A stretch of DNA of 64,000 bases from Candidatus Uhrbacteria bacterium. Its GTDB lineage: Bacteria > Patescibacteriota > Patescibacteriia > UBA9934. The notes under the pieces are model-generated. The model ran no database searches. It worked only from the letters and a program-made list of their open reading frames with translations, and was not told where the DNA came from. The translations under genes and the position numbers were made by a program. Shown one piece after another: positions 1 to 64,000 of this stretch. Position 1 is the stretch's first letter. The number at the start of each line of letters is the position of its first letter. Location of the stretch: positions 521 to 64,520 of the forward strand of contig CALRHV010000003.1 in assembly GCA_943359525.1 (NCBI GenBank). The letters are read 5' to 3'.

Positions 1-4
1 GGCG

Positions 5-772
5 TTGCATATTCCGTGCATTGTTTCAGCACAGCCGCATGGGGCGACGCTTGATGTGGAGCCGGATCTTGTTGGCCGTATTCGCGAGACGAATCCTGTT
101 GCGCATGACATTGTTATTGTGGAAATGCCGAATGTTTCTACGGAAGACAAGCTGCGTGAACTCGGGTTCGACGTGCACATCGTCGATCATCATCGGTACG
201 AATCGCTCGACCGAATGCGCAAAGAGAGCTCGCTTGAACAGATTCGTGCGTTGTTCGATATGGACGACACTACGCTCCGCATTGCTGGGTTCGATCCTGT
301 GTTGATTCGCGGTGTCGGCCTCATCGACCGTGGTTTTGTGTGGGAAATCGCAAAGGAGAACGTTCCCGAAGCCGATCGAAAGAGGATGATCGCGTATTAC
401 CGTGAACAAAATGCGATACTTGATCCAAATCGCATTCAAGAAGAGAAGGCAGCGAAGAGCGCGTGGAAGAATCGGAAAACAGTCGAAGGCGTTATTGTGG
501 TTACATCTGAAGACGCACATTTGAGTATTCGTGATGCGATTTCATTCTTGGTTGCGGAGGAATTTGAAACGCCGCCGGTGGTTATTATTTCTCAGCCCGG
601 AAGAATCGTGTACGTTCAAGACACCCCAACCGCTCTTGCGCTTCAACAGACATTTGGCGGTTTCACGTTTGGACAGAATTTGTGTTGGGGCAAGCCGATT
701 GATGCCAATGGGAATTTGCCGACGGTTAATGAAGTGATTTCTGCGCATCACCTTGCACTCCTGACGAAGTAG
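5..772 (+). CDS. hypothetical protein, probably 5'-truncated by the window edge (reading frame is open to position 2)
   Basis: ORF track; no in-frame stop upstream; contains a 'VDHH' tripeptide but none of the other DHH-family motifs, so no family call. Confidence 0.4.
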   Translation: MHIPCIVSAQPHGATLDVEPDLVGRIRETNPVAHDIVIVEMPNVSTEDKLRELGFDVHIVDHHRYESLDRMRKESSLEQIRALFDMDDTTLRIAGFDPVLIRGVGLIDRGFVWEIAKENVPEADRKRMIAYYREQNAILDPNRIQEEKAAKSAWKNRKTVEGVIVVTSEDAHLSIRDAISFLVAEEFETPPVVIISQPGRIVYVQDTPTALALQQTFGGFTFGQNLCWGKPIDANGNLPTVNEVISAHHLALLTK

Positions 773-773
773 T

Positions 774-1952
774 ATGGATTTTCTTGCAAAACCCGAGCAC
801 CGACTCACGCGGTCGGCTCATGCTCTTGTTGAAGAAATGCTTTCAGAATCTCGATTGATTGCTGCTCGAGACCAGTTCGCCGCCATCGCGCAGGGTATTC
901 CTTCCATCTCGGCGTTATCGACCACGCCGCAAACCGCACCTCGTCATTGCGAAGGGCCGTTTGTTGCCGATCACATTGTTCGTGCTTTTGTCGCGATCGA
1001 TGCGATTGTAGAGGGAGGGTCAATGCGGAACTGCGAAGACATCGCCACGGATCCGGTGCTCTCGCTCGCATTACTCGATGCCGAAGATGCGATTCGTGAC
1101 TATCCTGATGCATTTCGCGCCTTCGTCGTCATGCACAATATCGCGAAGCCTGATCGATTATTGTTGGTCGCGAATGCTGGATCGGCGGGGGAGAAAGAGG
1201 GGTTTGTGCGGTCGAATCGACGATCCGATGAATATTCAACATCGTCCGAGCTTCATCGATACGACAAAATGCGACGTGCACACAATGGTGATAACACATC
1301 GTGGTTCGCGGAGTCCGGAATCGTTGCAATATACGACGATGCCGATCGTGCGGTGATCGCGCCGCAGTACGCCGAAATTCGTGCGGCAATCATTCGCTGT
1401 TTCGATCTCGAATATGCGTATGAAAAGTTCATTGCGGAGCTGTGTTGGAGTCACGATGACGTCGAGGAGTTCTTTGCGACGCCCGGAAACGAATCGGAGT
1501 TCGGCGTGTTTGCGGCTCGCGCAGGCAAAGCTGGGCTGAACGTGGAGAAATTTTTGGATGCGCTGCTCGCAATCGCACTCATCGATCACGGTGTTGGTCG
1601 TTTGAACCTCGTCAACGATCGCGCGCAGACCGATCTCGGCATCTTTCATCGATTCGTGAGTGCCGAACATGCAGCAATGCCGGAGCGGTTTGCTGCTCGA
1701 GAAGCTCGGCAGGCTCACGCTCGCAAGCTCAGAATCAAGGCGATCCTTGGCGACTCTGGCCTTGCGCCTGAAGCAATCTTCGCATTATTGAAGACGCCAA
1801 TCGGTCCAGAACGCGGCGTGGTCATGGAGCACGTGTATCAGGTGATTCGTGGCGAATCGAAGGGAGAAGTCTTCGCCGACCATACTGAGCATCTTCGAGA
1901 ATGCGCCCACCGTGCACAGAAGCTCCTCGCGGCTGAAGGGCTTTCAGTATAA
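774..1952 (+). CDS. hypothetical protein (392 aa)
   Basis: Long ORF directly after the previous gene; no recognisable motifs. Confidence 0.4.
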   Translation: MDFLAKPEHRLTRSAHALVEEMLSESRLIAARDQFAAIAQGIPSISALSTTPQTAPRHCEGPFVADHIVRAFVAIDAIVEGGSMRNCEDIATDPVLSLALLDAEDAIRDYPDAFRAFVVMHNIAKPDRLLLVANAGSAGEKEGFVRSNRRSDEYSTSSELHRYDKMRRAHNGDNTSWFAESGIVAIYDDADRAVIAPQYAEIRAAIIRCFDLEYAYEKFIAELCWSHDDVEEFFATPGNESEFGVFAARAGKAGLNVEKFLDALLAIALIDHGVGRLNLVNDRAQTDLGIFHRFVSAEHAAMPERFAAREARQAHARKLRIKAILGDSGLAPEAIFALLKTPIGPERGVVMEHVYQVIRGESKGEVFADHTEHLRECAHRAQKLLAAEGLSV

Positions 1953-2087
1953 GATTTGTACGGATCCGATGAAGCCCTCCGTCATTCTGAGCGGAGCGAA
2001 GAATCTCTCGTAGGATATTCAGGATAACCTGCGAGAGATGTTTCGCTTCGCTCAACATGACTGACTGCAGAGTCGTTTAGGTATTTT

Positions 2088-2642
2088 ATGATCGCATACT
2101 TGGACGGAACAATTACTGGTTTGGAATCCGACGGCGTGCTCTTGGAAGTGAGCGGCGTTGGGTATCGTGTTTTTGTTGCACGACAGAAATCTGAGATTGG
2201 AGAAAGGACCAAATACTGGATCAGTGAGATTATCCGTGAGGACAAACATGACTTGTACGGATTCTCTGACCGGTCCGACCAGGCCCTTTTTGAAGAATTC
2301 ATGGGCGTGTCCGGCGTTGGGCCGAAGCTCGCGCAGAAAATACTTGCTTCAGGATCGGCGGAAGAGATCATCCGTCACATTCACACTGACGACGTTGCAT
2401 TCTTTAATGCGATCTCGGGAGTAGGGAAAAAGACGGCGCAGAAGATTATTCTCGATTTGAAGGGTGTACTTGTTCTCGAGGAGAAGACCGAAGCAGGGTC
2501 GGTGCAATCCGATGTTTCCGACGCACTTGAAAGCCTCGGTTACTCAAAGGCGGATATTTCGGGAATTGCAAAAGATATTACTGGCGAAACTACTGAATCT
2601 CGCGTAAAGTCGGCATTAAAGTTGTTATCTCGCCACGTATGA
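2088..2642 (+). CDS. ruvA: Holliday junction DNA helicase subunit RuvA
   Basis: N-terminal MIAYLDG...GVGYRV OB-fold signature, two helix-hairpin-helix motifs (GVSGVGPKLAQKIL / ISGVGKKTAQKII), size of 184 aa. Confidence 0.85.
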   Translation: MIAYLDGTITGLESDGVLLEVSGVGYRVFVARQKSEIGERTKYWISEIIREDKHDLYGFSDRSDQALFEEFMGVSGVGPKLAQKILASGSAEEIIRHIHTDDVAFFNAISGVGKKTAQKIILDLKGVLVLEEKTEAGSVQSDVSDALESLGYSKADISGIAKDITGETTESRVKSALKLLSRHV

Positions 2643-3610
2643 CGACCGAATATTCGCAACAAGAATGGGACGCGCAGGTTGCACGCTTCGCTCCGGCAAG
2701 TGGTGCATTCTTGCAGTCGTTTGCGTGGGGGGAGTTTCAGAAGAGTCAGGGAAGGGAAGTAAAACGAATCATCGGAACCAACGGCGACAAAACGATGGTC
2801 GCGCAGGCGGTGAAGCTTTCGGCACCGCTCGGAATCTCGTACTGGCTGGTGCCGAAGGGCCCGCTTGGTGATGCGTCGCCAACATTCATGCGAAAGACAT
2901 TGGTCGCCGAACTCGGAATCGGTGTTGATTACATTCGCACGGAATCAATAGAGCAGTTGCCGAAAACGATCTCGGCGAAGGAAATGCATCCGCAAACCAC
3001 GCGACTTCTTGATCTGACGAGGGGATACGAAGTTGTGTTCAATGATTTCAATCCAAAAACGCGTTACAACACACGGCTCGGTCGGAAAAAAGGTGTTGAG
3101 GTTGCATTCGTTGGACTCGACCGCTTCGAGGATTTCGTGACATTGATGGCACAGACGGCGGAGCGTGATGAATTCCACATTCATGAGAACGAATACTACC
3201 GCGCCATGCTCGAAGCGCTCGGCAACGAGCCGTCGTGTCTCGCAAGGCTCGCGCTTGCATCGAAGGACGGAGTTCCTTTGGCTGTCGCACTATCGATCGA
3301 CGCCTTCGGTACGCGAACATACCTCCACGGAGCATCGGGAAACCAAATGCGCGAACTCAAATCACCCCAAGTGCTTCAAGATTTCGTTATTCAAGATGCG
3401 TGCGAAAAAGGATTATCTCATTACGACTTCTGGGGAATCGCTCCTCCTGGCGCAACCGAAAAACATTCTTGGTGGGGAATCACCCGTTTCAAAGAAGGCT
3501 TCGGTGGCTACGTGTACGCCACCGCCGGCACATTTGATATTCCGGTGAATGTGGGAAAGTACGGGCTGTATCGGGCTGCGAGATTTATAAGGGGTGTAAT
3601 CGGGAAATAG
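2639..3610 (+). CDS. FemAB-family peptidoglycan interpeptide-bridge aminoacyltransferase-like protein
   Basis: About 320 aa; N-terminal 'QSFAWGEFQKSQGRE' and overall FemAB-like composition; 4-nt overlap with ruvA. Confidence 0.55.
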   Translation: MTTEYSQQEWDAQVARFAPASGAFLQSFAWGEFQKSQGREVKRIIGTNGDKTMVAQAVKLSAPLGISYWLVPKGPLGDASPTFMRKTLVAELGIGVDYIRTESIEQLPKTISAKEMHPQTTRLLDLTRGYEVVFNDFNPKTRYNTRLGRKKGVEVAFVGLDRFEDFVTLMAQTAERDEFHIHENEYYRAMLEALGNEPSCLARLALASKDGVPLAVALSIDAFGTRTYLHGASGNQMRELKSPQVLQDFVIQDACEKGLSHYDFWGIAPPGATEKHSWWGITRFKEGFGGYVYATAGTFDIPVNVGKYGLYRAARFIRGVIGK

Positions 3611-3630
3611 TTTCTCTAAAAACGAGAACG

Positions 3631-3655
3631 CCCCGGCTTTCGTGGCCGGGGGTTC
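3631..3655. terminator. GC hairpin CCCCGGC-TTTCGTG-GCCGGGG between convergent genes, with a U-tract on the tdk side
   Basis: Inverted repeat read directly; on the minus strand it is followed by GUUCUCGUUUUUAGAG. Confidence 0.4.
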
Positions 3656-3671
3656 GTGGGGTGCGTGTTGT

Positions 3672-4241
3672 TCACGGCTTCGGTGTGAAGTGCGCGAAGC
3701 AGCGAGCCTCGTATTCGTCGTCTCCGATGACGATGTTGCCGCCGTCGGTGGGGAGTTGTGCGAGGAGCTGCGACCAATGGGCGCGATCTCCGCACTGTGT
3801 GCACCAGGCGTGGCGTCGATGAACGTCCTGCGTAGTGTTCGCGATCTCGGCGACGACGGGGAACGGCAGGCCGTAGAAGTCGTAGTCGAGTCCAGCGACG
3901 ATGACGTCCTGACCCCGATCGCGCAGAGCGACGATGAGCCGAACGATCTCTCGGGGCGCGAACTGCACCTCATCGAAGGCGATGACGTTCGCTTCGGGAT
4001 CGATGAGATCGTGAAGCTCCGCGATGGTCTCGAAGCTAACGGAGGGCTCCTCGAGACCTTTGCGGCTCTGACAGACGCCCCGATCCCGAGTGTTCGTTCG
4101 GGGGTTGAAGAGTTGGAACCGCTGACGGCCATGGTCGCGGCGGAGCCTGAGATCGCTCAGGAGCGCCTCGGACTTTCCGCTGAACATCGGTCCACAATAC
4201 ACCGTGATGACGCCAACCTTCGGAAGCGCGCGCAATGTCAT
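3672..4241 (-). CDS. tdk: thymidine kinase
   Basis: P-loop 'GPMFSGKSE', 'VIAFDEVQF', C-terminal zinc ribbon 'CTQCGDRA...ARC'; start chosen at internal M (MTLRALPKVGVITVY...) giving about 190 aa; locally GC-rich. Confidence 0.85.
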   Translation of the reverse strand: MTLRALPKVGVITVYCGPMFSGKSEALLSDLRLRRDHGRQRFQLFNPRTNTRDRGVCQSRKGLEEPSVSFETIAELHDLIDPEANVIAFDEVQFAPREIVRLIVALRDRGQDVIVAGLDYDFYGLPFPVVAEIANTTQDVHRRHAWCTQCGDRAHWSQLLAQLPTDGGNIVIGDDEYEARCFAHFTPKP

Positions 4242-4382
4242 GAACTGTCTCCTGGGTGAACGGATACATTCTAAGCGATCGGAGAGATTCGAAAACTTTG
4301 TCCCGTGGATAAGTATGTGTTGTGCACAGCTTGTCCTTTGAGTTGAACACATTTTGTCCACACGGCGTGATAAAATGGGGAT

Positions 4383-5519
4383 ATGAGAATCGGAATTGAC
4401 GCAAGATTCTACGGTCCACGCGTTGGAGGCGGCGGTCTCGGCCGTTACACCGCAGAATTAGTGACGGCATTGCAGGCGGTAGACAAGGAAAATGAGTACG
4501 TGCTTTTTTTGCGCAAGGAAAACTTTCACGAGTGTGCCATTACCAACGGAAACTTTACCAAACGCATGGTGGATGTTCCGTGGTATTCGTTTGCAGAACA
4601 ACGAGAAATGCCCCGCGAAATTGCGTTGGCCAAAGTGAACCTCATGCACTATCCGCATTGGAATGTGCCGATTTTCTCCCGTGTGCCGTTTGTGGTGACG
4701 ATTCACGATCTGATCCTCCTCGAGGACCCTGCGTCGTCGCGCGCCACAACACGGAATGCGTTTCTGTACGGCATCAAGAGCATCGGTTACCGCATTACGC
4801 TCGAAGTTGCGATTCATCGCAGTAAGCATATCGTGGCCATTTCGCAATACACCAAGCGATCAATCCTTGAGCACTTCCGAGTGCCCGGCGGAAAAATTTC
4901 CGTGGTGTACAACGGCGTTCGTCCGCCAGTGGGTGCTGAAAAAGTATCGCTTGCAGAGCTTGGTGTGCAGCAGCCGTACATCCTGTCCGTCGGCAACGCG
5001 TATCCGCATAAAAATCTTGAGACGACACTTCTCAGCTTCCGCAAACTCTGTTCTTCCGACGAGCGAACCATGCTTGTGCTCGCCGGAAAGCGCGATATGT
5101 TTGTGGAAAAACTTGAGGCATTCGCGCTCGAGATTGGCATTCCGTCATCACGAATCCGTTTCGTGAATACCCCAACAGATGCGGTGCTCGCGCGGCTCTA
5201 TCACGACGCAGCGCTCCTGGTCATCGCTTCTCGCATTGAAGGCTTCGGCATTCCGCCGTTGGAGGCGTTGGCACTCGGTATTCCTGTGGCAGCGAGCCAT
5301 GCATCGTCATTACCAGAGGTGCTTGGTGACGCGGTTCGGTACTTTACTCCCGATGATGAAGACACGCTCGCCCGACTTATGCTCAACGCCGTGTATCAGC
5401 CCAGTGCGTGGCATAGCCTTCAGGCGTCAGGCATTTGCCAGGCCGAGAAGTTTTCTTGGAAGAAAACAGCGCTTGCGATGCGCGACATTTACCGAAATTT
5501 TGCAGACCGACGATTGTGA
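4383..5519 (+). CDS. glycosyltransferase family 4 (GT-B, group 1)
   Basis: MRIGIDAR N-terminus and E-x7-E motif 'EGFGIPPLEALALGIPV'. Confidence 0.8.
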   Translation: MRIGIDARFYGPRVGGGGLGRYTAELVTALQAVDKENEYVLFLRKENFHECAITNGNFTKRMVDVPWYSFAEQREMPREIALAKVNLMHYPHWNVPIFSRVPFVVTIHDLILLEDPASSRATTRNAFLYGIKSIGYRITLEVAIHRSKHIVAISQYTKRSILEHFRVPGGKISVVYNGVRPPVGAEKVSLAELGVQQPYILSVGNAYPHKNLETTLLSFRKLCSSDERTMLVLAGKRDMFVEKLEAFALEIGIPSSRIRFVNTPTDAVLARLYHDAALLVIASRIEGFGIPPLEALALGIPVAASHASSLPEVLGDAVRYFTPDDEDTLARLMLNAVYQPSAWHSLQASGICQAEKFSWKKTALAMRDIYRNFADRRL

Positions 5520-5686
5520 AGGCAAACCGCGACAATCTGAATCAATACGATGACGCTCTGCCAGAGCGATTTTCTGATTTTCATCGAAATGACAACGCGA
5601 AGAAGTTGCATATCCATCAGGGCGTGGGGGAGCCTTCGCCGTACATCGTAAAACTTTCTCGTGCGGAATCGGTTGTGCAGCCCGTT

Positions 5687-8101
5687 ATGAGCGTTGCCGA
5701 GGAAATTGAGGCACTCGCAAAGAGCCTCATTATTGATGGCGACGATGAGCAGCTTTCGCTTGAATCGAATCAGGAACACGAGGATCTTGGAATCGATTTT
5801 GCAGATATTTCAGCTCAACTTCGCGAGGCTGATACTGTTATGCCGCGATCAGCTGCACCGAGGGCAAAGCGTATTGCCGCGAAATCGAACGTGCCGAGTA
5901 TGTCGCTCGACGACGCGCTTGCGGCATTTATAGAGTCCCCAGTGTCGCTCGAAGCATTGGTGCCGATGACAGCAGTTGTTGAAGAACGGTCGCTGGAATC
6001 AATTACGCAGGAACAATTCACATCGGATGCACCGTCGTCACCGTGGGTTATTGCAGACCCTCTTCGAGGGGCTCCTTCTTCTATATTTCGGAAGGTTATT
6101 CGCTTCGAATGGGGTTTTTTACAACATGCACCAGTTCGCGCGCTCGTAGCATTCATGATGCTTTCTTTCGTTGTCGTGTTGCCATTGCATGCCATGCAAA
6201 CACTTTCGGGCACTGCGCATCAAGTTGGGGCGGTGAAGGATATCGGTATCGCGGCGTTGGACGATGTATCTCGAGCGACGTCGGCACTCAGTGCTCGTGA
6301 TTTTGGTGCAGCGCAAACAAACTTTTCTGCTGCGGCAGCAAAGTTTGCGAACGCACAGGACTCGTTGAATGATCTCCATGACGGCGTTGTTGCGTTGGTG
6401 AACGTTATTCCACAAACCGATCGAACGTATGAATCGGTACGTGGATTGGTGACGGCCGGTCAGGAGTTGTCGCAGACGGCGTCGATCATGACCCAGGCGG
6501 GAAGTGGAATCTCTTCACAGTCCTCTACAGATATTGTCACAAAGCTGAATTTACTCGGCGCGTATATTGAGAATGCGCTTCCGCACGCGTTAGCAGCACA
6601 GGCAGCGCTCGCAAAAGTGAATTCCGATGTCGTCCCAGCACAATACACAGAAAAGATAGCAAAGCTTCAATCGGAAACTCCGGCAATCGCAGCATCAATG
6701 CAGGAGTTCTTAAAGTTTGTACACACACTAACGTTCTTGTTGGGCGGGGAGAGTAAAATGCGATACCTTACATTATTCCAGAACAACACGGAACTTCGTC
6801 CAACTGGTGGATTCGTTGGAAGCTTCGCGGAGGTAGATATGGACAATGGTGCCATTGCCAACATGCGCCTGCCTGGTGGGGGAACGTACGACGTCCAAGG
6901 ACAGCTCGATACATTCGTAGAAGCGCCAAAACCACTGTCGTTAATTAATCCTCGCTGGGAATTCCAGGACGGAAATTGGTTCCCAGATTTTCCAACGTCT
7001 GCAAAAAAGATGCAGTGGTTTTATGAACACGCCGGCGGGCCAACAACTGATGGCGTGATTGCGGTGAACGCGACGTTCGTTGAAAAACTGCTCGACGTGG
7101 TTGGTCCAATTGAAATGCCGGAATACGGTTTAATAATCAATGCTGAGAATTTCCTCTTCGCTACAGAAAAGGCCGTTGAAATAGACGCAGACAAAACAAA
7201 AAACACACCAAAAGCGATTCTTGGCGACATGGCACCAAAACTTATTGACAAGGTGAAGGCTGCTGATGCAAAGATGTTGGTGAAGATTGTGATGCTCATT
7301 GAACAAGGATTATTGGAACGCGATATCCAAGTGTATTTCCGCGATAACGACGCGCAAAAGGCAATGCAAGAGTTGGGCTTTGCCGGTGAGATCGAGCAAA
7401 CCGCTGGTGATTATCTTATGGTCGTTGATACGAATATTGGCGGAGGAAAAACGGACGCGGTGATTGACCAGACGATCGATCTTGAAGTGAATATTTCGGA
7501 AACGGGAACAATTGTGGACGATCTTACGTTCACTAAAACGCATCACGGCATGGCGAATGCGTTGTTCAGCGGAAAAAATAACGTCGATTACGTTCGGTTT
7601 TATGTTCCCGAGGGAAGCGTGTTGCTCTCGGCAGATGGATTCGAGCCACCGTCGCAGAATCTTTTTGAGCCGTCGGACATTCCGCTGAGCTTGGACGACG
7701 ATCTTTCCATTGTGATGAGCGGCCAAACACGCGATGCAATTTCGGGCATGGATATTTGGAATGAATTTGGAAAGACGGTGTTTGGCGGTTGGATGCAGAC
7801 GGCGCCTGGGGAGACGCAGGTTGTTCATATGTCGTATCGCATCCCGCAGGTGCTCTTCTCTGCGGATTCTGATACATCGTTCCTTGCTCGCGCTCGTCGT
7901 CAGCTTGGATTTGATAGTCATGACGGGTATTCAATGCTCGCACAAAAACAGTCCGGTGTGGTGTCGCGAACAACGACGGTACATCTGAACTATCCATCGG
8001 CATTCACAACGTACTGGACGAACATTGCCACAGACGATACGGATATTTCGACGTTCAATAACACTCGCGACGCGTTCTCTGGGTGGATTTTGAATCGGTA
8101 A
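5687..8101 (+). CDS. DUF4012-domain membrane protein (cell-wall glycan associated)
   Basis: Hallmark 'LFQNNTELRPTGGFVGSFAEVDMDNG...PGGGTYDVQGQL' and 'DGVIAVNATFVEKLLDVVGPIEM'; single TM helix near residue 220; the track ORF starts at 5435 overlapping the upstream GT4, so the true start is probably the GTG at 5624 or the ATG at 5687. Confidence 0.65.
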   Translation: MSVAEEIEALAKSLIIDGDDEQLSLESNQEHEDLGIDFADISAQLREADTVMPRSAAPRAKRIAAKSNVPSMSLDDALAAFIESPVSLEALVPMTAVVEERSLESITQEQFTSDAPSSPWVIADPLRGAPSSIFRKVIRFEWGFLQHAPVRALVAFMMLSFVVVLPLHAMQTLSGTAHQVGAVKDIGIAALDDVSRATSALSARDFGAAQTNFSAAAAKFANAQDSLNDLHDGVVALVNVIPQTDRTYESVRGLVTAGQELSQTASIMTQAGSGISSQSSTDIVTKLNLLGAYIENALPHALAAQAALAKVNSDVVPAQYTEKIAKLQSETPAIAASMQEFLKFVHTLTFLLGGESKMRYLTLFQNNTELRPTGGFVGSFAEVDMDNGAIANMRLPGGGTYDVQGQLDTFVEAPKPLSLINPRWEFQDGNWFPDFPTSAKKMQWFYEHAGGPTTDGVIAVNATFVEKLLDVVGPIEMPEYGLIINAENFLFATEKAVEIDADKTKNTPKAILGDMAPKLIDKVKAADAKMLVKIVMLIEQGLLERDIQVYFRDNDAQKAMQELGFAGEIEQTAGDYLMVVDTNIGGGKTDAVIDQTIDLEVNISETGTIVDDLTFTKTHHGMANALFSGKNNVDYVRFYVPEGSVLLSADGFEPPSQNLFEPSDIPLSLDDDLSIVMSGQTRDAISGMDIWNEFGKTVFGGWMQTAPGETQVVHMSYRIPQVLFSADSDTSFLARARRQLGFDSHDGYSMLAQKQSGVVSRTTTVHLNYPSAFTTYWTNIATDDTDISTFNNTRDAFSGWILNR

Positions 8102-8104
8102 CAT

Positions 8105-9985
8105 ATGCTTACCAAACGGAGGTACGCGCACCATGAAGAGGTTGATATCGATGCGAGCCTTTCGGCGATTTATGGCGACGAGCGTGATGACCTAAAGATT
8201 GTGACAAGAGGTGGATCGCGATTGACACGGTTTTTGATTCGAACCATCGGTATCCTGTTGGTAGTCTGCCTACTCTCGCTTGGTGGTTTTGCGGTGTATT
8301 CCAGATACTTTGGACCGGAACAGCAGGGTAAACCGTTAACCATGGCGTTCACTGCGTCCGATGAGCTGCAGAGCGGCGCTCCGGTGACGATTGAATTTGA
8401 CTACGCTAATCAAACATCGTACCCGCTAACAAATGTTGAAATCGATATCAATCTTCCAGCAGGATTCGTGATGAAGTCGTCCACGCCATCGATGACAAGT
8501 GTGAACGATATGGTGTTTAACCTCGGAACGATTTCCGGAAAGAGCGACGGAAAAATTCTCATCGACGGCATTTGGAATTCCGACGTGCCAAGTTCAACAG
8601 GAATTCAGGCATTGGCATCCTACCAGCCGGCGAATTTCAATGCGCAGTTTCATGACATTGCCACGAAAACGATTGTTACAAACATGAGTACAACCATTGT
8701 GGTGGTCGATGCGCCGGTCACGGTAAATGTAGGGGAAGTAGTAACCTATACCATTCACGTTAAGAATGCGGGAACGGAAACGATTGTGGCGCCGCAGGTG
8801 GAGCTGACGCTTCCAACAGGATTCTTTGTACAGACAAGTGTTCCATTGTCGGCTCCCGGCGGTGCGCTGACGTATACGTTGCCTGACATTCTTCCTGTAG
8901 TACCCGCGGTCGATCCGATTGTTGCCGATACAACAGCCACCGGGGTCGTCGTTCCTGCAGCGTTGACTGTTTCAGAATCAACAATTGTGGTGACGGGGAC
9001 ATTTGCATCAGATGCATCCGGAATGCAGACACTCACGGCGGTGAGTGGAATTTCTGGCGCTCGATTTTCTCCACAAACGACAGCGACGGCGATTACCGAT
9101 GTGAAGGGAAGCGCATTGTCGCTTCTGATGGTTGGTAATGGATCGCAAGGAACGGTGGTCGCGGATCCAGGATCGTTATTCCGTGTTGCACTCCGCATTG
9201 AAAACACAAGCGATGTTGCGGTGAGTGATGTAATCGCGCTTCTGGATTTCGCCGCCGAGGACAACCTTCCGATCGATTGGGGAACTGCAGTGCTTGCTGG
9301 TGGAAAGGTGACAGCAAGTGGCATTACATTCGATGCGAAAACGATTGGCACTATTGCGGCAGGGAGCCACAAAACGCTCGACCTGGCGTTCCCAATGAAG
9401 CTCGATCTTACCGCAGTGAGCAGCACATTCACTGTGGCGTTCAGTGCAACGCGCGGCACAATAACCGTCCAGGCTTCGCCACTCACGGTACAGCTGAACT
9501 CCGATGCGGCGGTCTTTAGTATGTTGCGATACTTCGACGACGATGGCGCGCCACTTGGAAGCGGTCCGTTGCCGCCAGTGGTTGGAAGCACCACGCATTA
9601 TCGTGCGCTTTGGACGATTGCAAGCGGCTTGCATGGCTTGAATACCATTACGGTTTCCGCAACGCTTCCCGAAGGTGTAACATGGGACGACTTTTCTACT
9701 GCAACAAGCGGATCAATATCCTACGACGCCGGAACGCGAACGGTTCGCTGGACTACATCGAGCATTCCGGCAGGATCCGCAGCTGTTACTGCGCGATTCA
9801 GCGTATCCATCACCCCAACAGTCGCCGACGTCGGCCTTGCAAAAACATTGGTTGGAAAAACAGTTTTGAACGCCAAAGACGACATGACCGGAGCAGTGCT
9901 CGAACGATCAGCCGATGCGGTGACGACGGAATGTGAAGGCGATGTGTTGGCAACGGGGAAGGGAACGGTGAAGGCGGGAATGTAA
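8105..9985 (+). CDS. membrane-anchored surface protein with DUF11-type repeats
   Basis: N-terminal TM anchor (ILLVVCLLSLGGFAVY); repeated 'VTYTIHVKNAGTETIVAPQVELTLPTGF' / 'NLPAGF'-type motifs typical of DUF11 conserved-repeat proteins. Confidence 0.55.
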   Translation: MLTKRRYAHHEEVDIDASLSAIYGDERDDLKIVTRGGSRLTRFLIRTIGILLVVCLLSLGGFAVYSRYFGPEQQGKPLTMAFTASDELQSGAPVTIEFDYANQTSYPLTNVEIDINLPAGFVMKSSTPSMTSVNDMVFNLGTISGKSDGKILIDGIWNSDVPSSTGIQALASYQPANFNAQFHDIATKTIVTNMSTTIVVVDAPVTVNVGEVVTYTIHVKNAGTETIVAPQVELTLPTGFFVQTSVPLSAPGGALTYTLPDILPVVPAVDPIVADTTATGVVVPAALTVSESTIVVTGTFASDASGMQTLTAVSGISGARFSPQTTATAITDVKGSALSLLMVGNGSQGTVVADPGSLFRVALRIENTSDVAVSDVIALLDFAAEDNLPIDWGTAVLAGGKVTASGITFDAKTIGTIAAGSHKTLDLAFPMKLDLTAVSSTFTVAFSATRGTITVQASPLTVQLNSDAAVFSMLRYFDDDGAPLGSGPLPPVVGSTTHYRALWTIASGLHGLNTITVSATLPEGVTWDDFSTATSGSISYDAGTRTVRWTTSSIPAGSAAVTARFSVSITPTVADVGLAKTLVGKTVLNAKDDMTGAVLERSADAVTTECEGDVLATGKGTVKAGM

Positions 9986-9987
9986 AT

Positions 9988-11142
9988 TTATGATCTTTTT
10001 GTGATCTCTCTCAGTGTTTCAAGCACGATCGCTCCAGTTTTCTCCCACGAGAACTGTTGCGCGCGTTCGATGCCTCGTGCTCGGAGAACGCTTTGAAGCT
10101 TTGGGCCGTGCGGTTCGTTGAGAAGTTGGTGGAGCGCCTGGACGATGTCGGTAATATTGAGTGGATCAACGTAAAGTGCGGCATTGCCGGCAACGTCGGG
10201 GAGTGAAGAAGAGATGCTGGTGATGACCGGCGTTCCGCACGCCATGGCTTCAAGGACAGGAAGGCCGAATCCTTCGTAGAACGATGGGAAAAGAAGCGCC
10301 TTTGCGCCGCGAATCACCGCGGCTTTGTGTTTTTCTGGGACGTACGCCACTTCACGAATATCGTCTCGATACGGTGACGCGGCAAGCGCAGCGTCGATAT
10401 GGCGTGTTTTCCAACCCTTTGCACCAGCGAGCACCAGAGGAATTGCCTGTCCGCCCTGCTGTCGGAATATGGTGTATGCCGTAACAACGCTATCGATGTT
10501 CTTTCGCGGTTCACGTGTGGCAAGCGCAAGAAGATACGGTCGATTCAGATCGTATGCTGCCCGGTACGATCGATCGGATGACTGCTCACGTGGACAATAC
10601 ACATCATGGTCCACTCCAAGACTCGCGACCGTGATTCGGTCTGAGGGAATGGTGTAGTATTCGGTCGCATCGAGCTTGCTATGTTCGGAGACGGCGATGA
10701 CGCGCTTTGCCTCTTTAAAGACTTGCTCTTCATTCGTGACCCGAGCTCGCAGATGATCTTTGAGCGTGAAAAAGTTTGGAACAGTGCGGAGCGCAGCATC
10801 GTGAAAGATGACGGCGTAGGGAAGCTTCGTCTTTAAAAGATGCGCGTTCGGAAAGAGCCAGACATCTGGTTTCTCAGGGAGGAATCGCTCCATCGTCGGC
10901 CCAAATGGCAATGCCCAGAGCATGCTCGCAATCTTATTTGGAATCGTGACCGGCGAAAGAACAATATTGTGTTCACGAAATGCTGGAAGATTCATTACTG
11001 TGTCTTCCGTGCCTGTTGCGAAGAGATAGAACGTATCATTTGGTGCCTGCGCCGCCATTGTTCGGACAAGTGATTCGGTCACAATGCCTACTCCAGTTTT
11101 ATGGGGCGCGGTGAGTGATCGGATATCAATCGCGATCTTCAT
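9988..11142 (-). CDS. glycosyltransferase family 4
   Basis: MKIAIDIRSL N-terminus; 'FYEGFGLPVLEAMACGTPVI' E-x7-E motif. Confidence 0.8.
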   Translation of the reverse strand: MKIAIDIRSLTAPHKTGVGIVTESLVRTMAAQAPNDTFYLFATGTEDTVMNLPAFREHNIVLSPVTIPNKIASMLWALPFGPTMERFLPEKPDVWLFPNAHLLKTKLPYAVIFHDAALRTVPNFFTLKDHLRARVTNEEQVFKEAKRVIAVSEHSKLDATEYYTIPSDRITVASLGVDHDVYCPREQSSDRSYRAAYDLNRPYLLALATREPRKNIDSVVTAYTIFRQQGGQAIPLVLAGAKGWKTRHIDAALAASPYRDDIREVAYVPEKHKAAVIRGAKALLFPSFYEGFGLPVLEAMACGTPVITSISSSLPDVAGNAALYVDPLNITDIVQALHQLLNEPHGPKLQSVLRARGIERAQQFSWEKTGAIVLETLREITKRS

Positions 11143-11148
11143 GTCCGT

Positions 11149-12243
11149 TTATACGTTCTTTAATTCCCACGCTTTCGTCACGACGTCGTGCATTGCTTTT
11201 CGAAAATTCGCAAGCGAAAACTGCTCTGCGTATGCCTTGGTCGCGTCAGGATTGAAGATTTTCTCATCAAAATGGAGAATCGTATCCGCAAGCGCCTCCC
11301 ATGTCTGTTCTTCAAAGAACGTTCCGGTGACACCATCAACAACTGTTTCCGTCGCTCCGCCTTTTTTGAAAGCGATAACCGGTCGGCCAGCAGCCATCGA
11401 TTCAACTGCGGTTATGCCGAAATCTTCTTCGTGGGGATGAATAAATGCGATGGCGTTTGCGAAGAGCCTCGCACGTTCGTCGTCCGTAACTCGTCCAACA
11501 AAGCTAATGTTGTTGTTCGCCATGGCGCGGAGATTCGCCTCTTCTGGGCCGCTACCGAAGACAATAAGCGGAATGCCAAGACGATTAAACGCTTCAACAA
11601 CAAGATCGTATCGCTTGTAGGACACAAGACGACCGCCAATGAGGAATGCGGTTTTTGGCGCTGAACTGATCGAGAAATCCTCGGTACTGACCGGCGGGTG
11701 GATGACGACGCTGTCTTTGCCGTAATACTTCTTAATACGCTGGCGAACAGTTTCAGAGTTCGCAACGAAGATATCCACGCGATCTGCAGCAAGCCTGTCC
11801 CAGCTGCGCAAGATACTTTGGAGAATCGGCAGAAGAGCCTTCACGAATCCCGGGGCACGAAGTTCGTCCACATAGCTCGTTGCATCGCTCCACAAATATC
11901 GTGTTGGGGTGTGGCAGTAACAGATATGAATGGCGTTTGCGTTCGTGACGATCCCTTTCGCAAAACTACTCGCGCTTGAAATGACAACGTCGTAGTCCTG
12001 GAGTGGGTAATGTTCCGTGGCAACGGGCATGAGGGGAAGGAGCCATCGCATGCGACGAATGGCACCAGGGATTTTTTGGAGGAATGACGTGCGAATGTCT
12101 TTGTGACCAAACACGGGATCCATCGCGGATGCGTCGTAGAGCAGCGTGTATGTTGGCGCAAGCGGCCAAAGACTTTGGAGAACTTCAAGCACTCGCTCTG
12201 CTCCACCAAGTTGCGTCAGATGATCGTGGACAAGAGCAACCCG
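11149..12243 (-). CDS. glycosyltransferase family 4
   Basis: 'MRVALVHDHLTQLGGAERV' N-terminus and 'HEEDFGITAVESMAAGRPVIA'; alternative start at 12261. Confidence 0.8.
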   Translation of the reverse strand, partial: RVALVHDHLTQLGGAERVLEVLQSLWPLAPTYTLLYDASAMDPVFGHKDIRTSFLQKIPGAIRRMRWLLPLMPVATEHYPLQDYDVVISSASSFAKGIVTNANAIHICYCHTPTRYLWSDATSYVDELRAPGFVKALLPILQSILRSWDRLAADRVDIFVANSETVRQRIKKYYGKDSVVIHPPVSTEDFSISSAPKTAFLIGGRLVSYKRYDLVVEAFNRLGIPLIVFGSGPEEANLRAMANNNISFVGRVTDDERARLFANAIAFIHPHEEDFGITAVESMAAGRPVIAFKKGGATETVVDGVTGTFFEEQTWEALADTILHFDEKIFNPDATKAYAEQFSLANFRKAMHDVVTKAWELKNV

Positions 12244-12264
12244 CATAATCTCGTTGAACAAGTG

Positions 12265-13665
12265 TTAATAGGCTCCACTCCTGAAAAGCACGGCTAAAGG
12301 CGTTTTGACCACAATGACGAGGTCCAGCCAAGGGCTCCAGTTCTCAATATAGTACATATCTAGTCGGACTTCGTCGTCGAAGTCAAGCGATGCCCGGCCA
12401 CTGACTTGAGCCATGCCGGTAATGCCTGGTTTGATGGTGAGGACTTTTCTTTGGTGCGGCTTGTATAATGCGACTTCTTCTGGAAGGTGTGGACGTGGCC
12501 CCACAAGACTCATGCTGCCTATAAGAACGGAATAAAACTGCGGAATTTCGTCTAAACTCCAGTTTCGGATGAACTTTCCAACGCGGGTGACTCTTGGATC
12601 ATGTTGCAGTTTAAAAAGTGGCGTTCCTTCGCGTTCGTTGCCGTAGGTTTTCAAAAATTTAGGATCCGATCGGAGCGCATGGGCACCCTGAACCATCGAT
12701 CGGAACTTCAGGAACGAGAATTCTTTGCCGCCTTGGCCAACGCGAGGACGGGAGAAGAAGACCGATCCTGGATTCTCAATAACGATGGCAAGCGCAATGA
12801 TGACTTGCAGGGGGAGGGTGATGATGATGAGTGCGCTTGATGCAACGATATCGAAAATGCGCTTATAGATTGCGCCCCAACCGTCGAGTGGCGTTTTTGG
12901 CACTTCAATCACTGGCTGCTCGGCAAATGTGTGCATGATTGGCCGTAGCGTGCTGCCGGCAAACAAATCGGCGCTGTACAAAAACGTGCAGTGTTCGATA
13001 TCGGTAAACACTTTAATTGCCGTGACGTCAACGCGAGACGCGTCGGGGTCCGCGAGCACGATGGCATCGAGTTCATCGTTTTTTTTGAGATCGAGAAGTC
13101 GGTCGCGACTCTCTGGGGTGAATTGGGCAATATGAGCAACGACGCGGTAGCCGACGCTTGGATGCGTTTCAAAGAAGCGCTTCAGTTCGTTCCCGCTTTT
13201 TGTTTTCCCAATAATCACAACGGAATGGACGCCGATGTCGAATCTTCGAAGGGATCGTTGGAATATCCGGAGGAGTACGCGAATGGTGAGGACGAATACA
13301 ATTGCAAGGATCCATGTAGCCAGCACGATGAATCGGGATTCAAAGAGCGCACGGGAAAAGAAGGCGACTGCGAGGATGAGTGCGATGCTTGTAGATACGC
13401 CGGTGATCACTCGAGTCATTTCAGATGCTATTCGACGAGGATGGATGACATACAAGCCAGACACCGCGAAAATCGCCATGGTCACAAGCGCCATTGGGAG
13501 AATGACGCTGATGTATTGCTCAAACGACAGCGCGAACAGAACCGGTTTTATAGAGGTGAAGATCGAGGTAAAGCGGAGTGAGTATGCCGCCATTGCCGCA
13601 GAAACGAGTGCAAGATAGTCGAGCGGAATGAGGAGTGACGCAAATGCTAAATCTGCTCGCTTCAT
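12265..13665 (-). CDS. polyprenyl-phosphate sugar phosphotransferase (WbaP/bacterial sugar transferase family, priming enzyme)
   Basis: C-terminal catalytic block 'KRIFDIVASSALIIITLPL...FSFLKFRSM...LFKLQHDPRVTRVGKFIRNWSLDEIPQF...LVGPRP'; about five N-terminal TM helices. Confidence 0.8.
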   Translation of the reverse strand: MKRADLAFASLLIPLDYLALVSAAMAAYSLRFTSIFTSIKPVLFALSFEQYISVILPMALVTMAIFAVSGLYVIHPRRIASEMTRVITGVSTSIALILAVAFFSRALFESRFIVLATWILAIVFVLTIRVLLRIFQRSLRRFDIGVHSVVIIGKTKSGNELKRFFETHPSVGYRVVAHIAQFTPESRDRLLDLKKNDELDAIVLADPDASRVDVTAIKVFTDIEHCTFLYSADLFAGSTLRPIMHTFAEQPVIEVPKTPLDGWGAIYKRIFDIVASSALIIITLPLQVIIALAIVIENPGSVFFSRPRVGQGGKEFSFLKFRSMVQGAHALRSDPKFLKTYGNEREGTPLFKLQHDPRVTRVGKFIRNWSLDEIPQFYSVLIGSMSLVGPRPHLPEEVALYKPHQRKVLTIKPGITGMAQVSGRASLDFDDEVRLDMYYIENWSPWLDLVIVVKTPLAVLFRSGAY

Positions 13666-14065
13666 ATGGAAGTAGTTTACACCAGAAACGAAAATCACGA
13701 CCGTCAGGCCGTGATGTTCGATATAGCTTTCCGTTGGGGAGTACTGGTAAGCCGAATTTTGTCATAGCGCACATTTCCCACCATGGGAATGTTTGCCGGG
13801 ACGATCATCTCTCTGTGCGAGCGACCAATCTTGCTCTTGCACCAGCGTGGGTTTGCCACGTCTCCATGTTGCCATGGGACGAACGATGAAGCATGCGTTT
13901 TGCAACGACACACACCACCGCACTTTTCACTTTTGGTCAGACCGAAGTCTGATTTGTATGGTCTCTGTGGTACTTTCCCTCGGTTTAAGCATCGTATTTC
14001 AGGGCGATGGTGCGCCGATTCTGAATCGTTATGCCGTATGCCGGGTTGCCGTTAGCAACACACTT

Positions 14066-14200
14066 GGGCAGAACTTCCTCATTTTGCCCATTTTCGACTC
14101 AAGTCATCAGAAACTTCTTCAACGTACGTTCGAGTACGTCTCAGAAGTTTCTTCGACTTTCATCGAAACTGGACGAAAATGAGAAAGTTCTGCAGACACA
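14066..14200. repeat. Copy A of a roughly 135-nt duplicated element (about 80% identical to 26076-26210) containing an imperfect palindrome; preceded by a decayed tRNA-Val-like remnant (about 13995-14065)
   Basis: Aligned by eye: ccattttcgactca...tcagaaa...tcaacgtac...gagtacg...ttcatcgaaactgg.cgaaaat...agttct shared by both copies. Confidence 0.5.
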
Positions 14201-14420
14201 TCACATTGCTGTGACATGGGTGTTCGGACTTTCCTCTCTGCGCAGCCCCAGTGGAGCCATGCCGAGCGACCGCCTTATATCCCCAGCGGAAGGCAAGAAT
14301 AGCAGAAAAATGGGGAGAAGTAAAGAAAAGAGTTGCTATAAAATTCGAATCCCCCCGATCTGCGCGTGGAGATCGAGGGGCGTGGGTGCGGCGGCTGGCT
14401 GTTGCCGCCGCACCGGGTGG

Positions 14421-15008
14421 CTAGTTGTAAAGCCCCGTCTCGTTGTTCTCGAGGCCATCTTGGAAGGCTTCCGCGATCAGATCGCGGCCACGGAAGGCGG
14501 GGAGCGTCGCCACCTCTTCGGTTTCGTCGGCGCAGTCCACATGCTGGTTCTGGAAGCGATCCTTTCCCTCGGCGGTCCGGCGTTTGCCCTTACGAGCGAT
14601 GCGGCGTCCATCGTCGAGCTTGGACGCGTTGGCGTAGATGTCTCGCGCCGTGGACATGGTGCTGTCGATGATCCACCGGGTTTCGGTATCGACCTTCTCG
14701 GGGCGTTCGCTGAGGAGCAGCAGCACCTCAAGGAGGCGCAGACGAGTGGTTTCGAGGGCCTGCCGAGCGTCCTTACTGCGTACTCGTTCTTTCATCTTGC
14801 GAATGCGGCGGTGATTGGCCGCTGCGATGCGTTCGAGGCGCGAAACGGTGTCTTTGCCGTTCGTTCCACGAGAGACGCGATGAGCATAGCAGTGGAATCC
14901 GGTACCGTGACCGGTGTTGACGTTACTCTGCGGAGAAATCAAGTGCGCTCCTGTTTCTTGTGCTTCTGACGCCATTCCCGGCTGGGAACGGTCGCAAAAT
15001 AGTGCCAC
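14421..15008 (-). CDS. hypothetical protein in a GC-rich island
   Basis: ORF with markedly higher GC than neighbours; a strong GC hairpin (GGTGCGGCGGC...GCCGCCGCACC, 14383-14415) lies just downstream; the opposite-strand ORF 14031-14969 is also open, so strand is uncertain. Confidence 0.3.
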   Translation of the reverse strand: MALFCDRSQPGMASEAQETGAHLISPQSNVNTGHGTGFHCYAHRVSRGTNGKDTVSRLERIAAANHRRIRKMKERVRSKDARQALETTRLRLLEVLLLLSERPEKVDTETRWIIDSTMSTARDIYANASKLDDGRRIARKGKRRTAEGKDRFQNQHVDCADETEEVATLPAFRGRDLIAEAFQDGLENNETGLYN

Positions 15009-15143
15009 ACTTTTTCGTTTTCGTCAAAGAATATACGAAATTCAAAACCCCCAGGATCATCGAGAAATCGATAATCCTGGGGGTTGGTCGAGGCACTGCG
15101 TAGCGCCTCGACCCGTGGTCACCATGTCGGAACGTTGCCGAAC

Positions 15144-15670
15144 CTAGTGGTGCCCGCCGCCTCCGCCGCCAGCCGGCTTGGGTGCAGCGTGACTGCTGCC
15201 TCCTTTTCCGCCGGAGAAGGATACGACGAGGAAGATGAAGGTTGCACTTGCTAGGCCCCAGACAAGCTCCGGGGTCATGACGTGGCTGCTGATCCAGTAC
15301 ACCAGCGTGTCTAGGATGCACCAGGAGTAGAGCATGACCACGGAACCAATCATGAATCCGACGAGATGCTTGTCCGGTGGACAGCCGTCCACAACTTCTG
15401 TGGGATCAGGAGAACGTTGGCACCGAAGTGCAATACGGTCTCGATGATGCCCCAGAAGAAGTTGGCGAAGCCCACTAGGATGTATCGGACGGGGCCGATG
15501 CCGTGGAGACCGAGGTCGTTCGAGGGGTTGTGGAAGAAGACGCTAGCAATCATCGCGAGGATGATTACGATTGCGGCCTTTTTGTGCTTCCAGCCGAGCT
15601 CGATGACTCGGAAGGGCAAAAGCGTCCACCACTTCGCCCAGAAGTACGGAAAGAGGAAGAAGTTGATCAT
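15144..15670 (-). pseudogene. multi-TM membrane protein split into two overlapping ORFs (15350-15670 and 15144-15392), a possible frameshift; Gly-rich C-terminus
   Basis: Two same-strand ORFs overlap by 43 nt in different frames; both halves are hydrophobic/TM-like. Confidence 0.3.
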
Positions 15671-15709
15671 TGCGAACTCGGGAATGGATGTTGAGAAGGA
15701 TCTAGGTTG

Positions 15710-16042
15710 TCACTGCTTCAGAACCCGCGACCAAACGCTGGGCTCCTTGGCCGCAGAAGCGCGACGGTTCATCCACGGCGTCACGATCACTTTCTTGATC
15801 CACCGACACATGGGCCGGTAGATCAGACGGTGGAGCGCAAAGTCGTAGAGGATGATTCCGAGCACTGCTGAGAGCACGAACGCTGCGGCAGCGGTCGGTT
15901 CCGTTAGTGCGAGGAGCCGATAGTCCGGGTGGCTGAACGCCGCCACGGTGTACGGAATCAACCCGAGGGCCGATCCGATGACGACAGCGACGAACGCCGG
16001 GAGGAAATCGGAGAATACGCGAGTGAAAGACGGACGGGACAT
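15710..16042 (-). CDS. small two-TM membrane protein, hypothetical
   Basis: ORF track; two hydrophobic helices; GC-rich. Confidence 0.35.
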   Translation of the reverse strand: MSRPSFTRVFSDFLPAFVAVVIGSALGLIPYTVAAFSHPDYRLLALTEPTAAAAFVLSAVLGIILYDFALHRLIYRPMCRWIKKVIVTPWMNRRASAAKEPSVWSRVLKQ

Positions 16043-16163
16043 GAGAGCCTGCTTGGTTGAAGGGAGAACTGGAGCACACCGAACACAAAAGTATAGCAGA
16101 AAAACGCCATTTTGTCAATCCAAAAAGGCGCTTTCTACGGCTAATACTAGCCAATACTTTTGA

Positions 16164-17144
16164 TTACAACACTAGGCCCATGTGTGCTTTTGCGAGCTGG
16201 ATTTTCACGTTTGCCTGTTTTGCTGCTTTTTCTGATCCTTTGGCTAAAATCGCAATTAACGCGAGCTCGTCAACGAGGAGTTCTGTCATTTTCTGTTGAA
16301 TTGGAGACAGAAAATCAATGAGCACAGTTGCGGTCGCATCTTTGAATGCCTTGTTCCCTTGGCTATCGAATTCTGCAGCGATATCGGCAATGGATCGATC
16401 AGTCGAAAGCGAATGAATCGTGAGTAAGTTCTTCAGTCCAGGTCGCGAATCGTCAGCCGTAATGCCGGGAAGGGAATCGGTGACGGCAGCGCAGATCTTC
16501 TTCGCAATTGTATCAGCGTCGTCGGTAAGCGAAATGTAGTTCTTCGCACTCGCCGCACTTTTACTCATCTTCTTCTCTGGATTATCGAGCCCGAGAATGC
16601 GTGCGCCTTCGGATCGAATAATCGGCTTCGGCACCACAAACGTCTCACCAAAATCACGATTGAATCGCTCGGCGAGGTCGCGAGTAAGCTCCACGTGTTG
16701 CTTTTGATCTTCACCGACCGGAACGGCGTCGATGTCGTGAAGAAGGATGTCAGCAGCCATCAAGATCGGATACGTGAAAAGGCCGACAGAGACGTTTTCC
16801 TTCTTTACCAGTGCCTTGTCCTTGTATTGCGTCATTCGTTCAAGCTCGCTCATGCGACCGACCGTCTGCAGGAGCCATCCGAGTTCGGCGTGTGCCGGGA
16901 CTTGGGATTGCTGGAAGAGGACAGTTTTTTTAGGATCGATTCCTGCGGCGATGTAGGCGGCTGCAAGAAAGAGAATGTTCGATCGGAGCTTCGCTGGATC
17001 TTGCGGCACAGTAATCGCGTGCAAATCCACGATCATCATCGTTAGATCGTACGTTTTTTGCATTTCTACTGCTGGCATGAGTGCACCAAAAAGGTTTCCA
17101 ATGTGCAGGGCGTTGGTTGGCTGAATTCCGGTGAGTGCTCGCAT
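16164..17144 (-). CDS. trpS: tryptophan--tRNA ligase
   Basis: Class I HIGH-like 'TGIQPTNALHIGNLFG' and 'KMSKS' motifs; 326 aa. Confidence 0.9.
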   Translation of the reverse strand: MRALTGIQPTNALHIGNLFGALMPAVEMQKTYDLTMMIVDLHAITVPQDPAKLRSNILFLAAAYIAAGIDPKKTVLFQQSQVPAHAELGWLLQTVGRMSELERMTQYKDKALVKKENVSVGLFTYPILMAADILLHDIDAVPVGEDQKQHVELTRDLAERFNRDFGETFVVPKPIIRSEGARILGLDNPEKKMSKSAASAKNYISLTDDADTIAKKICAAVTDSLPGITADDSRPGLKNLLTIHSLSTDRSIADIAAEFDSQGNKAFKDATATVLIDFLSPIQQKMTELLVDELALIAILAKGSEKAAKQANVKIQLAKAHMGLVL

Positions 17145-17221
17145 ATGAGTGAAGTATACGGGGCAAAATAGGCAGTGGGCAACGCAGGCGTGGGGATGGC
17201 GGTTGATAATTTGGCGAAGAT

Positions 17222-18628
17222 ATGCTAAAATTACGACCTATGTATCAACGCCTTCTCTCGGTATTCCTTTTGACTTCGCTCTGCGTTCCGTTTTTTCCGC
17301 AACACGCATCTGCTTCTTCTGCTTGGCCGGCAGGCGCAGGAATAGATATCGGTTTGGTTTCGCTTGCGGTAACGGTGTCGGCGTTTGACGCTTCCGGTTT
17401 GGTGTACGACTCCATACTCGGCCAGCTCATTGGGATTGGCGACGACGGCGATATTGTTACGATGAACACCGATGGGTCTGGTGTGAGCGCATTTTCCGTG
17501 TCAGGTGATCCGGAAGACGTAACGGTCGCTGTTGAAGGTTCCAATATCATTTATCTTTCTGATGAAAACGCGGGAACAGTTTCCGCATTTGATCTTTCAT
17601 CCGGAGCGTTGACTGGAGCGTCTTGGAGCGTCTCTGCGTATATCAGTACCGCAGCAAAATTGGGGATCGAGGCAATGACCTTCGTGCCGAACGGATACCA
17701 TCCGTATGCTGACGGCACGTCGGGCGGACTTTTTTACGTTGGTTCCCAATATAATGGCGACATCGCAGTTTTAGATATTGATACATCAACAAGCGGATCA
17801 GTAGCGCTTATTGATACCATTTCGACCGGCCGATCGGATCTTTCTGGGTTGAACTGGAATAGCGACACGCAAATCTTGTACGCCGAATACGATGGATATG
17901 ATTTGTTAGCGGAATTGGAATCCGATGGAACGGTTGTGAATGAATATGCAATGACTTCTGGCCTTAATCAGGAAGGGATTACTGTTGTGCCAGACTGCGC
18001 TCTTGGCGTCGCTGATGTGTATGTCGCAGACGATGGTGCTCCGAACGTGTGGAAATATACGGGATATCCGATTGATACAGATACGGTGTATGCCGATGGT
18101 GATGGCGACGGACTTGGAGACTTTACGTTCACGGCGCTGGTTTGCGTCGGGGGATCATCCGCCGGATACGTTTCGAATAGTGACGATACGAACGATGCTA
18201 TTCCAAATGCTGGCGTAGAAATTGGTGGCGACGGAAAAGACAATGATGGTGATGGCGATATTGACGAATACAACACCATCGCATCGAATGGCGCTCATCC
18301 ATATTATTCCACGTTAAGCGCATCGGACACGTCGGCATACGGAACGGTAATAACGTCCCTGAAGGTTGTGCGAAAAACCGGAATGCTTCTCGTGACGTTT
18401 AGCGATGCTTCTGTGTATGCGTATTCCGTGTGGAGTGGCGGATGGATGAGTAAGCCGATGATAATATCGGCATCGAGCGTGAAGGGCTCCGCGTATGTCC
18501 TGGTGTCCTACGACGGCTTCTCATGGCGGATTTATAATGGATATACTGGAGTACTTGTGTCGAGCAAAACGAGATTCATGCTAAAAACTGCAGCGCAGAC
18601 CTGGGCGATTGGCGTTCTTGGTCTTTAG
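17222..18628 (+). CDS. secreted Asp/Gly-rich protein with predicted signal peptide and putative Ca-binding DxDxDG motifs
   Basis: Signal peptide 'LLSVFLLTSLCVPFFPQHASA'; 'DGDGDGLGDF' and 'GGDGKDNDGDGDIDEYN' motifs. Confidence 0.5.
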   Translation: MLKLRPMYQRLLSVFLLTSLCVPFFPQHASASSAWPAGAGIDIGLVSLAVTVSAFDASGLVYDSILGQLIGIGDDGDIVTMNTDGSGVSAFSVSGDPEDVTVAVEGSNIIYLSDENAGTVSAFDLSSGALTGASWSVSAYISTAAKLGIEAMTFVPNGYHPYADGTSGGLFYVGSQYNGDIAVLDIDTSTSGSVALIDTISTGRSDLSGLNWNSDTQILYAEYDGYDLLAELESDGTVVNEYAMTSGLNQEGITVVPDCALGVADVYVADDGAPNVWKYTGYPIDTDTVYADGDGDGLGDFTFTALVCVGGSSAGYVSNSDDTNDAIPNAGVEIGGDGKDNDGDGDIDEYNTIASNGAHPYYSTLSASDTSAYGTVITSLKVVRKTGMLLVTFSDASVYAYSVWSGGWMSKPMIISASSVKGSAYVLVSYDGFSWRIYNGYTGVLVSSKTRFMLKTAAQTWAIGVLGL

Positions 18629-18662
18629 GAAGAAATCCTGTACGATTCGGCGTGTTCGTCCT

Positions 18663-18749
18663 GCGGATGTGGCGGAATTGGTATACGCGTAGGTCTCAGA
18701 AGCCTATGCCCTTACAGGCTTGAGGGTTCGAGTCCCTCCATCCGCACCA
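18663..18749 (+). tRNA. tRNA-Leu (anticodon CAG), type II with long variable arm
   Basis: Hand-folded: acceptor GCGGATG/CATCCGC, 3-bp D-stem, anticodon stem TAGGT/GCCTA, loop CTCAGAA, 15-nt variable arm, T-arm GAGGG-TTCGAGT-CCCTC, encoded CCA. Confidence 0.85.
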
Positions 18750-18750
18750 T

Positions 18751-18785
18751 CAAAAAGAAGTCCCGAAAGGACTTCTTTTTGATGG
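18751..18785. terminator. bidirectional rho-independent terminator AAAAAGAAGTCC-cgaaa-GGACTTCTTTTT
   Basis: Perfect hairpin flanked by A/T runs, between tRNA-Leu (+) and the convergent SBP gene (-). Confidence 0.55.
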
Positions 18786-20768
18786 TTAAAAACTCACCCT
18801 TGTCTTTCTGTACCAGTCTTCTACGTTGGCGAAGCGATCGGAGGGGGTTGTAACGTTTGCGACGGTGGTTCCGTAGAGCTTTGGACTGAGTGCGTAGAGA
18901 TATTGTGGCTGATAGAGCATGAGCGCGGGTAATTCCTCTGCAAACGCGGCCATAAGGAGCCGACCAGCCTCTACGGCTTTTTCTGGATTGGCGCTTATTC
19001 GGGCAGCCTCGATGGCGGCGTCGACTTTTCGGTTCACAAACCCACCAAGGTTTAGTCCAGGATACGTGCTCTGCGATGAATGCCAGAACGGATACAAATC
19101 AGGATACGCACCATAGCGTTCGCCGGCGAGGAGTACATCAAAACTGTGGTTCTTAATGACGTCGTTTTGTAGTGCTGTCTGATCAACAACGGAGACGCGG
19201 ACATTCGCGCCAATAGCAGTCCATTGTCGCTGTAATTCGTTTGCAGCAGCGATAAGATCTGGCGAATCCAGTGTTGTTATGGTGAATGTGAGCTCGGTTC
19301 CAGATTTTGCACGCGTTGTTGCGCCGTCTGCCGTCGACCACCCATTGCTCTCAAGAAGTCCTTTTGCGCCTTCAACGTCGGCACCAGGAATTATCCCCGC
19401 AGCATCATATCCTGGCATGTCCGGAAGAACAGGGGAGACGACTGGCGTCGCGTATGCTCCTGTTGAAGCTTGGGCGACGACAGTACGGTCAACGGCAAGA
19501 ACAAGTGCTTGTCGTACGTTGCCGTCGGCAAGAACGGCAGACTGTTTTTGGTTGAAGAACGCTGCGGTGAATTGCGAAAGTCGAGGAGAGCCGAGGGCAA
19601 TGACGCCGTCGTGCGCAAGACTTTGTGCATCTTGTGCGGCAAGAACGGACGCACCTTCAACGTTTTTGTTTCGTACGGCATCGGTGAGTTCCCGAAGAGT
19701 GTTGTAAAACTTGAGCGTGATGTCGTTTAGGTAGACGGTATCGCGATAAAAATGATCGTTTCGTTCAACGGTATAGCTGCGAAGCGCTCCTTTATTGTCT
19801 TTGACGAGTTTGGAGAACATGAATGGTCCGCTTCCAACTGGCTTGATGTTGAGTTGTGCGAGCGGTGCGTTCTGTGGGGCAACCTCTTCCCAAAGATGTG
19901 CAGGAAGAATGCCCACGGTGAGCGCAGCAAGAAACGGCGCGAACGGCTCGTTGAGGGTGAAGATTATTGTATGATCGTCTGGAGCCTCGGCTGTCGAACC
20001 ATTGAAGCTGACGGTGAGCGGACTGTGGTATTCCGGATTTTGAATCGCGTCGATAGTGAAGAGTACGTCGTTGCTTGTGACGGGCTCTCCGTCGTGCCAG
20101 AGTGCAGTATTTCGAAGGGTAAAGGTATAGATTTTCTGATCGTCGGAAACGGAAAAACTCTCTGCGAGGTCTGTGGTGAGGCTGTGATTTCCGTCGAATC
20201 GCATTAAACCAGAAAACATGAGACGGGTAAGGTCGCTATCGACGTCGCTTTTAATAGCGTAGAGCGGATTGATGTACTGCGGCGAACCGAGAGCGCCCTC
20301 GGTATACGAACCACCGATTGCTGGAAGAAGTGTTTCATTTGAGAGCCAAAAACGAACGCCCAGCATTCCGCCGGAAAGAATGCACAGCACAAGCGCGATG
20401 CCAAAGGTGCGTCGTTCTTTGAAGGAAAGGAATCGAGGGAGCTCTTTCCACTGCTTCCATGTAGGGAACTGACCTCCGCGGAGGTTGACGAGCTGGCGTA
20501 CAGCTACAGAACTTGCCGATGTTGGCTTGCGCTTTTGCACAAAAGAGCGGATCGATGCGATCCAGCGAGAGCACTGAGTGCGAAGAGAGGAAAAAGTAAA
20601 AGAGATATGGAATTGAGAGCTACACGGTGAAGAGACTGTTCGCAAGCGCAACGCCAAAGAAAAGAACCGCGAGAACAACCGTAGCGATGTGCAACTTTTT
20701 CTCAATGCCACGACGTGTGCGGTAGAAGCTTCCGTCTCCACCAAAGGCAAGGCCAACGTTTGAGCCAC
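18786..20768 (-). CDS. ABC transporter substrate-binding protein, family 5 (oligopeptide/nickel type), with N-terminal membrane anchor
   Basis: 'LRNTALWHDGEPVTSNDVLFTIDAI' SBP_bac_5-type block and overall about 550-aa mature domain; hydrophobic N-terminal segment; true start probably downstream of 20768. Confidence 0.7.
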   Translation of the reverse strand: MAQTLALPLVETEASTAHVVALRKSCTSLRLFSRFFSLALRLRTVSSPCSSQFHISFTFSSLRTQCSRWIASIRSFVQKRKPTSASSVAVRQLVNLRGGQFPTWKQWKELPRFLSFKERRTFGIALVLCILSGGMLGVRFWLSNETLLPAIGGSYTEGALGSPQYINPLYAIKSDVDSDLTRLMFSGLMRFDGNHSLTTDLAESFSVSDDQKIYTFTLRNTALWHDGEPVTSNDVLFTIDAIQNPEYHSPLTVSFNGSTAEAPDDHTIIFTLNEPFAPFLAALTVGILPAHLWEEVAPQNAPLAQLNIKPVGSGPFMFSKLVKDNKGALRSYTVERNDHFYRDTVYLNDITLKFYNTLRELTDAVRNKNVEGASVLAAQDAQSLAHDGVIALGSPRLSQFTAAFFNQKQSAVLADGNVRQALVLAVDRTVVAQASTGAYATPVVSPVLPDMPGYDAAGIIPGADVEGAKGLLESNGWSTADGATTRAKSGTELTFTITTLDSPDLIAAANELQRQWTAIGANVRVSVVDQTALQNDVIKNHSFDVLLAGERYGAYPDLYPFWHSSQSTYPGLNLGGFVNRKVDAAIEAARISANPEKAVEAGRLLMAAFAEELPALMLYQPQYLYALSPKLYGTTVANVTTPSDRFANVEDWYRKTRVSF

Positions 20769-20835
20769 GCGCCTGGAGAAGAATTGCTACGGTAAGAAGA
20801 ATTGCGAGAATAACCTGGAGAATATCGAGAATCAT
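20620..20835 (-). CDS. secG: preprotein translocase subunit SecG
   Basis: 'MILDILQVILAILLTVAILLQARGSNVGLAFGG' is the canonical SecG N-terminus; start at the internal M of the track ORF. Confidence 0.75.
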   Translation of the reverse strand: MILDILQVILAILLTVAILLQARGSNVGLAFGGDGSFYRTRRGIEKKLHIATVVLAVLFFGVALANSLFTV

Positions 20836-20910
20836 AGTGCAAAAAGTATACCAAATTGGGGATGAGTCGTAAAGATCGGTGCATGAAATCATGGTATAAT
20901 TCAAGCAGAT

Positions 20911-21687
20911 ATGGAGGAGATTGAGGAAATCAACATGCTTCCTACGCAGCCTTTGCTGCCAGTGAAACGCCGCTGGTCTCCGGCCCGTGTGTTGGGGCTT
21001 TTTGGTTTTGTAGTGGCACTTTTGCTTGTTCTGGGATTTTCTTGGAGGATTTTTGGTTTTTATCGTGGCATTCGAAACGGATCGATTAACCCGGCATTGG
21101 CGTATACAACGACGAACTTCACTCGTGCGGTGACGGCGTTTGCCGCAAAGGCTGCGGCAAATACAGATTCAGCATCGCTGCTTGGAACGAGCGATCCATC
21201 GCTCGGCAATAAGAACGCAAAGATTACCGTTGTTGAGTTTGCCGATTTTGGTTGTCCGTATTCGCAGGAAGTCGCACCAATCGTTCGGGCCATTGCGCAA
21301 CAGTATTCTGCGGATGTTCGTGTGGTCTTCCGAAATTTTCCAATCGAAGAATTGCATCCGGGATCGACGATTGCGTCACAGGCTGGGGGCTGTGCGGGGG
21401 AACAGGGAAAATTTTGGGAGTATCATGATGCAGTGTTCGCAAGTACAGAGGCGCTTGGCGTTGGTATGCTCAGCGGCGTTGCGGAGAATCTCGGCCTCGA
21501 TAGCGTCCAGTTCGCTCGTTGCCTGGAATCAGACTATTACGCGAACGACGTTGCAGCCGACACTGCCGACGGTGCTGGTGCTGGAGTAACCGGTACTCCA
21601 ACATTTTTCTTTAACGGACAGAAAGTAGAGGGATCCATTCCTTTTACGATCTTTACCCAAATTCTCGATGCCATGCGTCAAACGTAG
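20911..21687 (+). CDS. DsbA-family thiol:disulfide oxidoreductase, membrane anchored
   Basis: Thioredoxin-fold active site 'FGCPYS', DsbA-like length, N-terminal TM. Confidence 0.75.
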   Translation: MEEIEEINMLPTQPLLPVKRRWSPARVLGLFGFVVALLLVLGFSWRIFGFYRGIRNGSINPALAYTTTNFTRAVTAFAAKAAANTDSASLLGTSDPSLGNKNAKITVVEFADFGCPYSQEVAPIVRAIAQQYSADVRVVFRNFPIEELHPGSTIASQAGGCAGEQGKFWEYHDAVFASTEALGVGMLSGVAENLGLDSVQFARCLESDYYANDVAADTADGAGAGVTGTPTFFFNGQKVEGSIPFTIFTQILDAMRQT

Positions 21688-23116
21688 TCTTCTCGCCCTC
21701 GCCGCTGTGGCGCTTCTCACCTTTTTTCCAAAGGCCACGTTTGCGTCTACCTCGACTACTTGCGAATGTTTTTGTGGGGAAGAAGGATTTGGTACGATTG
21801 GGGCATCGATTTCATCTCCGAAGGCGTGTCAGGAATCTTGTGCAGATCTAGAAACGCCACAACGATATGTCGGGTGCTTCACTGATCAGGCCGACTATCC
21901 AGACCAGAGCGATAAATGTTGGACCGAAAAGGAATGTTCTGACTGGTCTAGTGAGATTCGGGGCGAGCGAGTCACTGCTGACTGGGGCACGAGTATGCCG
22001 TATGATTGCGCGTATTCAAAAGATGGAGATCAGATGAGGTATTGCTATGGGCAGGACCCAAAATATCAGCTCAATATTGCCATTGGTTCGGTGCCGGAAA
22101 TAGAAAATCTTCCTGAGTACATTAATGCGATTTACACATGGCTGCTTCCAGCCGCGTCGCTCATTGCGGTGGTGATGATGATGATCGGTGGACTGCAGTA
22201 CGCCCTTTCCCGCGGAAAGAGCAAGTATATTGATAAAGCAAAAACGCGAATCACGAATGCAATCACTGGATTGGTTATTTTGTTGAGCGTTTTCGTTATT
22301 CTCAATCTCATTGATCCACGACTTACCGTATTGAATGCGCTAAAGATTCCTTTAATTAAGACATCCGTTATTCTCGATGCTGGTTCGTCATGTGAAAGTT
22401 TAGACGCTGCAGGATATGGGATTACTCCTACCCCAGACCCGCGAATCACTTTCTGTGGTACGAGTGGGACTGTAACAGATGTTTCAGACCTTAATGACAA
22501 CGCTGTAGGAAGTTGGGAAAATGGGAACGTGTGCAGCTTTCAGTATTGTGCAAGCGGGAAGACATGCATAAAAGAATCAGAAACAAATGTGTGCCGATCA
22601 TGCGCGGAAATTACGAATCCCGGGACTTCAACGTGTGGATCTATCCAAAAGGTTTCCGGTGCGATGGATGGGGATCGGCTCGTTTATTGTATATATGATA
22701 AGGTTTTGAATAGCTGTACAACTGCGGGATTCGACTTTACAACATCAGAGGATAGTGTTCAGGGATTTACGTGTAGAAAGCTTGAACGATCGTTTGCGAA
22801 CACTATGGTTTCCGGCGGAACGCATGAAGAATCTGAAAAAACTGGCGAGGGGACATTGAGTGGATGCAGCGCATACGAAAAATTGAAATTCGGATATCTT
22901 GACGACGATACGGCTACTGGTCGGGATCTTACTATTACCACTATCAATACAAAGGAAGGGTCTACATTATTAAAGAAGCTCTGTAATGAAGATCCGTGTA
23001 GTATTGGAGCATTTCTAGAAGAGTCTTATAAGACCGATGTGAATATACGATGTGAGTATAAAAAATTTAAGGTTAGTGAGTCAGAAATTCAGTACCTTTG
23101 CAAAGAAGCGCTGTGA
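21668..23116 (+). CDS. Cys-rich secreted/membrane protein: signal peptide, Cys-rich ectodomain, two central TM helices, second Cys-rich domain
   Basis: Start overlaps the dsbA stop by 20 nt (coupled); many Cys in CxC/CxxC spacing; TM pair 'AIYTWLLPAASLIAVVMMMIGGL' / 'ITGLVILLSVFVILNLI'; AT-rich. Confidence 0.6.
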   Translation: MPCVKRSLLALAAVALLTFFPKATFASTSTTCECFCGEEGFGTIGASISSPKACQESCADLETPQRYVGCFTDQADYPDQSDKCWTEKECSDWSSEIRGERVTADWGTSMPYDCAYSKDGDQMRYCYGQDPKYQLNIAIGSVPEIENLPEYINAIYTWLLPAASLIAVVMMMIGGLQYALSRGKSKYIDKAKTRITNAITGLVILLSVFVILNLIDPRLTVLNALKIPLIKTSVILDAGSSCESLDAAGYGITPTPDPRITFCGTSGTVTDVSDLNDNAVGSWENGNVCSFQYCASGKTCIKESETNVCRSCAEITNPGTSTCGSIQKVSGAMDGDRLVYCIYDKVLNSCTTAGFDFTTSEDSVQGFTCRKLERSFANTMVSGGTHEESEKTGEGTLSGCSAYEKLKFGYLDDDTATGRDLTITTINTKEGSTLLKKLCNEDPCSIGAFLEESYKTDVNIRCEYKKFKVSESEIQYLCKEAL

Positions 23117-23130
23117 GCATGTCATACACA

Positions 23131-23159
23131 AAACCCCGGCTCGTGAGAGCCGGGGTTTT
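23131..23159. terminator. bidirectional terminator AAAACCCCGGCTC-gtga-GAGCCGGGGTTTT
   Basis: Perfect 13-bp inverted repeat with flanking A/T runs between convergent genes. Confidence 0.55.
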
Positions 23160-23164
23160 GAAAA

Positions 23165-23533
23165 TTATTTCTTGACGACGAGTTCGCGGAGTTTACGGCC
23201 GAAGTCTTTCATGAAGTTCAGTTTGCGCTTTCGAACCTTATAGCGCTTCACCACTTCGATTTTCACGATGACTGGTGAAGATGTTGGGAAGATCTTTTCT
23301 ACGCCGAATCCGTTGCTTTCCTTGCGGACCACGAATGACTTTGAGGCGCCGGCACCACGGGTAGCGGTGACCAAACCTTCGAAGATCTGGATACGTTCAC
23401 GTGGCTCGCCTTTCGCGTTCACGTCTTGAATCTTTTCGTGAAGACGGATCACCATGCCTGTTTCAACAACAGTAGGCGCAACTGCCGCTACTGGAGCGTC
23501 TTGGATTTTAGTGGTTTCGATAGCGTCGGTCAT
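23165..23533 (-). CDS. rplS: 50S ribosomal protein L19
   Basis: 'RIQIFEGLV...KSFVVRK...GFGVEKIFP..SP...IEVVKRYKVRKRKL' L19 signature. Confidence 0.9.
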   Translation of the reverse strand: MTDAIETTKIQDAPVAAVAPTVVETGMVIRLHEKIQDVNAKGEPRERIQIFEGLVTATRGAGASKSFVVRKESNGFGVEKIFPTSSPVIVKIEVVKRYKVRKRKLNFMKDFGRKLRELVVKK

Positions 23534-23574
23534 AGATCTGGTAGGTTCCTAAAGATTGCGAAAGGATAGCGGAA

Positions 23575-24141
23575 TTATGGCTGAGGGTCAAGATTTTTGG
23601 GGATGGCGGCGAGGATGACGCTAATGATCTCGGCTGGGGTACGCTTGGTAGTGTCCACGACGAGGTCGTACTTTCCGTCGTTTTTCAGTGAAAAACCGTA
23701 CCATTTTTGATACCGAACCTCACTTTGGGCCACGCGATCGGTTAAGATTCGCTCCGTTTCTTCTATCGACGAAAAGTCTGGTTCGTCGTCCCTTCCTGGC
23801 TCATTCTTCTTTGCATTGTAGATTCGTGTTGCCGCAACCGTTGGGTCGACCGTGAGCTGCACCTTGAAGGCGTGGGGGATGAAGTACCAGGAGAGCCAGC
23901 CGTCGATGATGAAGTTGTCCTCGGTTTGTCCAAGCGTTGTTTGAAATTCGTCCACCTCACGATCGGTCGACGCATCGGTCATTCCTTGGGCATTGAGCTC
24001 GTCGATCGTTACGCCACGCTCCATCGCCATCTTCCCTCGAAGGTCACCCATCGAATACGACCGCAGAGTAAGTTGTTTTGCGAGGAGATTTTTGATGGTA
24101 GTTTTTCCGGTGCCAGACAAGCCGGAGAGCGCGATGATCAT
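23575..24141 (-). CDS. cytidylate kinase-family (AAA) nucleotide kinase
   Basis: P-loop 'ALSGLSGTGKTT' and kinase-like length of 188 aa. Confidence 0.55.
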   Translation of the reverse strand: MIIALSGLSGTGKTTIKNLLAKQLTLRSYSMGDLRGKMAMERGVTIDELNAQGMTDASTDREVDEFQTTLGQTEDNFIIDGWLSWYFIPHAFKVQLTVDPTVAATRIYNAKKNEPGRDDEPDFSSIEETERILTDRVAQSEVRYQKWYGFSLKNDGKYDLVVDTTKRTPAEIISVILAAIPKNLDPQP

Positions 24142-24153
24142 AGGGGAGATGAT

Positions 24154-25086
24154 TTATCGAGACACGCGTTGGAGATGAGGTTCTGCCAGTTTTGTGAGTG
24201 CAAGTTCGAGTTCCGGAGGAAGTGGAGCTTCGAACGTTTTACGCTCGCCATTTGGAAGGTCGATGGTCAGTGCGCGGGCATGAAGGAAGAGACGCCCAAG
24301 CGGAATCTGCTTAATCCCTCGAATATTGTAGAGCTCGTCGCCTGCAACAGGATGGCCGAGGGCAAAGAAGTGCACGCGGATTTGGTGTGTGCGGCCGGTT
24401 TCAATATGAACATCGAGCAATGTTGCGCTGGCGTAGCGATGAAGAACGTCGAAATGTGTGATTGCATCTTTTCCTTCCTGTGAGCTTGGTCGTGCTGCCA
24501 TTCGCGCGTTCGATTGCGATCGAGCAATAGGGAAGGTGATGGTTCCGGAATCATCGGTTACATTACCCATGACGAGTGCGGTGTAGCGTTTATCGGTGAG
24601 GCGTTGGGCAAATTGTGCTTTGAGGTGGGTGAACGCTTCTGGGGTTTTTGCCGCAATAAGCACACCGGACGCGAGTTTATCCAGGCGATGCACAATGCCG
24701 GCGCGAGCTGTATCGTCGCCAACTGCGTCGAGACCAGGAATGTGGGCGCGAAGAAGATCGAGGAGTGTCGGCTCCGTGCTTGCCGTTGTTGGATGGACGA
24801 GGAGCCCGGCTGGCTTGTTTACGACAAGAACGTCAGCATCTTCGTAGAGAATATTCAGCGGCGCTGGGGGCTTTGCGTTCGGATCGATAACGGGAGCCGC
24901 AGGATCAGCAATTTCCACTTTTGATGCCGAAGACACCAGTTCGTGGGCGTTTGTTTCCTTACCATCCACCAGCACGCGGCCGTCGGAAATGATCTTTTGT
25001 GCCTTTGAACGGCTCAATTCAAGAACTTCCGCGAGAGCAATATCGAGGCGTTTTGGAACAATGCTCAGGATTTCGATAGTTTTCAT
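24154..25086 (-). CDS. rluD: RluA-family 23S rRNA pseudouridine synthase (RluD-like) with S4 domain
   Basis: 'VVNKPAGLLVHP' and catalytic 'HRLDKLASGVLIAAKT' motifs; N-terminal S4-like region. Confidence 0.85.
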   Translation of the reverse strand: MKTIEILSIVPKRLDIALAEVLELSRSKAQKIISDGRVLVDGKETNAHELVSSASKVEIADPAAPVIDPNAKPPAPLNILYEDADVLVVNKPAGLLVHPTTASTEPTLLDLLRAHIPGLDAVGDDTARAGIVHRLDKLASGVLIAAKTPEAFTHLKAQFAQRLTDKRYTALVMGNVTDDSGTITFPIARSQSNARMAARPSSQEGKDAITHFDVLHRYASATLLDVHIETGRTHQIRVHFFALGHPVAGDELYNIRGIKQIPLGRLFLHARALTIDLPNGERKTFEAPLPPELELALTKLAEPHLQRVSR

Positions 25087-25184
25087 GGGCGGAGTATGGC
25101 ACAGAACGCCCTGTATTGAAAGCGTTATACTTGAGGAAGGTCGCGAAGACGGGTATGCTATCTGCGTCCCTCGTGATCGAATAA

Positions 25185-25261
25185 GGGCCTGTAGCTCAGT
25201 TGGTTAGAGCGCCGAGCTTATACCTCGGTGGTCCCTGGTTCAAGTCCAGGCAGGCCTACCA
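25185..25261 (+). tRNA. tRNA-Ile with anticodon UAU (reads AUA)
   Basis: Hand-folded cloverleaf: acceptor GGGCCTG/CAGGCCT (G1-U72), D-arm GCTC-AGTTGGTTA-GAGC, anticodon stem CCGAG/CTCGG with loop CTTATAC, T-arm CCTGG-TTCAAGT-CCAGG, encoded CCA; body is Ile-like. Confidence 0.65.
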
Positions 25262-25265
25262 GCCT

Positions 25266-25424
25266 ATGTATTTCATTCCTCCTCTTCTTTTCTTTCTCGG
25301 CGTTATTTTTGGTATAATGGGTCGCCAGCACCATAATCACGAATTCGTTGGGCTGAGTTATATCTTCTTCCTCGCGGCTTTCGCTGCGGGAACCGTGTTG
25401 TTTCTTGCGCTCTCCGCGCTCTAG
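25266..25424 (+). CDS. small hydrophobic protein, hypothetical
   Basis: ATG immediately 3' of the tRNA; two hydrophobic segments; weak. Confidence 0.25.
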   Translation: MYFIPPLLFFLGVIFGIMGRQHHNHEFVGLSYIFFLAAFAAGTVLFLALSAL

Positions 25425-25429
25425 TTTCT

Positions 25430-25825
25430 ATGATCGCGAATTCAAGCACCGCACTTCTGGTTCTTTCCATCTTGTGGTTTGTTATCTACTGGATTCTGGG
25501 AGGCGTCGTCTTCTCGTTGATTGCCGCAGCACGATCGATGCACATGAAAAAGGCTCGGTTTAGCTGTTTGTTTACTTTGGGTGCCGCCGCAACAGCGTTC
25601 GGAGCGGCATACGCTGGTATGATTCTTTCTCGTCCACACGGCCTCCGATGCCCAGATGAACTTGTCGCTCGAGGCACATTGCAGGGTGCCGAAAACTTCA
25701 ACATTCAATCCATCCTCGTCTGCGACTTCAACGCCGTCCTCATCGCCGGCACCATGTTCTTCGCCCTTCTCCTCGCCGCTGGAATGGTGGCAATGCTCCT
25801 CTCCCGAACCGAAAAGCAGCGATAG
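25430..25825 (+). CDS. multi-TM membrane protein, hypothetical
   Basis: ORF track; four hydrophobic helices. Confidence 0.4.
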   Translation: MIANSSTALLVLSILWFVIYWILGGVVFSLIAAARSMHMKKARFSCLFTLGAAATAFGAAYAGMILSRPHGLRCPDELVARGTLQGAENFNIQSILVCDFNAVLIAGTMFFALLLAAGMVAMLLSRTEKQR

Positions 25826-25988
25826 AACGCGGATGAGGATGAATGAGAAGTGAGCTGAAATACAAAGCACCGTCATTTGTGACCAGTTTCGATGAACGAT
25901 GAGGAAATTTTGCGAGGCGTACTTCCTGGTACGGTGAGCAGAATTTCCGAAATCGTGAGTCGAAAATGGGCCAAATGCCGGTGCTTTG

Positions 25989-26065
25989 TGGTGCGCGCAT
26001 GTGGACTCGAACCACAGACCTTCACAATGTCAATGTGACGCTCTAACCAACTGAGCTATGCGCGC
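25989..26065 (-). tRNA. tRNA-Val (anticodon GAC)
   Basis: Reverse complement folds: acceptor GCGCGCA/TGCGCGC, D-arm GCTC-AGTTGGTTA-GAGC, anticodon stem TCACA/TGTGA with loop TTGACAT, T-arm TGTGG-TTCGAGT-CCACA, CCA. Confidence 0.85.
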
Positions 26066-26075
26066 TGATAGTAGA

Positions 26076-26210
26076 ACTGCCTAATTTTGTCCATTTTCGA
26101 CTCACTCGTCAGAAATCTCCTCAACGTACATTTGAGTACGCCTCGTCGATTTCTTTCTCCTTCATCGAAACTGGCCGAAAATTAGACAGTTCTACAAACT
26201 CGTTCGATGA
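26076..26210. repeat. Copy B of the roughly 135-nt duplicated element (see 14066-14200), immediately 5' of tRNA-Val and upstream of the next + gene
   Basis: About 80% identity to copy A; internal palindrome GAAATC...CGTAC-atttga-GTACG...GATTTC. Confidence 0.5.
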
Positions 26211-26860
26211 AAAGAATACGTTTCGGATCGAAAAGTGTCAACGGAAGGAGCGATATTCCCAGAAAAAGGTATACTGGGTTTTGTATGAACGAAGATATCG
26301 TGGAAGAATGTCATCGTCTGAGTGCTCAAGAAGTGAATTATCTTCATCATTACATGGATGAGTTTTATGGTTCATTAACGGAGGAGAACAAAGAAATTGG
26401 CACATTTCTTCACGAATCTGATCACGCAGGACGACTATTGGATGTTGCATGCGGTCCAAGCGCATTATATTGGGCTATGTTTCATCCGAATGTGACACAT
26501 TTCTGCGGTATTGATGCGCGAGAGGATTCCATTACGCATTTACAATCCCTGCTTGCTGAAGCAGCGAATGGAAAGGTTGAAGCAGATGTTGAGGTTTCAA
26601 TGACAAATAACGGACTGGCGTGCGTGAGTGGAAATATTCCTCGTTCAAACATTAAGTGGGTTCTTGCTGATGTTGAATACACACACGGTACAAATACTGC
26701 GTTGACGGCGAATGCGGTTGATACAAATATTTATATTGGATACGGAACGAACGGAACACCAACGCCAACGAAAACTCTCTTTTGGAATCTTATGATTCCT
26801 CCGGATGGTGTTGGAGGGTATTGCTCGAGTGCGGTGAACGTTTCCACTATCATTCACTAG
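26207..26860 (+). CDS. hypothetical protein, possible SAM-dependent methyltransferase
   Basis: 'LLDVACGPSALYWAM' resembles methyltransferase motif I; alternative start at 26285. Confidence 0.35.
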   Translation: MKRIRFGSKSVNGRSDIPRKRYTGFCMNEDIVEECHRLSAQEVNYLHHYMDEFYGSLTEENKEIGTFLHESDHAGRLLDVACGPSALYWAMFHPNVTHFCGIDAREDSITHLQSLLAEAANGKVEADVEVSMTNNGLACVSGNIPRSNIKWVLADVEYTHGTNTALTANAVDTNIYIGYGTNGTPTPTKTLFWNLMIPPDGVGGYCSSAVNVSTIIH

Positions 26861-28287
26861 AAGGACGACGTTGCAAGAATATATCTCGCAAAGTCGAGAG
26901 CGGCGGCGCGGGAGGAGAGATGGCCATCAAGTTGGGCACTGCGAATTTTATCTAAGGTTCCTCGGAGATGTGCGCCTGGGGAGAAGTTGAGAGCGAGCAA
27001 GTCGCGGCCGCGGACAAGCTCATCGGGGGCTGGATTATTCAGCCATTTATCACGTTCATTGCGAAGATCAACAAGATTCTCGCGAGCAATCCCGTGTTCG
27101 TGTTTTGCGCTCACGGTGGCATCGAGAAGCGCGAGGAGCTCTGCACCGCGTTGGCCACGGACGAGGCGTTCGCGTTCAGCGGGGGAGAGATCGGTAGCAT
27201 GGCCTTGGGTGAGGGTAACGGTTTTGTTCAGCATCCAGCCAGCGTCGGTGTGATCGAAATGCAGACGATGATCGTCGACAACGTGAAGATGAAGTCGAGT
27301 AACGATGTTGCGGAGGGCTCCCATCGCGCGATCATCAAGAAGGGCGAGAAGGCCAGAAAGATAAAGGGTTGCACTCTTTTTTGCGGTGCCGTATGCGCGA
27401 GTAATATCGTGATGTTCAAGAATATCCAGGAGGCGATTCGTCTTCTGCCAGCCTGTTTCACCGTCGTCGTGAATTGTGGCACCATGCTGGAGCAATTCTG
27501 GCGCGAGCGATTCTAGCGCGCCACTGTCTTTCAAAAGCGTTAATGCGTACTTTGGATTCTGCGCAAGTGCCATTAACACGTCGTGACCAAGCCGAACGCG
27601 GGGAATGACGTATTGATTGTTCCCGTCTTCATCGTGGTCGGTGCGATGCACGGAAGAATGATGACGTGGAATCGCGTTCCACAGCGCTTGATCGAAGGTA
27701 AGTTCGTACTGACTCGCCAAACGCATTGCACGCGAAACAAGCGCCGGTTCTTGGGAAAGATGGAGTTCTGGATGATGAAGCGTGCGAATGGTTTTTTTGT
27801 TGATGAGGTCGTGTAACCCGCCATGAGGATCATGAAGAATCCCGTCCTTCAACGAATACGCCATTGAATTGATGGAGAAGTCGCGAGCCGCCAAGTCGTC
27901 ATGAAGCGATCGTTCGTGTGCTGGAACTCGCGTTGCGGTACCGGAATGGTTGAGGGATCGAATGTGCGGAACCGACACAGAAATTGTTTCGTGTGTGCCG
28001 CGAGGAGTCACGTGCCAGTGGCCGTTGGTGTGCTGTGTGACGGCGCCGTTGGCGTTGAGGAATTTGTGTAAAAGTGGAGGCGCAACGTCGCGAACAAGAA
28101 CGTGGGCGCGGTGTGGCACAACGCCAAGAACAGCATCGCGAACCGTTCCACCAACAAGATAGGGATCGGCTGCAGGAATATCGCGTACAAGCTTAAACAA
28201 CAGCCCGAGCGGGGCGGTATCAGCAATATACGCGCCAACTCTGCGATGAGCTGGCATTGCACGAGTGGAATACCAAAGAGAATCCAT
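26857..28287 (-). CDS. cca: CCA-adding tRNA nucleotidyltransferase with HD domain
   Basis: Pol-beta head motif 'YLVGGTVRDAVLG', HD-domain histidine/aspartate pairs downstream; 476 aa. Confidence 0.7.
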   Translation of the reverse strand: MDSLWYSTRAMPAHRRVGAYIADTAPLGLLFKLVRDIPAADPYLVGGTVRDAVLGVVPHRAHVLVRDVAPPLLHKFLNANGAVTQHTNGHWHVTPRGTHETISVSVPHIRSLNHSGTATRVPAHERSLHDDLAARDFSINSMAYSLKDGILHDPHGGLHDLINKKTIRTLHHPELHLSQEPALVSRAMRLASQYELTFDQALWNAIPRHHSSVHRTDHDEDGNNQYVIPRVRLGHDVLMALAQNPKYALTLLKDSGALESLAPELLQHGATIHDDGETGWQKTNRLLDILEHHDITRAYGTAKKSATLYLSGLLALLDDRAMGALRNIVTRLHLHVVDDHRLHFDHTDAGWMLNKTVTLTQGHATDLSPAERERLVRGQRGAELLALLDATVSAKHEHGIARENLVDLRNERDKWLNNPAPDELVRGRDLLALNFSPGAHLRGTLDKIRSAQLDGHLSSRAAALDFARYILATSSF

Positions 28288-28324
28288 GACGGAATTGTAA
28301 CACGGAGTGCTTCTTCTTTCTCTG

Positions 28325-29461
28325 TTATTTCTTTACGGAGCTTTGAATATGTTCCACTACTGCGCGTTCTGCGGAAACGATATCGGTTTGAGTAAGTGAA
28401 AGATGTGCGGCTTCGCGAGTACCGGTGGCGCGGAATGGGGCGCCAAGGAGAAGGGCGTCAAATGGGCGTTGGGCAAAGAGTTGGCCGGCGATGCCGTCGG
28501 CATGGGTTTCAAAAAGGATGAGGGCGATTTTTGCGGAAGGAGACGTCATCAAGAGTTCATCGGCGATGTCGCGAAGGGCCTCCGCGTTGGCACCAGCGGT
28601 GACGAAGTCTTGTTTGGTGATGAGTGTCCACACAAGCCCAATTGCTTCGTCGGCCTTGAGTCGGGCAAGCGCACGGCCCCACAATCGGAGAGTTTCAACG
28701 GAGCGTGTGCGGTAAAGATGCTCGACGATCTTCTCGCGATCCGCTTTCTTCTCCATCAGTTTCTGCGCAATCTCGAGCGTTTTCGGTGAAACGTTCGGCG
28801 CGCGGAAGCTCTTCGTCTTGCTCATCATGCCAGTAAGAAGTGCAGTAGCGATGTCGGCGGTAACGATCGTGTTGTCGAGATGCATGAAGAGGTTGAAGCA
28901 GACCTCGGAGACGCTCGTCGCCGTAAGATCAACGATGTTGATAGTGCCGAAATGTTCGTTCTCCGGGCCGTGGTCAATAACGACGGTTGGGGTTTTCAAA
29001 AAGAAATCCGCGTAGGTTGAAAACAGCGCACCAAGGCTTGCACGATCTGGGGCGCCAAGAACGATAATGAGGTCGTGGCGATAATCGTTCGCAGTGATCT
29101 TCACGTCACTTGGCTGCCACGTGCCAGTCTTTGGCGTGATGGTGACGACGAGATCGTTGCCATCTACCGCGTACGTCAGTCCATCAACTTTCGCACGATT
29201 GAGATCGACACGAAGCGTGAGGGCGTTGATGTTGCCAAGGTCTCCGGCAACGTCTTGAAACACGGAAAGGAATTTGAGTGCGTCTGGCGCCCGTCCACCG
29301 CTTGTGACGATAGGGCACGGAATGCCGAGGGCTTTGCACAGCGCAACAATGCTGAACGCGGCCGAAAAATCATCGACAGTTGGAGAAGCCTGAAGCACAA
29401 CCACTGGCCGCTTTGCTCGTTTGAGCGCCTCATGAAATTGTTGAAATAGCGCCAACGACAT
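28325..29461 (-). CDS. nrnA: DHH/DHHA1 phosphoesterase (NrnA-like nanoRNase/pAp phosphatase)
   Basis: Start at internal 'MSLALFQQFHEALKRAKRPVVVLQ'; 'VVIDHGPENEHFG' (DHH motif region) and C-terminal DHHA1-like block; the upstream 160 codons of the track ORF are GC-rich read-through. Confidence 0.6.
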   Translation of the reverse strand: MSLALFQQFHEALKRAKRPVVVLQASPTVDDFSAAFSIVALCKALGIPCPIVTSGGRAPDALKFLSVFQDVAGDLGNINALTLRVDLNRAKVDGLTYAVDGNDLVVTITPKTGTWQPSDVKITANDYRHDLIIVLGAPDRASLGALFSTYADFFLKTPTVVIDHGPENEHFGTINIVDLTATSVSEVCFNLFMHLDNTIVTADIATALLTGMMSKTKSFRAPNVSPKTLEIAQKLMEKKADREKIVEHLYRTRSVETLRLWGRALARLKADEAIGLVWTLITKQDFVTAGANAEALRDIADELLMTSPSAKIALILFETHADGIAGQLFAQRPFDALLLGAPFRATGTREAAHLSLTQTDIVSAERAVVEHIQSSVKK

Positions 29462-29559
29462 GCAAGAGATGAAGGAAGTGTGAGGAACTAGCCTATCGGC
29501 TGTGGAGGTTATGGTCAAGGATTTTTGTGCATGACGTATGGGTATTCGCCCAACGTTGG

Positions 29560-29631
29560 CCAAAAACGATTCACGGCCCAGCTCCGAAGAGCCGAGCCGT
29601 GAGCGTGTAGCGCGTAGTGCGTGATGCCGAG
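29560..29631 (-). terminator. conserved 3' module 1 of 3: a 13-bp GC stem with UUCG tetraloop plus U-tract (CACGGCUCGGCUC-UUCG-GAGCUGGGCCGUG AAUCGUUUUU)
   Basis: Directly follows the paralog stop codon; about 85-90% identical to the modules at 30253-30321 and 30964-31032. Confidence 0.55.
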
Positions 29632-30192
29632 CTAGTCGCGAACGACGGTCCAGATGTTCGAGTTCGGATTGAGCGTGACGGTCATCGGCCTGTCGAGGAC
29701 GAAGGATTCGCCGTGGCCTTCCACGAGAATGTCGCCTTTTCGAACGAAGACCTTCCAGGCGCACCTGGCGTTGTTCAGTCGGTCGTCCGACAGGAGGATC
29801 TCTCGTCGCGCCGCCGGCGACACGTTGCCAGCGGGGAAGATGGTTCCGTTCCACGCAAGAGACGACGCGCGGTCGAACGCCTCGTGGATTTCCCTGATCC
29901 CATCGCTTCGATCGGGGTTGCCGAGCCGCCACTCCGCGAGCCACTGTAGCGCCTCGAACAGCGCGATGATCCCGTGGTCCGTGACGGTGTTCAGCTGAGC
30001 GAACGGGATGGTGTGGTAGGGAACAGCTTCGATGGTGCCGATACCGATGCTTCGGCGCAGAGCCTCGAGCTGTCCGAACGCGGCGACACGAAGTTCATGA
30101 TTCGGCCGATGGCTGTGTTCTCGGACGAACCGGCGCGTACGGTGGAAAGCCTCGTCGATGGATGTGAGAAGCGGGTCTCGCAAGCGGTTCAT
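29632..30192 (-). CDS. paralog 1 of a tandem 3-gene family of unknown function (about 187 aa, conserved 'GNVSPAA(R/Q)REI' and C-terminal 'NIW(T/D)VVRD')
   Basis: ORF track; aligns along its whole length with 30322-30885 and 31033-31596 at roughly 30% identity; GC-rich. Confidence 0.55.
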   Translation of the reverse strand: MNRLRDPLLTSIDEAFHRTRRFVREHSHRPNHELRVAAFGQLEALRRSIGIGTIEAVPYHTIPFAQLNTVTDHGIIALFEALQWLAEWRLGNPDRSDGIREIHEAFDRASSLAWNGTIFPAGNVSPAARREILLSDDRLNNARCAWKVFVRKGDILVEGHGESFVLDRPMTVTLNPNSNIWTVVRD

Positions 30193-30252
30193 GAGTGCCT
30201 CGGGGGAGTGTGTAGCGAAGAGATGATAGAAATTCCTTAATCAACCGTCAAT

Positions 30253-30321
30253 AAACGAATCACGGCCCAGCCCCAGAGGAGCCGAGCCGTGCGCGTGTGG
30301 CACGTAATGTGTAGTGCCGGG
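30253..30321 (-). terminator. conserved 3' module 2 of 3 (same stem-loop plus U-tract)
   Basis: See 29560-29631. Confidence 0.55.
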
Positions 30322-30885
30322 CTAGTCGCGAACGACGTCCCAGATCTGGTTCTCCTCATCGAACTGGACGTTCGGCGGGATGGGTGTGACTGCGACGTTG
30401 CCGTAGCCAGTCACCATGAATGTGGGGCTAATCGGGTCGTTGTCGAATCCTTCCGCGATCCACTTACCGCGACCTTCCGGGTTCCGGAAGATCGGCAACT
30501 TGTGAATCTCCCGTTGTGCAGCAGGAGAGGCGGTCCCGTCCGGGAAGATCAGGCTGTCGCCAAAGCCTTCGTCGCCGATCTCATTGAATGCGATCACCAC
30601 GCTGCGGTGTGTCACGAGGGTATTCTCCGCAAACCGCCACTCGGCGAGGAGCTGCGCGGCGTGGAAAAGCCGGTGTACTTCACGACCTGCCTCGAAGGCG
30701 TACATCCGCGATTTCACGACACGGTACGGAATCTCCGCCATGCCGTCCCATGTCATGTTGATGTTGAACAGGGCCTGAACCCAGTCGTCGATGTGATCGC
30801 CGGGGCCTGAACGATCGATCATCCGATGGATACGTTGGACGGCGTCGAGGTATGCCTTGCACATCGCGCGCGTTGGTAGTTTCAC
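30322..30885 (-). CDS. paralog 2 of the tandem family
   Basis: See 29632-30192. Confidence 0.55.
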   Translation of the reverse strand: MKLPTRAMCKAYLDAVQRIHRMIDRSGPGDHIDDWVQALFNINMTWDGMAEIPYRVVKSRMYAFEAGREVHRLFHAAQLLAEWRFAENTLVTHRSVVIAFNEIGDEGFGDSLIFPDGTASPAAQREIHKLPIFRNPEGRGKWIAEGFDNDPISPTFMVTGYGNVAVTPIPPNVQFDEENQIWDVVRD

Positions 30886-30963
30886 GATGGAAATCTCCGG
30901 GTTGAATGAGTGGATCCCGCAAAATACTAGCAGAATTCGCTATTTCTTTCAATACTTTTCCAA

Positions 30964-31032
30964 AAACGAATCACGGCCCAGCCCCAGAGGAGCCGAGCCG
31001 TGAGCGTACTGCACGTGGTGTGTGACACCGAA
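30964..31032 (-). terminator. conserved 3' module 3 of 3
   Basis: See 29560-29631. Confidence 0.55.
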
Positions 31033-31596
31033 CTAGTCGCGAACGATGTCCCAGACGTTCGTCTTCCGGTCGCAGCGGAAGACCGCCGGATCCAGTTCGA
31101 TGATTGCCGAGTTGCCTTCTCCGGTCACGTGGGCGGTGTAGCTCGTCGGATCCATGCCCTCCACGATCCAGTGCGCCGGGCTCCGAACACTGCCGAAGAT
31201 CGGCATCTTGCGGATTTCCCGCTGTGCCGCCGGGGAGACGTTGCCGTCCAGGAAGACCACGCTGTCCGCTGGGTCTTCATCGCCGACGTCATTGTATGCT
31301 GCGATCACATCGTGTTCCGTCACATCGGTTCCGGGCTGGCGCATGTACTCCGCCTGGAGTTGTGTTGCTTGGAAGAGACGCCAGATTTCGCGGCCAATGC
31401 CGAAGGGGAGCACTCGAGAATCCACGAGTCGGTATGGTATGACTGCCGGATTCTCGTACGCGAGGACAATCGTGCTCATCGCCGCGAGCGAGAACGAGGC
31501 ATTCTCGCTGCGATCTCCGTCGGGGAACTTCCGCTGAAGGCGTTCTACGGCATTCAAGAAGGAGAGGAGGATCGTGGGTGTCAGCATGCGTGCCAT
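31033..31596 (-). CDS. paralog 3 of the tandem family
   Basis: See 29632-30192. Confidence 0.55.
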   Translation of the reverse strand: MARMLTPTILLSFLNAVERLQRKFPDGDRSENASFSLAAMSTIVLAYENPAVIPYRLVDSRVLPFGIGREIWRLFQATQLQAEYMRQPGTDVTEHDVIAAYNDVGDEDPADSVVFLDGNVSPAAQREIRKMPIFGSVRSPAHWIVEGMDPTSYTAHVTGEGNSAIIELDPAVFRCDRKTNVWDIVRD

Positions 31597-31711
31597 TGAA
31601 AGGTTCTGGAGAACGACGACTGTCCGGCCGTCTGCGGTGCGTTGGGGAAGATCCCCGCGGACGGAGCAATCTACCCCAAAACCTGCTTTTCGTCTACACT
31701 TCGTCCTATCT

Positions 31712-34333
31712 ATGGCGAACGAAATGGCAAAAGCGTATGAGGCGAGGCTCGTGGAGGACGGAATTTACAATTCTTGGCTAACATCAGGTTATTTCACGCC
31801 GGAGAATCTGCCGAATGTTACGGATTCTACCGAGGCTTTTACCGTCGTCATGCCACCGCCAAACGTGACGGGGGTGTTGCACCTTGGCCATGCGCTCGAG
31901 AATTCCCTCATGGATGCGATGGCCCGGTATCAGCGTTTGCTGGGAAAGAAGGTGTTGCTGATTCCGGGAACTGATCATGCGGCGATCGCCACGCAAGCAA
32001 AAGTGGAGAAGAAGTTGATGAGCGAAGGCGTGAAAAATCCTCGTCAGGAACTTGGGCGCGATGCACTCGTGGAAAAGATTCGTGAATTTGCTGAAGGTTC
32101 AAAGGCGACGATTTTGAAGCAGGTGAAAAAATTAGGAACCAGCGCCGACTGGAGTCGTTTGGCATACACGTTCGATGACAAACGCAACGTAGCGGTGAAT
32201 GAGCTCTTTACTCGCATGTACAGCGACGGCCTTATTTACCGTGGTTATCGCGTGGTGAACTGGTCGGTGAAGGGTCAGTCTACGTGTTCCGACGACGAGA
32301 TCGAAACGATCGAGCGCGAATCCGTGCTCTACACATTCAAATACGGAAAAGATTTTCCGATTGCCATCTCAACAACACGTCCAGAAACGAAAGTCGGCGA
32401 TACGGCTGTTGCAGTGCATCCAACAGATGATCGATACAAGGCGTTTATCGGAAAAACCTTTGATGTTGAATTTGCGGGAGCGAAGCTTTCGATCAAGATC
32501 ATCGCGAGCGAAGACGTTGATCCATCATTCGGAACCGGAGCACTCGGCGTTACTCCAGCACATAGCGCGATCGACTTTGGCATGTACGAAGTGCAGAAGG
32601 CAAAGCAGGATCCTATTGAAATTACGCAAGTCATCGGTGCGGACGGAAAGATGACCGCAGATGCAGGGTCGGTTGCGGGAATCGGTTTCGAAGCTGCACG
32701 AGAATCGATCGTTGCGTGGTTGAAGGAACAGAGCCTTCTCGAAAAAGAGGAAAAGGTTGTGCAGAACGTCGGCACGTCTGATCGGTACGGCGACGTCATT
32801 GAGGCAATTCCAATGACGCAGTGGTGGTTGAACGTGAATAAGATGATTCCGAATCGCGGCAAGACGCTGCGCGATTTGATGCGTGAAGCGGTAACGACCG
32901 GACTCGATGGCAAATCGGATCAGAAAGTGTCGATTACGCCAGATCGGTTTACAAAACTCTACCTGGATCGTGTTGAGAATCTCCGCGATTGGTGTCTTTC
33001 TCGTCAGCTGTGGTGGGGCCACAGAATTCCTGCGTGGTATCGCGGAGAAGAGATTGTTGTTGGGCCAAAACCAGAAGGCGATGGTTGGATTCAAGACGAG
33101 GACACGCTCGACACTTGGTTCAGTTCCGGCTCGTGGACGTTCTCGACGCTCGGTTGGCCTGAACAAACAACCGATCTCAAAAACTATCATCCAACACACT
33201 GGATTCAGATGGGATATGAAATTTTGTATCTCTGGTTGATGCGCATGATTTTGATGAGCACATACGCGTTGAATCAGATTCCGTTCAAGGACGCCTATAT
33301 TCACGGCATCTTACGAGATAAGGACGGAAAGAAGTTTTCGAAATCATCGGGAAACGGAATCGATCCGATTGAGGTGATCGAGGAGTACGGTTGCGATGCG
33401 CTTCGCATCTCGGTGCTTTCCGGCAACACGCCGGGAAATGATTCGCGGTATTACACAGAAAAAGTGGAAGCTGCGCGCAACCTTGTGAACAAGCTGTGGA
33501 ACATTTCGCGATTCATCTTTACGAATGCTGACGGTGCGCGTCACATCGAATCCGTAACTCCAAAAACGCTTGCCGACAAATGGATTCTTGCGCGCTTCAG
33601 CGAGACGACGAAGAAGGTAAGTTCACTCATCGATCGTTACGATTTCTCCCTTGCGATCGAAGTATTGCGCGACTTTACATGGAATGATTTTGCTGACTGG
33701 TACCTCGAGATTGCGAAGATTGAAAAAGAAAAAGACGACGTTCTTCTCTACATTCTCGAGCGTTTGCTCATCCTTTGGCATCCATTCGCGCCATTCGTTA
33801 CGGAGGAAATCTACAAGAATTTCGACTCTGGAATGATCATCGTCGCCAAGTGGCCAGCCGTCGAGTATGAATTGTCGTCAGAGGATCAATCGGCCTTTGA
33901 GCAGGTGTGTTCGACGGTGATCGCCGTTCGAAACTATCTGTCCGAGCACAAAACATTACCGAAGGACGTTGAATCGATTACGATGGTGAATGCTGGTGCT
34001 TTGGCTGAAATGGAATCGATTATTGGTGGATTGACTAAGGTGAGGTCGATCCGTTCGAGTAACGAGCGCCCAGAATCGATCACGCCGATCGTGGTCGGTG
34101 CCGCGCAAATCTTTGTGCAATTGCCGTCTGTTGATGCTGCATCGGAAAAAGTGCGCATTGAATCGGGAATCGCCGAAGCAACGAAGTTCATCGCAGCCCA
34201 AGAATCAAAGCTCGCGAATGCGGATTTTGTGGCTCGTGCGCCAGAAAAGGTGATTGCGGGGGAGCGGCAGAAGTTAGCAGATTTGCAAGAGAAACTTGCT
34301 GCGTTGCAAAAGGAGCACGCAGCGCTTCTGTAA
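31712..34333 (+). CDS. valS: valine--tRNA ligase
   Basis: 'PPPNVTGVLHLGHA' (HIGH), 'KMSKS'-region 'KFSKSSGNGIDP', anticodon-binding and C-terminal coiled-coil; start at MANEMAKAYEARL (track ORF starts further 5' in GC-rich sequence). Confidence 0.9.
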   Translation: MANEMAKAYEARLVEDGIYNSWLTSGYFTPENLPNVTDSTEAFTVVMPPPNVTGVLHLGHALENSLMDAMARYQRLLGKKVLLIPGTDHAAIATQAKVEKKLMSEGVKNPRQELGRDALVEKIREFAEGSKATILKQVKKLGTSADWSRLAYTFDDKRNVAVNELFTRMYSDGLIYRGYRVVNWSVKGQSTCSDDEIETIERESVLYTFKYGKDFPIAISTTRPETKVGDTAVAVHPTDDRYKAFIGKTFDVEFAGAKLSIKIIASEDVDPSFGTGALGVTPAHSAIDFGMYEVQKAKQDPIEITQVIGADGKMTADAGSVAGIGFEAARESIVAWLKEQSLLEKEEKVVQNVGTSDRYGDVIEAIPMTQWWLNVNKMIPNRGKTLRDLMREAVTTGLDGKSDQKVSITPDRFTKLYLDRVENLRDWCLSRQLWWGHRIPAWYRGEEIVVGPKPEGDGWIQDEDTLDTWFSSGSWTFSTLGWPEQTTDLKNYHPTHWIQMGYEILYLWLMRMILMSTYALNQIPFKDAYIHGILRDKDGKKFSKSSGNGIDPIEVIEEYGCDALRISVLSGNTPGNDSRYYTEKVEAARNLVNKLWNISRFIFTNADGARHIESVTPKTLADKWILARFSETTKKVSSLIDRYDFSLAIEVLRDFTWNDFADWYLEIAKIEKEKDDVLLYILERLLILWHPFAPFVTEEIYKNFDSGMIIVAKWPAVEYELSSEDQSAFEQVCSTVIAVRNYLSEHKTLPKDVESITMVNAGALAEMESIIGGLTKVRSIRSSNERPESITPIVVGAAQIFVQLPSVDAASEKVRIESGIAEATKFIAAQESKLANADFVARAPEKVIAGERQKLADLQEKLAALQKEHAALL

Positions 34334-34380
34334 TGCTGTTGTTTCTGATAGAATTCTAATAATAGTCACTAAAGATTCAT

Positions 34381-34584
34381 ATGGCTTCTCTCTTGGCAAA
34401 GGTTCGAAAAGGGTCAGCAGCGTCGCAAACAATCTCGCTTGAGATGAATGCTCGATCGTTCGAGCGTCTTGCGGCGAGCTTTGGTTTTTTTAGTGATTCG
34501 TTTTTAAAAAGCATTCAACGGGCAGAGCGCGATATCAAGGCCGGACGAGTCCGTACGATTACTTCGCTTGCCGACCTAGAATAG
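34381..34584 (+). CDS. type II antitoxin (ParD/addiction-module-antidote-like)
   Basis: 67 aa, 4-nt gap to the toxin; C-terminal 'AERDIKAGRVRTITSLADL' typical of this antitoxin class. Confidence 0.5.
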   Translation: MASLLAKVRKGSAASQTISLEMNARSFERLAASFGFFSDSFLKSIQRAERDIKAGRVRTITSLADLE

Positions 34585-34587
34585 CGT

Positions 34588-34860
34588 ATGCTGACCGTCC
34601 AAGTTGCGGACGAATTTACTGAGCGTTACCTTGCCCTTCCTCTATCTCTTCGAAAGAAAGTGCGGAAGCAAGAAATTCTCTTCCGAGAAAATCCATTTCA
34701 TCCTTCATTGAATACTGAAAAGCTTGAACCGAAAGGAAAACAGATGTGGAGTTTTCGGGTGGACCATCGGTATCGTGTCTTGTTCCGCTTTGAAGATCGA
34801 AATCTTGTTACGCTACTAACGGTCGGACCACATGATTGGATCTATAAGATTGCACTGTAG
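34588..34860 (+). CDS. type II toxin, RelE/ParE family
   Basis: 90 aa; 'FRVDHRYRVLFRFEDRNLVTLLTVGPHD' matches the RelE/ParE core. Confidence 0.7.
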   Translation: MLTVQVADEFTERYLALPLSLRKKVRKQEILFRENPFHPSLNTEKLEPKGKQMWSFRVDHRYRVLFRFEDRNLVTLLTVGPHDWIYKIAL

Positions 34861-34862
34861 AT

Positions 34863-35234
34863 ATGAAATTTTCTCTCGGCGCGCATCTCATCTTTGTCTC
34901 AAGCGTAGAAGCATCGAAAGCTTTCTATCGTGACATTCTTGGATTTGAGCTCGTCGAGGAGAATCCGCACTTCACTGAATATACATTGCCCGGCGGGCGG
35001 TTGTACGTTGAGGAAAAGAATCCCAGCCGGGCAAAGGGTTTTGACAGCGTTCATATTGGTGGGCCAACAGGAGTCGTTTTGGCGGTTGAAAATATTCGTG
35101 CAATAGTTGAAGAATTGCGATCGAAGGGTGTACAGGTGATCATTGAGCCGGTCGAGCAGGTCTGGGGTGGTTGGAATGCGGTCATCGCAGATTCTGACGG
35201 GAACGAATTTATTCTGGATGAAGATCACGCGTAA
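34863..35234 (+). CDS. VOC/glyoxalase-bleomycin-resistance family protein
   Basis: 'FYRDILGFELVEE' N-terminal VOC motif; 123 aa. Confidence 0.65.
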   Translation: MKFSLGAHLIFVSSVEASKAFYRDILGFELVEENPHFTEYTLPGGRLYVEEKNPSRAKGFDSVHIGGPTGVVLAVENIRAIVEELRSKGVQVIIEPVEQVWGGWNAVIADSDGNEFILDEDHA

Positions 35235-35238
35235 CTCT

Positions 35239-36450
35239 ATGAATGTTATTACCGATGAACAAAAGATTGATCGCCTTCTTACCCGTGGTGTTGCCGCCGT
35301 GTATCCAACTGCAGAAAAACTGCGAGAGCTGTTGATGAGTGGGAAGCGATTGCGGTTGTACAACGGCATTGATCCAACGGCGCCGTTCATGCATATCGGC
35401 CACGCGATGCAGCTTCGAAAACTTCGTGAGTTCCAAGATCTTGGTCACGAAGTAATCATGCTTATCGGCTCGTTTACCGCGATGATCGGGGATCCTACCG
35501 ATAAACTCGCAACACGAAAGCAACTCACAAAAGCTGAGGTGCTCGCGAATGCTGCAACGTATAAAAAACAAGCGTCGAAGATTTTGAAGTTCTCTGGATC
35601 GAATTCGGCAAAACTAATGTTCAACGACAAGTGGTTGGCAAAGATGAGCTTTGCCGACGTCGTCGATCTCTCGAGTCACTTTACCGTTCAGCAGATGATG
35701 GAGCGCGATATGTTTCAGAAGCGATCGGCGGAACAGAAGCCGATTTACCTTCACGAATTCTTTTATCCATTGATGCAGGGTTACGATTCGGTAGCGATGG
35801 ATGTGGATCTTGAGGTCGGAGGAAATGACCAGACGTTCAACATGCTTGCTGGTCGAACGCTCATGCGGGAGATGAAGCAGAAAGAAAAGTATGTGCTTAC
35901 AATCTCGTTGCTCACGAACAGCGACGGAAAGAAGATGAGCAAGAGCGAAGGCGGAATCATTGCGCTGAACGATGCGCCGGAGGATATGTTCGGAAAGATT
36001 ATGGCGATGGACGACAGCATGATCGTTCCATACTTCGAGCTCACAACTGATCTTGAAGACGATGAAATCACCGCGGTCGAATCCGCGATTGCAGGTGGTA
36101 TGAATCCACGCGATGCAAAGATGCGCTTAGCCGAGACTGTTGTAGCGATGTATCACAGCGCCAAAGCGGCCAAAGAGGCAAAGAAGCACTTTACACAAGT
36201 GTTTAGCAACAAAGAAATGCCGGATGTCATTCCAGAACTTTCAATGGGCGGTCGGAACATGACGATCGTTGATGCGCTGGTTGAAGCTGGATTCGCGTCG
36301 TCGAATGGTGATGCAAAACGATTGATTCAAGAGGGTGCGGTAAAGATTGATGCTACAGTTATTTCCGATCCGATGACGCAAGTTGCGCCGCAGGTCGGCG
36401 GATCAATTCTGCAAAAAGGCAAACGATTCTTCGTGAAACTTCTTCCATAA
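35239..36450 (+). CDS. tyrS: tyrosine--tRNA ligase
   Basis: 'PFMHIGHAMQL' HIGH motif, 'KMSKSEGG' KMSKS motif, C-terminal S4 domain; start at MNVITDEQ. Confidence 0.9.
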   Translation: MNVITDEQKIDRLLTRGVAAVYPTAEKLRELLMSGKRLRLYNGIDPTAPFMHIGHAMQLRKLREFQDLGHEVIMLIGSFTAMIGDPTDKLATRKQLTKAEVLANAATYKKQASKILKFSGSNSAKLMFNDKWLAKMSFADVVDLSSHFTVQQMMERDMFQKRSAEQKPIYLHEFFYPLMQGYDSVAMDVDLEVGGNDQTFNMLAGRTLMREMKQKEKYVLTISLLTNSDGKKMSKSEGGIIALNDAPEDMFGKIMAMDDSMIVPYFELTTDLEDDEITAVESAIAGGMNPRDAKMRLAETVVAMYHSAKAAKEAKKHFTQVFSNKEMPDVIPELSMGGRNMTIVDALVEAGFASSNGDAKRLIQEGAVKIDATVISDPMTQVAPQVGGSILQKGKRFFVKLLP

Positions 36451-36451
36451 T

Positions 36452-38158
36452 ATGACCGCACGAAGCGTTGCAAGAAAAGAGGTGTATACCGCGCTCAAAA
36501 AGGCGTTAGGGAAAACGTACACGCTTACGGCCGACATGATTGCGTCGCCGCCAAAGCCGGGGTTTGGCGATTTAAGTTTCCCGTGCTTTACGTTGGCGAA
36601 GGGTATGGGTCGGAATCCGACAGAGATTGCTACCGAGCTTGCAGCAAAGATTGGCCCGTCGAAGATGATCAAAAAAATCACATCGGCCGGACCATACGTA
36701 AACTTCACGTTTGACGATGAAGCGTTCGGTGCCCATGTTCTTGATGATGTTTTGAAATTGAAGAAGCGTTACGGACGAAGCACAACAGGGAAAGGAAAGC
36801 GTGTTCTTGTGGAATACGCACAGCCTAACACGCATAAAGAATTTCACGTCGGCCATCTTCGGAATGCTATTTACGGTCAGTCAATTGTGAATCTTGTGAC
36901 TGCGAACGGGTACGACACGATTGCCGCGGCATATATCGGCGACATTGGCGCTCACGTTGCGAAGGCCATTTGGGGATTTAAAAAGTTCTACGGTGATGAA
37001 ACGATCGCGAAGGAAGATCGCGCTAAAGTACTTGGCGATGCATACACGAGGGCTACGCAATCTGCCGACGAACATCCTGAGGCGAAGGAGGAAATTTCCG
37101 ATATTCAACGAAAGCTCGAAGCTGAGGAGCAGCCGTGGCTTGGGCTGTGGAAAGAGACACGCGAATGGAGCCTCGATGAATTCCGAAAAGTTTTTGCTGA
37201 GCTCGGTGTGAAGCCTGGCGTGTGGTATTACGAAAGCGAGGTAGAGAAGCCGGGGAAGGAGCTTGTGCGAAAGATGCTCACCGATGGAATAGCGAAGAAA
37301 AGTGAGGGCGCAACGATTGTTGATCTTGCCGATGAAAATCTTGGTGCGTTCCTTGTTCTGAAAACGGATGGATCATCGCTATACGCCACGAAAGACCTTG
37401 CGCTTGCACTGCAGAAAGATCGCGACTACGCGCCGGACCGTCAGATTTTCGTTATCGACGTTCGCCAGTCGCTCTACATGAAACAGCTGTTCGCTACATT
37501 GAAGCGCCTCGATTTTCATAAGGAGCTCGTGCATGTTGGATATGAGATGGTCACGCTTCCAGACGGTGCGATGTCGTCGCGTAAGGGAAATATTGTCCGT
37601 TATGACGAACTTCGCGATGCGATGTTCCAAGCGTTGGTCGATTCAACAAAACTTCGTCATCCAGAATGGAAGGAGAAGGTGGTGAATGCGAACGCGCTCA
37701 TCATCGCGCTCGCAGCAATGAAGTTCATGATGTTGCGCCAGGATCCGGGAAAGATTCTGGTGTTCGATATGGAAGAGGCAATGGCGACGGACGGGTTTAC
37801 TGGCCCGTATATTTTGTACACGATTGCTCGCATCAACAGCTTGCACGCAAAGACGAAAGTGTCGGCGTTCCCGTTGGCGTCGGCGCTCGTCGATCCTCAA
37901 GAAGTTCAGTTGTTACGTAAAGTGTCGGAGTATCCCGATGTTGTTGCGCAGGCTGGAACAGAAATGCGGCCGTCGTTGGTGTGTTTGTTCGCATTTGAGC
38001 TTGCGCAGATGTTTTCTCGGTACTATGCCGAGGTACATATGATCGACGAAGAACAGCCGTCGCTTACCGCGGCAAGACTTGGACTCGCCGATGTGGTGAG
38101 TTCGACACTCACGAACGCTATGGAGATTCTTGGAATTCCAGTTGTGAAAGCAATGTAA
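36452..38158 (+). CDS. argS: arginine--tRNA ligase
   Basis: 'EYAQPNTHKEFHVGHLRNAIYG' class I signature, DALR anticodon-binding C-terminus; 568 aa. Confidence 0.9.
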   Translation: MTARSVARKEVYTALKKALGKTYTLTADMIASPPKPGFGDLSFPCFTLAKGMGRNPTEIATELAAKIGPSKMIKKITSAGPYVNFTFDDEAFGAHVLDDVLKLKKRYGRSTTGKGKRVLVEYAQPNTHKEFHVGHLRNAIYGQSIVNLVTANGYDTIAAAYIGDIGAHVAKAIWGFKKFYGDETIAKEDRAKVLGDAYTRATQSADEHPEAKEEISDIQRKLEAEEQPWLGLWKETREWSLDEFRKVFAELGVKPGVWYYESEVEKPGKELVRKMLTDGIAKKSEGATIVDLADENLGAFLVLKTDGSSLYATKDLALALQKDRDYAPDRQIFVIDVRQSLYMKQLFATLKRLDFHKELVHVGYEMVTLPDGAMSSRKGNIVRYDELRDAMFQALVDSTKLRHPEWKEKVVNANALIIALAAMKFMMLRQDPGKILVFDMEEAMATDGFTGPYILYTIARINSLHAKTKVSAFPLASALVDPQEVQLLRKVSEYPDVVAQAGTEMRPSLVCLFAFELAQMFSRYYAEVHMIDEEQPSLTAARLGLADVVSSTLTNAMEILGIPVVKAM

Positions 38159-38193
38159 TTGTGATACTGAAGAACTAAATAATTTCTATCTTT

Positions 38194-38568
38194 ATGGCAA
38201 AAGGCACTGGTCCAGAAACAATCATCGCGCATGGAGTGCGGTTGGAGGGTGATCTTGTTGCGGAAGGTGACATTGTTATCGAAGGCGAGGTGCACGGCAC
38301 TGTGAAAACCAAAGGCGATCTTCGCATTGGCGACCAGGCTTTGGTTGAAGCGAACATTGAAGCGACGAATGCGGTGGTAAGCGGTGAGATTCGTGGGAAT
38401 ATTGTTGTTCATGGAAAGCTCGAATTGTTCCCGTCGTCAAAAATGACCGGCGATGTCATGACGGAGGTTCTCGCGATTGGTCCTGGCGCACAAGTGAATG
38501 GAAATGTGAGCATGGGAGCAGAGGCGCCAAAAGGAAAGAAGCGCGCAGAAACCGTTGATGTCGAATAA
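38194..38568 (+). CDS. bactofilin-family cytoskeletal protein
   Basis: Beta-helical repeats 'LEGDLVAEGDIVIEGEVHGTVKTKGDLRIG' characteristic of DUF583/bactofilin. Confidence 0.7.
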   Translation: MAKGTGPETIIAHGVRLEGDLVAEGDIVIEGEVHGTVKTKGDLRIGDQALVEANIEATNAVVSGEIRGNIVVHGKLELFPSSKMTGDVMTEVLAIGPGAQVNGNVSMGAEAPKGKKRAETVDVE

Positions 38569-38570
38569 CT

Positions 38571-39305
38571 GTGTATTGCTACGTGTACGACGAGGCGCTG
38601 CAAGACCGACGGTTTGAGCGCGAGCTCGCCCAGATCGAAACGCGCTTAACGGACCTGGGTATTGCGGGCAAAATTGCACGCTTGGCTTTGTTTCGGGAGC
38701 CGATCGATCTTATTCGGGACGAAATTCGCGGGGGAGTCACCACGGTGGTTGCCGTGGGGAACGATATGACCCTTCGTCGCGTGATTGACGCGGTTCAAGA
38801 TCGCAAAACCGTTGTCGCATTACTCCCCGTTGGTCCACAAGGTGGCATGGCGGAACTCCTCGGAATGCCAACGGGCGTTGCGGCGTGTGACGTTCTGAGC
38901 GCACGAAACGTGGAGGAACTCGATGTCGGCGAAGTGAACGGCAAGCGATTCGTCCAATCGGTACACATCGATGGAACCGATTTCTCGATTCACCACGGCA
39001 AGCAATACGTCATCACTCCACTGCGCAAAGCCTCCATCGAAGTGCGAAATTTTGCCGCGCCAGACGACGCCGGCATGATCAGTCCCGTCGACGGCCGTCT
39101 CTCGCTCATCATCCGTCTCCCAAAGTTTTCCTTATTCAAAGGCAAAACCGACGTCGGCGTCATTCCTTTCCAAGAAATGTTCATCGCCTGCGAGAAATCC
39201 ATCACCGCCACCGTGGATGGCGATCAACTTCAAGGAAAAGATTTCTCATTCCGTGTTATTCCGAAAGCGCTGAGATTGGTTACTGGGAAATCGAGGAAGT
39301 TTTAA
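38571..39305 (+). CDS. diacylglycerol-kinase-catalytic-domain (DAGK_cat/YegS-like) lipid kinase
   Basis: 'TVVAVGNDMTLRRVIDAV' and 'VALLPVGPQGG' resemble the DAGK_cat glycine-rich loops. Confidence 0.55.
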   Translation: MYCYVYDEALQDRRFERELAQIETRLTDLGIAGKIARLALFREPIDLIRDEIRGGVTTVVAVGNDMTLRRVIDAVQDRKTVVALLPVGPQGGMAELLGMPTGVAACDVLSARNVEELDVGEVNGKRFVQSVHIDGTDFSIHHGKQYVITPLRKASIEVRNFAAPDDAGMISPVDGRLSLIIRLPKFSLFKGKTDVGVIPFQEMFIACEKSITATVDGDQLQGKDFSFRVIPKALRLVTGKSRKF

Positions 39306-39735
39306 TATTCTTCAAATGCTCCTTTGAAAAGTACACAATCGATGCAATGAACATCGTTGTGGAGGTGATTGCGGAGAGCATGCAGTATTGGCAGATGGCG
39401 AGGATGACGAAAAGTTGGAGATAGACGAACCAGGCGGAGAAGAGGAATCCGAAGGTTGTGGCGATGGCGATGAAGCGGAGGCATTCCGTTTTTTTCGTTT
39501 CGATCATGATGTACACGGCGAGGAAGATTGCGAGATAGTAGATGGCTCCGAGGAGCGCGACGGGAACGCCCATGATCGAGGAGTATTCGCTTTTTGTAAC
39601 GAGATCGCAGCCGTGGGTGATGGTGCAGGGAAGAGTGAATTGGGTGTAGTGCTGGATTGTTAAATACGCAGCATCGAAGAAGCCGATGATGCTCACGCCA
39701 AGAATGGTGAACGGATACCAGCGGGAAGCGGTCAT
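39280..39735 (-). CDS. vitamin K epoxide reductase (VKOR)-family membrane protein
   Basis: Four TM helices with a loop Cys pair ('TLPCTITHGCD') and TM4 'CQYC' active site. Confidence 0.7.
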   Translation of the reverse strand: MTASRWYPFTILGVSIIGFFDAAYLTIQHYTQFTLPCTITHGCDLVTKSEYSSIMGVPVALLGAIYYLAIFLAVYIMIETKKTECLRFIAIATTFGFLFSAWFVYLQLFVILAICQYCMLSAITSTTMFIASIVYFSKEHLKNIKTSSISQ

Positions 39736-39738
39736 AGA

Positions 39739-40404
39739 CTATTGTGTCGGATTCAGTGCAGCATCGATAAGCGTCTTGAATGGATCGAGACCTTGTGGAT
39801 TCTTTTCGATTTGTACACCGTTCAAGAAGAACGTTGGTGTGGAGTTCACGTTTGATTTGTCTCCGCTTCGAATATCGTCTTTCACGGAGCTGAGCGTTTC
39901 GTCGCTTGTAAGGTCGGTTTTGAACTTTTCGACATCAAGCCCAAGTGATGTCGCGTAGCCGATGAACGTATTGGTTGGATCGGTTTCTGCGCTCCACGTT
40001 TGTTGGTTGCCAAAAAGTAAGTCATGCATCACAAAAAACTTTCCTTGGATACCAGCAGCTTCCGAGGCCTGTGCTGCGAGTTGGGCATTGGGGTGAATAG
40101 ATGCGAGAGGGTAGTTTCGATACACGATCTTAAGCGTGTCACCGTATGCCTCCTTGAGGCCCTTCATAACGGGAAAGTACGCACCACAGGCTGGGCACTG
40201 GAAGTCGCTGTATTCCACGAGAACAACTGAGGCATCCTTTCCGCCCTCGAACCAATCGCTATCGTTGACAGCTACCTCGAGTTTCTGCGGGGCATTCGCA
40301 CTGTCTTGCGCGTTGCCGATCCATGCCATTCCCGCCACGATTATGACGATGCCTGCGAGGATGGTGGTGATCCGTCCAATAATCCCAAATTTCATATTTG
40401 CCAT
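39739..40404 (-). CDS. DsbA-family thiol:disulfide oxidoreductase (second copy), membrane anchored
   Basis: 'FQCPACG' CxxC site, DsbA length, N-terminal TM; 4 nt upstream of VKOR. Confidence 0.75.
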   Translation of the reverse strand: MANMKFGIIGRITTILAGIVIIVAGMAWIGNAQDSANAPQKLEVAVNDSDWFEGGKDASVVLVEYSDFQCPACGAYFPVMKGLKEAYGDTLKIVYRNYPLASIHPNAQLAAQASEAAGIQGKFFVMHDLLFGNQQTWSAETDPTNTFIGYATSLGLDVEKFKTDLTSDETLSSVKDDIRSGDKSNVNSTPTFFLNGVQIEKNPQGLDPFKTLIDAALNPTQ

Positions 40405-40469
40405 AGTGCGATAAGGGTATCAAAAAACCAGAAAACGAAAAAGAAGCCCGTTCAGGACTTCTTCATCGA

Positions 40470-40545
40470 TGGTGGACCGTATCGGGATCGAACCGATGAC
40501 CTTCTGACTGCCAGCCAGACGCTCTACCAGCTGAGCTAACGGCCC
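40470..40545 (-). tRNA. tRNA-Ala (anticodon GGC)
   Basis: Reverse complement folds with G3-U70 acceptor pair (Ala identity), anticodon loop CTGGCAG, T-arm ATCGG-TTCGATC-CCGAT. Confidence 0.85.
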
Positions 40546-40556
40546 TAAGGATGTCC

Positions 40557-40633
40557 TGGTGGACGCCGGGGGATTCGAACCCTCGACCCTCTCGGTGTAA
40601 ACGAGATGCTCTAACCAGCTGAGCTAGGCGTCC
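40557..40633 (-). tRNA. tRNA-Val (anticodon UAC)
   Basis: Reverse complement: acceptor GGACGCC/GGCGTCC, anticodon stem TCTCG/CGAGA with loop TTTACAC, T-arm GAGGG-TTCGAAT-CCCCC. Confidence 0.85.
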
Positions 40634-40727
40634 AAAATATTGCTTGGAAATAATAGCACATCAAGAATAAAGCGCAAACGCTATTCTCATATTTTGGTAG
40701 GCACTTATTGTTTGATATACTTTACAA

Positions 40728-41420
40728 ATGGCAAAATCCACAATCTCTACACGATGGTCAAAAAAACTTGCATACGCAATTGGTCTTATTGTATCGGACG
40801 GAAATATGTCACCGGACGGCCGTCATGTGACTTTCACATCAAAAGATCTTGATCTTATTGAACAATTCCTTCGTGCGTTGAATATCGAAGGCTATCATGT
40901 CGGAAGAAAATCTCGCGGCCATGAACTCGAAAAGAAGTATTTTGTCGTACAGATTGGAGACGTTCGATTTTATCGTTTTTTATTGGGGATCGGCATCATG
41001 CAAAGAAAATCAAAAATCCTTCAAGAAATACAGATGCCAAAAAATCTTCTTCCCCATTTTGTTCGAGGCGTGTTTGATGGGGATGGAACATGCTACTCGT
41101 ATTATGATCCACGCTGGAAATCCAGCTTCATGGTATACACCGCTTTTGTATCTGCGAGTCCAATATTTCTTACGTGGCTACAAAAATACCTTGATGCTAC
41201 TTATGGTATTCAGGGCACAATCAGTGCCATGGTCAAACACGTCCAACAGCTCCGGTATGCGAAAAAGGCTTCGCGGAAACTTTTTTCTATAATGTATCGA
41301 AATGCCGATAATTTGTACCTTAAAAGAAAATACTTGAAATTATCAGAGGCGTTGGCTATACTCCCCTCGGTTCAAGAAAAGAATGCGCGAGTGGAGAAAT
41401 TGGTAAACTCGCCAGCTTGA
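40728..41420 (+). mobile_element. free-standing LAGLIDADG homing endonuclease gene (two LAGLIDADG motifs), AT-rich; last 12 codons run into tRNA-Leu
   Basis: 'LAYAIGLIVSDGNMS' and 'LLPHFVRGVFDGDGTC' double motifs; markedly lower GC than flanks; the reading frame continues 36 nt into the downstream tRNA before the stop. Confidence 0.65.
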
Positions 41421-41471
41421 GGGGCTGGTGCTAGCAATAGCTTGGAGGTTCGAGTCCTCTCTCGCGCACCA
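41385..41471 (+). tRNA. tRNA-Leu (anticodon GAG), type II
   Basis: Acceptor GCGCGAG/CTCGCGC, 3-bp D-stem GAG/CTC, anticodon stem CCAGC/GCTGG with loop TTGAGGG, 15-nt variable arm, T-arm GGAGG-TTCGAGT-CCTCT, CCA. Confidence 0.85.
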
Positions 41472-41473
41472 TC

Positions 41474-41505
41474 GAAAAAGAAGCCTGACCGGGCTTCTTT
41501 TTCGT
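41474..41505. terminator. hairpin AAAAAGAAGCC-tgacc-GGGCTTCTTTTT after tRNA-Leu
   Basis: Inverted repeat with flanking A/T runs; same architecture as the terminator after tRNA-Leu(CAG). Confidence 0.45.
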
Positions 41506-41569
41506 TTGTGGACGAGAAAGGCCGCTGTCCTGGGTGGGACGGCGGCCTTGAGGCGATGTTGCGATGCAC

Positions 41570-41980
41570 TTAGTGCCACCGTCCGTTGTGACGGAAACAC
41601 AGCGCCATGCGAATATTCGCGTGGAGGACCCACAGAATGCTCGCGATGAAAACGAAGCGTCCGATGGTTGGCGGAATCGGGACTGCACAACAGGTGAGCG
41701 CAACGAAGAGAATCCATGAGATCGCGGCCCATTTCATGAGTCGGATCGCCTCTTTCTGGTTAGCCTCCGTTTGCAGGAATGCCTCCTTACGCTCTTTGCT
41801 GAGCACCTTGAGCCTCACGCCGTTTTTTTCACCAATTTGCCAGCCCCTGGCGACTTCTTGCGGCGTAAGAAAATCACCATCTTCCGATGTCTGGTCGCGA
41901 AGAGCGAGTCCGCTGTTGTTCGATGCTTCGGTTTCGTGGGTCGTCATGGTGTATTCTCCGTGTGTAAGGGTACAGGACAA
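41570..41980 (-). CDS. hypothetical membrane protein
   Basis: ORF track; C-terminal pair of hydrophobic helices. Confidence 0.35.
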   Translation of the reverse strand: MSCTLTHGEYTMTTHETEASNNSGLALRDQTSEDGDFLTPQEVARGWQIGEKNGVRLKVLSKERKEAFLQTEANQKEAIRLMKWAAISWILFVALTCCAVPIPPTIGRFVFIASILWVLHANIRMALCFRHNGRWH

Positions 41981-42073
41981 GGTTGTTCAAGTCGATATTG
42001 ACTTTCGCTGCCAAGAGACTAGGATAAACCGTTCTTTCCCAATTGAATCACTTCACAACGTTCTGAGGTTATC

Positions 42074-44023
42074 ATGCCATTCAAGGGTGCAGAAATCGGT
42101 TTAATGAGTTTCATTCCGGAAGTCGGACGGGCCGGGTCATTCCAGCCGAGTCCCGAAGTTCTTGAAATGCGGGAGATCAAGGCCGCCGTACGCGACATCG
42201 CTGGTGACGTTCATGAGTTCTCATCCGGCCAGTACGAAATTGCGTCATACAATAGTGAACGCGTGGGCGCGCAATTCGAGGCGATGCAAACGTCGAATCA
42301 GGCGCTCCTCGACGCACAGTCACTTGCCGCGGACAACGCCCAGCTCGCTCATCGGGAACGGCTGCAGGCACTTGAGAGCCAACAGAGCACGCTCGAGGAC
42401 ATTCTGCGCGTGCAGGGAATGCATATCGCCATCGCCAGCCTTCTCCTGCGCTCGGCACAAAACGCCGAGGCAAATCTCGACTGCATGTGCGACATGCTTG
42501 ATAAAATTGACGATGGTCTCGCAAGGAATGATCGACTTGCTGCTCTTCGGCACGTCGAACTTCTTGATGCGATTCGTCGTCCGGCTCAAATCAAGGCGGA
42601 CGAAAAGTACGCGCATGGCTTGGCGCAGTTTGACGCGGGGCACTTGGCGCTCGCGGCTAAGGATCTTCGTGCGGCGCTCGGTCACGTTTCGGTGCACGTT
42701 CCGTCGTTGCTTCTTCTTGGCCGGGTGTGCGTTGAGCGCGGTTTGGCGGGGGAGGCGAAAGCACTTTTCCGTCGTACCGCAAAGCACGCTGCCCAACAGA
42801 ACAATCTCGATGCGTACGCCTCTGCGATGATTCGTCTCTCGCACGTCGAGCGTATCGTTGGCAACCTCGAATCGGCGTACAAGATCATGGTCGAGGCGCT
42901 GACGTTCTTGCGCAAGCAGGAAAAGGACGGCGACGATCAAGACGAGGACGATTGGGAGGACGATGCGGAGGCCGAGCGGAGCTTTAATCGTCGTATTCTC
43001 GTCGCCTACGAGACGCTGAAGGCGCGGTGGGCAGTCCCCGCGAATCAGAACAAAGAGGTTGTTCGGGAGGTCGGCTGGGAACTCCGGCATTTGTACACTA
43101 TGAACGAAGGGCTTCGTGAGGAAGTGGCCGAGTTGCCGCTCTTTGCGAGCCTTCGGGAATACTGTCCGTGGCTCGGAGATCGTTTGGAAGAGGTCGACTA
43201 CTCTTCTCAGTACGAGGACATCGGTCTTCTCCTTTCCCTGACCACTTCGGATAAATATCCCAAAACGTACGACGCCGAAAACTTCATGGGTGTTCTCATG
43301 TTTATGAATAGTGTCGTTGAGGATGTGCGTTCGGGCTACGTGCCTCGCGACGCAGTCACCGACGAGCTTTTGGCTGACCTCACGCCAATGGTCATGTGCA
43401 TGATGATCAATATCGAGAACGGCCGGGGGAATTGCGATGATCTTGTTGCGTTACTCGAAACTGAGCTTGAAAAACGGCGTGACGACGTTTCGTTTCTCTC
43501 GTCGAAGGTGTCGCTGTACGATTTCATTGTGAGCGATGAAGCGTATCGCAAGAAGCTTCGGTGGCAGGACGCTGAACCGATCGAGGACGAGCTCAGTCGA
43601 CTCTGCATTACGATCGAACCGACGTCGGCACTCTTCGCTCCGTACCATGCGGCGCTTGCGGCTCACGCCGAGGAGGAGCGTGTTAAGGCGGCAAAAGCGG
43701 CTGAAACAAAGCGTCAGGCTGAGTACGAAGCGAAGTGGGGTTTTGGCGAGGCTGGACGGCTGGCTGAGCGTGCACATCTCAATCGACTTGAGCGCGAAAA
43801 AAAAGCCCGGGAAGCGGCGGTTCGTCAGAGGGCGCAGGAGACTGCTCATCACGCGGATAACGCGAAGGAGGCGCGTCGCCGTCTGGAGGACGAGCGCAGC
43901 GTTGAGTCCAAGAGGAGCTCAGATCGAATGTGGATGTTCCTTATGGGTCTGCCAGTCGTTGTCATCGTGAGTATCGTGCTTCTGACGGTTCTGCTCGCGG
44001 TGGTTCTCTGGATCGTCGCCTAA
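42074..44023 (+). CDS. hypothetical tail-anchored protein with TPR-like and coiled-coil regions (649 aa), GC-rich
   Basis: Single C-terminal TM 'MWMFLMGLPVVVIVSIVLLTVLLAVVLWIVA'; charged coiled-coil stretch (AKAAETKRQAEYEAKW...RLEDERS); no enzymatic motifs. Confidence 0.5.
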   Translation: MPFKGAEIGLMSFIPEVGRAGSFQPSPEVLEMREIKAAVRDIAGDVHEFSSGQYEIASYNSERVGAQFEAMQTSNQALLDAQSLAADNAQLAHRERLQALESQQSTLEDILRVQGMHIAIASLLLRSAQNAEANLDCMCDMLDKIDDGLARNDRLAALRHVELLDAIRRPAQIKADEKYAHGLAQFDAGHLALAAKDLRAALGHVSVHVPSLLLLGRVCVERGLAGEAKALFRRTAKHAAQQNNLDAYASAMIRLSHVERIVGNLESAYKIMVEALTFLRKQEKDGDDQDEDDWEDDAEAERSFNRRILVAYETLKARWAVPANQNKEVVREVGWELRHLYTMNEGLREEVAELPLFASLREYCPWLGDRLEEVDYSSQYEDIGLLLSLTTSDKYPKTYDAENFMGVLMFMNSVVEDVRSGYVPRDAVTDELLADLTPMVMCMMINIENGRGNCDDLVALLETELEKRRDDVSFLSSKVSLYDFIVSDEAYRKKLRWQDAEPIEDELSRLCITIEPTSALFAPYHAALAAHAEEERVKAAKAAETKRQAEYEAKWGFGEAGRLAERAHLNRLEREKKAREAAVRQRAQETAHHADNAKEARRRLEDERSVESKRSSDRMWMFLMGLPVVVIVSIVLLTVLLAVVLWIVA

Positions 44024-44117
44024 AACGCGACAGAGCTCCTCAGGTAATTCGTTCGACGCACGCGCGCTTGAGGCAAAACCTCGAGCGCGCGTTTTCGTTT
44101 GTGATAAAATACTCTAT

Positions 44118-44351
44118 ATGCTCCAGCGAATTCTTATTGGCCTGTTCATCACCGCGATGGGATGGATGATGGTGTGGAAAACGCGGTGGTTTGAAGACAT
44201 GCTCGGGCCAGTGGCGTGGGCAGAACAGCATTTGGGTACAACAGCATTCTTCTACAAGCTTCTTGGAACCGCGGTGATGATCCTTGGTTTCATCGTCACA
44301 TTGAACTTGTTCGATATTATCATTGGCAGTTTTATTCGTTCGATTTTCTAA
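44118..44351 (+). CDS. small two-TM membrane protein, hypothetical
   Basis: ORF track; hydrophobic helices. Confidence 0.35.
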   Translation: MLQRILIGLFITAMGWMMVWKTRWFEDMLGPVAWAEQHLGTTAFFYKLLGTAVMILGFIVTLNLFDIIIGSFIRSIF

Positions 44352-44355
44352 ATAC

Positions 44356-44901
44356 ATGGCTGGTAGCGCCTTACTTGATGCGAACGTGATCCTCGGGATT
44401 GCGAACCTCCGCCCCGGTTACCGTGTGGCGGATTTTGGCGCTGGAGGGTCGGGGCATTTGGTATTGCCAGCGGCTCGATTCCTTGCCGACGACGGCGTCG
44501 TATTTGCGGTGGACATTCATCCCGAAGCACTGTCGATGCTCCGTGGCCATCGATCGCTCCATTCGCTGTTGAATCTTTATCCCGTTCGAGGAGATATCGA
44601 GCGATTTGGTGGCATCGCCGATATCGAACAGGGTTCGCTCGATCGGATTTTCCTCATCAACACCCTGTGGTCAGCGCGTCGTCGTGCATCGATTGTTTCG
44701 GAAGCGCGTCGTCTTCTCGCTCCAGATGGACAGATTATTGTTGTGGATTGGGAGCCGCAAACTCGCCATGCCGTGGCGCCGAATAGTGTTGATCGCGTTG
44801 CGCCGTATGCAATTGATCGTGTGTTTTCCGAGGGGGGGTGCCGGGAATGCGGACAGTTCAGGGCGAGCCGTGATCATTGGGGGAGAATTTACAGTCACTA
44901 G
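44356..44901 (+). CDS. class I SAM-dependent methyltransferase
   Basis: Motif I 'VADFGAGGSGH', motif II-like 'VFAVDI'; start at MAGSALLD. Confidence 0.6.
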   Translation: MAGSALLDANVILGIANLRPGYRVADFGAGGSGHLVLPAARFLADDGVVFAVDIHPEALSMLRGHRSLHSLLNLYPVRGDIERFGGIADIEQGSLDRIFLINTLWSARRRASIVSEARRLLAPDGQIIVVDWEPQTRHAVAPNSVDRVAPYAIDRVFSEGGCRECGQFRASRDHWGRIYSH

Positions 44902-44925
44902 GTTTTCGGCTATCATCTTGCCCAT

Positions 44926-45342
44926 ATGAATTTTCTTTCTCCACTCTGGGATTTGAGCTTCTGGTTCGATCTCACGCCAATCCGCATGGCCGCGGCGTTC
45001 GAAGCCAGTTTCTTTGGCTTCTTTGCGCTCGTGATTGTTGCAGGATCGGTGATCCGCATGATGATCCGCAACGGAAAATACGATCGCTATCAAACGATCG
45101 TTCTCAAGAAAATCGCGACGCTGTGTTCTTTCTCTGGTGTGGTCGGTTTGGTTTGGTTTTTTCTTACCTTTGAGGAAATTCAATTTTTCGGCTCCCGTTT
45201 CTGGTTCTTAATCTGGATTATCGGTGTTATCGCTGGCGTCGTTTCGATCGTTCGTTACGTCAAAAAAGAAGTTCCAGCATTGCAGCACCGCGAACAGTCT
45301 CGTGCTGATGTGAATAAATACTTGCCGAAACGATCTCGGTAA
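44926..45342 (+). CDS. hypothetical four-TM membrane protein
   Basis: ORF track; hydrophobic profile. Confidence 0.4.
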   Translation: MNFLSPLWDLSFWFDLTPIRMAAAFEASFFGFFALVIVAGSVIRMMIRNGKYDRYQTIVLKKIATLCSFSGVVGLVWFFLTFEEIQFFGSRFWFLIWIIGVIAGVVSIVRYVKKEVPALQHREQSRADVNKYLPKRSR

Positions 45343-45347
45343 TCGTT

Positions 45348-45698
45348 ATGGTGGATAAGAGGAGGATTTTTGGGAACGCAGCGGAGGCCGATGCCGCTGC
45401 GTTTTTGAAATCAAAGAAGATGAAAATCATCGACGTGCAATATCGAAACCGATTCGGCGAGATCGATATCATCGCGAAGGATGGAGATGAATACGTGATG
45501 GTGGAGGTGAAGGCACGCAAGAATCACGAGTTCGGCTACCCCGAAGAATCCGTCACCAAATCCAAACTCCGCAAAATCGCTATCGTCGCCGAACACTTTA
45601 TGAGCGATCATTCAGGGATCGATTGGCGCATCGACGTGATTGCGATTGAATACGATCACACACCGCCGAAAATTACGCACATTATCGGCGTGGGGTAA
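45348..45698 (+). CDS. yraN: YraN-family (UPF0102) putative endonuclease
   Basis: 'AEADAAAFLKSKKMKIIDVQYRNRFGEIDIIAKDGDEYVMVEVKAR' matches the YraN core (E/D/K restriction-endonuclease-like). Confidence 0.75.
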   Translation: MVDKRRIFGNAAEADAAAFLKSKKMKIIDVQYRNRFGEIDIIAKDGDEYVMVEVKARKNHEFGYPEESVTKSKLRKIAIVAEHFMSDHSGIDWRIDVIAIEYDHTPPKITHIIGVG

Positions 45699-45699
45699 A

Positions 45700-46254
45700 A
45701 TGAGGGATATGCCAAAGGAACTGATTCCAACGCAAGAAAAACCCGAAGTTCGTGTCGCAACCATTGCCGATGCGGCGGATATTGCAAGGATTCAGCATGA
45801 TTCGTGGATTGCGACGTATGTGAACGATAATGCGGGAATTCGAAGGGAGGATATTGCTGATCACCTCGGAGATCTTACGTCTCGTTCGGATCGCTGGAAG
45901 GATAGGATATTGCGAAAGCCAGGGACGATCGAGATTCTTGTGTTGCGCGAAGAAGATCGCGTGATCGGATTTTGTCAAGTTGAGCGTATTCGAGACATCG
46001 GCCATGTGAATGCCCTGTATCTTGATCCTGAGTTTGCGCATCGTGGTCTCGGTTCACAACTATTGCAGAAAGGTATCAACTGGCTCGGCGTCGATCGCCC
46101 ACTCGAGCTCGAGGTGGCATCGTACAATGATTCGGCGATACGCTTTTATCAGCGACATGGTTTTCGAGAGCAAGGACCAGCGAAGTCTCTTCAATTGCGA
46201 AACGGAAAACTTCTTCCATTGACGTTAATGGTTCGCGATGTTGTGGAGAAGTAA
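45700..46254 (+). CDS. GNAT-family N-acetyltransferase
   Basis: 'VIGFCQVER...ALYLDPEFAHRGLGSQLLQKGINW' acetyl-CoA binding motif A. Confidence 0.7.
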   Translation: MRDMPKELIPTQEKPEVRVATIADAADIARIQHDSWIATYVNDNAGIRREDIADHLGDLTSRSDRWKDRILRKPGTIEILVLREEDRVIGFCQVERIRDIGHVNALYLDPEFAHRGLGSQLLQKGINWLGVDRPLELEVASYNDSAIRFYQRHGFREQGPAKSLQLRNGKLLPLTLMVRDVVEK

Positions 46255-46326
46255 ATTGATCAGCGGAGATATTGCTGATAGAATAGAAACAATCCCCACG
46301 AATTTTATTCTTCATTTTTTGTTTGT

Positions 46327-46605
46327 ATGTTGAACAAAGAAGATGTACGAGTTCTTCGTGGCGTGTTTGGTGAAATGCTAGAAGAAAATAACCATTCTCT
46401 GAAACGTGAAATTAGCGACGAGATGCATTCGGTGGTGAACGCTGCGGTATTCGCCTCGGAGGAGAGAATCGTTGCCACACTCCGAGCTGAAATTCATATA
46501 CTACGCGACGACATCCTCGATCTCGTCAATGATGAAATCCTTCCCCAAATCGACGAATGTCAGCGCGATATCGTCCAATTGAAAATCGCGGTGAATATTG
46601 CGTAG
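46327..46605 (+). CDS. hypothetical small protein (92 aa)
   Basis: ORF track only. Confidence 0.3.
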   Translation: MLNKEDVRVLRGVFGEMLEENNHSLKREISDEMHSVVNAAVFASEERIVATLRAEIHILRDDILDLVNDEILPQIDECQRDIVQLKIAVNIA

Positions 46606-46692
46606 TCGATTAGGCTGTGCTACCATATTTTCATGTTGAAACCTGGCCGCAATGCCAGGTTTCACTGTTAAACAATTAAAGAACAATCTATT

Positions 46693-47898
46693 ATGGCAAG
46701 TGCAATCGAGTTAGCAATCCGCCAGATTTGTGACGAGAAGGGTCTTTCATATGAGAGCGTAATGACGACGATTGAATCGGCGTTGGCGGCTGCATATCGT
46801 AAGGATTTTGGTGATAAATATCACAACCTTGAGGCACAGTTCGATACCGAAACTGGTTTGGCGCGCATTTTCGATGTGAAAACGGTGGTTGCGGATATTA
46901 CTCCAGAAGAAATGGAAGAGGTGAAGAAGATTGAGGCTGAAGAATCGGCTCGTCGCGAGGCAATGCGCGCGCTTGGTGACTTTATGCCGCCAACGGAAAC
47001 TCCGGTGGACGAAATTGCTCCAAAGTTTAATCCAAAGACCGACATCATGATTTCCGACGCGCAGCTCATGAAAATGGGTGCAAAGGTTGGTGATGTGTTA
47101 CGCACAGAGCTTCCACAGGCTGTGGAGTTCGGCAGAATGGCAGCAATGACTGCAAAGCAAGTTATTACACAAAAGCTTCGCGAGGCAGAGCGTGAAATCA
47201 TTTTTAACGAGTTCAAAGGTGTTGAAGGCGATGTGATCGTTGGAACCGTCCAGCGTCGCGAGGGTCGCATCATTCTCGTCGACATTGGTCGTACAGCGGG
47301 AATCATCAAGCCAGAAGACGCGATGCCAACAGAACGCTATCGTTCTGGTGATCGGTTGAAATTCTACGTTCGCGAAGTGTCCCTCGGTTCGCGCGGTGCG
47401 CAGATTTTGCTCTCCAGAACCAGCGAAGAGTTGGTAAAGAAATTGTTCATGGTAGAAATTCCAGAAGTCGCTGAGGGAACGGTCGTTATTAAAGCAATCG
47501 CTCGCGAGGCTGGTGCTCGAACCAAGATCGCTGTTGCCTCTACCGATGCGGGAATTGATCCGATTGGTGCGTGTATCGGTCAGCGCGGAAGCCGTATTCA
47601 GACGATTACGGGCGAACTTTCCGGAGAAAAAATCGACATCGTGCAGTGGAGCGAAAATCCACGTGAGCTCATCACACATTCGTTGTCGCCAGCAAAGGTG
47701 CTCGAAGTGAATCTTGATGAAGTAGAGCATGCGGCAATCGTCGTCGTTCCAAGTGATCAGCTTTCACTTGCAATTGGGCGCGGTGGTCAGAACGTTCGTT
47801 TGGCTGCAAAACTTACGGGTTGGAAAGTGAATATTCAAGAGCGTCAGGCTGACGGTGTTGTTGCTCCGGTCGAAAATGTTGAGGCTGTCGCCGAATAA
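46693..47898 (+). CDS. nusA: transcription termination/antitermination factor NusA
   Basis: N-terminal NusA domain, S1-like region, two KH domains ('IGACIGQRGSRIQ', 'AIGRGGQNVRLAAKLTGW'). Confidence 0.9.
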   Translation: MASAIELAIRQICDEKGLSYESVMTTIESALAAAYRKDFGDKYHNLEAQFDTETGLARIFDVKTVVADITPEEMEEVKKIEAEESARREAMRALGDFMPPTETPVDEIAPKFNPKTDIMISDAQLMKMGAKVGDVLRTELPQAVEFGRMAAMTAKQVITQKLREAEREIIFNEFKGVEGDVIVGTVQRREGRIILVDIGRTAGIIKPEDAMPTERYRSGDRLKFYVREVSLGSRGAQILLSRTSEELVKKLFMVEIPEVAEGTVVIKAIAREAGARTKIAVASTDAGIDPIGACIGQRGSRIQTITGELSGEKIDIVQWSENPRELITHSLSPAKVLEVNLDEVEHAAIVVVPSDQLSLAIGRGGQNVRLAAKLTGWKVNIQERQADGVVAPVENVEAVAE

Positions 47899-47899
47899 T

Positions 47900-48622
47900 A
47901 TGGCTTCTTTCTTCTTCACCATTCTCTACCAGCCGCTCTACAATCTTCTCGTCTTCATTTACACCGTTGCGCCATGGGGAGGACTTGGGCTCGCCATCAT
48001 CGTGATGACCATCATTGTGAAGAGTCTTGTGTTGCCACTCACGTACAAGTCGATGAAGGCACAGAAGGAGCTGCAAGAAATTCAACCAAAGATTGCGGAG
48101 ATTAAGGAAAAGTATAAGGAGGATAAAGAAACGATGGCAAAGGAGCTTATGAGTGTATACAAAGTGCACAACGTGAATCCGTTTGCGTCGTGTTTGCCAA
48201 CCATCGTGCAGCTCTTTGTATTCATTGCGTTGTATAAGGCGCTTGAGGCGGGTATTCACACGGTAGACCCTTCTATTCTGTACGATTTCGTTTCCAGTCC
48301 CGGAACGATGTCGCCATTCTTTTTAGGAATGGATCTTGGAAAGATATCAATTCCTCTCGCAGTGTTGTCTGCGGTGTGTCAGTACTTCCAGGCAAAGCAG
48401 ATGATTACTCGTCGTCCGCCAGCAGTGGCTCGCGGCACTGGCCCTGCGATGGATGAAGACATGACGGCCATAATGAACAAGATGATGGTGTACATGTTGC
48501 CGATCATGATGCTGGTTATTGGTGTGACGACATTAGTCGGGGGCGTTACGCTGTATATTTTTGTGAGCACCGCGTTTACCTACGCGATGTACGCATTGTT
48601 CTTGAGTCCAAAGAAGAGCTAG
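47900..48622 (+). CDS. yidC: membrane protein insertase YidC (short form)
   Basis: 'ILYQPLYNLLVFIY', 'PLTYKSMKAQKELQEIQPKIAEIKEKYK', 'GCLPTIVQ' YidC/Oxa1 conserved blocks; start at MASFFFT immediately after the nusA stop. Confidence 0.85.
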   Translation: MASFFFTILYQPLYNLLVFIYTVAPWGGLGLAIIVMTIIVKSLVLPLTYKSMKAQKELQEIQPKIAEIKEKYKEDKETMAKELMSVYKVHNVNPFASCLPTIVQLFVFIALYKALEAGIHTVDPSILYDFVSSPGTMSPFFLGMDLGKISIPLAVLSAVCQYFQAKQMITRRPPAVARGTGPAMDEDMTAIMNKMMVYMLPIMMLVIGVTTLVGGVTLYIFVSTAFTYAMYALFLSPKKS

Positions 48623-48629
48623 TTGGTTC

Positions 48630-49664
48630 GTGTACAATTGTTCCATTATGGCCCATCGCTTTTCGTGGCACATTTTTGGTGTCGTCGTGAGTGGACTCCT
48701 TGGCGTTGGACTTCTTTACGCGCTTCTTGCACAAGAGGGCTGGGAAAGTGTTCTGCAAAATATGAGCGCGTTTGGTATATGGCCGTTCATTGGCCTCGTG
48801 GGCATCTCGATGCTGAACTTCGTACTGTATAGCTTGCGTTGGACGATTATCCTGCACCGGCAGGTTACAGAGAAGAAACACAAGCTTTCGGTGTGGCGGA
48901 TGTACTGGCACCGCATGACTGGTTATGCAGTTGGTTACCTTACGCCATTGAACCAGGCGGGTGGCGAACCGGTTCGCGTCGCGTTACTCATGGCCGACGG
49001 TGTACCCGGAAAGAGCGCCGTGGCATCGGCAACGCTCGATATTGCATTTGAGCTCTGCTCCTACGTTGTGTTCATTACGCTTGGTGTGATTTTTGCGCTT
49101 GTTGGACACCAGGGCGGATCGGGGACGTTAATCATTATGGGTATTGGGCTGGCAATTGCATTCTTTGCGCTTCTTGCATTTTTCACAGCGCTCGGCCGAG
49201 GCAAGCCAATCGCGAAGCCGCTATTCCGTCGTTTACGGCTCGATCGCGTGAAGCGGTTTCGCGGCGTTGAGCGCTGGCTGGAGGAGACGGAGGAGCTGAT
49301 GCACGGATTTTTTGCTGGTGGCGGTTGGGTGGTGTTCGGAATTTCCGCACTTTCGATGGCAATGGTTGCGTTCCGCGTGGTGGAGACGTTGTATATCGCG
49401 TGGGGCTTTGGAGTAACGTTGAATTTTGCTCAAGCATTTTTGGCGAGTTCATTGCCGGGACTGGCGCTATTACTTCCAATTCCTGGCGGGCTCGGAATTT
49501 TCGAAGGAGGCTTTACTGCAGTATTCGCGGCGCTGAACGTTCCAATGGATCCTTTAGCATTCGCGTTAATGATTCGTTTGCGTGATGCCGTGTTTATCGT
49601 GCTTGGGGTGTTCCATATGATCCGAACCGGATCGGGCTGGGTGCTCAAAAAAGTGAAGGCATAA
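48630..49664 (+). CDS. lysylphosphatidylglycerol-synthase-TM-like / flippase-like polytopic membrane protein
   Basis: Eight or so TM helices, 'LPIPGGLGIFEG' motif typical of this family. Confidence 0.55.
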   Translation: MYNCSIMAHRFSWHIFGVVVSGLLGVGLLYALLAQEGWESVLQNMSAFGIWPFIGLVGISMLNFVLYSLRWTIILHRQVTEKKHKLSVWRMYWHRMTGYAVGYLTPLNQAGGEPVRVALLMADGVPGKSAVASATLDIAFELCSYVVFITLGVIFALVGHQGGSGTLIIMGIGLAIAFFALLAFFTALGRGKPIAKPLFRRLRLDRVKRFRGVERWLEETEELMHGFFAGGGWVVFGISALSMAMVAFRVVETLYIAWGFGVTLNFAQAFLASSLPGLALLLPIPGGLGIFEGGFTAVFAALNVPMDPLAFALMIRLRDAVFIVLGVFHMIRTGSGWVLKKVKA

Positions 49665-49666
49665 GT

Positions 49667-50620
49667 ATGCCAACCACACTCGAGCAATCGTTGTTTCGCC
49701 AGCTCGCGTACTTTGCCTATTTTCAGTTTCCACTCACGGCGCTTGAGCTTTGGAAATGGTCTGATGCACCGAACATCACAGTACTCGAGGTCGAGGAAGT
49801 ATTGCTGAATTCATCTTGGCTCCGGCTACAGGGATGCTCTTCGGATCAGGGTTTTTTCGCACTCGGCGACGCCGCCAAATGGAGATCTGAGCGTCTGTTT
49901 CGTGTGACCGACGCTCTTCGGAAGTCTCGTCAGACATCGCGTTTCGCAAAACTTGCGTCACGGCTGCCGTGGGTAAAGATGATTGCGGTGTGTAATTCGT
50001 TGGCATTTTCATTTACAAATCATGAAAGTGATATCGATCTCTTTGTTGTTACCGAGCGGGGAAAGATTTGGTCTACACGGCTGATTCTTGCCGGCGCACT
50101 TGCGTTGATGCGGGCACGGCCAGGCGAGCGAACGAAGGATCCGGTGTGTTTGAGTTTCTTCGTTGCTGATGATCGGCTCGACCTTTCCTCGGTGAAGATT
50201 GGATCGGAGGATCCGTATCTCATGTATTGGATTGCAACGCTTTCGCCACTGGTAGATCGAAGTGATGTTTTTGCAAGGCTCCGTGCCGCAAACGGCTGGA
50301 TGCGACCGGACATTCCTCGAGCGCAGGGCGTTTGTCGTGCCCAGGCTTACACGAATTGCACCGTTCGAACTCTTCCGAATATTTTTGGATTCGAGCGAGT
50401 TGCAGAACGAGTACAACGTGCGCGATTCCCCCTGATGCTTCGGAGAATGATGAACGCTGATACTCGCGTCGTTGTGACTGACAGCATGTTAAAATTTCAT
50501 CATAATGATCGTCGCCAAGATATCCTTGAGTCGTATGAAGCGCTTCTTTCCAAACTGGACGACGTTCTTCCTGTCCATCACGATCTTCCTCCTGCCGTGG
50601 CAAACGCGATGGATGTATAG
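49667..50620 (+). CDS. hypothetical protein, possible minimal nucleotidyltransferase fold
   Basis: 'NSLAFSFTNHESDIDLFVVTE' resembles the GS-x(n)-DxD nucleotidyltransferase motif. Confidence 0.35.
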   Translation: MPTTLEQSLFRQLAYFAYFQFPLTALELWKWSDAPNITVLEVEEVLLNSSWLRLQGCSSDQGFFALGDAAKWRSERLFRVTDALRKSRQTSRFAKLASRLPWVKMIAVCNSLAFSFTNHESDIDLFVVTERGKIWSTRLILAGALALMRARPGERTKDPVCLSFFVADDRLDLSSVKIGSEDPYLMYWIATLSPLVDRSDVFARLRAANGWMRPDIPRAQGVCRAQAYTNCTVRTLPNIFGFERVAERVQRARFPLMLRRMMNADTRVVVTDSMLKFHHNDRRQDILESYEALLSKLDDVLPVHHDLPPAVANAMDV

Positions 50621-51860
50621 CGAGGTTTCAATTGCCGGGGCACACACAGAGTTTGGTGTAATGAGTCTGTATGTCGTTGAATTGCTGCTCGCGGCCGCAC
50701 TCATTGGTGGAATCATTTTTGATCGAAAATGGTTGACGGTTGAAAGAAAGCGTCAATTACCGATTCGTTTTGGCGCGATTGTGCTCGTCGTTGCGATGCT
50801 CGGCACGGCATTTGCAGATCGCTCGCTTTTTTCGCTTTCCATGGCGACGCATCTCGCTTTTTCCTATGCGCTGTTTGTTGCGATTCTTATTGATCGTGTG
50901 AGCGCAAAGCATCTTCTCTTCGCATTCGTCGCATCGCTCATCGCGCCGCTGATACTTGGCATCATTCAGGTTTTCGGGGGAACTTCACCAGCAATCACCT
51001 GGCTTGGTGTTGCATTCCGAGACGCGGCACAGCTTGGTGACGCGGTGTTTACCGTTGGCGGTGAGCGTATGCTTCGCGCCTACGGAAGCTTCCCGCATCC
51101 AAACGTGTTTGGTGGATTCCTTGGCGTTGGATTGTTCGCGTGGTGGGGGACGATGGCGAGTGTTCGGCGAGAGTGGGGGAATCGAAGACAGAGTATCGTC
51201 ACAGGCGTCGGAACGATTATTCTCATCATCGGCATGCTTCTGACGGGTTCTCGATCCGCGTTTCTCGGGTTGTTCGTTGGGCTTGCGATTGTGTTTGTGG
51301 TGAAGTCAATCCCTTCGATGAAGATTGCTCGACCCACTGCAGCTGCGCTCGGCATTGTCGCGGTTCTCGGCTCGTTGTTCGCATCGTTTTATCTTACCGA
51401 CCTTGCCTCGAGTATTCGTGGTGGAGGAGTGAATGAAGAGCGATCGTTGGTTGAGCGCGTTGCGCTTTACGAAGACTTTGTGCCGTTTATGGCAGCAACG
51501 AATCCCGTTGTCGGTCACGGACTGGGTTCATATGTTTTGTCGTTTTCTGATTTTGAACCAGGAAAAAATGCCTTCGATTATCAGCCAATTCATAACGTGC
51601 CGCTGCTTATTTTTGCTGAGCTTGGTCTATTAGGGGTTCTCGCAATACTGTGTTGGGCTGCGAGCATTGATCGGATGAACTTTTCTCGATTCCCACATCG
51701 CGACGCGCTCTACGCCTTTGGCATGGGGAATGTGATTTTGATGATCTTTTTCTTTGATCATTATCTCTGGTCGTCTTGGTCCGGGCTTTCACTCATCGCG
51801 TTTGTGATGGGGATGACGGTGCGGTTGGGGGAGGAGAAGGAGGCGAGGGGACCGAACTGA
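50613..51860 (+). CDS. O-antigen ligase/polymerase-like (Wzy_C) polytopic membrane protein
   Basis: About 10 TM helices, periplasmic loop 'GSRSAFLGLFVGLAI'; start uncertain (50505/50535/50613); 50613 gives an 8-nt overlap. Confidence 0.55.
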   Translation: MYSEVSIAGAHTEFGVMSLYVVELLLAAALIGGIIFDRKWLTVERKRQLPIRFGAIVLVVAMLGTAFADRSLFSLSMATHLAFSYALFVAILIDRVSAKHLLFAFVASLIAPLILGIIQVFGGTSPAITWLGVAFRDAAQLGDAVFTVGGERMLRAYGSFPHPNVFGGFLGVGLFAWWGTMASVRREWGNRRQSIVTGVGTIILIIGMLLTGSRSAFLGLFVGLAIVFVVKSIPSMKIARPTAAALGIVAVLGSLFASFYLTDLASSIRGGGVNEERSLVERVALYEDFVPFMAATNPVVGHGLGSYVLSFSDFEPGKNAFDYQPIHNVPLLIFAELGLLGVLAILCWAASIDRMNFSRFPHRDALYAFGMGNVILMIFFFDHYLWSSWSGLSLIAFVMGMTVRLGEEKEARGPN

Positions 51861-51887
51861 ATCTTTGAATGGGTTGGGTTGAGCTAT

Positions 51888-51962
51888 AAAACCCTCCCCC
51901 TGCCAAGGCGCTCGACGAACCTGAGTTGGGTGAGGAGAGTGAGTAGGAGGGGGTCTGAGCCT
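51888..51962. repeat. left arm of a roughly 75-bp inverted repeat pair (partner at 52244-52325)
   Basis: The reverse complement aligns to the right arm at about 80% identity (tcagaccccctcc...cactctcctc...cgtcgagcgccttgg.agggggaggg). Confidence 0.5.
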
Positions 51963-52243
51963 TTGATGGGATTGGGACGAGACGAATCCGGAGAGTCCGA
52001 GGTACTGTGACAGAAAACGATACCCTCTTTTTTGAGGGTTTTAAAACGTGGCAACAAAATCCATTGAGAAATTGAAATCGATGAAAAGTGAAATCGATCT
52101 CAGAAATGCATCCTCATCGATCGTGGGCAGCATTATCGCCGGCCTCGGAGATTGTCAGAATCGACCGGTGTTTTCTTGCTGCGAATCATTCGCATTACCA
52201 AAACACCCTATTTAAAATCGAATACCTCGAGCTCGCCGATGAG

Positions 52244-52325
52244 GCCCAAAAGTCAGACCCCCTCCACCCACTCTCCTCGTCCGGCTCGGGACTCGTCGAG
52301 CGCCTTGGTAGGGGGAGGGCCTTTT
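52244..52325. repeat. right arm of the inverted repeat, about 120 nt upstream of groES
   Basis: See left arm. Confidence 0.5.
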
Positions 52326-52443
52326 CCGCCTCATCACAACCCCCTCAAAGATCAGGCATTTTTCCTTCGGGAAAGCAAGATTTATTGTTATTTCTCTAGA
52401 AATCTCGTAAGCTTACGCACGTTAAGATTTCACATTTTTCTCT

Positions 52444-52728
52444 ATGCAACTTCGCCCACTCGGAGGTCATATCATTGTTGAGCCACAGGAAAGAGAAACA
52501 AAAACAGCGTCGGGAATTTATCTTCCGGATGCGGGTGAAAAGCGTCAGGGTCAGGGAGTTGTCATTGCTATCGGTCCAGGAAAGATCGAGAAAGGCGAGC
52601 GACAGCCAGTGGAGGTAAAGGTTGGTGATGTCGTCGTGTTCAAGCAATACGCGCCAGACGAAGTCAAGCTCGAGAGCAAAACATTTCTGATTGTTTCCGT
52701 AGATGACGTCACTGCAGTTATCGAATAA
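52444..52728 (+). CDS. groES: co-chaperonin GroES
   Basis: 'LRPLGGHIIVEP...SGIYLPD...GVVIAIGPG' canonical GroES. Confidence 0.9.
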   Translation: MQLRPLGGHIIVEPQERETKTASGIYLPDAGEKRQGQGVVIAIGPGKIEKGERQPVEVKVGDVVVFKQYAPDEVKLESKTFLIVSVDDVTAVIE

Positions 52729-52732
52729 TTCT

Positions 52733-54355
52733 ATGGCAAAGACTATTGTTTTTAGCGATGACGCACGGAAGAAAATGAAGGACGGTGTTGATCAGCTTGC
52801 GAGCGCAGTGAAAGTGACCATGGGCCCGCGTGGACGAACGGTGATTATCGATCGCGGTTTTGGTTCGCCAATGGTGACGAAGGATGGTGTGTCGGTGGCG
52901 AAGGAAATCGAACTTGCCGATAAACTCGAAAATCTCGGCGCAACGCTCGTGAAGGAAGCAGCGAGCAAAACAAATGATGTTGCCGGCGACGGAACAACAA
53001 CGGCCGTTGTTCTTGCGCAGTCGATCGTTTCCGAGGGATTGCGTGTGGTTTCGGCTGGCGTAAACTCGCAAGCGCTTCGCCGGGGAATCGAAAAAGGTGT
53101 TGAGGCGATTGTAAAAAAGATTGCAGAGATCTCAACGCCAGTTCACGGGAACGCTATCGAACAGGTTGCATCGATTTCAGCGAACGATCCAGAAATCGGC
53201 AAGATGATTGCAGAGGCGATGAAGAAGGTGAGCGAGAACGGCGTCATCACCGTCGAAGAGGGTCAGTCATTCGGAATCGAAGTTGATGTGGTCGAGGGCA
53301 TGCAATTCGACAAGGGCTACGTTTCGCCATACATGGTAACGAATTCCGAGCGCATGGAGGCGGTGTATAACGATGTTCCGGTGCTCGTGACAAGCGAAAA
53401 AATCAGCAGCATGCAATTGCTGATGCCGATTTTGGAAAAGCTTCTTGCAACAGGCCGAAAGGATCTCGTCATCATCGCGGAAGACGTTGAAGGCGAAGCA
53501 ATGACTGCGCTTGTGCTCAATAAGCTCCGTGGTGCGTTGAACGTGTTGGCAATCAAAGCACCAGCATACGGCGATCGTCGGAAGGCGATGCTTGAAGATA
53601 TCGCGATCGTCACTGGCGCAAAGTTCATCTCGCCAGAGACGGGAATGAAATTTGAAACGCTCGAGCTTGCCGATCTTGGTCATGCACGTCGCGTGATTTC
53701 CACGAAAGACACCACGACGATCGTGGAAGGCGCTGGTGATAAGGCTGCAATCGCGGATCGTGTCGTCAATATTAAGGCACAGCTTGAGAACTCGGATTCG
53801 GATTTTGACAAAGAAAAGTTCCGCGAACGCATGGCAAAGATTTCCGGTGGAGTTGCTGTCATCAAGGTCGGCGCAGCGAGCGAGGTGGAGATGAAAGAGA
53901 AGAAACATCGTATCGAGGATGCCGTTGCTGCAACAAAAGCAGCCATCGAAGAGGGAATCGTTGCTGGTGGTGGTGTGGCGTTGATTCGTGCGAAGGCTGT
54001 GCTTGCCGATCTCGTTGTGAGTGCTGATGAAAAGATTGGTATCGACATTTTGAGCCGCGCGGTTGAGTCGCCGCTTCGTCAGATTGCGGAGAATGCTGGT
54101 CACGAAGGCGGTGTTATCGTTGAACGCGTAAAGACGATGACGGGAAACAACGGATGGGATGCTGCTCTGGATAAAGACGTGGATATGGTGGAAGTCGGCA
54201 TCATTGACCCGGCGAAAGTGACGCGCTCTGCGCTTCAGAACGCGGCGTCGGTTGCGGTGATGATCCTCACGACTGAAGCAGCGATCACCGAGGTTCCGAA
54301 ATCGGAGAAAGAGAGTTCGGCGGGAGCTGGGGGAGGAATGGGAGACATGTACTAG
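52733..54355 (+). CDS. groEL: chaperonin GroEL
   Basis: 'MAKTIVFSDDARKKM...TMGPRGRTVIID...AGDGTTTA' and C-terminal GGM repeat 'GGGMGDMY'; start at the internal MAKTIVF. Confidence 0.95.
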   Translation: MAKTIVFSDDARKKMKDGVDQLASAVKVTMGPRGRTVIIDRGFGSPMVTKDGVSVAKEIELADKLENLGATLVKEAASKTNDVAGDGTTTAVVLAQSIVSEGLRVVSAGVNSQALRRGIEKGVEAIVKKIAEISTPVHGNAIEQVASISANDPEIGKMIAEAMKKVSENGVITVEEGQSFGIEVDVVEGMQFDKGYVSPYMVTNSERMEAVYNDVPVLVTSEKISSMQLLMPILEKLLATGRKDLVIIAEDVEGEAMTALVLNKLRGALNVLAIKAPAYGDRRKAMLEDIAIVTGAKFISPETGMKFETLELADLGHARRVISTKDTTTIVEGAGDKAAIADRVVNIKAQLENSDSDFDKEKFRERMAKISGGVAVIKVGAASEVEMKEKKHRIEDAVAATKAAIEEGIVAGGGVALIRAKAVLADLVVSADEKIGIDILSRAVESPLRQIAENAGHEGGVIVERVKTMTGNNGWDAALDKDVDMVEVGIIDPAKVTRSALQNAASVAVMILTTEAAITEVPKSEKESSAGAGGGMGDMY

Positions 54356-54811
54356 AATCGATTGCGAAAGAAAACAAATTTGTGTTATCCTCGATGCGTA
54401 CGGTGTGCGAGGGGAAAGGATCGTCGCAGAGTTCGGGGAATGGAAAGGGGAGCGGGTTCGGAAGAAAAACAGAGACGATCGAGAGGTCTTACAGGGAGCA
54501 ATCCTTGACGCGGTTTCGGCTGCGCTCCGGTTTGGGTAATCGCGGGGAGGTGGAAAGTCTCCGTGAAAATGGTGGTAGCTGAAAAGCGCATCAGTCGTGA
54601 GTCCTGAATTTCCTCACAGGCACGGCCCTTTGATCGGGTGAAAAGACCAGACCAACAGCTAAGGCGACCTTATGGTCACAAATCGGACGAGCTGATGAAG
54701 TTCGTCTTCCGCAAGGACGGTTGGGGAGCCGGATGCCGAAGCTTTGGGCGTGTTCTTTGGCCAAAAGCTGGAGGACTACAACGCGGTACTTTCGCACACC
54801 ACCCTTACGAG

Positions 54812-54854
54812 AAGCACTTTCGGCCACACGCGGCTGGAAGTGCTTCTTCATTTT
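54812..54854 (+). terminator. rho-independent terminator AAGCACTT-[tcggccacacgcggctgg]-AAGTGCTT followed by CTTCATTTT
   Basis: 8-bp perfect stem with a structured loop and a 3' U-tract on the + strand, about 455 nt downstream of the groEL stop. Confidence 0.45.
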
Positions 54855-54859
54855 ACAGT

Positions 54860-54902
54860 CGTATAAAACGCGATGAGCCCGACTTCTCGCGAAGCCGGGC
54901 TC
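54860..54902 (-). terminator. terminator of the LysM gene: GAGCCCGGCTTC-gcga-GAAGTCGGGCTC followed by AUCGCGUUUUAUAC
   Basis: 12-bp stem (one mismatch) with a U-tract on the minus strand immediately 3' of the 54935 stop. Confidence 0.5.
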
Positions 54903-54934
54903 TCGTGGGGTTCTGACCGGCGCCGTCGCGCGGG

Positions 54935-55417
54935 TCATTTCTCGTTGGTTGCCATTTGCGGCACCGGGACATTCACGATCTGTCCGATCTTCAGCTTGTC
55001 GACCGCGACGATGTCGTGGTTGGCCTCGATCATCTCCATGCGGCTTACTCCATAGAGCTTACCGATGCTCGCCAGGTGCTCACCGTTCTTCACGGTGTGT
55101 TTCCGCGGGGCGTTGCTCGGAGCCTCGGTCGCGGTCGCGGGCTGCTGCGGCGCGATCTGGGTCGCCGTCGTGCCGTGCCCGCCGAAAGCGATGAAACTCA
55201 CGGTCAGGAGCGCCAGGACCAGGACTGCGATGCCGACGTTGCGCTTGTCGGAGAGGACCAAACGTCCTTTCCGCTTGGCCCAGCCGTAGGCTGCGCTGGC
55301 GCCAGCGCTGAGGTCTCGCATCATCTCGATGAGGCCTCGGGCGTCTGGGTGCACCCCCATGTTGAGGAGTTCTTCGTCCGACAGGCGGGGAGGAGAGACA
55401 GGAGGATCAGTGTTCAT
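54935..55417 (-). CDS. membrane-anchored LysM-domain protein
   Basis: C-terminal LysM 'HTVKNGEHLASIGKLYGVSRMEMIEANHDIVAVDKLKIGQIVNVP'; one TM. Confidence 0.65.
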   Translation of the reverse strand: MNTDPPVSPPRLSDEELLNMGVHPDARGLIEMMRDLSAGASAAYGWAKRKGRLVLSDKRNVGIAVLVLALLTVSFIAFGGHGTTATQIAPQQPATATEAPSNAPRKHTVKNGEHLASIGKLYGVSRMEMIEANHDIVAVDKLKIGQIVNVPVPQMATNEK

Positions 55418-55522
55418 TGGGAGACTCCAACGCGATTCTACCGCATTTTGGCCGAAAAGTCCACCTTCGTGGCTATTCTCGGGCCAGTTTGGTATTGTAT
55501 AGGTATTCTTGACCCCTATTTT

Positions 55523-55837
55523 ATGCAGAATTCAAACGATCGTTTGATGGCGGCACTTGGGTACGTTGGAGCGCTGTGTCTTATTCCACTCATTTTTGCT
55601 CGGCATTCCGCATTCGCTCAGGTGCATGCTAAGCAAGGACTCGTCCTTTCGCTCATCGCTATTGTGGTAAAAGTGCTTGCATCTGGTTTGTGGCGCGTCC
55701 CGTTTGGCGGCCTATTAGTTACGGTTGTGTTGTTAGCAATCCTTATTGCCGCGATTATGGGAATAGTGAAGGCGCTGCAGGGCGAGCATTTCGAAATTCC
55801 ATACGTAAGCGATTGGGCACGTAAGATTCACTTCTAA
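55523..55837 (+). CDS. small three-TM membrane protein, hypothetical
   Basis: Only the hydrophobic C-terminal third (from MQNSNDRLMAALGY...) of track ORF 54956-55837 is plausible; the rest is antisense to the LysM gene. Confidence 0.4.
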   Translation: MQNSNDRLMAALGYVGALCLIPLIFARHSAFAQVHAKQGLVLSLIAIVVKVLASGLWRVPFGGLLVTVVLLAILIAAIMGIVKALQGEHFEIPYVSDWARKIHF

Positions 55838-55846
55838 GATCGGCGC

Positions 55847-56959
55847 ATGTCGCTTTTGGACGACAAACTCAAAAACCTCGATGAGCGCCACGGCCTTGCG
55901 GTTGTGGCGCTTGGGCTTGAGGCATCTCGTGCTCGAGCCATTGAGCTTGAAGGCGACATGAGTGATCCTGGATTTTGGAACGACCAAGAAAGCGCGCGAA
56001 AGGTTGCGCAAGAGGCAGCTGATCTGAAGAAGGAAGTTGAAGCGTGGGATGCGATTGGAAAGCAGATCGTCGAGAATCGCGATATTGTGGCGATGGCGGA
56101 ATCGGAAGGAAGTACCGAGGATAAACACGAAGCGGATCGTCTCGTCACCGATCTTGAGCAGCGTTTTACGGCCATGGAATTTCAGATGCTGTTTTCTGGT
56201 GAATACGACACGCGCAATGCAGTCCTTTCTATTCATGCTGGCGCCGGTGGAACCGACGCGAATGACTGGGTAGCGATGTTGCTCCGTATGTTCATGCGAT
56301 TTGCAGAGCGAAAAGGCTTTGTGGTCGACATTCTTGATGAGTCACGTGGCGAAGAGGCGGGGTACAAGAGTGTGACGATCGCGGTTCGTGGGCGCTATGG
56401 ATACGGATTTCTCCGATCCGAAGCTGGCGTGCATCGCCTCGTTCGTATTTCTCCGTTCGATGGTGAGAAGATGCGTCATACCACATTCGCACTCGTTGAA
56501 GTCCTTCCAGAATTTGCCGCCATGGATGCCGCAACGGTTGAGCTCGACATGGACGACGTGCGTATTGATACGTTTCTGTCGTCGGGTAAAGGTGGTCAGT
56601 CCGTGAACACCACGTATAGTGCAGTTCGTGTCACGCATCTTCCAACAGGAATTTCCGTGAGCTGTCAGAATGAGCGATCGCAGTTGCAGAACAAAGAAAC
56701 GGCACTGAATGTGCTGAAAGCGAAGCTTTTCCAGCTCATGGTGACGGCGCGTGCGGAAAAGCTTTCCGATATTAAGGGCGAACATAAAACTGCGGCGTGG
56801 GGGAATCAGATTCGCAGCTATGTGCTGCATCCGTATAAAATGGTGAAAGACCATCGAACGGATATCGAAACATCGGACACGGATTCGGTACTCGATGGAG
56901 AGATACTGCCATACATCGAAGCGTTCCTTCGATCTGATGCGGAGAAGCGAAATCAATAA
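55847..56959 (+). CDS. prfB: peptide chain release factor 2, encoded without the programmed +1 frameshift
   Basis: RF2-specific 'SPF' tripeptide, 'GGQSVNTTYSAVRVTHLPTGI' GGQ motif; single uninterrupted 370-aa frame. Confidence 0.85.
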   Translation: MSLLDDKLKNLDERHGLAVVALGLEASRARAIELEGDMSDPGFWNDQESARKVAQEAADLKKEVEAWDAIGKQIVENRDIVAMAESEGSTEDKHEADRLVTDLEQRFTAMEFQMLFSGEYDTRNAVLSIHAGAGGTDANDWVAMLLRMFMRFAERKGFVVDILDESRGEEAGYKSVTIAVRGRYGYGFLRSEAGVHRLVRISPFDGEKMRHTTFALVEVLPEFAAMDAATVELDMDDVRIDTFLSSGKGGQSVNTTYSAVRVTHLPTGISVSCQNERSQLQNKETALNVLKAKLFQLMVTARAEKLSDIKGEHKTAAWGNQIRSYVLHPYKMVKDHRTDIETSDTDSVLDGEILPYIEAFLRSDAEKRNQ

Positions 56960-56963
56960 CATT

Positions 56964-57887
56964 ATGAAAAAATCACTTGTCACTGGCGGCTCTGGTTTTA
57001 TCGGTTCCCATCTTGTGGATACCTTGGTCGATCGCGGCGACATTGTTACCGTCGTCGATCTCGTTGAGCCAGCGCCAGATCGGCGAAATGCGAAGGCCAC
57101 CTACATTCTTTGCGATATTCGCGATCGGAAGCTTGAACAGATCGTGGTCGATGTCGCACCCGAAATCGTTTTCCATCTTGCAGCACACATCGACGACCGC
57201 GCATCCGTTCTTGATCCAATGATGAACGCCGAACACAACGAACTTGGGTCAATTAACGTATTTGAATCCGCAAAACGCGCCGGTGCTTCATCTATTATTT
57301 TTGCATCAAGCTGTGCGGCGTACGGATTGCCAGAGGCGATTCCCGTAAAAGAATCCGCAGCAGTCCACCCGCAAACTCCATACGGTATTTCGAAGTTCGC
57401 TGCGGAGGCGTACCTCAATTCTTATGCGATCCGATACGGGATTCACGCCGTGTCACTTCGATTCGCGAATGTGTACGGCCCGCGACAATACGGCAATAAA
57501 GAAGCAGGTGCGATTGCGATTTTTACGGAAAAGTTGTTGCACGGTGAATCCCCATTTTTGAATGGGGATGGAACAACAACGCGAGATTACGTCTTCGTGC
57601 ACGATATTGTTGCGGCATTGATTGCGGCGTCGGCTAGTACGGAATCCGGTGTGTACAATGTAGGAACTGGACGGGAAGTGTCCACGAACGCATTGTTTAA
57701 AATGATCGCTGGAGAGCTTGGCACGGATATTCTGTCAACGCCTCGCCCCGAAGTGAAAGATGCGGTGACGCGAATGAGCCTGGATACAGCAACGATTCGA
57801 AAAGCGATGTTTTGGCAGTCGACGGTAGAGCTTGAAGAGGGAATTCGTGAAACTATTGCCTGGTATCGGGAGTTTCTGAAGATGTGA
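56964..57887 (+). CDS. NAD-dependent epimerase/dehydratase (GalE/UDP-sugar 4-epimerase-like SDR)
   Basis: Rossmann 'VTGGSGFIGSHLV', catalytic 'YGISKFAAE' (YxxxK). Confidence 0.8.
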   Translation: MKKSLVTGGSGFIGSHLVDTLVDRGDIVTVVDLVEPAPDRRNAKATYILCDIRDRKLEQIVVDVAPEIVFHLAAHIDDRASVLDPMMNAEHNELGSINVFESAKRAGASSIIFASSCAAYGLPEAIPVKESAAVHPQTPYGISKFAAEAYLNSYAIRYGIHAVSLRFANVYGPRQYGNKEAGAIAIFTEKLLHGESPFLNGDGTTTRDYVFVHDIVAALIAASASTESGVYNVGTGREVSTNALFKMIAGELGTDILSTPRPEVKDAVTRMSLDTATIRKAMFWQSTVELEEGIRETIAWYREFLKM

Positions 57888-58660
57888 AAAAGTCTTACGG
57901 CCAACATTTCCTCCACGACAAGAACATCATTGCAAAGATTGTTGGTGCGGTTTCGGTTGAGCCTGGTGAGCTTTTAATCGAGGTTGGCCCTGGCGCCGGG
58001 GCGTTGACTGAAGGCCTCGCCGATCTTGCCGTGGGAGCGATGACGCTCATCGAAGCCGATCGAGACCTCATTCCTTCCCTCCGCGATCGGTTTCCTCACG
58101 CAGAAATCGTTCAAGCCGATGCGGCATTGGTTGATTACGATGCTCTCACTCACGATCGACCATGGGTTTTCGTTAGTAATCTTCCGTACAACGCCGGAAA
58201 TGCGATTCTTGAGAAAGTCTTTACCTCGAAGAATCCGCCACGCCAGCTCGTGGTAATGGTTCAGAAGGAAGTAGGGGAGCGCATGATGGCAAAAGCCGGG
58301 GAAATGAGCGTGCTCTCTGTTGCAACGCAGCTGTATTGCGACGTTGAGCGTTTGTTTATCGTCAAACCCGGTGCATTTATTCCTCCGCCAAAGGTGGACT
58401 CGATTGTGCTTCGGATGACTACAAAAGTCGGAGGCTCCGATCGCGAACCCATCATCGCACTCGCGAAAATCGGTTTTGCCCATCGCCGTAAACAGCTCAG
58501 GCAAACCCTCGCGCAGGCAAACGTCGCCGATCTTGTAGCGATCGATTCCGCAATCGAATTCATCGGATTTCCAAAAACCGTCCGTCCACAGGAGTTGCGA
58601 ACAGAAGATTGGATGAAGTTATATTCCGTCTTTGCGAGCATAGCGAAGCAATCTAGGTGA
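57884..58660 (+). CDS. rsmA: 16S rRNA (adenine1518/1519-N6)-dimethyltransferase
   Basis: 'SYGQHFL' N-terminus, 'EVGPGAGALT' SAM motif, 'NLPYN' catalytic motif. Confidence 0.85.
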   Translation: MKKSYGQHFLHDKNIIAKIVGAVSVEPGELLIEVGPGAGALTEGLADLAVGAMTLIEADRDLIPSLRDRFPHAEIVQADAALVDYDALTHDRPWVFVSNLPYNAGNAILEKVFTSKNPPRQLVVMVQKEVGERMMAKAGEMSVLSVATQLYCDVERLFIVKPGAFIPPPKVDSIVLRMTTKVGGSDREPIIALAKIGFAHRRKQLRQTLAQANVADLVAIDSAIEFIGFPKTVRPQELRTEDWMKLYSVFASIAKQSR

Positions 58661-58861
58661 ACTTGATTGCCGCGTCGGGATTACCCTCCTCGCAATGACG
58701 GAGGCTCTGAACACATCCGTGTTCCTGTGTATACACGGGAAGTGTTCACCCCCTATCGATGATATACTTTACGAAGCGACAAGGGCTTTCTCATTTGAGA
58801 CTATTTTCGATGAACAAGGAACAAAGTTCGCGAGACGTACTTCTCGGTACGACGAGCGAAT

Positions 58862-59653
58862 TTGCGACGCAGTGAGTCGAAAAGAGGCCAAATGAGGAAG
58901 ACCGCGATATTGCGTATGGCGGAGGGAGAAAGAATCATCATCACGCGAAAAAAAGCCGTCCTGAACCGCGAACAAAAAACGGGGTTGGGTATGGTGGTCG
59001 GCTTTGGGTCGCTTGCACTCGTTTTTGGAGTGTTTTTCCTGTGGAAGCACATTGCTTCCCCATTTGTGATTTCGTACGTTGGTCCGAAGTTTCTCACTGG
59101 CGACGAAAAGGAACAGCAAGAAATGGAAACGCTCAAGAAGCAGGATACAGATGCCGATGGTCTCGATGACTACAGCGAGCTGTACATTTACAAGACGAGC
59201 CCGTACCTCAAGGATTCCGATAGCGACGGCGCGGAGGACAAAACGGAGATTTCTCAAGGTGAAGATCCAAATTGTGCACCAAACATGCCTTGCGCAACAG
59301 CCGCAGCAGATACGGTGAACCCGGAAACACTTAAAGGTACTTTCGCGGAACAGATTGCAGCAGAGGCTGGAGCAACGCCAGCTCCTGAGGCGCCAGCAAC
59401 ATCGGTGGATATTCAGGCTACGCTCGCAGCAATGACGACAGACCAAATCCGAACATTGCTCATTCAGGCCGGTGGCGACACAGCGGTGATCAATGCACTT
59501 TCCGACGACGATCTTCGTGCGGCATTAGCACAGGCCATTACACAGATGCAGGTTGAGGATGCGGCAACTGCTGACGCTTCGGCTTCTGCTGGGTCTGCAC
59601 CATCGGACACCGCAGATACAACGGAAGATTCCACTCAAACCACACAGGAATAG
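58862..59653 (+). CDS. membrane-anchored protein with thrombospondin-type-3-like DxDxDG calcium-binding repeats and Ala/Thr/Asp-rich tail
   Basis: TM 'GMVVGFGSLALVFGVFFLW'; 'DTDADGLDDYSE' and 'DSDSDGAEDKTE'. Confidence 0.45.
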   Translation: MRRSESKRGQMRKTAILRMAEGERIIITRKKAVLNREQKTGLGMVVGFGSLALVFGVFFLWKHIASPFVISYVGPKFLTGDEKEQQEMETLKKQDTDADGLDDYSELYIYKTSPYLKDSDSDGAEDKTEISQGEDPNCAPNMPCATAAADTVNPETLKGTFAEQIAAEAGATPAPEAPATSVDIQATLAAMTTDQIRTLLIQAGGDTAVINALSDDDLRAALAQAITQMQVEDAATADASASAGSAPSDTADTTEDSTQTTQE

Positions 59654-59656
59654 CGT

Positions 59657-62600
59657 ATGAAGGATCGCTTTCGAAAATTTGGTGCCACGGCGTTGCTCAT
59701 GCTCGCGACGTTTACGTTTTCGTCTGCAGCCTTGTTTACGCCAAAAACAGCATACGCAGTGCCAACAGAAATTGTTGGCGATGCTCCGCGTATTACGGAA
59801 TGGATTTTGAGCGCACTGAAGTATCTTGGCCAAACCGCATTGATCGCTTCTGTTTCTACTGCGATGATTAATACCGTGACGTACGCCACGGACCGTTTAG
59901 CATACGACGCCGCGGTATACATTGCCGCGGGTGGCAATGGAGAGGATCCGTTGTTTGATAATCGCACTGCGGGTGATTATTTCGCCGACTACGGCGCATC
60001 CGTCGCCGGAGAAGCACTCGGCGCCATTGACGACACGGGAATCCTTGGAAACTTTAGTTTGTGTGAACCAAGCGCTTCTGGTGTAACGCTCGCATTCAAA
60101 TTTGGTATTCAGAGCGCGTTTAGTCGGCCGGAGCCAGAGTGTAAATGGAACGAAGTCTCAGAAAACTGGGGAGGCTTTCTCAGTAGTGTTGCATCCATGG
60201 CGGAGGATCCTTTTGGAAAGAACTCTCTCATCACTGCAAAGCTTGCGGACATGTATAACCCAAAGTCCAGCGATCTTTCGGTTGGTATTCAGTTGTATAG
60301 CGATGTACTGAACAAGGCACGTACTGATGCGGCAAATAATACGTTGCGCGAAATGTTCAGTGGATTCTTTAAATCGAAGACGAATTTCATTACGGGAAAA
60401 GTTGAAACACCGGCGGAACTTATCCAGAAACGATTGGACGCAACAATGATGGCTTCCGACAGTATCCGGAATCAGATTGCCGTACAGGCACTCGGCGACA
60501 AGGAAGTGTTGCTGCAAATCGCGAAACACGCCGGATCTGTTTTTACAAACACGCTGCTCTCAAAGGTGACGGAAAAGTTGTATGACGGTTTGTTTGGCGG
60601 GCTTGATCAGACGGCTATCGACCCGTTCAATATTGACGGTGTTGGAACGAGCAATTCGGAAGACGCACGTCAGTCGTTCCGAAGTTTCTTAACCGCCGTA
60701 CCGCTGTCTGTAGAAAATTACAGTCAGCTCCAGGAATTTAGCGCGTGTCCGTCGCAGGGGAAGAGTTTGTATAACTGTGTTGCGGATTCGTCTTTGGTTT
60801 CTGCGGTGAGCCGTGCGGATTCCGGTATTCCCATGACTGTTGCTGAGGCCATTGAGGAGGGATTGTTGAATGGTTCGTGGCCGCTCATTTCATCAGCGGA
60901 CAGCGCCAGGGATCAGGATCAATTCTGCTACACGTACGGATATTGTCATGGAAACCTGGTGAAACTCAGGAAGGCTCGTATCATTTCTACAGGATGGGAA
61001 CTGGCAGCAGAATCGAATGCGAATAGCGAGAACAGTCCGGTTACACTTGGTGAAGTGGTAAGCGCATTTAATGACTGTAACGATCAGGGCGAACTGGACG
61101 ACAATCATCCGTGGTGTCACTTGATTGATCCAAACTGGGTGCTGAAGTATCCGGAAACACAATGCAAGGCGTTGGTGTACGGCGAACAGCTTGTTGCGTC
61201 GGTGACCGATGAGCGCCAGGATATTTGTGTAGACATGCCGAGCTGTATTGATGAGGACGGCGACGGAAACTGTACTGGTGGATACGGCTACTGTGTTCGC
61301 GAGGAAAACGTGTGGCGTTTCCGCGGAGAAGAATGTCCGGACTATTACGCATCGTGTACCACATACGAAGATCCAAATGGGGAAAACTTCGATTTCCTTT
61401 CGAACACCACAAATTCCGACAACTGTACCGCGGATTCCGTGGGGTGTTTGTGGTATGCAACGCAGAAGGAAGATGATGATTTTGTGGCTGTCGCAGACAC
61501 AGCAGACGACATCTATAAAAATCGCATCTACTTCACGTCGGAAGTCGCGGACTGTGAATCGGACGACGCCGGATGTAAGGAGTTGGTTTCTCGCACAGAC
61601 GGTGTGACGCTCAACATGATTGGTAATCCATCATTTGAGGACGATACAGACGATGACGGTGTTCCAGATGGATGGGTTGTTACAGGAACAAGCGGGGAAT
61701 ACAGCACCGACTCGTCGGTGATGCTCGACGGATCCGATGCGGTGAATCCTGGAAGCGGAAACAGTTATTCCCAGCAGGGCATTGTGTTGTCGCAGGGTGC
61801 GGAGTACACGTTGTCATTTTATGCGGCGCAATCCTCAAGCGGCGCAACAACTGGTGCATGGATCGCTCTTAATACAAATGTTGCTGAAACAGTTGATTTC
61901 GGTGGCTTCGCCATTGACGGCGACTGCGCGATGTACTCCAACACCAACGAGCTCGGATTCCTCACAAGCGCGCCAACAGGCACCGACTATGAGCGCTATT
62001 CCTGTACGTTTACTGTTCCGGTGCTTTCCGATACTGGTGCAGAAATCACTGCAACCGTTTTGGTGACGGCCTCCGATCTTTGGTACGACGAGATGCAGCT
62101 TGAACAAGAATCGTCTGCGTCGGAATATCACGAAGGCTACAGTAGTACCACGCTCGACTTGGCATATGTGAAGGTTGCGCCGGCGTACCTTGGTTGTACT
62201 GGCGACAGTACAACCGACGCCGCGAACTGTGCGGACTACGCCACGATGTGTTCGGAAACCGACGTTGGATGCTCGCTCTACACACCAACAAACGGGGATC
62301 CTTCTGTTGCCGGAATTACCGACAGCCTTGATGTATGTCCAGAGTCGTGTGTGGGATACGACACGTTTAAGCAGGAGGCAACGCTCTACGAACCGGACGG
62401 TGATTTCCCAATCTATTTCATTCCAGATACCGCCGAAGCATGTTCGGCACAGGCGGTTGGTTGCGACGAATTTACTGACATCACAACGGAAGCCGCGTCG
62501 TACTTTACGAATCTCCGTGCATGTTTGACGGGCGATCAAGCCGACCTTAATGCCGCAGGAGAAGATCAGGCTGCCGTATTTTATACATGGGAAGGGTCGG

Positions 62601-64000
62601 ACACCGATGGATATCAGCTCAAAACTTGGAATTTGGTGGAGTCGGACATAAGTTCAGTTTATGCTCCGTTGGCGTATTCGGGTAGCGGAGAGGACGACGA
62701 CGCGCCACAGTCTGCGCCATGTACACGTTGGTCGGCGACGGCAACGGGAATTACGTGTAACGACGACTCGGTGACTGCTGGAAAGCTTGATTCTGATAGC
62801 GAGTATTGCGACGAGCACGACGACACCATTACCAATCCGGACTGCCGCGAATTCTACGACGCAAGCGGAATTATTCACTACCGATCGTGGTCGAAAACGA
62901 TTACGGTGAGCAATTCGTGTGTGACGTATCGAAAAACAAGTATTGTTGGAGCCGATGCCACAACGCAAGAAGCGAACTGCACTGGATCTGGTGGATATTA
63001 CGATTCAAGCACCGCAGAATGTCGCTACTACGGATTTACCAATGAAAGCACGACGTGTTCGGAAAGCGAATCTGGATGTCGCGAATACACCGGAGGACGA
63101 AGCCGTAACAGCCGCCAAGCGCTCACGGAATACTTCGAGGATGGCGATCTCACAAACTGGGACGCGGCGAGCGCAACAGACGTCACGCTTTCAAATGAGT
63201 CGATTGCAACAGACGGACACTCGTTGTCTTCGGTTGGTGAATCGGTCTGGACGTATGTTGGAGCGCAAGCAGCAACAGCAGTATGTGCGGAATCGGTTAC
63301 CGATGCAGGATGTGCGAGCGTTGACGGATCACTTGGCGGAAGCTGCACTATCAGTAATGGTGAATATTATTGCGGTACGTTGAACGAGGAGCTCTTTGCC
63401 GATAAAACATATACGATCTCGTTCTGGGCAAAGGGAACGGGAGCACTCATGGTTGGATTCGATACGGCGGTTGAAATCAATGCTGTCGGGAATGGCACTG
63501 GCGCTGTCGACGCATCATTCTTTGCAACAGCCATCGAACTCGATACGGACTGGAACGAATACTCGTACGGACCGCTGGACATGAATAGCACAACGTATCC
63601 AAGCTTCGGCGGCGGATCGTCCGCACTCGTCTTTACGCCTGGATCGTCGAGTGACACTTTCTTTATCGACAATGTGGTGCTTCGCGAGGGTGAAGACAAT
63701 ATCGATGTCATTAAAGATTCTTGGGTAACGCCAGCGGCATGCGACGAAACTGCGGAGGGCACGTCGTCGCCGCAATACATGCTTGGTTGTCAGGAATACA
63801 CAGATCAGAATGGCGACGTGTCCAATCTGAAGAGCTTCAGTTCGCTATGTGAGGAATCCCAAGTTGGGTGTTCCGCGTACTTCCTTACGCAAGAATCCGA
63901 CGCAACAACTGCGGCGGTGTACGGCGGATACTGCAGCACGATTGACGGCGCAGTAGCGACGTCGGCAACGGCGTGTTACTACGCGCTCGATAGTGCTGAA
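59657..64000 (+). CDS. giant Cys-rich secreted protein (>1,440 aa), 3'-truncated by the window end
   Basis: I translated this frame by hand from the ATG at 59657 to the window end without meeting a stop; the track lists no + ORF here because no stop exists inside the window; signal peptide 'ALLMLATFTFSSAALFTPKTAYA'; dozens of Cys; acidic DxD clusters. Confidence 0.6.
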   Translation, partial: MKDRFRKFGATALLMLATFTFSSAALFTPKTAYAVPTEIVGDAPRITEWILSALKYLGQTALIASVSTAMINTVTYATDRLAYDAAVYIAAGGNGEDPLFDNRTAGDYFADYGASVAGEALGAIDDTGILGNFSLCEPSASGVTLAFKFGIQSAFSRPEPECKWNEVSENWGGFLSSVASMAEDPFGKNSLITAKLADMYNPKSSDLSVGIQLYSDVLNKARTDAANNTLREMFSGFFKSKTNFITGKVETPAELIQKRLDATMMASDSIRNQIAVQALGDKEVLLQIAKHAGSVFTNTLLSKVTEKLYDGLFGGLDQTAIDPFNIDGVGTSNSEDARQSFRSFLTAVPLSVENYSQLQEFSACPSQGKSLYNCVADSSLVSAVSRADSGIPMTVAEAIEEGLLNGSWPLISSADSARDQDQFCYTYGYCHGNLVKLRKARIISTGWELAAESNANSENSPVTLGEVVSAFNDCNDQGELDDNHPWCHLIDPNWVLKYPETQCKALVYGEQLVASVTDERQDICVDMPSCIDEDGDGNCTGGYGYCVREENVWRFRGEECPDYYASCTTYEDPNGENFDFLSNTTNSDNCTADSVGCLWYATQKEDDDFVAVADTADDIYKNRIYFTSEVADCESDDAGCKELVSRTDGVTLNMIGNPSFEDDTDDDGVPDGWVVTGTSGEYSTDSSVMLDGSDAVNPGSGNSYSQQGIVLSQGAEYTLSFYAAQSSSGATTGAWIALNTNVAETVDFGGFAIDGDCAMYSNTNELGFLTSAPTGTDYERYSCTFTVPVLSDTGAEITATVLVTASDLWYDEMQLEQESSASEYHEGYSSTTLDLAYVKVAPAYLGCTGDSTTDAANCADYATMCSETDVGCSLYTPTNGDPSVAGITDSLDVCPESCVGYDTFKQEATLYEPDGDFPIYFIPDTAEACSAQAVGCDEFTDITTEAASYFTNLRACLTGDQADLNAAGEDQAAVFYTWEGSDTDGYQLKTWNLVESDISSVYAPLAYSGSGEDDDAPQSAPCTRWSATATGITCNDDSVTAGKLDSDSEYCDEHDDTITNPDCREFYDASGIIHYRSWSKTITVSNSCVTYRKTSIVGADATTQEANCTGSGGYYDSSTAECRYYGFTNESTTCSESESGCREYTGGRSRNSRQALTEYFEDGDLTNWDAASATDVTLSNESIATDGHSLSSVGESVWTYVGAQAATAVCAESVTDAGCASVDGSLGGSCTISNGEYYCGTLNEELFADKTYTISFWAKGTGALMVGFDTAVEINAVGNGTGAVDASFFATAIELDTDWNEYSYGPLDMNSTTYPSFGGGSSALVFTPGSSSDTFFIDNVVLREGEDNIDVIKDSWVTPAACDETAEGTSSPQYMLGCQEYTDQNGDVSNLKSFSSLCEESQVGCSAYFLTQESDATTAAVYGGYCSTIDGAVATSATACYYALDSAE

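Follow-up and report, generated by a model that had tools for sequence, protein, structure and literature searches.

The gene for RNase P RNA in the window analyzed here, a 64-kb stretch of DNA from a Candidatus Uhrbacteria bacterium, is interrupted at its J5/7 junction by a palindromic repeat of ~124 bp, the whole of which forms one long imperfect hairpin. The inserted repeat (copy A) belongs to a dispersed family that displays extensive covariation, gain-and-loss polymorphism between genomes, and recent multiplication in one genome. As far as we could find, this is a new family of a known kind, i.e., a MITE/REPIN-like palindromic dispersed repeat, carried by a lineage of Candidatus Uhrbacteria (Patescibacteria/CPR); the literature we consulted held no account of such repeats in Patescibacteria or Uhrbacteria. 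We consider it likely that the family consists of self-contained hairpins that are tolerated in transcripts, and that copy A is one of its members. The prediction originally made from this stretch of DNA is thereby partly confirmed in what it observed and partly supported in how it interpreted it.

Repeat search and nhmmer identified four copies of the hairpin repeat in the window, A through D. Copy A lies within rnpB at 14068..14193 on the plus strand, in what we call the F orientation (nhmmer 14070-14191, E=1e-30). Copies B (26071..26195, plus strand; nhmmer E=1e-25) and C (25866..25985, minus strand) are mutually inverted and bracket the tRNA-Val(GAC) gene, which is located at 25989..26065 on the minus strand (ARAGORN; Rfam tRNA, 71.9 bits). 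Read on the strand of the tRNA, copy B stands in the R orientation 6 nt from the 5' end of the gene, and copy C stands in the F orientation and starts 0-3 nt past the CCA end. Copy D (58783..58903, minus strand) is intergenic, between a KsgA-type gene (57884-58660, plus strand) and an ORF at 58862/58892-59653 (plus strand), and its arm contains an in-frame ATG at 58892. Each of the four copies folds into one continuous imperfect hairpin of ~60 bp, with z-scores of -4 to -11.5 relative to shuffled sequence. Specifically, the hairpin of copy A has a minimum free energy of -57.7 kcal/mol on the plus strand and -75.5 kcal/mol on the minus strand (z-scores of -8.7 and -11.5, respectively). The element matches no family in Rfam 15: a permissive search of 13500-14500 returned chance-level hits to mir-873 (E=0.08) and sR38 (E=0.27), and a search of the window at the gathering score returned six tRNAs only.

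Copies A and B are identical at 100 of 126 positions (79%) when aligned in the register that pairs 14066 with 26069. The similarity between these two copies had been pointed out in the original prediction and is real, but the coordinates given there for copy B were 7 nt off, a register in which identity is 71%. The central hairpins that it quoted do exist, with pairing that runs along the entire element, and the compensatory stem changes that it described between A and B also hold in the correct register. They comprise a change from C-G to T-A in the inner stem and three further compensated changes in the outer stem.

The same pattern is strong across the family. We aligned 99 distinct copies on a consensus structure of 40 pairs and found that 93.2% of the cells hold a standard pair, versus 78.4% in shuffles. 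Double changes occur in 28 of the 40 pairs (549 cells), and none of 500 shuffles reaches the observed value on any of these measures. As a control, sliding the 3' partner by 1-3 columns brings pairing down to 28-46%. The compensatory changes run almost exclusively from one Watson-Crick pair to another, and the tally of cells (3626 Watson-Crick, 46 G.T, 77 A.C, and 211 other mismatches) contains few wobbles. The two strands are not equivalent: the R strand folds better than the F strand in all 99 copies (mean of -61.4 versus -44.9 kcal/mol), and on it, two conserved internal loops are closed by tandem G.A/A.G plus G.U pairs. In addition, orthologous copies are more conserved than their own flanks in seven of seven pairs. 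Altogether, the covariation and the conservation above flanks bear out the earlier view of a structured element rather than a neutral remnant.

The family extends well beyond the window. A search pattern built from blocks conserved across all four window copies, run against species-representative genomes, matched 95 DNA stretches, nearly all of them from Candidatus Uhrbacteria or Patescibacteria. A few TPA MAGs labelled Gammaproteobacteria are among the matches, yet these are syntenic with the others. Synteny also suggests that the genome of the window is part of the same lineage. The pattern found no match in viral contigs, and a phage origin is unsupported. In 750 kb drawn from about 15 Uhrbacteria/Patescibacteria MAGs, the nhmmer profile recovered 143 distinct copies, of which 134 are full length. 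The consensus is non-coding, ~124 bp long, and reads 5'-TAGGACTTCCTCATTTGGTCTATTTTCGACTCAG...CAACGTAC-N6-GTACGTCTC...CTTCATCGAAACTAGCCTCAAATGAGAAAGTCCTA-3'; its arms are complementary end to end and close in the terminal inverted repeats TAGGAC...GTCCTA. The search pattern did not select 33 of the full copies, and in these, too, conservation of the apex, CAACGTAC-N6-GTACGTCTC, is 90% or higher.

The host gene of copy A was delimited by Rfam RF00010 and by orthologs. It is an rnpB gene for a class A-like RNase P RNA, located at 13737..14285 on the minus strand. RF00010 aligns to 13737-14137 on the minus strand with 55.6 bits (E=4e-16), the 5' part being misaligned owing to the insert; an uninterrupted ortholog (L086, 1499-1923) scores 97.6 bits (E=2e-30) over model positions 1-367. 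Both scores fall below the gathering score of 100. RNase P RNAs of CPR bacteria have large helix extensions and escape standard Rfam thresholds (PMC8172020). In the window, the gene is missed at the threshold partly because the repeat splits it, as the comparison of 55.6 with 97.6 bits indicates. A three-way alignment of the window with L086 and a further locus, L078, places the RNase P motifs GAGAGGAAAGUCCGAAC (CR-I) and ACAAAAUUCGGCUUAC (CR-V) on the minus strand. Identity to L086 is 91.7% over 13730-14064 and 96.8% over 14218-14310, whereas it is only 75% in the neighboring coding DNA.

This assignment removes the tRNA pseudogene that had been proposed beside copy A. The interval 13995-14065, formerly read as a decayed copy of tRNA-Val, is the body of rnpB, namely, P8-P9 and the following region of RNase P RNA, within the part that is 91.7% identical to the ortholog. 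Its likeness to tRNA-Val consists only of the 8-mer TGGTGCGC, present at 14008 and at the CCA end of the tRNA. The local alignment score of 16 is reached by 10% of shuffles, and the global identity of 39/80 lies under the shuffled mean of 42. ARAGORN calls no tRNA in the interval, nor does Rfam give a tRNA match there at E<=1.

Comparison of the three loci demonstrates that copy A is a clean insertion in J5/7 of rnpB, present in the window and in L078 and absent in L086. At the insertion point, L086 has GAAAC alone, between a small hairpin (loop AGCAAU, after P5) and the 5' strand of P7 (AGUGU, then P8). Type-B RNase P RNAs carry helix P5.1 between P5 and P7. A second polymorphic site lies just 3' of rnpB, where L086 has an element and the window has none. 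Since these rnpB sites are empty in one genome or the other, the inserted unit must be the whole hairpin, including its outer stem. The variability of the outer stems could also have come from a core that entered a terminator or hairpin already in place, but the same empty sites speak against this; the site compared between L095 and L068 does retain a short palindromic remnant. The rnpB transcript, read from the minus strand, carries the R strand of copy A, i.e., the more stably folding one. When the whole 560-nt transcript is folded, 106 paired bases of the element have their partner within the element and 5 have it elsewhere, and between the rnpB copies of the window and L078, there are five double compensatory changes and no single ones. 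A motif search of the 750 kb of carrier loci found no insertions in rRNA, tmRNA, or SRP RNA genes.

The location of the copies relative to genes follows a marked pattern. Copies are intergenic: an open frame that extends for 150 nt or more to either side encloses at most 3 of the 134 full-length copies, one of which is beside a tRNA. In-frame insertion into proteins, as practiced by Rickettsia palindromic elements, is ruled out by the same count. Twenty-eight of the 134 copies are no more than 15 nt from a tRNA gene, mostly 0-8 nt, and in all 28, the tRNA is faced by the same end of the element, the TAGGACTTCC arm, on the 5' side as well as on the 3' side (24 distinct tRNA/side combinations). 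Protein genes display a similar polarity. Among stop codons that face the end with the TAGGACTTCC arm, 23 of 43 lie at -5 to +3 nt, versus only about 5 of 51 at the other end, and the element's own TAG often serves as the gene's stop codon. Two tRNAs are bracketed by mutually complementary copies. Orientation relative to co-directional flanking genes is unbiased (33 versus 32), and with respect to replication (73 versus 53, p=0.09), a lagging-strand bias is weak or absent.

Intrinsic terminators of neighboring genes end 0-8 nt before the element on both of its sides, well above background. The element itself does not act as an intrinsic terminator, a role ruled out by the lack of a T-run or U-tract after the hairpin. 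Neither side of the copies has a conserved flanking sequence or a positional peak of promoter-like sites, and an own promoter was rejected on the latter ground. At the tRNA-Val locus, the consensus sequence of a sigma-70-like promoter is matched at 26213..26241 on the minus strand (TTGACA, 17-nt spacer, TATTCT; 10/12 matches versus a shuffle mean of 0.5; a consensus match only). Judged from this sequence match, transcription from the site would begin close to the first base of copy B, on the R strand, and continue into tRNA-Val. The primary transcript would then run hairpin, tRNA-Val, hairpin, and copy B would constitute the 5' leader of the tRNA precursor.

Copies have been gained or lost between related genomes: for 16 or more orthologous sites, one genome carries the element where another lacks it, and both rnpB-associated sites are among them. 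The MAG CALRGY (TrH-25oct19-103) holds at least 47 full copies in its sampled part and shows a young burst: 12 copies at unrelated loci resemble one another at 93% or more, and for 20 copies, there is a paralog of 95% identity or higher. In other genomes, that of the window included, the nearest paralog is 75-85% identical, which marks the copies as old. The young copies end in TAGGAC...GTCCTA, and 11 of the 12 are flanked by TA...TA, in which the TA could belong to the inverted repeat. In a comparison of loci L024 and L092, the occupied site has TAA to the left and to the right of the element, and the empty site has TAA once, as the stop codon of the upstream gene. Flanking direct repeats of at least 7 nt occur 13 times versus about 5 expected, and no target-site duplication is consistent beyond the possible TA.

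We also looked for the enzyme that would mobilize the family. An autonomous parent gene would be bounded by the element termini TAGGACTTCCTCATTT...AAATGAGRAAGTCCTA, and the 750 kb contain no orphan termini; the genes found between paired copies are housekeeping genes (recA, L10, queA, ftsA, and similar). A tblastn search of the 750 kb of loci and the window with an IS200 TnpA query, which is a weak test, gave no IS200/RAYT match at E<1. In the window, 43 of the 45 greedily called ORFs of at least 150 aa were scanned against Pfam (E<=1e-8, or 1e-3 for ten of the ORFs), with no match to an integrase, recombinase, or transposase. The other two ORFs, 14031-14966 and 15366-15818, both on the plus strand, overlap rnpB or scanned minus-strand ORFs.

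Under the reading that we prefer, that of a MITE/REPIN-like family whose hairpins are tolerated in transcripts, the element would be mobilized in trans, now or formerly, by an enzyme whose gene lies at another place in the genome. This enzyme would recognize either the terminal inverted repeats or the folded hairpin. The element would preferentially land at TA, at stop codons, or precisely where a tRNA gene begins or ends, with a fixed end toward the gene. We propose that self-folding is what makes the element tolerable in transcripts: behaving as an additional, inert helix, it could be accommodated in tRNA leaders and trailers, in 3' UTRs, and in RNase P RNA, where copy A may form an added arm at the place of P5.1 in type-B RNAs. 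Selection against copies that lose the hairpin would then generate the compensatory pattern. An element that is purely selfish and in decay would not be expected to be conserved above its flanks or to show so strict a polarity toward the ends of tRNAs and toward stop codons. Because of these two observations, we retain two other explanations with some probability, one that gives the element a role in serving the host and one that gives it a RAYT-type mechanism.

These alternatives, together with the one from which the work departed, can be weighed on the same evidence. That tRNA-Val and its upstream palindrome were duplicated to a place 12 kb away, where the tRNA decayed and an integrase scar was left beside a GC-rich island, accords with the 79% identity of copies A and B, with the occurrence of TGGTGCGC at both 14008 and the CCA end, and with the higher G+C content to the right of copy A. 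We now regard this history as extremely improbable. It is refuted by the rnpB identity of 13995-14065 and by the copy number of the family: the elements are dispersed, a third copy lying across the same tRNA and a fourth at 58.8 kb, and related genomes contain 143. The tRNA likeness is at chance level, and neither ARAGORN nor Rfam reports a tRNA. As for the scar, there is no integrase or transposase among the 43 scanned ORFs of the window, and the 3' end of the tRNA is not duplicated beyond the 8-mer. The supposed island has a G+C content of only 57%, versus about 51% elsewhere, and its ORFs have no Pfam hits and include no integrases.

A host-serving RNA module is a different matter. Here, the transcribed hairpin would signal processing, stability, or a boundary, with the R strand as the optimized RNA and the spread of the family as a secondary matter. 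The better fold of the R strand in 99/99 copies, with internal loops that turn into tandem G.A/A.G plus G.U pairs, is what such a module would display, as are the apex conservation of at least 90% in the 33 copies outside pattern selection and the conservation of orthologs above flanks. The placement of copies exactly at tRNA ends and stop codons points the same way. So do the two tRNAs bracketed by complementary copies, which resemble rRNA processing stems, and the promoter-like site that would make copy B the 5' leader of tRNA-Val. However, orientation shows no bias (33 versus 32), which means that half of the copies would be transcribed as the weaker F strand. Wobbles are rare (46 G.T and 77 A.C versus 3626 Watson-Crick cells, with 211 others), unlike in typical structured RNAs; no U-tract follows the hairpin, and the young burst looks like transposition. 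On balance, we hold a host-serving role to be rather unlikely. Its conceivable forms include a long double-stranded RNase III substrate that separates the tRNAs and mRNAs of polycistronic transcripts, or a REP-like protector of 3' ends. The other alternative is a strict REPIN, in which a folded single DNA strand is moved by a single-copy HUH tyrosine transposase (RAYT/IS200-type), leaves no target-site duplication, and persists vertically. It accounts for a long extragenic hairpin with no clear target-site duplication, for compensatory changes confined almost exclusively to Watson-Crick pairs, for one strand being markedly more stable, and for long persistence and conservation across species, properties that match those of REPINs (PMC3116915, PMC3337134). 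It fares less well with the absence of a RAYT/IS200-like ORF in the 750 kb by tblastn, a weak test, and with the lack of a strong replication-strand bias (73 versus 53, p=0.09). In addition, the arms are not themselves short REP-like palindromes, and the TA flanks of the young copies suggest a DDE-type TA target. Accordingly, we deem a strict REPIN unlikely.

Two features of the family stand out: a copy has inserted into RNase P RNA, and the polarity of the element toward tRNA ends and stop codons is strict. The first helped to hide an essential gene: rnpB stayed under the Rfam threshold, and a fragment of it was read as a tRNA pseudogene. CPR bacteria are known for unusually expanded RNase P RNAs and rRNAs, and the insertion provides a concrete case of a structural RNA in this group being lengthened by a dispersed hairpin repeat. 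The second is left unexplained by what ERIC, Correia, RPE, or REPIN sequences do, and it points to an uncharacterized mechanism of targeting or selection. Furthermore, the family is abundant in symbiont genomes of roughly 1 Mb that are otherwise repeat-poor. More speculatively, and with a low probability in our estimation, the hairpin could be more than selfish DNA, namely, a domesticated gene-boundary module of CPR bacteria. One particular end of it would attach exactly where tRNAs, stable RNAs, and ORFs end, and the transcribed hairpin would be used, e.g., by RNase III and RNase P, to cut compact polycistronic transcripts. RNase P RNA itself would work with a mobile 124-nt arm or, after excision, as two pieces. 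If that were true, repeat insertion would quite generally give rise to the odd "extended" forms of RNase P RNA and rRNA seen in CPR bacteria.

Among known systems, the element resembles MITEs in being small, non-coding, dispersed in multiple copies, bounded by terminal inverted repeats, and polymorphic for insertion. Two families considered to be MITEs, ERIC (~127 bp) and the Neisseria Correia elements, are imperfect palindromes of ~100-155 bp with terminal inverted repeats, which occupy intergenic sites in both orientations, insert at TA, and are co-transcribed with their neighbors; Correia hairpins are RNase III substrates. The Uhrbacteria element is unrelated to them in sequence and host, and its TA duplication is only a possible one. 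To our knowledge, neither insertion into a stable-RNA gene nor polarity toward tRNA ends is a feature of ERIC or Correia elements.

With REPIN/REP sequences of Pseudomonas and enterobacteria, the element shares the hairpin type, the extragenic sites, and the persistence. REPINs are non-coding, extragenic hairpins of ~100 nt, present in tens of copies just downstream of genes; they leave no obvious target-site duplication, compensatory changes preserve their hairpin, and lineages retain them over long periods (PMC3116915, PMC3337134). The Uhrbacteria element differs in that its host is a CPR bacterium, no RAYT was found with it, it has no sequence similarity to REPINs, and its arms lack a REP-like internal palindrome on inspection of the consensus. 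We know of no report of strict polarity toward tRNA ends in REPINs.

A partial parallel is offered by integron attC sites, imperfect palindromes of 57-141 bp that lie directly after ORF stops, conserve structure more than sequence, and function as one folded strand. In contrast, the core sequence of the Uhrbacteria element is highly conserved, its copies occur in either orientation, dispersed between housekeeping genes and RNA genes, and it lacks a cassette array and the GTTRRRY boxes R' and R''; nor was an integrase found with it.

The insert in rnpB has parallels of its own. The intervening sequences (IVSs) of 23S rRNA and helix P5.1 of type-B RNase P RNA are, like it, extra self-contained stem-loops at a permissive point of an essential RNA. 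P5.1, however, is a vertically inherited helix, whereas the rnpB insert is a dispersed repeat. The IVSs of 23S rRNA are excised by RNase III, which leaves a fragmented rRNA that is not religated; the likeness of the rnpB insert to them that is shown here is one of geometry, i.e., a self-contained helix of ~60 bp within a stable RNA. The closest precedent for a palindromic repeat within a stable-RNA gene is the tmRNA gene of Rickettsia bellii, which contains one Rickettsia palindromic element (RPE) (PMC1458961). RPEs are likewise palindromes of ~100-150 bp in a reduced genome that may sit within a functional stable-RNA gene, but they typically lie in frame in protein genes (53/526 in R. bellii), as at most 3/134 copies of the Uhrbacteria element do. 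Altogether, the element is unrelated in sequence to these systems and lives in a different host phylum; it acts like ERIC, Correia, REPIN, and RPE sequences, and within rnpB like a 23S IVS, yet it is a member of none of these families.

The left terminus of the hairpin-forming palindromic repeat varies among the copies of the family. In approximately 13 copies, TAGTCC replaces TAGGAC, such that the 4-nt core GGAC is inverted to its reverse complement (examples in related MAGs are the copies at L005:7609, L032:619, L065:4696, and L070:6248). MAG CALRGY has 12 near-identical young copies at unrelated loci, four of them with the TAGTCC terminus, and the differences among the 12 lie mainly in the 3-nt apex loop, which reads ATG, GTT, AGG, or ATA. 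At the apex of another family copy (L089:621-786), an insertion of about 55 nt splits the repeat, which may reflect a nested insertion or a rearrangement.

One arm of copy D, the window copy at 58783-58903 (-), contains an ATG at 58892 that is in frame with the ORF at 58862-59653 (+) and is preceded, inside the repeat, by AAGAGG. Copy D may therefore provide the downstream gene with both its ribosome-binding site and its start codon, although translation of this ORF could alternatively begin at another in-frame ATG, at 58916. At L057:1186-2223, two inverted copies of the element bracket a gene for an NYN-domain protein (a predicted ribonuclease), with the same end of the element facing inward as in the pair around tRNA-Val(GAC) in the window.

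The RNase P RNA gene (rnpB) ortholog at L078:1300-1960 carries an extra expansion of about 70 nt, in addition to the repeat insertion that it has in common with the window. This expansion falls in the hairpin that reads CAGAC-UUCG-GUCUG in the window RNase P RNA. Immediately upstream of the rnpB 5′ end, the window contains a GC-rich hairpin region (14344-14444, -), for which the weak, sub-threshold match to Rfam sX13 (24.6 bits, E = 0.024) is probably due to chance.

Other repeats in the window include a tandem array at 29558-31299, in which a unit of about 700 nt occurs three times in diverged form (66-77% identity, spacing 690-711 nt); the ORFs into which these units fall gave no Pfam match. 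A 27-nt inverted repeat (51892-51918 and 52293-52319; 96% complementary, 374 nt between arms) lies upstream of a GroEL-type gene at 52703.

Among the tRNA genes, an ORF with a LAGLIDADG-like domain (40728-41417, +; PF14528, E = 1.6e-9) is sandwiched between tRNA-Val(TAC)/tRNA-Ala(GGC) (40470-40633, -) and tRNA-Leu(GAG) (41385-41471, +); the ORF and the tRNA-Leu call overlap at the 3′ end of the ORF. Finally, a tRNA-Ile with anticodon TAT (UAU) is located at 25185-25261 (+), 0.7 kb from the repeat-bracketed tRNA-Val; decoding of AUA by a tRNA-Ile with a UAU anticodon is uncommon in bacteria.

Follow-up and report, generated by a model that had tools for sequence, protein, structure and literature searches.

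Similar predicted terminators behind divergent tandem paralogs in the valS–DHH spacer of Candidatus Uhrbacteria

The 64,000-nucleotide stretch of Candidatus Uhrbacteria DNA analyzed here, hereafter the window, carries an array of three genes on the reverse strand. It is flanked upstream by the divergent valS (31712..34333, + strand; Pfam tRNA-synt_1, Anticodon_1, and Val_tRNA-synt_C) and downstream by a gene for a 378-aa, NrnA-like DHH-family phosphoesterase (28325..29461, − strand). The Pfam DHH match of the latter scores 23.9 bits, below the 28.1 cut-off, and its homologs, from Candidatus Uhrbacteria, are named nanoRNase/pAp phosphatase or RecJ-like. The array ORFs, all on the − strand, are p3 (31033..31596, 187 aa; also supported by family alignments), first in the array and adjoining valS; p2 (30322..30885, 187 aa), whose GTG start codon is preceded by GGAG; and p1 (29632..30192, 186 aa), last in the array and adjoining the DHH gene. 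As claimed in an earlier note made from the sequence alone, the three proteins align end to end, with identities of 40–41% (p2/p3), 30–31% (p1/p2), and 25–27% (p1/p3). The shared blocks quoted in that note are present, p2 carrying the variants GTASPAAQREI and QIWDVVRD. Coding DNA identity is 45–57% and third-position identity 0.37–0.46, and synonymous sites are saturated in comparisons of p1, p2, and p3 (dS 1.1–1.3). Judged by their sequences, the array copies are old duplicates.

Each gene is followed by a similar 3′ module located in its 3′ UTR, on the − strand, and recovered by a terminator scan, a covariance model, and folding. Module 3, behind p3 (30958..31032), consists of a C/A-rich spacer, a predicted terminator hairpin (30971–31003), and a T-tract. 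Module 2, behind p2 (30247..30321), has its hairpin at 30261–30291 followed by a T-tract, and module 1, behind p1 (29558..29631), has a hairpin with a UUCG loop at 29571–29602, also followed by a T-tract. They score 69.3 (against 16 in antisense), 66.2, and 63.8 bits, respectively, with the covariance model. The 76 nt from the stop codon to the T-tract are 82–83% identical between units, slightly below the 85–90% first estimated over about 70 nt. Identity is highest in the hairpin and tail (84–93%), lower in the 29 nt separating stop and stem (62–76%), and 70–80% over the last 30 coding nucleotides, where the units also agree at synonymous sites in the final four to five codons. The 60 nt beyond the module are 48–52% identical, approximately the level of coding DNA, and are therefore not conserved. 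The modules are thus far better conserved than the genes that they follow, as had been noticed, and simple duplication and drift cannot account for this contrast.

According to the scan, the module hairpins comprise 14–15 pairs, 9–10 of them G-C (15 and 10 in module 3), closed by a loop of 3–4 nt and followed by the U-tails TTCGTTTTTG, ATTCGTTTAT, and ATCGTTTTTG. The earlier description of a 13-bp stem with a UUCG loop holds for the G+C-rich hairpin, of 13–15 pairs, whereas within the array UUCG occurs in unit 1 only, the loop of units 2 and 3 being the trinucleotide UCU. Across genomes, a UUCG loop is found in many module copies. The 90-nt segments containing the hairpins fold to −37 to −41 kcal/mol, and half of the six terminator-like sites in the 5 kb scanned are the modules. 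The hairpin appears in the minimum free energy fold of every module instance. RNAalifold, applied to 13 instances from eight genomes, gives 18 pairs, four of which show compensatory double changes. All genomes, including the single-copy ones and one distant genome, conserve the base of the hairpin (CACGGC...GCCGTG) together with ACGC before it and TTCGTTT after it. The stem contains no bulged bases and lies 30–40 nt past the stop codon, several of its U-G or G-U pairs would mismatch on the opposite strand, and module instances score 30–70 bits in sense with the covariance model versus at most 27 bits in antisense, or, in a narrower range, 55–70 versus 15–27 bits. An unbulged stem with a U-tract and G-U pairs therefore points to a function as sense-strand RNA. 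The module is predicted to be a canonical Rho-independent terminator, and transcripts would end at the T-tracts.

Within the window, pattern search, blastn, and the covariance model found no module beyond these three (0 pattern matches are expected from 100 shuffles), and an Rfam scan returned tRNAs only. The covariance model found nothing else above 15 bits over 170 kb of Uhrbacteria sequence. A pattern scan of JGI metagenomes produced 34 matches, all to unrelated hairpins with no family gene nearby. In the sequence covered, the wider search advised in the earlier note places the module only behind genes of this family.

The three upstream regions are unlike one another in the window, as reported in that note, but each type is conserved in other genomes. 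Predicted sigma-70-like promoters, two of the three promoter-like sites in the 5 kb scanned, begin at the tail of module 2 and shortly after that of module 3. The promoter predicted for p2 (30924..30952, − strand; TTGAAA, 17-nt spacer, TAGTAT, with an upstream TG; 9 of 12 in the scan) starts about 10 nt past the T-tract of module 3, and this type of intergenic region is conserved in the related loci L005, L007, and L008. The −35 box of the promoter predicted for p1 (30223..30251, − strand; TTGACG, 17-nt spacer, TATCAT; 10 of 12) is contiguous with the terminator tail of module 2, and the region is conserved ahead of the p1 ortholog of L005. For the first array position, reading of the sequence suggests a putative promoter at 31668..31696 (− strand; TAGACG, 17-nt spacer, TAGATT), which has 8 of 12 consensus positions, under the threshold of the promoter scan. 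It sits in the spacer common to the divergent valS, in a stretch conserved in L005 and in the distant L052. As a terminator with its T-tract lies at, or just upstream of, the next −35 box, each gene would constitute its own transcription unit.

The search of protein databases and related genomes that the earlier note had recommended revealed a tiny family, with about 24 representatives among 1.84 billion proteins, confined to one subclade of Candidatus Uhrbacteria. Family proteins have no match in Pfam, NCBIfam, or PADLOC, Pfam being also blank for all 26 aligned members. PHROGs gave two insignificant matches (E = 0.13), the best hit of a sequence profile search of PDB has E = 0.03, and no family homolog was found among viral contigs or in phage and plasmid records. 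Family members are soluble, cytoplasmic proteins in which five helices precede a sheet of five strands. No catalytic-type residue is conserved among them, and their charge varies widely. The AlphaFold2 model of p2 is confident (pLDDT 88, pTM 0.87), and Foldseek found no fold match for it (best E = 0.54 on PDB and 0.4 on BFVD). The family, previously unnamed, has a confident predicted structure but no relative that could be detected in PDB or BFVD. The immunity, defense, or antigen-like role proposed earlier found no support in any database searched. Tentatively, and with low confidence, we suggest that the proteins bind a partner and are not enzymes, acting in an inhibitor- or immunity-like way or as regulators.

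Where the flanks are visible, the family lies between valS and the DHH/NrnA-like gene in 14 of the 16 recovered family loci, and the synteny valS, family, DHH, PolyA_pol is constant across copy numbers. At this site, genomes carry anything from a single short form to four copies: one in L002 and L045–47, two in L008, three in the window, and four in L007, where two extra genes precede DHH. L004 has two copies, its valS side alone being visible. The variation of copy number between genomes that the earlier note had envisaged is therefore real. Five orthologous groups, A to E, are recognizable across genomes. The group-B gene p3 has an 82% identical ortholog in L005. The orthologs of p2, in group A, are P0005 and P0006 (62–63%) and copy 1 of L004, L007, and L008 (47–50%), and those of p1, in group C, are found in L005 (87–88%) and as copy 3 of L007 (43–45%). 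The array orders are B-A-C in the window, short-B-C in L005, A-E-C-D in L007, A-E in L008, and A-D in L004. Gene order is colinear wherever groups are shared, and no two orders conflict. There are at least five to six paralog lineages plus a conserved 109-aa short form, and each genome keeps a different subset. In a more distant Uhrbacteria genome, the family is absent from the spacer, which contains other genes. The DHH gene was considered as a functional partner of the family, an idea that is unsupported, the distant members P0025 and P0028 being encoded at another locus without DHH. For the biology of the candidate phyla radiation (CPR), the array stands out as a locus where strains may vary and which might take part in interactions with hosts, phages, or competitors.

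In concerted evolution, paralogs within a genome are more alike than orthologs between genomes (for example, PMC6053082). Similarity is higher within than between genomes for the modules and not for the coding regions. The group-A module of the window is 86–90% identical to the window B and C modules versus 70–72% to the group-A modules of L004, L007, and L008, and L048 carries two modules 90% alike behind proteins of different groups. The modules cluster by genome and not by paralog group, a pattern drawn mainly from group A and L048 in a sample of few genomes with mostly short contigs. Homogenization is incomplete, as the group-E and terminal modules of L007 and L008 are 60–70% identical to the others. 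Copy 3 of L007 has no module and overlaps copy 4.

The modules also coincide with rearrangement joints. At the junction between the p3 and p1 orthologs of L005, the left flank corresponds to module 3 of the window and the right flank to module 2, and the top of the chimeric hairpin matches the variant of module 1, not that of modules 2 or 3; its history therefore requires more than one event. In L008, the module behind the group-E gene is the terminal one, which in L007 stands behind the group-D gene (94% identity). Two unit indels between genomes have their junctions at the module. For the short-form unit, which the window lacks, the junction of the indel falls in the 5′ leader. Copy 1 of L008 is preceded by a solo module, and L006 and L007 have a decayed module. 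Coding sequences can be mosaic as well: the N-terminal part of P0011 is 50–70% identical to P0014 and its C-terminal part 58–74% identical to group A, with the switch at the conserved SPAAxR block. The chimeric junctions, the solo module, and the clustering by genome bear out the earlier proposal of recombination at the 3′ module. This is an unusually clean case of non-coding concerted evolution, in which the terminators of ancient paralogs are homogenized and the genes are not, and the same terminator repeats mark the breakpoints of copy-number changes. With other concerted or birth-and-death families, the array shares modules clustering by genome, gain and loss of units, and a chimeric protein, P0011. 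It differs from them in that the homogenized tract is a non-coding terminator with the last few codons, the coding bodies escaping homogenization and keeping their ancient divergence.

The family evolves rapidly, in line with the earlier expectation. Orthologs have a dN/dS of 0.26–0.43, versus 0.05–0.09 for valS and the DHH gene, and the family ranks among the fastest-evolving loci of a neighborhood whose housekeeping genes are otherwise conserved. Diversifying selection on the proteins, as then advanced, is not supported, overall dN/dS being below 1. The dN/dS comparison between paralogs that the note had called for gave 0.5–0.76, which is uninformative because dS is saturated. The array genes are G+C-richer than their neighbors, as had been described (0.59–0.62 vs. 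0.50–0.56; GC3 0.75–0.78 vs. 0.52–0.59), and this excess is a family-wide trait, also seen in single-copy genomes. Between the window and L005, family orthologs have a dS of 0.23–0.59 and the adjacent valS a dS of 1.2–1.75, as large as that between the window and any other genome. In the L007/L008 pair too, the family dS is one to three times lower than that of the flanks; part of the effect therefore reflects family-wide synonymous constraint or GC-biased conversion.

The array is probably best explained as a lineage-restricted, birth-and-death tandem family in which structural selection, together with intra-array recombination, keeps the terminators alike. Copies would be born and lost at one fixed chromosomal position, the valS–DHH/NrnA-like spacer, within a subclade of Candidatus Uhrbacteria. 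All copies would be autonomous, each with a sigma-70-like promoter, a short leader with a GGAG ribosome-binding site, and an ORF of about 185 aa, and each ending in some 30 nt of C/A-rich spacer and a strong Rho-independent terminator. The hairpin would be under selection as RNA, insulating successive units from one another as well as the DHH gene downstream. As direct repeats of about 45–75 nt, the modules would recombine by gene conversion and unequal crossing-over, presumably of the RecA type, which would both homogenize them and delete or duplicate whole units.

Selection without any gene conversion or recombination at the module is quite unlikely. Strong purifying selection for an efficient terminator would explain the conservation of the hairpin base and flanks in all genomes, single-copy and distant ones included. 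The modules resemble ordinary Rho-independent terminators in their G+C-rich stem of 13–15 pairs, loop of 3–4 nt, immediate U-tract, and fixed orientation. However, the stem changes freely between genomes through compensatory substitutions; its exact sequence is therefore not required. Yet within a genome near-identical modules follow different paralog groups, and synonymous positions of the last codons are shared as well. The chimeric junctions and the solo module testify to physical exchange. To our knowledge, the terminators of diverged paralogs are not normally near-identical in sequence, whereas here modules 84–93% alike stand behind genes 45–57% alike and also serve as recombination joints. 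We also regard as unlikely, though less so, a recent acquisition or exchange of a high-GC3 island between Uhrbacteria lineages, with the modules reflecting a recent common origin. The high GC3, the low dS of the family relative to valS between the window and L005, and the other genes in the spacer of the distant genome are in its favor. Nevertheless, all the related genomes recovered have the family at this site, several as a single copy also with high GC3, a family dS below that of the flanks recurs in L007/L008, the paralogs within one array are ancient, and phage, plasmid, and viral collections contain no homolog. Nor does transfer explain non-coding modules more alike than their genes. The earlier view that the block looks acquired thus fails on a recent scale, related genomes with the family having it in the same valS/DHH spacer; on a deep scale, the spacer is variable.

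Similar considerations apply to known repeat-bearing arrays. In rAID-1 clusters of Bacteroidales, arrays of small genes combine repetitive intergenic sequence, skewed G+C, and content varying between strains (bioRxiv 10.1101/471110). The window array resembles rAID-1 and integron arrays in its repetitive intergenic sequence and skewed G+C. An imperfect palindrome repeated at the 3′ end of each ORF and a gene content varying between genomes might accordingly suggest a site-specific cassette system, in which the hairpin would be an attC-like site for a recombinase. This is highly improbable. Pfam detected no recombinase or integrase domain, tyrosine recombinases included, in the 24 ORFs scanned (19 over ~3.7–44 kb of the window and five in related loci), and the cassette system evoked in the earlier note gives way to an ordinary intrinsic terminator with no recombinase within about 10 kb. 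The stem lacks the extrahelical bases and RYYYAAC...GTTRRRY boxes of attC and, with its U-tract and G-U pairs, has the marks of a sense-strand RNA; GTTRRRY/RYYYAAC core sites are likewise absent. Units have their own predicted promoters, which precede p1 and p2, and the repeat is a plain terminator in a spacer fixed between housekeeping genes. Every "cassette" is a paralog of one family in colinear order, where rAID-1 assembles unrelated immunity genes, and no match to known immunity genes was found. The exchange of modules would be homologous recombination between repeats and not the work of a site-specific cassette system. Chance insertion of a dispersed mobile repeat of REP/BIME or MITE type behind each gene is barely conceivable. 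G+C-rich palindromes downstream of genes can stabilize or terminate transcripts, and the modules share with REP elements such a short palindrome in a 3′ intergenic position. They are, however, not dispersed: the three copies in 64 kb all lie behind family genes in one orientation, in 170 kb of Uhrbacteria sequence the module is found only behind such genes, and single-copy genomes have it at the orthologous position. The 34 unrelated hairpins of the public metagenome scan provide no further context. On the best reading, the array is neither an integron, nor a REP element, nor a recent island, and its proteins match no described family or fold in the libraries searched.

A more speculative extension of recombination between terminator repeats, which we consider rather doubtful, is that the array acts as a recombinase-free "cassette exchanger" for a fast-evolving, binding- or immunity-like CPR protein family. 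If so, the homogenized terminator-promoter joints would be maintained because they permit the shuffling, loss, regain, and inter-lineage swap of whole expression units by ordinary homologous recombination. Such exchange would account for the mosaic proteins, for the high GC3 by way of GC-biased conversion, and for the low synonymous divergence. The protein fold would then be one so far absent from solved structures.

Two further signals at or near the array were rejected. A tblastn match of p1 at 41517–41693 of the window (E = 0.002) was judged to be due to chance, no other family member matching there. Long ORFs run opposite the paralogs, for example at 31000–31599 (199 aa), in the same-triplet antisense frame, where a scarcity of A-ending codons is enough to keep stops away. 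We do not regard them as genes because orthologs differ in having stops in this frame and because CTA is avoided no more strongly than GTA. As a caution for annotation, the array's high GC3 and its long antisense ORFs are by-products and not genes.

Three tandem genes occupy the minus strand between valS, which is divergently oriented, and a gene encoding a DHH/NrnA-like protein: p1 (29632–30192, 186 aa), nearest the DHH gene, p2 (30322–30885, 187 aa, with a GTG start after GGAG), and p3 (31033–31596, 187 aa), nearest valS. Their proteins can be aligned end to end, so the homology claimed in the earlier note is real; identities are 40–41% for p2/p3, 30–31% for p1/p2, and 25–27% for p1/p3. According to the codon alignments, the genes share 45–57% DNA identity, with a third-position identity of 37–46% and a saturated dS of 1.1–1.3. 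As that note had also stated, the block is GC-richer than its surroundings (G+C 0.59–0.62 vs. 0.50–0.56), and the same is true of GC3 (0.75–0.78 vs. 0.52–0.59). Each paralogue also has a long plus-strand ORF facing it exactly in the same-triplet frame (31000–31599, 199 aa; 30289–30810, 173 aa; and 29617–29949, 110 aa); comparable antisense ORFs face the family genes of two related loci, L007 and L008. We rejected them as genes, as orthologues differ in having stops there. We judge them a by-product of high GC3, since TTA, CTA, and TCA codons are then rare and the antisense frame stays open.

No family match was obtained in Pfam, NCBIfam, or PADLOC, and PHROGs returned insignificant matches only (E = 0.13); scanning 26 members individually against Pfam still gave none. 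Nine clusters were recovered from 5.8 billion proteins by word-indexed search, and 26 matches from 1.84 billion representatives by full HMMER search; two of the 26 are eukaryotic repeat artefacts. AlphaFold2, run on nine sequences, produced a confident model (pLDDT 88.4, pTM 0.87) with five helices followed by a five-stranded sheet, for which Foldseek detected no meaningful match in the PDB (best E = 0.54) or BFVD (best E = 0.4). Across the 26 members, Ala15, Pro53-Tyr54, Leu73, Gln78, Phe114, Pro121, Ala123, Arg125, Pro170, and Trp182 are invariant or nearly so. This absence of any near-invariant Asp, Glu, His, Cys, or Ser, together with a pI spanning 4.8 to 10 and the lack of a hydrophobic segment, suggests soluble, non-enzymatic binding proteins.

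The 3' modules 1, 2, and 3, hairpins with a T-tract located behind p1, p2, and p3, respectively, are far better conserved than the coding DNA. From stop codon to T-tract (76 nt) the three units are 82–83% identical, slightly below the 85–90% first reported. Identity reaches 84–93% in the hairpin and tail, 62–76% in the C/A-rich 29-nt spacer between stop and stem, and 70–80% in the final 30 coding nt; the 60 nt past the tail, at 48–52%, are about at the coding-DNA level, that is, not conserved. Only unit 1 carries the UUCG tetraloop initially ascribed to all three; the loop of units 2 and 3 is UCU. A terminator scan recognized stems of 14–15 pairs followed by T-rich tails in all three modules. 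A promoter scan predicted TTGACG-17-TATCAT immediately abutting the module 2 tail and TTGAAA-17-TAGTAT, with an upstream TG, about 10 nt past the module 3 tail. These positions would provide each gene with its own predicted promoter and terminator on its flanks.

Thirteen module instances from eight genomes were used for RNAalifold and a covariance model. The same 18-pair hairpin was predicted in all 13, with compensatory double changes in 4 of the 18 pairs, such as A-U to G-C at the second pair, and with many U-G/G-U pairs that are mismatches on the opposite strand. The covariance model scored 30–70 bits on the sense strand versus at most 27 bits on the antisense strand. Sense-strand scores, compensatory changes, and G-U pairs argue for an RNA hairpin acting in the mRNA and not for a DNA recombination site; judged by its sequence, the module qualifies as an intrinsic terminator. 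In the 170 kb of Uhrbacteria sequence searched, model matches were confined to positions behind family genes, which argues against a dispersed REP-like repeat. No further copy was found in the 64-kb window by pattern search (0 matches expected in shuffles), blastn, or the covariance model. The sole other model match in the window is very weak (14.9 bits, E = 0.3; 3614–3659, minus strand). It sits right behind a thymidine kinase gene (3672–4361) whose GC3 is also high (0.71), and it probably represents one more terminator. In several genomes, one of them distant, the last array module is followed by another conserved hairpin (GAAACGAGCGRCCCG...GGCCGCYCGTCGT; L007 12555–12600, L008 11295–11345, L004 about 2850–2890, and L052 5045–5085). 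It was not seen in the window and may be an array-terminal or bidirectional terminator.

The DHH-family gene flanking the array has a Pfam DHH score under threshold; its homologues, from Candidatus Uhrbacteria, are named nanoRNase/pAp phosphatase. Among the related loci recovered, all those with visible flanks have the family between valS and the DHH gene, except that the distant members P0025 and P0028 are found at a second locus, close to nusB. Copy number is variable. We found one copy in L002/L003 and L045–L047, one full-length copy preceded by an unrelated 68-aa ORF in L050/L051, and two copies in L008 (with a solo module), L004 (only the valS side visible), and L048/L049 (no identifiable flank). 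There are three copies in the window, a 109-aa short form and at least two copies in L005, and four copies in L007, with two extra genes ahead of the DHH gene. The more distant L052/L053 carry the short form alone, and in a still more distant Uhrbacteria genome (L054/L055) the spacer contains other ORFs and no family member. The conserved position argues that the family is ancestral to a subclade; the block, which the earlier note took to be acquired and which is present as a single copy in some of these genomes, does not look like a recent insertion. The valS–DHH spacer itself is a variable spot at the class level.

The short form directly adjoins valS in two distant genomes (L005 936–1265 and L052 4606–4935) and is absent from the window. 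It comprises the N-terminal helical part only, stopping just before the IFPxGNxSPAA block. The L052/L053 and L005 versions are of equal length and share 32% identity over their full extent; the short form appears to be a true paralogue and not a pseudogene. The public record of L007 (CAYROW010000001.1) bears the label "uncultured Gammaproteobacteria bacterium". Both the genes present in L007 and their order (valS, family array, DHH) agree with the Candidatus Uhrbacteria loci, and the N-terminus of its ValS shares 99% identity with the one in L008, a Uhrbacteria bin; the label is probably wrong.

Five paralogue groups were resolved by a neighbour-joining tree: A (window p2, P0005/P0006, and copy 1 of L004, L007, and L008), B (window p3, L005 copy 2, and P0010), C (window p1 and copy 3 of L005 and L007), D (L004 copy 2 and L007 copy 4), and E (copy 2 of L007 and L008). 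The arrays read B-A-C in the window, short-B-C in L005, A-E-C-D in L007, A-E in L008, and A-D in L004, all compatible with descent from a single arrangement, (short)-B-A-E-C-D, by differential loss.

The modules cluster by genome. The group-A module of the window is 86–90% identical to the window B and C modules and only 70–72% identical to the group-A modules of L004, L007, and L008; likewise, two L048 modules are 90% alike and follow proteins of different groups. At the L005 junction between the p3 and p1 orthologues, the left side (CAGTACGCT) has the flank of window module 3 and the right side (GTTTATTGACG, followed by a p1-type leader) that of window module 2, as would be expected from removal or insertion of a p2 unit through exchange inside the hairpin. 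In L008, the group-E gene precedes a terminal module 94% identical to the one behind group D in L007, pointing to loss or gain of copies C and D at a module edge. Copy 1 is preceded by a solo module in L008 and by a decayed module in L006 and L007. P0011 (L050 2731–3324) is a mosaic, its N-terminal two thirds being 50–70% identical to P0014 and its C-terminal third 58–74% identical to group A, with the switch at the conserved SPAAxR block; its downstream module has an insertion in the hairpin top. The genome-wise clustering, the chimeric junction, and the solo module support the earlier proposal of recombination at the 3' module. Two observations point in the opposite direction. The indel of the short-form unit, which the window lacks, has its junction in the 5' leader. 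Homogenization is also incomplete: in L007 and L008 the modules behind group E and at the array end stand apart from the others, and copy 3 of L007 lacks a module altogether.

Family orthologue pairs have dN/dS values of 0.26–0.43, compared with 0.05–0.09 for valS and the DHH gene of the same genomes. This suggests that constraint on the proteins is weak or that positive selection acts on them in part; the diversifying selection previously advanced is not demonstrated. Between the window (29632–31596) and L005 (1420–2621), the family dS (0.23–0.59) is 2.5–7 times below that of the adjacent valS (1.2–1.75); between L007 and L008, it is 0.25–0.78, with flanks at 0.5–0.9. The low family dS holds with three estimators and at four-fold sites. 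It might reflect recurrent exchange of arrays between lineages; another possible explanation is a synonymous constraint acting on the whole family, or GC-biased conversion where recombination is active. A high GC3 is shared by all members, also those present as a single copy.

With its repetitive intergenic sequence and skewed G+C, the array resembles rAID-1 clusters. However, no recombinase was found within about 10 kb, each unit has its own predicted promoter, and all genes belong to one family, which argues against both a rAID-1 cluster and an integron; for the latter, the hairpin also lacks attC anatomy. The array fits the general pattern of a tandem multigene family combining birth-and-death evolution with local concerted evolution. 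Unusually, homogenization affects the terminator and the final few codons, and not the gene bodies. The feature is real and well defined, and we are reasonably confident in this account of its anatomy and evolutionary dynamics.

Elsewhere in the window, a small ORF pair of low G+C (0.44) lies between valS and a glyoxalase gene (34381–34860). It looks like a type II toxin–antitoxin insertion because its second ORF (90 aa) matches HigB/RelE/ParE-type toxins. In the syntenic regions of L002 and L045, valS is directly followed by the glyoxalase or TyrRS gene without the pair. ARAGORN called a tRNA-Ile with anticodon UAU (tat) at 25185–25261; in most bacteria AUA is read by a lysidine-modified CAU tRNA, and a genomically encoded UAU tRNA-Ile is uncommon. 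Finally, a free-standing LAGLIDADG-type homing-endonuclease-like ORF (40728–41420, 230 aa, G+C 0.41) is located between tRNA-Val/Ala (40470–40633) and tRNA-Leu (41385–41471), the latter overlapped by its 3' end.

Follow-up and report, generated by a model that had tools for sequence, protein, structure and literature searches.

A long inverted repeat upstream of groESL in a Candidatus Uhrbacteria genome and its possible growth from a single-copy non-coding cassette

What is the long inverted repeat that separates a gene of the O-antigen ligase family from the chaperonin genes groES and groEL in a Patescibacteria (CPR) genome, and how did it come to lie there? The source is a metagenome-assembled genome whose GroEL has its nearest named relatives in Candidatus Uhrbacteria, as judged by a GroEL protein search; by the window we mean the whole stretch of 64 kb that was analyzed. 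A sequence-only reading had described a pair of inverted repeats of about 75 bp that enclose 285 bp immediately upstream of groES, and had offered three interpretations: a MITE-like insertion, an invertible promoter segment, or a long-stem structured RNA in the groESL leader. The account to which we give about an even chance is a different one. It holds that an older, single-copy and recombinogenic non-coding cassette has given rise to the repeat in this lineage alone, by an expansion into a palindrome that was generated locally, and it does not imply a function of that cassette. In one genus-level group of Patescibacteria, the cassette fills a variable slot that separates the stop codon of the Wzy_C-family gene from the predicted groES promoter.

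The genes at this locus follow each other in the order LPG_synthase_TM, a gene for a 317-aa protein to which the Pfam scan matched no family, Wzy_C (O-antigen ligase family), the repeat, groES and groEL. The Wzy_C gene extends over positions 50505-51860 of the + strand (PF04932, E = 1.7e-17) when the longest open reading frame is taken; in the public calls (L001, L002) it has a later start and a length of 415 aa. The stop codon of the gene falls within the first bases of the left arm, which opens at the CTGA that holds this stop. Downstream of the repeat, also on the + strand, are groES (52444-52728, 94 aa; Cpn10, E = 1.2e-27) and groEL (52733-54355, 540 aa; Cpn60_TCP1, E = 7.5e-67). Our Pfam scan covered about 65 open reading frames of the window, most of those of at least 150 aa, and no site-specific recombinase, transposase or HrcA was matched among them.

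The inverted repeat is real, and its arms are longer than had been claimed. Gapped local alignment of the left arm (51857-51965) with the reverse complement of the right arm (52247-52355) gives 109 nt for each, with 89 of 106 aligned positions identical and a score of 100, compared with a maximum of 25 in 200 shuffles. Both arm boundaries named by the sequence-only reading, AAAACCCTCCCC and GGGGAGGGCCTTTT, are present; the enclosed segment measures 281 nt rather than 285 nt. The repeat does lie upstream of groES, but the word immediately needs to be relaxed, as the right arm ends at position 52355, about 88-89 nt before the ATG at 52444. The outer part of the left arm is a terminal repeat, CTGAATCTTTGAATGGGTTGGGTTGAG (51857-51883), that pairs with an outer right terminal repeat at 52330-52355 within the right arm, and it is of the same kind as the end repeats that bound the cassette in sister species. 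Further inward, the GC-rich core CCCTCCCCCTGCCAAGGCGCTCGACGA (51892-51918), with AAAA just before it, is 96% complementary over 27 nt to positions 52293-52319 of the right arm, where CCTTTT follows. The repeat scan finds additional complementary blocks to either side of this core. The right arm additionally includes, at about 52253-52290, an inverted copy of sequence resembling the 3'-end of the Wzy_C gene.

The repeat segment folds far better than shuffled sequences on both strands (z = -10.8 and -10.9). The arm core has only two matches within the window, which are the two arms (chance expectation 0), and local inverted repeats of this kind and length recur nowhere else in the 64 kb according to a whole-window scan, with pairs at tRNA genes as the exception. 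Two more assemblies of this strain, NCBI GCA_964685005.1 and a Logan assembly of ERR5863119, match the window over 601 nt of this region with 100% identity; the repeat is not an assembly artefact, because it is identical across three assemblies of the strain.

Close relatives were found as a graded series by a GroEL protein search, and their contigs were compared with the window. At the nucleotide level, groEL identity to the window is no more than 80-86%, and four-fold sites differ at 44-58%; we therefore regard these relatives as distinct species within one genus-level group. Among them, the succession Wzy_C, spacer, groES and groEL is kept, and it is the content of the spacer that alternates. 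Four congeners, namely L086 (L086-088), L089, L090 and L103, with groEL 80-85% identical to that of the window, carry a homologous non-coding cassette of 305-353 bp as a single copy in the same slot. In at least four others (L092, L093/094, L100, L101/102) the slot is instead taken by a small gene on the - strand, whose product of 153-167 aa is a membrane protein of two helices that ends in an acidic coiled-coil tail and matches DUF1003/DUF948 weakly; in the more distant species L097, it holds a Bro-N gene. Both the small-gene form and the cassette form occur in each of the two subclades defined by groEL identity. The idea that the cassette is a decayed pseudogene of the small membrane-protein gene was rejected, as neither tblastn nor blastn detected any similarity. 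A GroEL-anchored scan of the GTDB species genomes returned distant relatives only (at most 68% identity), all without the cassette, and none of nine more distant groES loci, mostly from Patescibacteria, has a comparable inverted repeat upstream.

It is the comparison with these congeners that speaks to the age of the long arms. The ancestral cassette was about 300-350 bp long and had short repeats at its ends (19-36 bp, consensus CTGATTCTTTGATGGGTTGGGACG), as found in three of the four congeners: the repeats match at 25 of 29 positions in L086, 30 of 35 in L089 and 18 of 19 in L090. In L103 no significant terminal repeat was detected by alignment, and a degenerate pairing of the ends is discernible by eye only, so that terminal repeats are present in four of the five cassette species when the window is included. 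An extra 80 bp or so per arm is seen in the lineage of the window only. Since the congeners carry short end repeats or none that are detectable, the long arms are specific to this lineage.

The arms also disclose where their additional sequence came from. Positions 51925-51976 are a direct duplicate on the + strand of 51824-51878, a segment that comprises the last Wzy_C codons and the left terminal repeat (84% in the repeat scan; 43 of 49 positions identical in the aligned blocks). This duplicate includes, at 51955-51981, the left end repeat for a second time, and it is this inner copy that aligns best with the left end of the cassette in the congeners. On the other side, the repeat scan finds 52259-52278 to be complementary to the Wzy_C 3'-end at 51831-51850. 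As the arms are in part copies of the 3'-end of the neighboring gene, they consist of local rather than imported sequence. They differ from each other at 16% of their positions, a value below the four-fold divergence between the species, and this fits an origin after speciation.

These features lend themselves to a two-step scenario. A direct duplication of the Wzy_C 3'-end together with the left repeat would have come first, and the left side would then have been copied in inverted orientation onto the right, either by a template switch or by gene conversion between the repeats. We infer this succession of duplication and inverted copying from five species, which fix no unique order of events. 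In the quasipalindrome template-switch events of E. coli, an imperfect inverted repeat is extended or perfected when the flank of one arm is copied. The likeness that we infer lies in the local nature of the added sequence and in the growth of an arm by the copying of its flank; quasipalindrome events are, however, mostly short (tens of bp), whereas the event postulated here would have added about 80 bp per arm around a spacer of 281 bp.

If the arms are young, the interior is not. The 281 nt between them (51966-52246) are homologous in the four congeners (nhmmer E values of 1e-72 to 5e-89), with alignment scores between species of 18-96, compared with 2-3 for shuffled sequences. The absence of an open reading frame from the repeat, noted already by the sequence-only reading, holds in the sense that no frame is conserved. 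A hidden small open reading frame was considered and ruled out, as fragments match across species equally in all six frames and the substitutions in the interior display no 3-base periodicity (p = 0.95). The effective substitution fraction of the interior, an alignment score calibrated by simulation, amounts to about 0.30-0.48, compared with 0.44-0.58 at groEL four-fold sites of the same species pairs. The interior thus changes more slowly than these sites and is moderately constrained, in conserved blocks. This constraint points to a function beyond what the palindrome-expansion account names, and regulatory DNA or an unstructured small RNA may be candidates for it.

Several smaller features can be distinguished within the interior. 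The hairpin ACCCTC-TTTTTT-GAGGGT that had been reported is present at 52022-52039, is followed by TTTAAAAC and resembles a terminator on the - strand; relatives retain it with altered stems (CCTC/GAGG, ACCT/AGGT and GTC/GAC). A palindrome at 52167-52207, found by the repeat scan, contains an inner hairpin, GCGAAT-C-ATTCGC (52181-52193), that is kept in relatives despite changes on both sides (GCAAC...GTTGC); the pairs at alignment columns 266/274 and 268/272 have both sides changed in two of the five sequences. The repeat scan further detects, at 52069-52098 of the + strand, two direct copies of AAAtTGAAATCGAT that lie 16 nt apart (93%). On reading the sequence, we also noticed ATCGA-type motifs that recur through the interior. 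A consensus scan marks a promoter-like site directed toward groES, TTCGCA-18-TAAAAT (52189-52218, + strand), which is not conserved, as relatives have G or C at position 2 of the -10 hexamer. No internal sigma-70-type promoter or terminator is common to the five species.

A different picture emerges directly upstream of groES. In L086, L090, L103 and L092, a promoter-like site (TTGCTA-N17-TAACAT/TACCAT/TACTAT) is found 59-60 nt before the ATG; it overlaps a CIRCE element, lies outside the cassette and is the only such site conserved across the congeners. The window has a putative groES core promoter, TTGTTA-N17-TAAGCT, at the matching position (52385-52413, + strand), which agrees with the consensus at 7 of 12 positions and is below the threshold of the scan. 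An ATTTCT-CT-AGAAAT palindrome occupies the spacer of this predicted promoter. Transcription of groESL would start from this promoter of its own, downstream of the right arm, and the repeat probably lies outside the groES transcript.

The sequence-only reading was right that no canonical CIRCE is near groES: TTAGCACTC-N9-GAGTGCTAA has no match anywhere in the window, even with up to three mismatches allowed. This absence gains meaning because eight congeners have CIRCE variants, TAGCA[CG]TC-N9-GA[CT]TGCTAA, at the same spot just before groES; L089 and L104 are the two other species that lack CIRCE. In the lineage of the window, CIRCE appears to have been lost from the promoter. The repeat resembles the CIRCE/HrcA operator of the eight congeners in its position just upstream of groES, but it is far larger and has no sequence in common with it.

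L089 and L104 have, on the immediate inner side of the right end repeat, a compact hairpin that is made by a GC clamp, CCCCCTT-N3-AAGGGGGAG; in L089 this hairpin is terminator-like. The window has the two halves of this clamp, CCCTCCCCCT and AGGGGGAGGG, with the right half in the same place and its partner far to the left, about 374-400 nt away. The clamp, which in sister species would close into a compact, terminator-like hairpin shortly ahead of the groES promoter, has its halves far from each other in the window. The arrangement AAAA-CCCTCCCCCT...AGGGGGAGGG-CCTTTT of the core, like the compact hairpin of the sister species, is reminiscent of bidirectional intrinsic terminators; it departs from them in that the halves are 374 nt apart in the window, in that the T-tract has only 4 T, and in that a stem with a loop of 281 nt is not canonical. 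The arms are, in functional terms, most likely tolerated DNA. At most, they might form a long-range hairpin barrier that would insulate groESL from read-through out of the upstream operon.

The cassette itself has not remained in one orientation. In L089 it points the other way with respect to Wzy_C and groES: collinear k-mer matches are obtained in the reverse direction only, the reverse complement aligns with a score of 163 and the forward sequence with one of 70 (69 and 8, respectively, when the interior is compared with that of the window), and the cassette profile matches on the opposite strand (E = 3e-80). This inversion is real because the imperfect end repeats of about 36 nt are too short for current assemblers to mis-orient the segment. 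On this comparative evidence, at least one sister species, L089, has had its whole cassette turned around by recombination between the end repeats. Within the window, within L086 and within L089, the two repeats are closer to each other than to the same-side repeats of other species, a likeness that would follow from exchange between the end repeats; an analysis of end types for the inversion breakpoints was not discriminating.

Does this amount to a programmed switch? Such a reading would have a site-specific recombinase encoded elsewhere flip the cassette between its end repeats and thereby alter the transcription that enters groESL, or that enters the Wzy_C gene in antisense. A repeat-bounded intergenic segment of about 300 bp beside a surface-polysaccharide gene, present in both orientations among congeners, with end repeats that resemble each other as repeated exchange would make them, with a moderately constrained interior and, in the window, with a promoter-like site pointing to groES, is what one would look for, and in these respects the cassette resembles invertons such as E. 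coli fimS, the promoters of Bacteroides capsular polysaccharides and the PhaseFinder elements, which are likewise non-coding segments of about 300 bp with inverted repeats. Nevertheless, we consider this reading unlikely. One inversion among five species with a four-fold divergence of about 44-58% requires nothing beyond rare homologous recombination, and the consensus assemblies have one orientation each in the strain of the window (three assemblies) and in species L086 (three assemblies). Inverted repeats do surround an intergenic segment, as in an inverton, but a directional internal promoter is not evident: the site in the window is unconserved in the four congeners, with the reservation that consensus scans are weak for CPR promoters. 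Neither a serine nor a tyrosine invertase, nor any other recombinase or transposase family, was matched among the screened open reading frames of the window, a search confined to the window for enzymes that can be encoded far away. Moreover, groESL has its own predicted, conserved promoter outside the segment. The two orientations are seen here in different species, whereas those of an inverton coexist within one population, and arms of about 109 bp contrast with the 10-40 bp usual in invertons. The earlier proposal of an invertible segment is consequently supported in part, that is for the evolutionary scale, on which L089 bears it out, and not for its promoter, its recombinase or an alternation of orientation among assemblies. 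We regard as quite improbable the wider view that the cassette serves one Patescibacteria genus as a functioning DNA switch, or else as an orientation-independent small-RNA gene, and that it is flipped via its end repeats, is exchanged with the membrane-protein gene and couples surface-glycan or chaperonin expression to its orientation. On this wider view, the 109-bp arms of the window would be an adaptation that raises the rate of flipping. In our literature search, no paper was found that treats inverted repeats and invertible DNA together with Patescibacteria, a phylum that goes unmentioned in the DeepInverton paper.

The two other proposals, an RNA and a mobile element, have to be measured against the same locus. 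As an RNA element, the cassette would be transcribed as the 3' UTR of Wzy_C or from a promoter of its own, and would yield a small or structured RNA with the arms as a double-stranded stem, for instance as a target of RNase III. The cassette begins at the Wzy_C stop codon, and without a terminator between the two, read-through on the + strand is likely; in addition, the interior is better conserved than four-fold sites, and two local hairpins, at 52022-52039 and 52181-52193, keep their pairing through two-sided changes, the only ones to do so. The folding of the interior, scored against mononucleotide shuffles, is better than chance in the window and L086 (z of about -3 to -4), but it is close to it in L089, L090 and L103 (about 0 to -1.6). 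RNAalifold gives weak consensus energies, and its covariation term is unfavorable for either strand (+2.7 and +2.4 kcal/mol; five sequences, low power). Rfam at its gathering threshold recovers tRNAs only from the whole window, and permissive searches gave no credible match over 51700-52500 (E up to 10) or at the four congener loci (E up to 5). Counted from the alignment, 7 of the arm mismatches would allow a G-U pair on the + strand and 4 on the - strand, while about 6 would allow it on neither strand; transversions that break the pairing on both strands are among the mismatches, and choosing a transcribed strand from 7 versus 4 is uninformative. The inversion in L089 would place the other strand in any read-through transcript, and no conserved promoter or clear terminator delimits a transcript of the cassette. 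We also examined and rejected a pairing of the interior motif AAAAGTGAAATC with the groES 5' region GATTTCACATTT as a translational trap, which is unconserved in congeners and incompatible with the inverted cassette of L089. By these predictions, the cassette is not a recognizable structured RNA, and the specific suggestion of a long-stem RNA in the groESL leader is not supported, given the position of the predicted conserved promoter downstream of the right arm, the covariation, the lack of a G-U bias and the lack of an Rfam match; the RNA element in its broader form we consider rather unlikely. The relic of a mobile element, either a MITE or an internally deleted transposon that was inserted once in the ancestor of the genus and has the short end repeats as its termini, appears very unlikely. 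What suggests it is a discrete, repeat-bounded unit devoid of coding capacity that is present or absent as a block, in that congeners have a gene in the slot, that is found in both orientations and whose slot in L097 houses a phage-type Bro-N gene. There is indeed some likeness to the Correia/NEMIS elements of Neisseria, to ERIC and to RUP, all of which are non-coding and intergenic, have terminal inverted repeats and fold into long hairpins. These elements differ from the cassette, however, which is single-copy wherever we searched (a profile search of the 64-kb window and of 885 kb that include the flanks of the relatives returned the orthologous locus only), sits at an identical position in five species and has no recognizable target-site duplication, no flanking direct repeat being evident around ends that overlap a stop codon and have imprecise boundaries. 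A 21-mer of the arm core has two chance matches in JGI metagenome contigs, both to the same unrelated coding sequence, and none in IMG/VR viral contigs; an exact scan of IMG/VR for two conserved cassette motifs gave 12 loci, none of which matches the cassette profile; and the phage and plasmid collections contained no blastn match to the cassette. The long arms of the window, moreover, contain copies of the 3'-end of the adjacent chromosomal gene, again a difference from the elements just named, and no transposase was matched among the screened open reading frames. A MITE-like insertion is therefore not supported by the copy-number, motif and transposase searches made.

Collectively, we favor, at the even chance stated at the outset, the expansion of a palindrome from local sequence on an older cassette. 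The overall significance of the finding is modest. The apparent loss of CIRCE in the lineage of the window, while congeners have kept it, poses the question how groESL is controlled in this bacterium. The cassette, moderately conserved and once inverted, is a reasonable target for a study of DNA inversion in Patescibacteria, for which no such switches are described in the literature that we searched. The slot upstream of groESL is prone to rearrangement, and holds a non-coding cassette, a gene for a small membrane protein or a Bro-N gene, depending on the sister species. Within this slot, the repeat would document how, in the streamlined genome of a CPR bacterium, local sequence can build up into a long near-palindrome.

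No CIRCE element, the HrcA operator of groESL, was found in the whole window, including the groES-upstream region at positions 52356-52443, and HrcA was not found among the screened window ORFs. In eight congeneric species, CIRCE is located directly upstream of groES, as in the contigs L086 (2635-2660), L090 (2454-2479), L092 (2646-2671), L093 (2426-2451), L100 (2647-2672), L101 (2642-2667) and L103 (2435-2460). The three species without CIRCE, those represented by the window, L089 and L104, have a TAAGCT -10-like hexamer in common, and L089, the relative with the inverted cassette, carries the GC hairpin TTTCCCCCTTTGAAAGGGGGAGGG at the position expected for CIRCE.

ATCGA/GATCG-type motifs are repeated in the interior of the non-coding cassette (window positions 52069-52098, 52113-52122, 52156-52163 and 52213-52220), and these include two copies of TGAAATCGAT with a spacing of 16 nt. 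Such motifs also recur in the cassettes of congeners; L086 and L090, for instance, both carry the palindrome TACGATCGCCGATCGTA. A role as protein-binding or methylation sites is possible.

Separate from the inverted repeat upstream of groES, four non-coding repeats in the window, each 60-130 nt long, form a family of their own; they are located at positions 14070-14197 (+), 26073-26199 (+), 25873-25977 (-) and 58858-58900 (-), and have the core CATTTTGCCCATTTTCGACTCA ... CGTAC-N-GTACG.CTC. Two copies, inverted relative to each other, bracket tRNA-Val(gac), and every copy is followed downstream by an ORF on the same strand. The family, for which no Rfam match was found, could represent either a small repetitive element or a promoter or leader sequence used in common.

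Elsewhere in the window, tRNA genes (40470-40633 and 41385-41471) flank an ORF at 40728-41420 (+) that encodes a LAGLIDADG_3 domain (E = 1.6e-9) and whose 3' end runs into the start of tRNA-Leu(gag). This ORF is possibly a homing-endonuclease-like gene of the free-standing type. At positions 29558-31089, a unit of about 700 nt is present in three tandem copies (66-76% identical), each with an ORF of 186-187 amino acids on the minus strand that has no Pfam match. The apparent absence of listed ORFs at positions 59654-64000 arises because a single reading frame (+) stays open there for at least 1449 codons and continues past the end of the window; it probably encodes a giant protein.

Three public contigs end or start inside or beside the spacer between the Wzy_C gene and groES: L003 ends 35 nt before groES, L088 starts 51 nt inside the cassette, and L104 starts at the GC-rich clamp hairpin by the right end repeat. 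These breaks could reflect co-occurring strains that differ in slot content, or low coverage.

The content of this slot differs among sister species. One alternative is a gene for a membrane protein of 153-167 amino acids with acidic DVDEIQED-type repeats and weak DUF1003/DUF948 matches, present on the minus strand in L092 (2088-2591), L093 (1912-2373), L100 (2089-2592) and L101 (2107-2610); another is a gene for a Bro-N domain protein in L097 (1784-2632, +). Both groEL subclades contain the membrane-protein gene form as well as the non-coding cassette form, which suggests that the content of the slot has been repeatedly replaced or exchanged.
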